DNA of 10,119 nucleotides from an uncultured candidate division Zixibacteria bacterium (GTDB taxonomy: Bacteria > Zixibacteria > MSB-5A5 > GN15 > FEB-12): contig CAWDXE010000002.1 in the NCBI GenBank assembly GCA_963806185.1, forward strand, positions 1 to 10,119, written 5' to 3'. The notes beneath the pieces are model-generated. The model had not been told where the DNA came from. It made no database searches and saw nothing but the letters and a program-made list of their open reading frames with translations. Both the position numbers and the translations under genes were made by a program. Numbering within the stretch: position 1 is the stretch's first letter; each line of letters starts with the position of its first letter. This document shows positions 1 through 10,119 of this stretch, one piece after another.

Positions 1-1
1 G

Positions 2-815
2 ATCATCCGCCGCGACTTCGAACAGGCCGAACAATATCTCGATCAAATAGGCAAGCGGTTCAAAGACAATACATACGAAATGTATGAGTACTATTCGGCC
101 AAAGTCAGCCTGAGCCAGTGGCGCGGTCAGTTCCGGGCCGCCTTGCAGTCTGGTCACAAGTTGATCGAGATCGCTCAGAAGACCAAGGATAAGCAACTAT
201 GCGTACAGTGCGTACGGTGCGCTCGCCGCTCAGTTCTATCAATACAATATGATGGATTCTGCGATGGTCCAGATCGACAAGGGCTATCAATACGCCACCG
301 TCTTCACCAAGATGTCTTATCCCATTCAGATCGTCGCGCGACAGCCCAACGAAGTCAATCGCGTTCGCCCACTCATGGTGAAGGCGGTTGAGAATTTCAA
401 GTCCCGGCTTCCGTCCAATATGTGGCCGATCGCCGACGGAGTGATGGAAGTGTTCGAAGGGTATGCCGCAGTCGATACGCAGCGGGTGATCACCGCGATG
501 AAGGGACTCATTGCCCGGCAGAAGGAGAGCAATGATCAGAATGTTGCCGAGTTGGGTCAGCTTCAGGTCAAGTTCCGCCAGTATGCGGAGGGAAAAGTGG
601 CGCTCGAGACCTTCATCTCCGGCCCCAAGGAAACCAGCAGCGGTTTCAGCTATCCGTACTATCTCTATCTGATCGGTGTGGCGAATGAAGGACTCGGCGA
701 TAAGGAAGGGGCCGTCGACTGCTTCCGCCAGATGCTTGGGTACTGGGGCAAGGCGGACATAGAGCTGAAAGAAATCAAGGACGCCCGCGAGCGTCTGGCG
801 CGCCTAACCAGCTAG
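2..815 (+). CDS. C-terminal part of a TPR-like helical-repeat protein (possibly the tail of a Ser/Thr kinase-TPR protein); 5'-truncated by the window edge, with an apparent +1 frameshift at about nt 191
   Basis: The frame starting at nt 2 is open (IIRRDFEQAEQYLDQIGKRFKDNTYEMYEYYSAKVSLSQWRGQFRAALQSGHKLIEIAQKTKD) and helical. The frame of ORF 249..815 extends upstream to a TGA at 162-164 and reads SNYAYSAYGALAAQFYQYNMMDSAM... The C-terminus YLYLIGVANEGLGDKEGAVDCFRQMLGYWGKADIELKEIKDARERLARL resembles the terminal TPR plus W..AD...E...AR..L cap of large TPR proteins. Confidence 0.7.
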
Positions 816-892
816 ATCTAAATGACCGTGCAATCGCGACGGCTTTCGTCGCCGTTGCCCGAAAGAGGCGATTTTCCCGGCGCAGTATTCGC

Positions 893-920
893 TTGGATAA
901 TCGCCTTCTTGGTGTATATT
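893..920 (+). promoter_or_regulatory. Putative sigma70-type promoter for the secreted-protein gene
   Basis: TTGGAT (893-898), 16-nt spacer, TATATT (915-920) in an AT-rich intergenic patch about 50 nt upstream of the ATG at 970. Confidence 0.35.
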
Positions 921-951
921 AAAGAATCAGGTCAATATCGAATGATTCTTT
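921..951. promoter_or_regulatory. Perfect 9-bp inverted repeat (operator-like or RNA hairpin)
   Basis: AAAGAATCA (921-929), 13-nt spacer, TGATTCTTT (943-951), immediately downstream of the putative -10 box. Confidence 0.4.
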
Positions 952-960
952 CCCGTTCGG

Positions 961-965
961 GGAGG
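961..965 (+). promoter_or_regulatory. Shine-Dalgarno site of the 970..3540 CDS
   Basis: GGAGG at 961-965, 4 nt before the ATG at 970. Confidence 0.75.
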
Positions 966-969
966 TTCT

Positions 970-3540
970 ATGACACGCACCATCTTGCTCGCTTTGAGTC
1001 TTGCCCTTACCGCCCTATCCGCGGGTGCGCAGGACACAGCCCATTTCATGATCGAAGCGCTTGCCGGCCGAGATACGTTGGTGGCAGGGTATCCCACCAC
1101 AATCTATTTCGGTTTCGACAATCGAAGCGACGACACCATCAAGGTAGTATCGACTGCTTTCCGGATCTATTCTCCCAATGGTGCACATTTCGATAGCCTG
1201 ACAGCCCTTGGCTGCGATTACTCCTGCCCGAACTTCGATCGCGCCACGGCGACCGTGTTTCTCGATCATGACGGGATTGGCAACGACGTGGTATGGTACG
1301 GTGGCGTCGCCGATGTCGGCGGTTTGATGCCCCATGGGCAATACGCGCCAATGGGACTTCGTTTCAAGACGCGAGCCGAAGATATTGGCAAGTCCATTTG
1401 CATTGATTCTGCCATGGTCGCGCCAGTCGGGAAGTGGACCTGGAGCTGGTTGCGGCGCGACGGCTCACGCGTGACTCCTGAGTGGGGGGGACCGTACTGC
1501 TATACGATTGGCAATCCACCTCATCCGTATTTCTGGCGCTGTCCCGAAGCCATTTACACGCAATTCAATCAGGATATCCAATACCAGTTTGGGGCAAGTG
1601 TATTCGACACGCAAAAACGGAGATTCTGCGTCCTATCCGGCCCAGGGACCATTGACAGCATGAACGGATTCTGGCAGTCAGGGCCGCTGTCGGGTGGAAG
1701 ATACCCCTTGATAGTCTGCGTAACTGATGGGCATTCGTCGGACACGTGTGCGACACAAGTCGTTGTGTCTCCGTATAGCTTCTTTGTTATTTGCCCCAGT
1801 GCGCAGGCGGCTGCCATTGGGCGTACCAGTGAAGTGACTTTACATGTTCAGCCCGAAGAAGACCAGGTAATTTACTCCTTAGTGAGCGTAGGGGGAGCGA
1901 CGGGAGTTGTAACTCTGGAAAGAAATCTTGGACATGTCCAATACACGCCTTCGGAGGCCGATGCATTGCTTCCACAACCGATCGTAATGCGGTTTACAGC
2001 GACTGACGGCTTCATGACGAGTGGTTGCTCGCTTCTGTGGTATGTGCAAGGACCTGGAAAGTATCGCGTTGAAATTGGGTATGTTCCGGACCAGTTACAG
2101 GGGCAGTATGCGACGCTCCCCATCACCCTGACCAAGGCCGACACGATAGAGGGCCTCGGCGGCTTTGACCTGCTCCTCGCCTATGACAATTCGGCCCTGT
2201 CGTTTCAGAAAGCGTTCTCGGGCAGTATCTACGATAGTTGCGGCTGGGAGTACTTCACCTATCGTTTTGGCGCCAACGGCAATTGCTCTTCTGGCTGCCC
2301 GAGCGGCATGATTCGCATAGTCGGTGTTGCGGATACCAATGTTGGTGATCACCGCCCGGGCTGTCAACCGTCGCAGGTCGGCCAATTGCCGGTTACGCTG
2401 GCCAATCTAAAGTTTCTCGTCACTAACGACCGAACTTATGAGTGTCAGTTCGTGCCACTACGTTTCTTCTGGACCGACTGCACCGACAACACTTTTTCGA
2501 ATGTGATTGGCACCAAACTCTTTATCTCATCAAAGGTACAGGATTACGGCAACGACACGCCGATCGACAACGGTTCAATCGGCTTCCCGACCTACCTCGG
2601 CGCCCAAGATGATTGTGAGACAATGACGCTGAAGGCCGAAGTGGTTCGCAGCGTCGCCTACCAGAATGGCGGAATCAGGATCGCCTGTGCTGACTCAATA
2701 GAGGTTTGCCCGGAGAGTTGTGCTCCCTTTAGTGACCTCGGTCGGAACTATGCTGCTCAAGCCTACCTGATGATGCGTCACTTTATTTACGGAGAGTCAC
2801 ACACGGGCACCAACGGTGAGTGCACCTGTGCCTGGGACATTGACGGAGACGGCACCGCAGAGACTCTCATCGATTTCCAGATGCTCGTCAGGACGTTTCT
2901 CAGTGCCTCTGGTGCCTGCCACACCACCAGCGAACCACATCCAGGGACGTATTCATACTCAGCTGGGATACTTAGCGTAAGCGCTGACTCCGGGGTTGGT
3001 GCGGTATGGGTGACTGTCGAAGGTGAGATTACACCAGTACTGCTGGCCGCGAACATGACGATGTCGTACGCTTCGGACTCCGGCAAGACGCGCATCCTTG
3101 TATCTGATTACATGGTGAACTATGACTGGATCGAGTCTTTCAATGGAGCCGTACTGGACTTGGGCGGCGCCGGAATTCTGCAATTGGAAGCTGTCAATCC
3201 CTGTGGTGAGCGACTCTTGCTCGATCCCACCTACGCCTCCGAGAGCGAGTTCAACCTTCCCACCTCCTTCTCCCTCTCCCAGAACTACCCCAACCCTTTT
3301 AATCCGGTTACCAGTATTTGTTTCGATTTGCCTACCGCCGGCACCGTTAGTCTGCAGGTCCTCAACCTCCAAGGCCAAATTGTACAGACACTCGCAGCCG
3401 GCCAGAAATCAGCCGGGCGGTACACCGTTTCCTGGGACGGGAAAAATTTCAATGGCGAAAATGTGGCCAGCGGTATATATTTCTATCGACTCACTGCTAA
3501 CGATTTTATACAAACGAGAAAAATGCTGCTCATCAAATAG
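970..3540 (+). CDS. Large secreted Cys-rich multidomain protein: signal peptide, N-terminal beta domain, two cadherin/Ig-like domains, cohesin-like domain, degenerate dockerin-like module, beta-domain, C-terminal T9SS type A/FlgD-Ig-like sorting domain
   Basis: 856-aa ORF with SD. Signal peptide MTRTILLALSLALTALSAGA|Q. Ig/cadherin-like segments ending V.VTDG and FTATDG (about 1513-2050). Cohesin-like segment QGQYATLPITL...LGGFDLLLAYDNSALSF...LANLKFLV (about 2059-2688). EF-hand-like DIDGDGTAETLIDF (from 2836). C-terminal LSQNYPNPFNP...LNLQGQIVQTL...WDGKN...VASGIYFYRL...TRKMLLIK (about 3253-3537). Confidence 0.85.
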   Translation: MTRTILLALSLALTALSAGAQDTAHFMIEALAGRDTLVAGYPTTIYFGFDNRSDDTIKVVSTAFRIYSPNGAHFDSLTALGCDYSCPNFDRATATVFLDHDGIGNDVVWYGGVADVGGLMPHGQYAPMGLRFKTRAEDIGKSICIDSAMVAPVGKWTWSWLRRDGSRVTPEWGGPYCYTIGNPPHPYFWRCPEAIYTQFNQDIQYQFGASVFDTQKRRFCVLSGPGTIDSMNGFWQSGPLSGGRYPLIVCVTDGHSSDTCATQVVVSPYSFFVICPSAQAAAIGRTSEVTLHVQPEEDQVIYSLVSVGGATGVVTLERNLGHVQYTPSEADALLPQPIVMRFTATDGFMTSGCSLLWYVQGPGKYRVEIGYVPDQLQGQYATLPITLTKADTIEGLGGFDLLLAYDNSALSFQKAFSGSIYDSCGWEYFTYRFGANGNCSSGCPSGMIRIVGVADTNVGDHRPGCQPSQVGQLPVTLANLKFLVTNDRTYECQFVPLRFFWTDCTDNTFSNVIGTKLFISSKVQDYGNDTPIDNGSIGFPTYLGAQDDCETMTLKAEVVRSVAYQNGGIRIACADSIEVCPESCAPFSDLGRNYAAQAYLMMRHFIYGESHTGTNGECTCAWDIDGDGTAETLIDFQMLVRTFLSASGACHTTSEPHPGTYSYSAGILSVSADSGVGAVWVTVEGEITPVLLAANMTMSYASDSGKTRILVSDYMVNYDWIESFNGAVLDLGGAGILQLEAVNPCGERLLLDPTYASESEFNLPTSFSLSQNYPNPFNPVTSICFDLPTAGTVSLQVLNLQGQIVQTLAAGQKSAGRYTVSWDGKNFNGENVASGIYFYRLTANDFIQTRKMLLIK

Positions 3541-3706
3541 ATGGGCGGCCTGCTATTATTTCGCCAGTTAGCAAGGAGACTCACCAGCTTTTCCTCTCTG
3601 CTCACGAATTCGAGATCGACCCGCACACTTAGGCGGGCCCATGCTTTTCACCGCTTGGCAGGAGGTAGGTATGTCTGGTCAGTCCTCACACAAACTGCAC
3701 TCGTTC

Positions 3707-3711
3707 AGGAG
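3707..3711 (+). promoter_or_regulatory. Shine-Dalgarno site of the second secreted protein
   Basis: AGGAG at 3707-3711, 7 nt before the ATG at 3719, which begins a clean signal peptide. Confidence 0.65.
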
Positions 3712-3718
3712 ACTCATT

Positions 3719-5818
3719 ATGTGGCGAAACGCCCTGATTGTCTTAGTCGTTGCGACGCTGGCCGCCGGCGCCGCAAACGCGGCGACGTATGGATTCCGTA
3801 TCGAACCCGTTTACAACCAGCTCCAGGGACGGGAGGTAGAGGTCGACATCACCTGCTACACCTACCCGCAACAGCGAGTGCTGAATCTCTGGTTATCGGT
3901 CGCCTATGATCTGGAGGCTCTTAGCTTTGCCGGAGCAGTACCGCTCGACTCAAGTCTTGGCTGCAAGTGGGACATGTCCTACAACACATTCGGTCCGGTG
4001 GTCGACGGCCCCGACGGCAAACGATACGGCGTTGCCTCCGTTGCCTATGCCGGCGCCGGCCCCTACGGTTCTGCGCAGCAGTCCTGCCCCTTTGAAAACG
4101 GCGAAACGGCGCCTTTCACCATCGCGCGTCTCAAGTTTCTGGTATCAAACGATCGGGGGTATGAATGTGATACGCTTCCCCTTCGCTTTGTCTGGTTCGA
4201 TTGTGTCTCCAATGCGCTCGTGGATACCGGTTTCAATTTCCATCTGTCATCAGCGTTGATCGATCCGTTAACACAGACCGATATCCATGCCCCGACTCTC
4301 TTCCCGAGCTTCTTAGGGGCCCCGGATTCGTGCGAAATCCAATTCGATCCCGATTATGTCCGGGACATCGAGTTTACCAATGGTTATGTCCAGGTCATCT
4401 GCCCGGACACGATCGACTATCGCGGCGACATCAACTGCAACGGCCTCTCCAACGAAATCGCCGACTTCATCTATTTCGCCAAGTATTTCATTGAAGGCCC
4501 CTCAGCCTTTGCCAACACGGCCCAGTGTTCATTTCAAACTTCCGACCTCAATTGTGATGGTCTTGGTGCGCAGCTTGAAGACCTGGTGCGGCAGCTGAAT
4601 ATAGTTACGGGATACTGGCAGCCGGATCCGTGCGGGGGAGAAGGTCAGCTCTTTGGTTTGTCTTCTTACGTGGACGGGATACTCGCCGCCGAGAGTGTCA
4701 GCGTGTCGGCGGCTCATATCGTGGCCGATGGCAACGTCACGCCCGTATCGCTTATCGCGGATTCGGCTTTTGTTCTGGCCTATCAGTATCACGCGGACGG
4801 AGACACAACCGCGATCCTGATCCTTCCGAATCTGGCCGCTGTTGCGTTGGGTCAGCCATTACCCACGTTTACCGGTCCATTTCTCGACTTGGGAGACGCC
4901 GAAGTGCGCCACACGGTGCTGGTGAATCCCGATGCCCGACGGATCGGCAGTGAGCTTTATCCTCGCGGTGATCTCAACTGCAATGGCATGGGCTGGGAAT
5001 TTGCCGATATGATACAACTCGAGTATTACCTGCTGATGGGTGATACATCCCTCACCTGGCAGCCAAAATGCGGGTTGCGCGGCGCCGATGTCAACTGTGA
5101 CGGCCGGAAGGGGGGAGTCGATGATCTGGTCGCTCTCCTCGGGACTTTTCGAGGAGTCTTTTCTGAAGAGGATTGCCCACCCATTTTGCCTCCGCTGGCC
5201 GGTTCATTCACCTATGAAAACGATACTCTCAGTATTGACGGACCTGCCGTAACGTGTGTGCGTGTGGTCGTCTCCGGCGAGATCATACCGCAGTTGCTCT
5301 TGACGGACTCAATGGTCACGCTTGAATACTATTATCACTCGGTGGGTGATTCGACCGTAGTCTTGATGTTCTTGAGGTTTCAAGGATCAGCACCATCCGA
5401 ACCACTTTCCGGTTACACGGGACCGGTACTTGATCTTGGGGGAGCCGAGATCCAGACGCTTGAGCTGGTCAGCCCTGACGGTCGCCGAATTGAAGCCATG
5501 CCGACCGGTGCAAACAACGGCGATGACAATACATTGCCCAGTACCTATGCTCTCGACCAGAACTACCCCAATCCGTTTAATCCGTCGACTCAGATCAGCT
5601 TTAGCCTGCCCTCGGCCGGTGCCGTCAAGCTGACCGTACATAATGTCATGGGCGAAGTCGTCCGCACGCTCATTGACCGGCGCATGAATGCCGGGCGCTA
5701 CACAATGGAATGGAATGGCAAAAACGACAGCCACCAATCGGTCGCAAGCGGCATCTACTTCTACCGAATCTACGCCGGCGACTTCACCTCGACCAGGAAG
5801 ATGATGCTCGTCAAATAG
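3719..5818 (+). CDS. Secreted Cys-rich protein: signal peptide, cohesin-like domain, two tandem [dockerin-like + beta-domain] modules, C-terminal T9SS type A/FlgD-Ig-like sorting domain; paralog of the upstream gene
   Basis: The ORF track starts at 3641, but ATG 3719 has an SD and gives MWRNALIVLVVATLAAGAANA|A (699 aa). Cohesin-like QLQGREVEVDI...VAYDLEALSF...IARLKFLVSNDRGYECDTLPLRFVWFDC aligns by eye with the upstream protein. Dockerin loop pairs GDINCNG/SDLNCDG and GDLNCNG/ADVNCDG. C-terminal LDQNYPNPFNPSTQISFSLP...VASGIYFYRI...TRKMMLVK. Confidence 0.85.
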   Translation: MWRNALIVLVVATLAAGAANAATYGFRIEPVYNQLQGREVEVDITCYTYPQQRVLNLWLSVAYDLEALSFAGAVPLDSSLGCKWDMSYNTFGPVVDGPDGKRYGVASVAYAGAGPYGSAQQSCPFENGETAPFTIARLKFLVSNDRGYECDTLPLRFVWFDCVSNALVDTGFNFHLSSALIDPLTQTDIHAPTLFPSFLGAPDSCEIQFDPDYVRDIEFTNGYVQVICPDTIDYRGDINCNGLSNEIADFIYFAKYFIEGPSAFANTAQCSFQTSDLNCDGLGAQLEDLVRQLNIVTGYWQPDPCGGEGQLFGLSSYVDGILAAESVSVSAAHIVADGNVTPVSLIADSAFVLAYQYHADGDTTAILILPNLAAVALGQPLPTFTGPFLDLGDAEVRHTVLVNPDARRIGSELYPRGDLNCNGMGWEFADMIQLEYYLLMGDTSLTWQPKCGLRGADVNCDGRKGGVDDLVALLGTFRGVFSEEDCPPILPPLAGSFTYENDTLSIDGPAVTCVRVVVSGEIIPQLLLTDSMVTLEYYYHSVGDSTVVLMFLRFQGSAPSEPLSGYTGPVLDLGGAEIQTLELVSPDGRRIEAMPTGANNGDDNTLPSTYALDQNYPNPFNPSTQISFSLPSAGAVKLTVHNVMGEVVRTLIDRRMNAGRYTMEWNGKNDSHQSVASGIYFYRIYAGDFTSTRKMMLVK
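4421..5494 (+). repeat. Intragenic tandem duplication of an approximately 181-aa module (dockerin-like + beta-domain)
   Basis: Copy 1 starts RGDINCNG at 4421 and ends FTGPFLDLGDAEVRHTVLVNPDARRIG (about 4948). Copy 2 starts RGDLNCNG at 4964 and ends YTGPVLDLGGAEIQTLELVSPDGRRIE (about 5494). Offset is 543-546 nt. Similarity is visible at the protein level. Confidence 0.8.
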
Positions 5819-5835
5819 CCACTGAGATCATCGCC

Positions 5836-5878
5836 AAAAATAAAGCCGTCAGATTGTTCACCTGACGGCTTCTTCTTT
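5836..5878. terminator. Bidirectional rho-independent terminator between convergent transcription units
   Basis: Perfect 10-bp stem AAGCCGTCAG (5843-5852) / CTGACGGCTT (5862-5871) with a 9-nt loop. It is flanked by AAAAATA upstream (U-tract on the - strand) and CTTCTTT downstream (U-rich on the + strand). Confidence 0.85.
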
Positions 5879-5898
5879 GATCTGGAATTTGTCGTCGC

Positions 5899-6717
5899 CT
5901 AGTACGACTCTTCCGCGTTCGGATACTTGCCGCTCTTCACATCCTCAATGTACTTCGTCGCCGCGTCGGTAATCTGCGGGCTCAGGTTGGCGTATTCGCG
6001 CACGAACTTCGGTTTGAACCCTGGTTCGCGAAGTCCGAGAATGTCGGTGATCACCAGCACCTGCCCGTCACAGTCCGGCCCGGCGCCGATGCCGATAGTT
6101 GCGGCCGTCTGTAGTGACTTCGTAATCTCGGCGGCAACATTCGATTCCATCAGCTCCAACACCATTGAGAAGCAACCGGCTTCTTCCAGTGCCTTTGCCG
6201 ATTCGAGCAGATATCTCCGCGAGCGATCCTCACGCCCCTGCACCTTCGGTCCGCCGAATCGATGCATCGATTGCGGCGTCAGGCCAATATGCCCCATGAC
6301 CGGTATGCCGACCTCAACCAGTCGGCGAATTGTCTCGGCCATCTCCATCCCACCTTCGATTTTCACCGCCTCCGCGCCGGCCTTCAGAAATGCGCCGGCG
6401 TTTTCGATGGCAGTTTGAATCGACGGTTGAAACGAGAGGAAGGGCATATCCGCAACCAGCAGTGCCCGCTCGGTCCCGCGTGCGACAGCCGACACGTGCG
6501 CCAGCATGACCTCCATGGAGATCGGCAGCGTCGTGCGGTACCCATGAATAACGTTGGCCGCGGAGTCACCCACGAGCAGGCAGTCGACGCCGGCCTGGTC
6601 GAGGAGCATCGCGGTGAAATAATCATACGCGGTCAGGACAGCAATTTTCTCGCCCTCGGCCTTCTTCTGGACAATACCCGGGACGGTGATCTTCTTGCGT
6701 CGATGCATGACAGACAT
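5899..6717 (-). CDS. panB: 3-methyl-2-oxobutanoate hydroxymethyltransferase
   Basis: Motifs LTAYDY, LLVGDS, ADMPFLSF, GAEAVKIEGG, MGHIGLTPQS and IGIGAGPDCDGQVLV; 272 aa. The start could alternatively be the ATG at 6708. Confidence 0.97.
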   Translation of the reverse strand: MSVMHRRKKITVPGIVQKKAEGEKIAVLTAYDYFTAMLLDQAGVDCLLVGDSAANVIHGYRTTLPISMEVMLAHVSAVARGTERALLVADMPFLSFQPSIQTAIENAGAFLKAGAEAVKIEGGMEMAETIRRLVEVGIPVMGHIGLTPQSMHRFGGPKVQGREDRSRRYLLESAKALEEAGCFSMVLELMESNVAAEITKSLQTAATIGIGAGPDCDGQVLVITDILGLREPGFKPKFVREYANLSPQITDAATKYIEDVKSGKYPNAEESY

Positions 6718-6730
6718 GACTTGCTTTCGG

Positions 6731-7396
6731 TTATTCCTTGCGGGAAAGGTTGCCGGCCGGGACGTAATACTTCTTGCCGCCGATCGGCCGATGAATTTGT
6801 TCGATCAGGTCGTCGAAATGCTCCGGTGTATGAACAAAATCAATATCGTCGGTCTTGACCACCAAAAGCGGCGTGTCAGCGTAGTGAAAGAAGAAGTAGT
6901 CGTACGCTTTGTTGAGGCTGTCAACATAATCAAAATCAATCGTTCGCTCAAATGTGAGGTTGCGCATCTTGATTCGTTCGAGCAATACTGCCGTCGACGC
7001 CTGCAGGTAGATCAGCAGGTCCGGGCGCGGCACGTCCTTGGCCAGCACCGGTGCGATCTTATTGTACAGGTTGAGTTCGCGCTCGTTGAGATTGATAGAC
7101 GCGAAGATCGAGTCCTTGGCGAACAGGTAGTCGGCTACGATTCGCTTGGCGAACAGGTCGCGCGTCACCAACTGCTGCTGCTGGTCGAACCGGGAGATGA
7201 GGAAGAAGAGCTGGCAGGGGAGAGCGTACTTCTTCCGGCTCTTGTAGAAGTCAACCAGGAACGGATTCTCGAATACCGGCTCCTGAAGCAGATCAGCTTC
7301 CAGCCTTTCGGCCAGCATGCGGGCAAAGGTCGTTTTGCCCACACCGATCACCCCCTCGACCGCGATAAAATTGGGTTCGAAACTATCGTGTGACAT
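6731..7396 (-). CDS. Deoxynucleoside kinase family protein (dgk/dck-like, folK-associated type)
   Basis: P-loop IAVEGVIGVGKTT, EPVFENPFLVDFY, QLFFLISRFDQ, PDLLIYLQAS and LERIKMRN..FE lid; 221 aa. It overlaps the end of folK by 14 nt. Confidence 0.9.
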   Translation of the reverse strand: MSHDSFEPNFIAVEGVIGVGKTTFARMLAERLEADLLQEPVFENPFLVDFYKSRKKYALPCQLFFLISRFDQQQQLVTRDLFAKRIVADYLFAKDSIFASINLNERELNLYNKIAPVLAKDVPRPDLLIYLQASTAVLLERIKMRNLTFERTIDFDYVDSLNKAYDYFFFHYADTPLLVVKTDDIDFVHTPEHFDDLIEQIHRPIGGKKYYVPAGNLSRKE

Positions 7397-7886
7397 GCTC
7401 TTTGTACAACAACACTCGCGCTCGGTCTTGTTCGGTCAAATAACCGGCTATCGGTTTGTCTTTGCCCGGATGTATGACATCCGGCGCTATCTCCAGAAGC
7501 GGCACCAAAGCAAACGGCCGTCTCAGAAGCTCCTTGTGCGGGATCGTGAGTCGATCGGTGGCAATCTGATGATTGCCGAAAAGGAGAATATCCAGATCGA
7601 TCGTGCGCGGCAGCCGTTTGCCTTTGTCGGTGCGACCGAACGCATGCTCGATCTCTTCAAGCGATGCCATAAGCGCCCCCGGTGTAAACTGGTATTCGGC
7701 CTGCACGACTTGATTCAGAAACGGCGGTGCATCGGAGGCCATGCCTTCGGCTTCGGAGTGATAAATCGATGAGATCCGAATTACTTCCAGCCCTTCGACC
7801 TCGGCCATCTGTTGTCTGGCTGTTTCGAGATACTGCTCCCGGTTACCCAGATCCGATCCCAGCAGAATGTATACGGTCTCGGCCAT
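7383..7886 (-). CDS. folK: 2-amino-4-hydroxy-6-hydroxymethyldihydropteridine diphosphokinase (HPPK)
   Basis: YILLGSDLGNRE, FLNQV, IEHAFGR, PRTIDLDIL and LTIPH...RPFALVPLLEI motifs; 167 aa. Confidence 0.96.
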   Translation of the reverse strand: MAETVYILLGSDLGNREQYLETARQQMAEVEGLEVIRISSIYHSEAEGMASDAPPFLNQVVQAEYQFTPGALMASLEEIEHAFGRTDKGKRLPRTIDLDILLFGNHQIATDRLTIPHKELLRRPFALVPLLEIAPDVIHPGKDKPIAGYLTEQDRARVLLYKEHVTR

Positions 7887-7892
7887 GAAACG

Positions 7893-8288
7893 TCACCTTT
7901 CAGTGGTATCGAGCATTGCGGTTGTGTTCCCCCGATAGCGCGTCATTTGCACTTCGATATGGCGAATGTGGCCCGCGATCGGCGGCGTCAGCTTGCGCAC
8001 ATGCAAAGTTACCCGTTGCAGGGGAAACTTGTCAAGCAGGACCGACGCAATCCTTCCGGCCAACGCTTCGACCAGTTTGAATTGCGTTTGTTCGACCACG
8101 TTGCGAATCGTCGTAAAGACGGCGCTATAATCGACGGTGTCGGGGAGGCTGTCGGTTTGGGAAGATTTGGTCAGATCGACTTCCAGTTCGGCGTCAACTT
8201 CATACATGCGACCGGTTTCCTGCTCGGCGGCGATGGCGCCGTGAAACGCGTAGAACGACATGCCGACCAGTCGTATGCAGTCACTCAT
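7893..8288 (-). CDS. folB: Dihydroneopterin aldolase
   Basis: FYAFHGAIAAEQETGRMYEVD, DTVDYS, FKLVEALA and VRKLTPPI motifs. The start is placed at ATG 8288, with GGAG at 8298-8295 lying 6 nt upstream, rather than the TTG at 8300. It overlaps the stop of the upstream gene. Confidence 0.94.
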   Translation of the reverse strand: MSDCIRLVGMSFYAFHGAIAAEQETGRMYEVDAELEVDLTKSSQTDSLPDTVDYSAVFTTIRNVVEQTQFKLVEALAGRIASVLLDKFPLQRVTLHVRKLTPPIAGHIRHIEVQMTRYRGNTTAMLDTTER

Positions 8289-9462
8289 CATGATCTCCAA
8301 TCGTCAGCAGGTTAAGACGGCGACTGACCCTTGCGGCGGCCTCCTTGTATGCCGTTGCACCCGCGGTGAGCGAGAAGCGCATATACCCTTCGCCGAGTTC
8401 TCCCATGCTGCTGCCGGGAACGGCGAGTATCCGATAGCGACGGTAGAGCAGACGCGCCAGGGTGGCCGAATGGGTCCTTCGATGAATGCGAGCCCAGAGG
8501 AATGGCACCGTCGACGAACTGGTCGCCTCAAGATTCAGCAGTGACATCAAGGTACGCGCCTCAGCATGATTCTCCCCCAAAAGTTGCCGAACGGACCTCA
8601 GATACTGGTTGGGATATTCTTTGATGGCTTGGCGGGCGAATTCTACCAGATAGACCGGGAGTTGCACGGGGAAGAGCGACTTGACGGCCCGAAGTCCCTC
8701 GAGTGCCTGACGACTGCCGACGGCAAAACCAAACGGCATACTCGGCAGGCCCAGCACCTGCGAAAACGAATACAGTTCCACTCCCGCCCGTTTTCCTCCT
8801 TCTACTGCCAACAAGGATATCGGCTTGCGATCGGGGATCGATTGGTGCGAGGCATCGTTGACAATCAGGAAATTCTCCTTGGCCGCGGACCAGACCAGTC
8901 TGGATAGATCCTTCTCGTTGAGTTCCGCTCCGGTTGGATCGTGCGGGGAATTTAATATGAACAGCGGCGCTATCCTTGTCAGTTGACCGGCCAGACGGTC
9001 AAGCTGTGGACGCCAGTCGGTCTTTGCCGAAATGAGGTAAGGGATGGGTTCCCCGCCACAGGCGGCGATTACCCGACGATAATGGGGCAAACCGACTCCC
9101 GGGACGAAAGCCGGATCACCCTGATCGACAAGACTCATGGTCAGCGCGAACAGGAGCGACGGTACGTCGGCGCCAACATACACTTCTTTGACACTGGCAA
9201 GGCGAACATGGAAGTGGCGTTCGAGCCACGCCATCAACTCCTCTTTCAGGCCCTCGATTTGGGCCGCAGTCGCAGCGGACAGATCGGCCTGAGTGAGACT
9301 GGAGTCCGGCGTGCGTGTGATCGGCCACTGAAGGTTGGCCAGGTCGATCAATTTTGCTCGTCGCAACAACGGCTGTCGCGGCAGTATTCGGGCAAAATCC
9401 GTGAGTTCGGGTGCCATCTGGTAGAGGCGGTCGGCCTTTTCGATAAGGATCTTCTTTACCAT
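8281..9462 (-). CDS. Aminotransferase class I/II (fold type I, DapL/AspC-like) family protein lacking the catalytic lysine; probable pseudoenzyme
   Basis: 393 aa. The scaffold is recognisable: LVDQGDPAFVP, AACGGEP, FILNSPHDPTGA, FLIVNDASH, GVELYSFSQVLG...FGFAVG, PFLWARI, ILAVPGSSMGELGEGYMRFSL. The SxSK lysine position holds Gln. Confidence 0.85.
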   Translation of the reverse strand: MVKKILIEKADRLYQMAPELTDFARILPRQPLLRRAKLIDLANLQWPITRTPDSSLTQADLSAATAAQIEGLKEELMAWLERHFHVRLASVKEVYVGADVPSLLFALTMSLVDQGDPAFVPGVGLPHYRRVIAACGGEPIPYLISAKTDWRPQLDRLAGQLTRIAPLFILNSPHDPTGAELNEKDLSRLVWSAAKENFLIVNDASHQSIPDRKPISLLAVEGGKRAGVELYSFSQVLGLPSMPFGFAVGSRQALEGLRAVKSLFPVQLPVYLVEFARQAIKEYPNQYLRSVRQLLGENHAEARTLMSLLNLEATSSSTVPFLWARIHRRTHSATLARLLYRRYRILAVPGSSMGELGEGYMRFSLTAGATAYKEAAARVSRRLNLLTIGDHDE

Positions 9463-9464
9463 TG

Positions 9465-10118
9465 TCAGCGTTCCCCCGTTTTGTCGTCCGTCGGGTTATT
9501 CAACGCTAGCCTCAGACTCACGAGTCGATCATAATCTTCCTTCGGAATCCGACCTACATTCCCGAGTTGGAGGGCCAGATGGCAAATCTTGGCGTATTGC
9601 TCCACCGTCTCCAGTCGGTTGAACGCTTCTTCAAGGCTCCGGCCCAGGGTCAGGACCCCATGATTTCGCAAGAGAAAGGCGTTGTGATCCGCAATGTAGG
9701 GAGCGAGCGAATGCGGCACGGCTTCGGTTCCCGGCGGGGCATACTCAGTCGTGGCAATTGGCCCGACGAAGACAATGACCTCCGGCAGGCAGTCATAGTC
9801 GAGCGGTCGGCCGGCTACCGCGAATGCGGTCGCACACGGAGGGTGGGCATGGACACAGGCAGAAATGTCAGGGCGGGCGCGGTATACAAACAGGTGCATT
9901 GCCATTTCTGACGATGGCCGTCCGTCTCCGCTCAATTTCCGACCGTCGAGATCAACCGTGATCATTGTCTCTGCCGACATGCGACCTTTGGCCACTCCCG
10001 AGGGGGTGATCAGAATTGTGTGGCTGTCCAGCCGAATCGAGATATTCCCGTCCGACCCGGCGATGAACTTGCGGGTATCGAGTCGCCTGCCGATTTCCAC
10101 GATCTGTTGTCGGGCTGT
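9465..10118 (-). CDS. Class II aldolase/adducin family protein (FucA/MtnB-like), 5' end outside the window
   Basis: GSDGNISIR, ITPSGVAKG, PSSEMAMHLFVY, VHAHPP and LLRNHGVLTLG; the catalytic Glu and three Zn-binding His are present. The frame stays open upstream of the GTG at 10100 (TARQQIV) to the window edge. Confidence 0.92.
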   Translation of the reverse strand, partial: TARQQIVEIGRRLDTRKFIAGSDGNISIRLDSHTILITPSGVAKGRMSAETMITVDLDGRKLSGDGRPSSEMAMHLFVYRARPDISACVHAHPPCATAFAVAGRPLDYDCLPEVIVFVGPIATTEYAPPGTEAVPHSLAPYIADHNAFLLRNHGVLTLGRSLEEAFNRLETVEQYAKICHLALQLGNVGRIPKEDYDRLVSLRLALNNPTDDKTGER

Positions 10119-10119
10119 A

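Follow-up and report, generated by a model that had tools for sequence, protein, structure and literature searches.

Tandem cohesin- and dockerin-bearing proteins with T9SS tails in an uncultured Zixibacteria bacterium: candidate surface docking posts

Introduction

The anchoring scaffoldins of clostridia and ruminococci are attached to the cell through the cell-wall modules of monoderms. In the scaffoldins of these bacteria, as described in the available text of PMC5429695, helices 1 and 3 of the dockerin bind the 8-3-6-5 sheet of the cohesin. A cellulosome-like system has also been proposed, from genomes only, for the diderm Ca. Stygibacter (Cloacimonadota) (Williams et al. 2021, PMC8542988). 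The accessible part of that article describes one scaffoldin of 3,755 aa with tandem cohesins and CBM2/CBM3, together with a handful of named enzymes. A third case is the 'Planctosome' of freshwater Planctomycetes, which in the available text of Andrei et al. 2019 (PMC6461901) is a hypothetical, non-cellulosomal display of peptidases through cohesins and dockerins.

Here we describe two tandem genes, encoding proteins 1 and 2, in a window of 10,119 nucleotides (the whole stretch of DNA that was analysed) from an uncultured Zixibacteria bacterium. The closest likeness is to Ca. Stygibacter. As far as the accessible part of PMC8542988 goes, both cases concern an uncultured diderm known from genomes alone, with a non-catalytic cohesin protein that ends in a C-terminal surface-attachment domain (for which that paper cites a T9SS review), secreted enzymes that carry C-terminal dockerins and include an S8 peptidase, and a non-cellulolytic character. 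Unlike the arrangement given in that text, single Cys-rich cohesins are here distributed over many genes, one genome has 91 dockerin proteins, a Pfam scan found no CBM in proteins 1 and 2, and each internal dockerin has a mini-cohesin of its own, onto which it is predicted to be locked. The clostridial and ruminococcal adaptors covered by the available text of PMC5429695 resemble the present proteins in joining cohesin and dockerin in one chain and in having asymmetric dockerins that bind in one mode only. The scaffoldins of those bacteria, whose dockerin is terminal and free, differ from the proteins described here in that the latter have a T9SS tail as anchor, a cohesin enlarged to about 210 aa whose Cys pairs are coupled, and an internal dockerin that is predicted to be self-occupied; no GH9 was found in the genome by a search with a positive control. 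The 'Planctosome', according to the same part of PMC6461901, likewise combines peptidase display with an adaptor bearing both modules, but its proposed anchor is a lamin-tail domain and it belongs to another phylum and another architecture. At the level of fold, the cohesins of this locus are like those of OlpA and OlpC (3ul4, 4dh2), Acetivibrio cellulolyticus ScaB/ScaC (5nrk, 4uyp) and Ruminococcus flavefaciens ScaC (5lxv), with Z of 13-16. They are also like the cohesins of Archaeoglobus fulgidus (2xdh) and Clostridium perfringens (2vo8, 2w1n), with Z of 12-14, which represent the fold outside cellulose degradation and, unlike the present ones, are without a T9SS tail.

Cohesin-dockerin display on T9SS anchors is already proposed for another uncultured phylum, and its kind is therefore known. 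The scale and design found here (116/120 genomes, 91 dockerin proteins, a dockerin predicted to be self-closed) look undescribed in the literature searched. That search, with most subscription papers and supplements outside its range, returned, among the papers listed, nothing on Zixibacteria dockerins, this cassette or a self-locked pair; two papers name both the phylum and cellulosomes, once each, and the available text of PMC12635249 holds nothing on the phylum.

Results

Protein 1 leads from a signal peptide through an N-domain, two Ig domains, a Cys-rich cohesin, a degenerate dockerin and a mini-cohesin-like module to a T9SS type A tail. In protein 2 the signal peptide is followed by a Cys-rich cohesin, two successive pairs of dockerin and mini-cohesin-like module, and a T9SS type A tail (Table 1). 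The likely start of protein 2, ATG 3719, has an AGGAGA site 5′ of it and agrees with the database protein P0003. An earlier note on this DNA, made from the letters alone, had assigned to both proteins a signal peptide, a shared Cys-rich cohesin-like domain and a QNYPNPFNP-type sorting tail, and had recognized no enzyme in either; these assignments are all in agreement with the results below, the signal peptides having been judged by eye on the sequence. Its inventory of modules was correct in giving one degenerate dockerin to protein 1 and two dockerins to protein 2, and lacked the beta modules, the N-domain and the two Ig domains. Scans for promoters and terminators gave no excess over shuffles (2 terminator sites, with 4.4 expected).

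Table 1. Features of the two tandem genes and their surroundings, in window coordinates.
Feature	Coordinates	Strand	Basis or remark
Protein 1 gene	970..3540	+	856 aa, intact ORF; model pLDDT 84.7
Protein 1 likely Sec signal peptide	970..1029	+	hydrophobic stretch, AGA end; by eye
Protein 1 N-domain, beta-sandwich	1033..1515	+	8 genome paralogs; CLIPPER domain match
Protein 1 two cadherin-like Ig spacer domains	1516..2055	+	cadherin-23 EC1 match
Protein 1 Cys-rich cohesin, likely free socket, conserved front face intact	2059..2694	+	fold match and conserved positions
Protein 1 degenerate internal dockerin	2725..2907	+	without the first calcium loop; retains the second and the positions predicted to touch the mini-cohesin
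Protein 1 post-dockerin beta module, predicted mini-cohesin	2932..3231	+	12/13 conserved positions; couplings; Atlas lead
Protein 1 T9SS type A sorting domain	3262..3537	+	TIGR04183 40 bits; PF18962 29 bits
Protein 2 ORF	3641..5818	+	intact
Protein 2 gene from likely start	3719..5818	+	699 aa
Protein 2 likely Sec signal peptide	3719..3781	+	ANA end; by eye
Protein 2 Cys-rich cohesin, fold retained, conserved front face eroded	3785..4408	+	fold match and conserved positions
Protein 2 internal dockerin 1, two calcium-type loops	4421..4615	+	helices well predicted
Protein 2 beta module 1, predicted mini-cohesin capping dockerin 1	4643..4960	+	complex score 0.80; couplings
Protein 2 internal dockerin 2	4964..5158	+	model pLDDT < 50 here
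Protein 2 beta module 2, duplicated along with dockerin 2	5189..5506	+	nearest is module 1
Protein 2 T9SS type A sorting domain	5540..5815	+	TIGR04183 37.9 bits
Terminator-like 13-pair hairpin between protein 2 and convergent panB gene	5842..5872	.	found on minus strand; consensus match only

The sorting tail was the sole match of either protein in Pfam or NCBIfam, with no catalytic family among the results, and no enzyme fold appeared among the leading structure matches of the predicted models. Two glycoside hydrolase entries in the Foldseek list of protein 1 stand at ranks 41 and 47, with a TM of 0.17; the whole protein 1 model gave long Ig-string matches only. The idea of a hidden catalytic domain in either protein was rejected on the evidence of Pfam, NCBIfam, the models and the fold searches. 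These fold searches scarcely covered the beta modules, dockerins and N-domain, where PDB fold matches are neither claimed nor excluded. Weak whole-protein matches to the PorU, PorZ, M6, M36 and FlgD families are explained by the tail alone.

The Cys-rich domains of the two proteins are homologous (30% over 402 columns, BLASTP E 2e-35), and both predicted models match the nine-stranded jelly-roll of solved cohesins. Against the type I cohesin 4uyp_A, the protein 1 domain aligned over 143 residues (Z 16.3, rmsd 1.9 Å) and that of protein 2 over 144 residues (Z 15.5, rmsd 2.3 Å), and the best Foldseek matches of the latter were cohesins with a probability of 1.0. There is one such cohesin in each protein, with no tandem free cohesins; the domains are enlarged to about 210 aa and their Cys pairs are coupled by coevolution. 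Neither domain passed Pfam Cohesin PF00963 (cut-off 24.1): protein 1 reached 13 bits (E 0.12) and protein 2 gave no match. A genome paralog (31.6 bits) and the homolog P0013 (37.8 bits) do pass, and the cohesin and dockerin assignments of proteins 1 and 2 are made through predicted folds and through homologs that pass Pfam. The sockets of the two proteins are, judging from their sequences, not equivalent. Protein 1 keeps 69/77 conserved positions, including nine of nine in strand 5, and its face is intact; the face of protein 2 is eroded, with 39/77 positions overall and 8/34 in strands 3, 5 and 6 and the loop between them. A reading of the Cys-rich domain as a mere X-module was dropped, as cohesins were matched over the full length. 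By coupling, the domain appears to pack end-on against the dockerin.

The internal dockerins did not match Pfam Dockerin_1 PF00404 in either protein. Their family profile matches the PDB dockerin 5m2s_B (E 0.006) and, in profile-profile comparison, the terminal class of the same genome (78%, E 1.9e-5). Relative to a family median of 33 of 36 conserved columns, 25 are kept in the first copy of protein 2, 20 in the second and 12 in the protein 1 copy. The duplicated motif of calcium loop and helix, which the earlier note had seen as dockerin-like loops in both proteins, is present in the protein 2 copies, both loops being visible in the sequence of each. It is incomplete in protein 1, where the first loop has a mean BLOSUM of -0.53 and a pLDDT < 50 and both helices and the second loop are retained.

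A beta module of about 100 aa directly follows every internal dockerin of the two proteins. The nearest match of module 2 of protein 2 is module 1 in that very chain (38%, 74 bits, vs 48 for the next match), and by this sequence comparison protein 2 has duplicated dockerin and module as one block. In the genome, a beta module stands directly behind 10/10 dockerins of the internal class; seven of these cases are seeds picked as whole cassettes, and the three non-seed copies agree. Among 170 homologs with 210 internal dockerins, a count biased by a search profile that contained the module, 169 dockerins are followed by the module; behind 39 come 103-316 aa that have no assignment, and the other 2 stand 5-6 residues before the end of their protein. 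The distance from helix 3 to the conserved strand of the module has a median of 27 residues (range 26-36, n=147).

Couplings computed in 373 sequences are consistent with a cohesin-like front sheet in the module, and they connect this sheet with positions in the dockerin helices. Six of the top 15 dockerin-module pairs fit, vs 1.06 expected and 1-3, with lower top scores, in shuffled pairings; with z about 5-5.7 and ranks of 177-261 the signals are weak, the choice of positions was made in part after earlier results were known, and the shuffle ignores relatedness. Complex prediction placed dockerin 1 of protein 2 on the front sheet of module 1 with a score of 0.80, vs 0.57 for the best of three controls, an unrelated protein; this margin of 0.23 compares with a mark of 0.20. 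At least 86% of contacts recur between runs, and the partner pLDDT is at least 86. The score mark is attained by 116/157 solved complexes and 2/215 mismatched pairs. The partners were folded as two separate chains, for which cis and trans look alike, and the pass may reflect likeness to solved cohesin-dockerin complexes. Complex prediction and couplings are not independent, because their homologs are largely shared. Profile-profile comparison of the module with cohesins gave 0.2%, and Atlas matches to cohesins (0.79-0.81) serve as a lead only. Mid-chain dockerins of the genome's other class also precede cohesins (3/6 segments significant alone; profile-profile 97%). The models indicate that the internal dockerins are likely self-locked onto the mini-cohesin-like module that follows.

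The N-domain of protein 1 matches the CLIPPER domain 9ifr (Z 10.7, rmsd 3.1, 122 aligned). Its Atlas matches to cohesin clusters (0.88-0.89) are a lead only, with 5% in profile-profile comparison to cohesins; the N-domain is possibly a second, very divergent cohesin. The Ig domains match cadherin-23 EC1 (Z 11.5, rmsd 2.1, 89 aligned), and their family profile matches protocadherin-15 (E 7.5e-9). Both sorting tails are above the TIGR04183 cut-off of 23 bits, and that of protein 2 is similar to the PorU tail 6za2 (Z 9.4, rmsd 2.5, 89 aligned). The genome has PorU (653 bits), SprA (542 bits) and PorV (54 bits), all above their cut-offs. Searches for GldM/PorM and GldN/PorN gave zero matches in a genome that is 82% complete, and their controls were silent too.

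A second, symmetric dockerin class is found in 91 of the genome's 10,331 ORFs, 86 of them with a terminal dockerin; only 19 matches in the genome pass PF00404. S8 peptidase matches fall inside dockerin ORFs in 7/12 cases, and 12/24 cohesin ORFs have a sorting tail. The lone GH5 match is in none of the 91 dockerin ORFs, and a GH48 search gave zero matches with a control that was silent too in this 82% complete genome. The cassette, whose family numbers over 1,600 proteins, was matched, in several copies, in 116/120 other genomes of the phylum. Proteins 1 and 2 are, on sequence grounds, divergent extra copies of this cassette and not its best representatives; a canonical paralog in the genome lies at C6:194464-197109.

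Discussion

Proteins 1 and 2 likely belong to a non-cellulolytic display system in which the binding of cohesin to cargo is putative. The role that we favour, with slightly better than even confidence, is that of surface docking posts exported by the T9SS, in which the internal dockerins are locked and the upstream cohesin is a free socket for terminal-dockerin proteins. The 86 terminal-dockerin proteins of the genome are obvious partners for such a socket. Judging from the tails, the genes in the genome and the analogy with Porphyromonas, Sec export would be followed by transport through SprA/PorV, cleavage of the tail by PorU and anchoring at the outer surface. The dockerin would pack end-on below the Cys-rich cohesin and bind the next mini-cohesin, using helix 3 together with the last part of helix 1. 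The whole would form a calcium-stabilised rigid stalk, an arrangement predicted for the first pair of protein 2 and presumed for the others, as is closure in cis. The intact cohesin face of protein 1, perhaps with its N-domain, would catch the terminal dockerins of peptidases, adhesin-like proteins and adaptor proteins. In protein 2 an additional locked pair would lengthen the stalk, and the remodelled face would likely have another partner or none. If confirmed, the system, which annotation mostly misses, would count among the core features of the envelope in a widespread phylum of sediments. Protein engineers would gain from it an orthogonal pair of Cys-rich cohesin and dockerin. The system would also raise the question of how dockerin proteins without a tail cross the outer membrane.

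The earlier note had placed the proteins at the surface of a diderm, in a non-cellulosomal role, and this gains support from PorU, SprA and PorV in the genome. It had further proposed a head-to-tail polymer with protein 2 as a branch point. This polymer is weakened by the likely self-locking of the dockerins, each of which has its own downstream module predicted on its binding helices. The decayed dockerin of protein 1, with its first calcium loop lost, and the eroded cohesin face of protein 2 leave no alternating chain through the modules that the note had named.

Among the other roles considered, a rather unlikely one is that the locked pair is a calcium latch at the base of phylum-wide carriers and the terminal dockerin a second secretion tag. 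In the periplasm, about 85 secreted proteins without a tail would attach to cohesin-tail proteins, protein 1 among them, pass through SprA as passengers and remain on display. Locked pairs of such carriers could also swap between neighbours and knit them into a lattice, with protein 2 branching. Two secretin-like genes, below the GspD cut-off, were found in the genome; they make a type II route possible for tail-less proteins, and the export of passengers is thus less likely.

It is also unlikely, slightly more so, that the cassette is a rigid stalk past any docking role and that the proteins are adhesin-like, with the N-domain or the remodelled cohesin binding glycans or surfaces, or are drifting spare copies. 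The eroded face of protein 2, a protein for which 20 related genomes offer no close relative (best 32-35%), would be compatible with this, as would the resemblance of the N-domain to an adhesin CLIPPER domain and the occurrence of the same N-domain/Ig head in the genome with either the cassette or a terminal dockerin. Docking could then fall to the simpler cohesin-plus-tail proteins that also exist. However, the front face of the protein 1 cohesin is conserved at or near the family median, which would be needless for a mere spacer, and both long ORFs are intact.

The possibility that the Cys-rich cohesin binds, in trans, the internal dockerin of another cassette protein, forming chains that protein 2 cross-links and protein 1 caps, appears decidedly doubtful. 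Reciprocal decay in the tandem genes would suit a pair of one socket-only and one plug-only protein; 201/210 internal dockerins stand behind a Cys-rich cohesin; the cohesin face and the internal dockerin are both strongly conserved across the family; and one coupling, T64-V271 (family numbering, z 6.8), ties strand 5 of the cohesin face to helix 3 of the dockerin. Nonetheless, recognition positions are absent from the top 10 cohesin-dockerin couplings, the strongest of which, L12-E245 and Q15-E245, point to end-on packing of neighbouring domains. The binding helices of the dockerin are predicted to be occupied by the downstream module. The positions retained by the protein 1 dockerin are exactly those of module contact: 12/20 predicted contact positions are similar (mean BLOSUM 1.85), vs 17/47 (0.43) elsewhere, in a protein that was absent from the alignment of the complex prediction.

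Least probable is a domain swap, in which the dockerin and mini-cohesin pair between molecules to form a calcium-dependent lattice that protein 2 branches with its two pairs: an interface folded as two chains could in principle work in trans, couplings are blind to cis vs trans, and the cassette occurs in several copies across the phylum, but the short, near-fixed spacing and the strict 1:1 ratio of plug to module would favour intramolecular closure, and the protein 2 model (pLDDT 75.8, pTM 0.58, with 111/677 residues < pLDDT 50) suits, indirectly, one rigid block of cohesin, dockerin and module.

Architecture of the two proteins

The window spans one entire contig of 10,119 bases from a genome that is 82% complete. 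The genes for proteins 1 and 2 are flanked by a TPR gene and by a convergent panB-dNK-folK-folB cluster. An AGGAGA site precedes the likely start of protein 2, and its database copy, P0003, has the same 699-aa length. Among 387 long ORFs the lower quartile of third-position G+C is 0.66; the two genes (970-5818) fall below it, at 0.61 and 0.64, which is consistent with rapid divergence or a foreign source. Positions 2-391 read in a different frame from the TPR part at 249-815, a possible assembly frameshift, and the usual PLP lysine motif seems, by eye, to be absent from the aminotransferase.

Genes identified in the window
Feature	Position	Strand	Remarks
Protein 1 gene	970-3540	+	856 aa, ORF intact
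Protein 2 gene	3719-5818	+	699 aa from likely start, ORF intact
TPR-containing protein, C-terminal part	249-815		Upstream part probably lies in a frame at the beginning of the contig
Housekeeping genes: class II aldolase, aminotransferase I/II, folB, folK, deoxynucleoside kinase, panB	5899-10119	-	

Pfam and NCBIfam scans of both proteins recognized nothing besides the type A sorting tails proposed in the earlier note, which matched TIGR04183 at 40 bits (protein 1) and 37.9 bits (protein 2; cut-off 23). The AlphaFold2 models of protein 1 (pLDDT 84.7, pTM 0.50, 73 rows) and protein 2 (pLDDT 75.8, pTM 0.58, 91 rows) are strings of beta-sandwiches with helical dockerins in between. Compared with 4uyp_A, the Cys-rich domain common to both gave Z 16.3 in protein 1 (rmsd 1.9, 143 aligned) and Z 15.5 in protein 2 (rmsd 2.3, 144 aligned), and the top 18 and top 20 rows of the respective structure searches were cohesin entries. 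By its predicted fold this domain is a cohesin, and the presence of cohesin-like and dockerin-like modules in both proteins is borne out by these models. Both domains missed the Pfam cohesin cut-off, which one paralog in the genome and the database homolog P0013 passed. The shared parts follow one another as cohesin, dockerin, module and tail, and protein 2 holds dockerin and module twice; the layout of cohesin, dockerin and tail described earlier stands, but a beta module of about 100 aa directly behind each dockerin had been overlooked. Module 2 of protein 2 finds its nearest match in module 1 of the same protein (74 bits vs 48), and the tail of this protein resembles that of PorU (Z 9.4). 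Protein 1 has in addition two cadherin-like domains and an N-domain that might be cohesin-like, which is a lead only.

Reciprocal decay in a cassette family

A search profile covering all three modules of the cassette (cohesin, internal dockerin and beta module, a predicted mini-cohesin) found 2,420 clusters at 50% identity, 1,073 of them with E <=1e-30. In the phylum, 116/120 other sampled genomes matched it at E <=1e-10, where weaker matches may be partial. By the submitters' own record titles, 80 homolog loci divide into Zixiibacteriota or GN15 (38), Ignavibacteriales (26), Calditrichota (2), Planctomycetales (1) and "bacterium" (13).

Judged by conserved positions, proteins 1 and 2 are divergent extra copies of this family whose decay is reciprocal. 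The protein 1 cohesin retains 69/77 positions (family median 70) and its dockerin 11/39 (family 5th percentile 25). Dockerin 1 of protein 2 retains 25/39 and the cohesin 39/77, with 8/34 in strands 3, 5, 6 and the intervening loop, as numbered here from the model and couplings. The 8-3-6-5 sheet is the dockerin-binding cohesin face, touched by helices 1 and 3, according to PMC5429695. The protein 2 cohesin had no close relative among 20 related genomes, six of which matched at E <=1e-20 (32-35%). A plain adhesin stalk, or gene copies that drift, is an unlikely account of the pair.

Predicted partner of the internal dockerin

All internal-class dockerins of the genome (10/10, seven of them seeds) have the module next. 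The same holds for 169/210 in 170 homologs, a count biased by the search profile; 39 others are followed by 103-316 aa left unassigned, and two end 5-6 residues before the protein end. The distance between helix and module hardly varies (median 27, range 26-36, n=147). Couplings computed from 373 cassettes (effective 309; >20% gaps excluded a row; family numbering) recovered the folds and gave the module a cohesin-like front sheet. Coupling L12-E245 (rank 21) packs the dockerin end-on beneath the Cys-rich cohesin, and none of the top 10 couplings between these domains lies at what we take to be a recognition position. Weak couplings join dockerin helix and module front sheet (V262-G303, V266-A304, S261-D366, Y235-A327; z ~5-5.7). 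In a re-run with partly post hoc position sets, 6 of the top 15 pairs fitted a dockerin-module contact vs 1.06 expected (3-7 in four subsamples, 1-3 in three shuffles).

Two-chain prediction of module 1 and dockerin 1 of protein 2 scored 0.80 (best of three controls, 0.57), with runs agreeing at least 86% and partner pLDDT of at least 86. The mark is reached by 116/157 solved complexes and 2/215 mismatched pairs, counts that hold only roughly here, where an own alignment and calcium were used. The prediction supports binding of module 1 by dockerin 1. Helix 3 and the end of helix 1 lie against the four front strands of the module. Cohesins and dockerins commonly meet in this geometry, so that likeness to solved complexes may account for the pass. 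Prediction and couplings also draw on shared homologs. A more independent check is the decayed protein 1 dockerin, outside the prediction alignment: its contact positions are kept (12/20 similar, mean BLOSUM 1.85; 1.95 in protein 2) and its non-contact positions lost (17/47, 0.43).

Counting against the module as partner, coupling T64-V271 (z 6.8) fits dockerin binding by the Cys-rich face, and profile comparison of the module with cohesins gave no similarity (0.2%), which speaks against a mini-cohesin pairing. Chains formed in trans through the Cys-rich cohesin, cross-linked by protein 2 and capped by protein 1, would suit that coupling; they are somewhat less likely than the stalk or drift account, and the earlier proposal that the two proteins polymerize together is probably wrong, given the predicted locking of the internal dockerin on its module and the reciprocal decay. 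The predicted pairing fits cis and trans alike, and a lattice in which the dockerin/module pair is domain-swapped is the least probable alternative.

An S8 peptidase (C7:811817-816682; C1-C7 are genome contigs) carries, mid-chain, four dockerins from the second class introduced below, a cohesin-like segment after each, then a tail; the dockerin-then-cohesin order holds for that class too. In four proteins (C6:144141, C7:699042, C7:703444, C7:886346) the dockerin lies close to the N-terminus and no cohesin was detected after it, a minority free-dockerin layout.

Candidate ligands, export and related systems

The most likely reading, which we modestly favor, is that of T9SS-anchored docking posts. 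The dockerin/mini-cohesin pair would lock on itself into a rigid, calcium-stabilized stalk. Protein 1 would use its upstream cohesin to capture terminal-dockerin proteins, and protein 2 would have a lengthened stalk and an altered or dead cohesin. A second, symmetric dockerin class occurs in 91/10,331 ORFs (98 domains; C-terminal in 86), and its profile did not match the window dockerins. The sorting-tail profile matched two of the 86 ORFs, both internally. Terminal-dockerin proteins are likely candidate ligands of the free cohesin, as we infer. Second-class ORFs contain 7/12 S8 peptidase matches; the single GH5 match falls outside them, and genome searches found no GH9 and no GH48 (control silent for the latter). 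Of the 24 cohesin-bearing ORFs, 12 carry a tail, 5 have a dockerin at their end, and the other 7 are fragments or have neither.

Among T9SS genes checked in the genome, PorU, SprA and PorV were found above their cut-offs. GldM and GldN gave no match in the 82% complete genome, with silent controls; the T9SS may lack the Bacteroidota motor, or the negative result may stem from genome incompleteness. Two secretin-like genes score below the GspD cut-off. In Porphyromonas the tail is cleaved and cargo anchored to anionic LPS (PMC8545088), and by analogy the present proteins may be treated alike.

The working mode resembles that of anchoring or adaptor scaffoldins. The proteins are not cellulosome scaffoldins, as they lack tandem free cohesins and the searches turned up no cellulase cargo. 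The non-cellulosomal surface role suggested earlier is judged right. The closest published cases are the inferred system of Ca. Stygibacter (PMC8542988) and next the planctosome (PMC6461901). In main texts outside subscription, we found no publication naming both Zixibacteria and dockerin, and nothing on this cassette or a self-locked dockerin/mini-cohesin pair.

Other loci with cassette-related modules

Giant Cys-rich repeat proteins of 2,165 to >3,100 aa end in the same cassette (C1:744516-751013, C7:366341-375763 and the frameshifted C6:86741-97063); one begins, by eye, with a von Willebrand A-like domain, and cassette-bearing frames of ~3,000 aa recur in many relatives. At C6:174000-198800, seven or more scaffold-like genes lie together, encoding among others an N-domain and tail protein, three cassette proteins (two genes apparently frameshifted in this assembly), a cohesin-dockerin adaptor and long Ig-repeat proteins (1,149 and 3,033 aa) with a dockerin at the end. 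Four tandem genes (C3:28783-34844) have the N-domain/Ig/Ig head of protein 1 with a terminal dockerin replacing cassette and tail, so the two endings look interchangeable. Not far from the porU-porV locus (C4:246771-252386), a lone Cys-rich cohesin adjoins a lone N-domain (C4:237217-238666); neither has a tail or a dockerin.

Follow-up and report, generated by a model that had tools for sequence, protein, structure and literature searches.

An apparently undescribed family of lysine-less, DapL-derived proteins in a folate and pantothenate gene cluster of Zixibacteria

Introduction

In fold-type I enzymes, transamination is very probably impossible once the lysine is missing together with the phosphate cup and the cross-subunit loop. 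ColD and E1 dehydrase are PMP enzymes that carry a His for the Lys, and in them this His and the phosphate site are conserved; the MocR/GabR regulators possess a wHTH domain and bind PLP via the lysine. The known pseudoenzymes of the aminotransferase fold are for the most part partners of an active paralogue, as exemplified by the SPT1 subunit of serine palmitoyltransferase, which is described in PMC6148460 as having no PLP lysine. For LL-diaminopimelate aminotransferase (DapL) of V. spinosum, the active-site set given in PMC7113581 consists of G44, K111, Y134, N189, K251, N294 and R390. Another enzyme of the diaminopimelate (DAP) pathway, DapF, moonlights with RppH in a binding role that is independent of catalysis according to PMC13728532. 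Here we analyse a Zixibacteria gene whose product has retained the fold and lost the active-site residues, and which is under purifying selection, lies in a conserved operon and shares gained residues with its relatives.

Results

The gene, here called DapL-star for a DapL-derived pseudoenzyme gene, occupies 8281..9462 on the minus strand of the window, i.e., the whole stretch of 10,119 nt that was analysed, which is all of contig C2 of its genome. The 393-aa reading frame is intact and full-length, as a first-pass annotation of this DNA had claimed, and all residues cited there (Q235 with codon CAG at 8758-8760, P243, D175, D203, H206, R362 and GADVPS at 97-102) were found in place. The protein matched PF00155 with 97.5 bits (threshold 19.7) and no other Pfam family, and its predicted structure is a confident fold-type I aminotransferase (pLDDT 90.4, pTM 0.88; residues 1-10 with pLDDT < 50). 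The best Foldseek match of the model was BacF (TM 0.81). In an alignment with the solved structure 6l1l (titled BacF), Q235 and P243 fall on the SFSKTFNMAGWR motif, at its Lys and its Arg. A reuse of the aminotransferase fold for regulation, as in MocR/GabR, may be a point of likeness, but the 393-aa protein has neither a wHTH or other DNA-binding domain nor the PLP lysine.

LL-DAP aminotransferases are the best NCBIfam families, with scores far under the cut-offs (PRK09276, 134.7 bits vs 507; TIGR03540, 130.5 vs 593), and DapL families were the nearest relatives in a search of 1.84 billion proteins. In the ESM Atlas, the closest cluster is found most often in Ca. Zixiibacteriota. DapL-star is a descendant of DapL of the PRK09276/TIGR03540 type but does not qualify as a DapL itself. 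It shares with DapL the fold, the dap/folK-linked position and the residues R362, D203 and Y128, but it has lost the Lys, the phosphate Arg, GSKEG, G44 and the N-x-D-S-G loop, and its Zixibacteria hosts have no dapB. Some of these Lys-less proteins carry the name 'LL-diaminopimelate aminotransferase' in sources, an enzyme label that is probably wrong.

Full-length orthologues are present in 56 of the 61 genomes of the order. Matches at 1e-25 were obtained in 135 of the 151 genomes of the phylum, including at least one genome matched only via an intact paralogue, and 31 of 33 genomes from a second phylum, to which a Ca. Latescibacterota record led, contain a related Lys-less family. Residues were counted in 117 orthologues (56 from the same order, 31 from other Zixibacteria orders and 30 from the second phylum; 21-49% identical to DapL-star of this genome) and compared with 88 intact relatives. 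The orthologue in genome G116 (L111:~4700-5963) is split into frames of 102 and 321 aa by a frameshift or an assembly error and was excluded from these counts.

At Q235 (8758..8760, minus strand), the site of the PLP Schiff-base lysine, Lys was found in none of the 117 orthologues vs 88/88 intact relatives. Thus, neither chance nor sequencing error explains the loss, and recent decay was rejected as well; the first-pass annotation, which had argued against a single error from this genome, had understated a loss that is clade-wide. The phosphate-binding Arg, replaced here by P243 (8734..8736, minus strand), is kept in 4/117 orthologues (3 of the 56 from the same order) vs 88/88. GADVPS at residues 97-102 (9157..9174, minus strand) stands in place of the GSKEG phosphate/DAP loop, from which S100, K101 and E102 persist in 13, 10 and 6 of 117 orthologues vs 82, 87 and 87 of 88 intact relatives; the loss of both sites had been claimed from the single sequence and extends across the family. 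Residues 263-267 (8662..8676, minus strand) replace the N-x-D-S-G cross-subunit loop (N263 2/117, D265 1/117 and G267 5/117 vs 81, 83 and 87 of 88). G68 (1/117 vs 88/88) and H106 (7/117 vs 86/88) are nearly gone too, and Y125, E208 and S266 are also lost; overall, the lost residues are present in 81-88 of the 88 intact relatives. When the V. spinosum DapL set is mapped by motif, that protein itself not being aligned, positions 44, 101, 235 and the 263-267 loop are lost, 128 and 362 are kept and 175 is changed here.

Not every substitution seen in this genome is typical of the family. The O3' Asn/Tyr positions 175 and 206 are both altered here, as the first-pass annotation had listed, and D175 and H206 are indeed present; they are minority states, however, and mostly represent drift of this genome. 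N175 occurs in 80/117 orthologues (53/56 in the same order and 77/87 in Zixibacteria, with Asp in 27/30 second-phylum copies), and Y206 in 58/117 (40/56 in the same order, absent from 30/30 in the second phylum). In the same order, the residue at 235 is mostly Tyr (73%) or Phe (18%), so that Gln235, like D175 and H206, is a local variant. Residues seen at this position in the family include Tyr, Phe, Thr, His, Val and others. The family resembles ColD and E1 dehydrase in being fold-type I without the lysine; unlike in those enzymes, the phosphate site is lost and His at 235 is limited to 13% of one group. No conserved substitute Lys, His or Cys column common to all three dead groups was found in the 117 orthologues. 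A replacement lysine was likewise rejected, as only 2/117 have any Lys within residues 230-240, and it is not conserved. With the PLP Lys and the phosphate site missing in every orthologue examined, DapL-star is predicted to be catalytically dead; with the cross-subunit loop gone as well, it is very probably unable to transaminate.

Other parts of the old pocket remain. The pyridine-ring Asp D203 (8854..8856, minus strand) is kept in 114/117 orthologues and the carboxylate-binding Arg R362 (8377..8379, minus strand) in 117/117, in line with the first reading of the sequence, and Y128 is retained in 109/117. Such conservation, despite 21-49% identity, would be expected of a PLP-free ligand sensor, in which R362, D203 and Y128, joined in Zixibacteria by N175 (77/87), bind an amino acid, a 2-oxo acid or an unphosphorylated heterocycle (pyridoxal, pterin) and an open/closed motion signals to a partner. 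Structural positions are just as invariant, however (E229 116/117, G354 and P176 each 117/117); G44, which adjoins the carboxylate site, is found in 0/87 Zixibacteria copies and is mostly Phe in the order, and the second phylum has departed from N175 and Y206. We therefore consider a sensor rather unlikely, albeit worth keeping in mind.

DapL-star is under purifying selection. Its dN/dS was 0.10-0.12 in the four unsaturated of seven within-genus pairs (three were saturated), with 0-0.30 for neighbour genes, and a median of 0.24 was obtained over 351 non-independent pairs of the second phylum. The value of about 0.1 is below 1, the outcome that the first-pass annotation had proposed to look for, and an intact gene without catalytic residues that is held by selection in this way is what defines a pseudoenzyme. 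A relic in slow decay, retained solely because it is translationally coupled and has to fold harmlessly, would fit the observations that DapL-star evolves faster than folB, the deoxynucleoside kinase gene (dNK) and panB in most pairs and that its clean deletion was tolerated in at least four lineages. This reading is largely refuted by the dN/dS, by the full length kept across about 18 families in two phyla, where a split copy (G116) and a match interrupted by an internal stop (G162) were seen, and by gained residues common to the dead groups, and appears very improbable. Eight such gained positions are common to four dead groups and rarer in 180 intact proteins: aliphatic 6, basic 9, basic 147, N197, aliphatic 230, P320, basic 341 and acidic 355.

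A mixture-model tree built without the active-site columns separated 29 dead from 38 intact rows at SH-aLRT 97; neither this tree nor the clade test included seven scattered Lys-less singletons. A single origin of the dead clade is likely, though not proven, since the core dead clade received a support of only 44 in a simpler-model tree and long branches are present in the mixture-model tree. Further Lys-less DapL-like proteins (P0070, P0072, P0085, P0097, P0106, P0135 and P0143) group with intact ones in a tree, which suggests that their Lys loss was independent. P0203, an intact DapL, already carries a KKIVFERADRL extension and the RRAG motif of the dead family and possibly serves as a model for the ancestral state.

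The first-pass annotation had proposed, among other roles, that the protein pairs with an active DapL-like paralogue and forms the inactive half of the heterodimer. An inactive partner of an active fold-type I enzyme has a precedent in SPT1/LCB1, likewise a fold-type I protein conserved without its PLP lysine (PMC6148460), and the genome of DapL-star does contain other class I/II aminotransferases. SPT1, however, is of a different subfamily, DapL-star being bacterial, and has an obligatory active paralogue, whereas an intact DapL-like paralogue exists in only 14/151 Zixibacteria genomes and 0/84 in the order, nests among intact proteins in the tree and is not sister to the dead clade. The nearest paralogue in the genome itself is 24% identical, and the residues that would be lent to the active site of a partner (the G68 region and N263-G267) are lost. 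We thus rejected pairing with a DapL paralogue as a general explanation, and a heterodimer of any such kind is the least probable of the readings, with hardly a chance of being correct. The intact DapL-like paralogue (families f11, f12 and f16) often adjoins a GKRP/MurQ-like SIS gene in dapB-less genomes (L109, L110, L112-L116, L128), a pairing that suggests peptidoglycan or DAP recycling.

On the minus strand of the window, the gene order is class II aldolase (9465..10119, its frame open at the contig end), DapL-star, folB for dihydroneopterin aldolase (7893..8291; TIGR00525 above cut-off), folK (7383..7886; TIGR01498 above cut-off), the deoxynucleoside kinase gene (6731..7396; PF01712) and panB (5899..6717; TIGR00222 above cut-off), followed by a terminator-like hairpin with a 13-pair stem (5842..5872), which is a consensus match only, as 3 such sites were found vs 4.0 expected in shuffles. 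The tight spacing described at first sight was confirmed: 2 nt separate the aldolase stop (9465-9467) from the start codon (ATG) of DapL-star, and folB, starting after GGAG with an ATG at 8288 or 8291, overlaps the DapL-star stop by 8-11 nt. The gene after DapL-star is folB in 112/117 loci (median gap of -4 nt in the order), dNK in 4 and another gene in 1, and the cluster often runs on as panC-panD-nucleotidyltransferase-LytR_C. The aldolase lies directly upstream in 71/87 Zixibacteria loci. It was dropped as an obligatory partner because 45 of the 116 loci with sufficient flanking sequence, among them all 30 second-phylum loci, have no aldolase gene immediately before DapL-star. On the plus strand, the window encodes two large secreted-looking paralogues (970-3540 and 3641-5818) with C-terminal FlgD_ig/Por_Secre_tail matches and most of their length devoid of other Pfam matches, as well as overlapping frames at 2-391 and 249-815, the second with a TPR match, which are possibly one frameshifted TPR gene.

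A metagenome search with a Lys-less query returned 80 loci, all with intact lysine. Among the 65 with at least 700 nt of downstream flank (15 were excluded), folK or folB follows the intact dapL in 46, and folB in only 3; upstream, where 47 of the 80 loci were scorable, dapB was found in 25 and dapF in 3. Judging from this gene order, the folK-linked position is inherited from active dapL, and the synteny of DapL-star can therefore reflect shared transcription only. The adjacency from which the first-pass annotation had suggested translational coupling is real, but as a sign of partnership with FolB or the aldolase it is weakened by this inheritance and by the inconstant aldolase. DapL-star was missing from the folK locus in 5/5 genomes chosen for having no match (two of them single-contig), with folB, folK and most neighbours remaining; this is more in keeping with an accessory function than with a step of the pathway.

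The class II aldolase sits where dapB usually precedes dapL and stays beside folB when DapL-star is deleted. FolB releases glycolaldehyde, which the aldolase might recycle. In the second phylum, DapL-star is immediately preceded by a gene with a low-scoring match to the cpn60/TCP-1 family (L129:5458-7122, L130:6208-7839), with PfkB and IF-2B/MtnA-like genes located downstream (L129, L130).

The DAP pathway of the hosts is incomplete. Neither dapB nor ddh was found in the 151 Zixibacteria genomes searched (0/151 each) and dapA exceeded its cut-off in 2/151, so that the THDP supply via dapA and dapB on which DapL depends was not seen there. In contrast, dapF is present in 148/151 (in this genome on contig C7 at ~951410-952250; L245:9409-10248, minus strand), and the DNPR motif of MurE was recognized in 3/4 Zixibacteria and 1/1 second-phylum genomes examined, the motif not being located in the fifth. 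The presence of DapF and a DNPR-type MurE without dapA, dapB and ddh leaves a gap in cell-wall precursor supply, which some other source of DAP, or of a replacement for it (e.g., lanthionine), would have to fill. DAP is not necessarily the substrate of DapF in Zixibacteria, since a DapF homologue is described as a histidine racemase in a DAP-less host (PMC11602996).

The gap raises the question of whether DapL-star is still an enzyme that, by lysine-independent chemistry, possibly supplies the missing LL-DAP in Zixibacteria. DapF, whose Ser/Ser form is reported to be active (PMC13728532 citing Lamer 2025), is a reminder that a verdict of lost activity needs caution when a single residue underlies it. 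Position 235 of DapL-star is variable, however, unlike a conserved alternative nucleophile, and the phosphate and DAP sites are gone; five genomes without the gene (G086, G114, G057, G158 and G038) keep dapF, and second-phylum genome G195 possesses dapA-dapB-dapH together with a dead copy elsewhere. Residual catalysis is thus distinctly improbable.

In the loci compared (L245-L252, L273-L296), the DapF catalytic pair is Ser/Ser in this order, in f5 and in 3/4 second-phylum genomes, Cys/Ser in f11, f12, f16, f18 and part of f8, and Cys/Cys in f6, f9, f10 and f17; by sequence, the mixed Cys/Ser state looks like an intermediate. The idea of Ser/Ser DapF as a second pseudoenzyme was dropped in view of its reported activity. 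Of 8 dapF loci inspected, 5 (L245, L246, L250, L251, L252) have an intact class I/II aminotransferase gene upstream of dapF, at a distance of up to about 1 kb. This dapF-linked enzyme, in the own genome at L245:10520-11720 (contig C7, 952528-953499), is a candidate for DAP-related transamination.

The gained residues are partly basic. In the small-domain segment of residues 326-346 (8425..8487, minus strand), which includes the gained R341, the mean net charge was +4.0 to +5.2 in the dead groups, -0.1 in 80 intact metagenome proteins and +3.2 in 8 intact Zixibacteria paralogues; a basic residue at 341 is present in 81-100% of the dead groups vs 13%. At the N terminus there is a conserved basic extension, KKIxIEKADRLYQ (9415..9462, minus strand), in which aliphatic 6 and basic 9 are over-represented in each of the four dead groups. 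The median pI of Zixibacteria copies is 9.4-9.5, and the operon neighbours are acidic (median pI of 5.0 for FolB and 5.4 for FolK). A protein binding nucleic acid, e.g., the mRNA of its own operon, or the membrane through such a gained basic surface (9, 147, 341) would have a DAP-pathway precedent, as DapF-RppH is presented in PMC13728532 as moonlighting in RNA decay. Second-phylum copies are near neutral, however (pI 6.7), intact Zixibacteria paralogues are basic too, the protein has no DNA-binding domain, and apart from one tRNA, no Rfam regulatory RNA was found in the window and 7 loci. Binding of this kind is therefore improbable.

Discussion

What DapL-star does now can be narrowed more easily than named. 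The earlier suggestion of a PLP-independent, repurposed protein stood in its general form, the gene being conserved and selected without the PLP lysine, and fell in its heterodimer version. Our leading but tentative reading, to which we give somewhat less than an even chance, is that selection maintains DapL-star as an accessory protein devoid of catalysis, whose basic surface would bind and tune one of the operon's enzymes, FolB or FolK being the most likely. An ancestral dapB-dapL-(folB)-folK-pan cluster would have lost DapL catalysis once; the THDP supply would then have been lost in Zixibacteria, or rerouted via the acyl pathway in G195, and the non-catalytic role would have preserved the gene. 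As read from sequence, bulky residues in the same order (mostly Tyr/Phe 235, Phe 44, Ile 100) may plug the old pocket, and the N-terminal extension with Arg residues of the small domain may form a face for acidic FolB or FolK.

Such an accessory role is consistent with the constraints gained in the N-terminal arm and small domain, and with folB being the tightly coupled neighbour of DapL-star (112/117) vs 3/65 for intact relatives. Against it, a pure scaffold need not keep R362, D203 and Y128, the basic character is not unique (median net charge of +8.5 in intact Zixibacteria paralogues and -2 in second-phylum dead proteins), and the N-terminal extension and RRAG motif already exist in intact P0203.

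A bolder and decidedly doubtful proposal is that DapL-star is the fossil of an unrecognised moonlighting activity of DapL itself, in which DapL binds and regulates FolK/FolB, so that the supply of amino acids for the cell wall is linked to the synthesis of folate and CoA. That job alone would have been kept by two phyla, and the DAP (or substitute) for DapF and MurE of Zixibacteria would be made without DapA, DapB, DapL and Ddh. DapF-RppH would be the nearest parallel, also a DAP-pathway enzyme with a catalysis-independent binding role (PMC13728532), for DapL-star a predicted one; DapF, however, stays catalytic, has a different fold and has RppH as an identified partner, whereas any partner of DapL-star is putative. 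Were DapL moonlighting true, regulation of FolK/FolB by DapL would be the reason for the widespread dapL-folK cluster.

Full-text literature searches, with most subscription journals and supplements outside their scope, found no description of this family. The sequences point to a real and apparently undescribed pseudoenzyme family, arguing strongly for lost catalysis and faintly for the new function. For pseudoenzymes of the aminotransferase fold, a bacterial family that stands alone and is conserved in two phyla would represent a new setting. Since some of its members are named as the active aminotransferase, reconstructions of lysine and peptidoglycan synthesis for these lineages may be wrong. 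Furthermore, DapL-star, FolB and FolK are small soluble proteins, which makes a second role of DapL at the dapL-folK locus directly testable.
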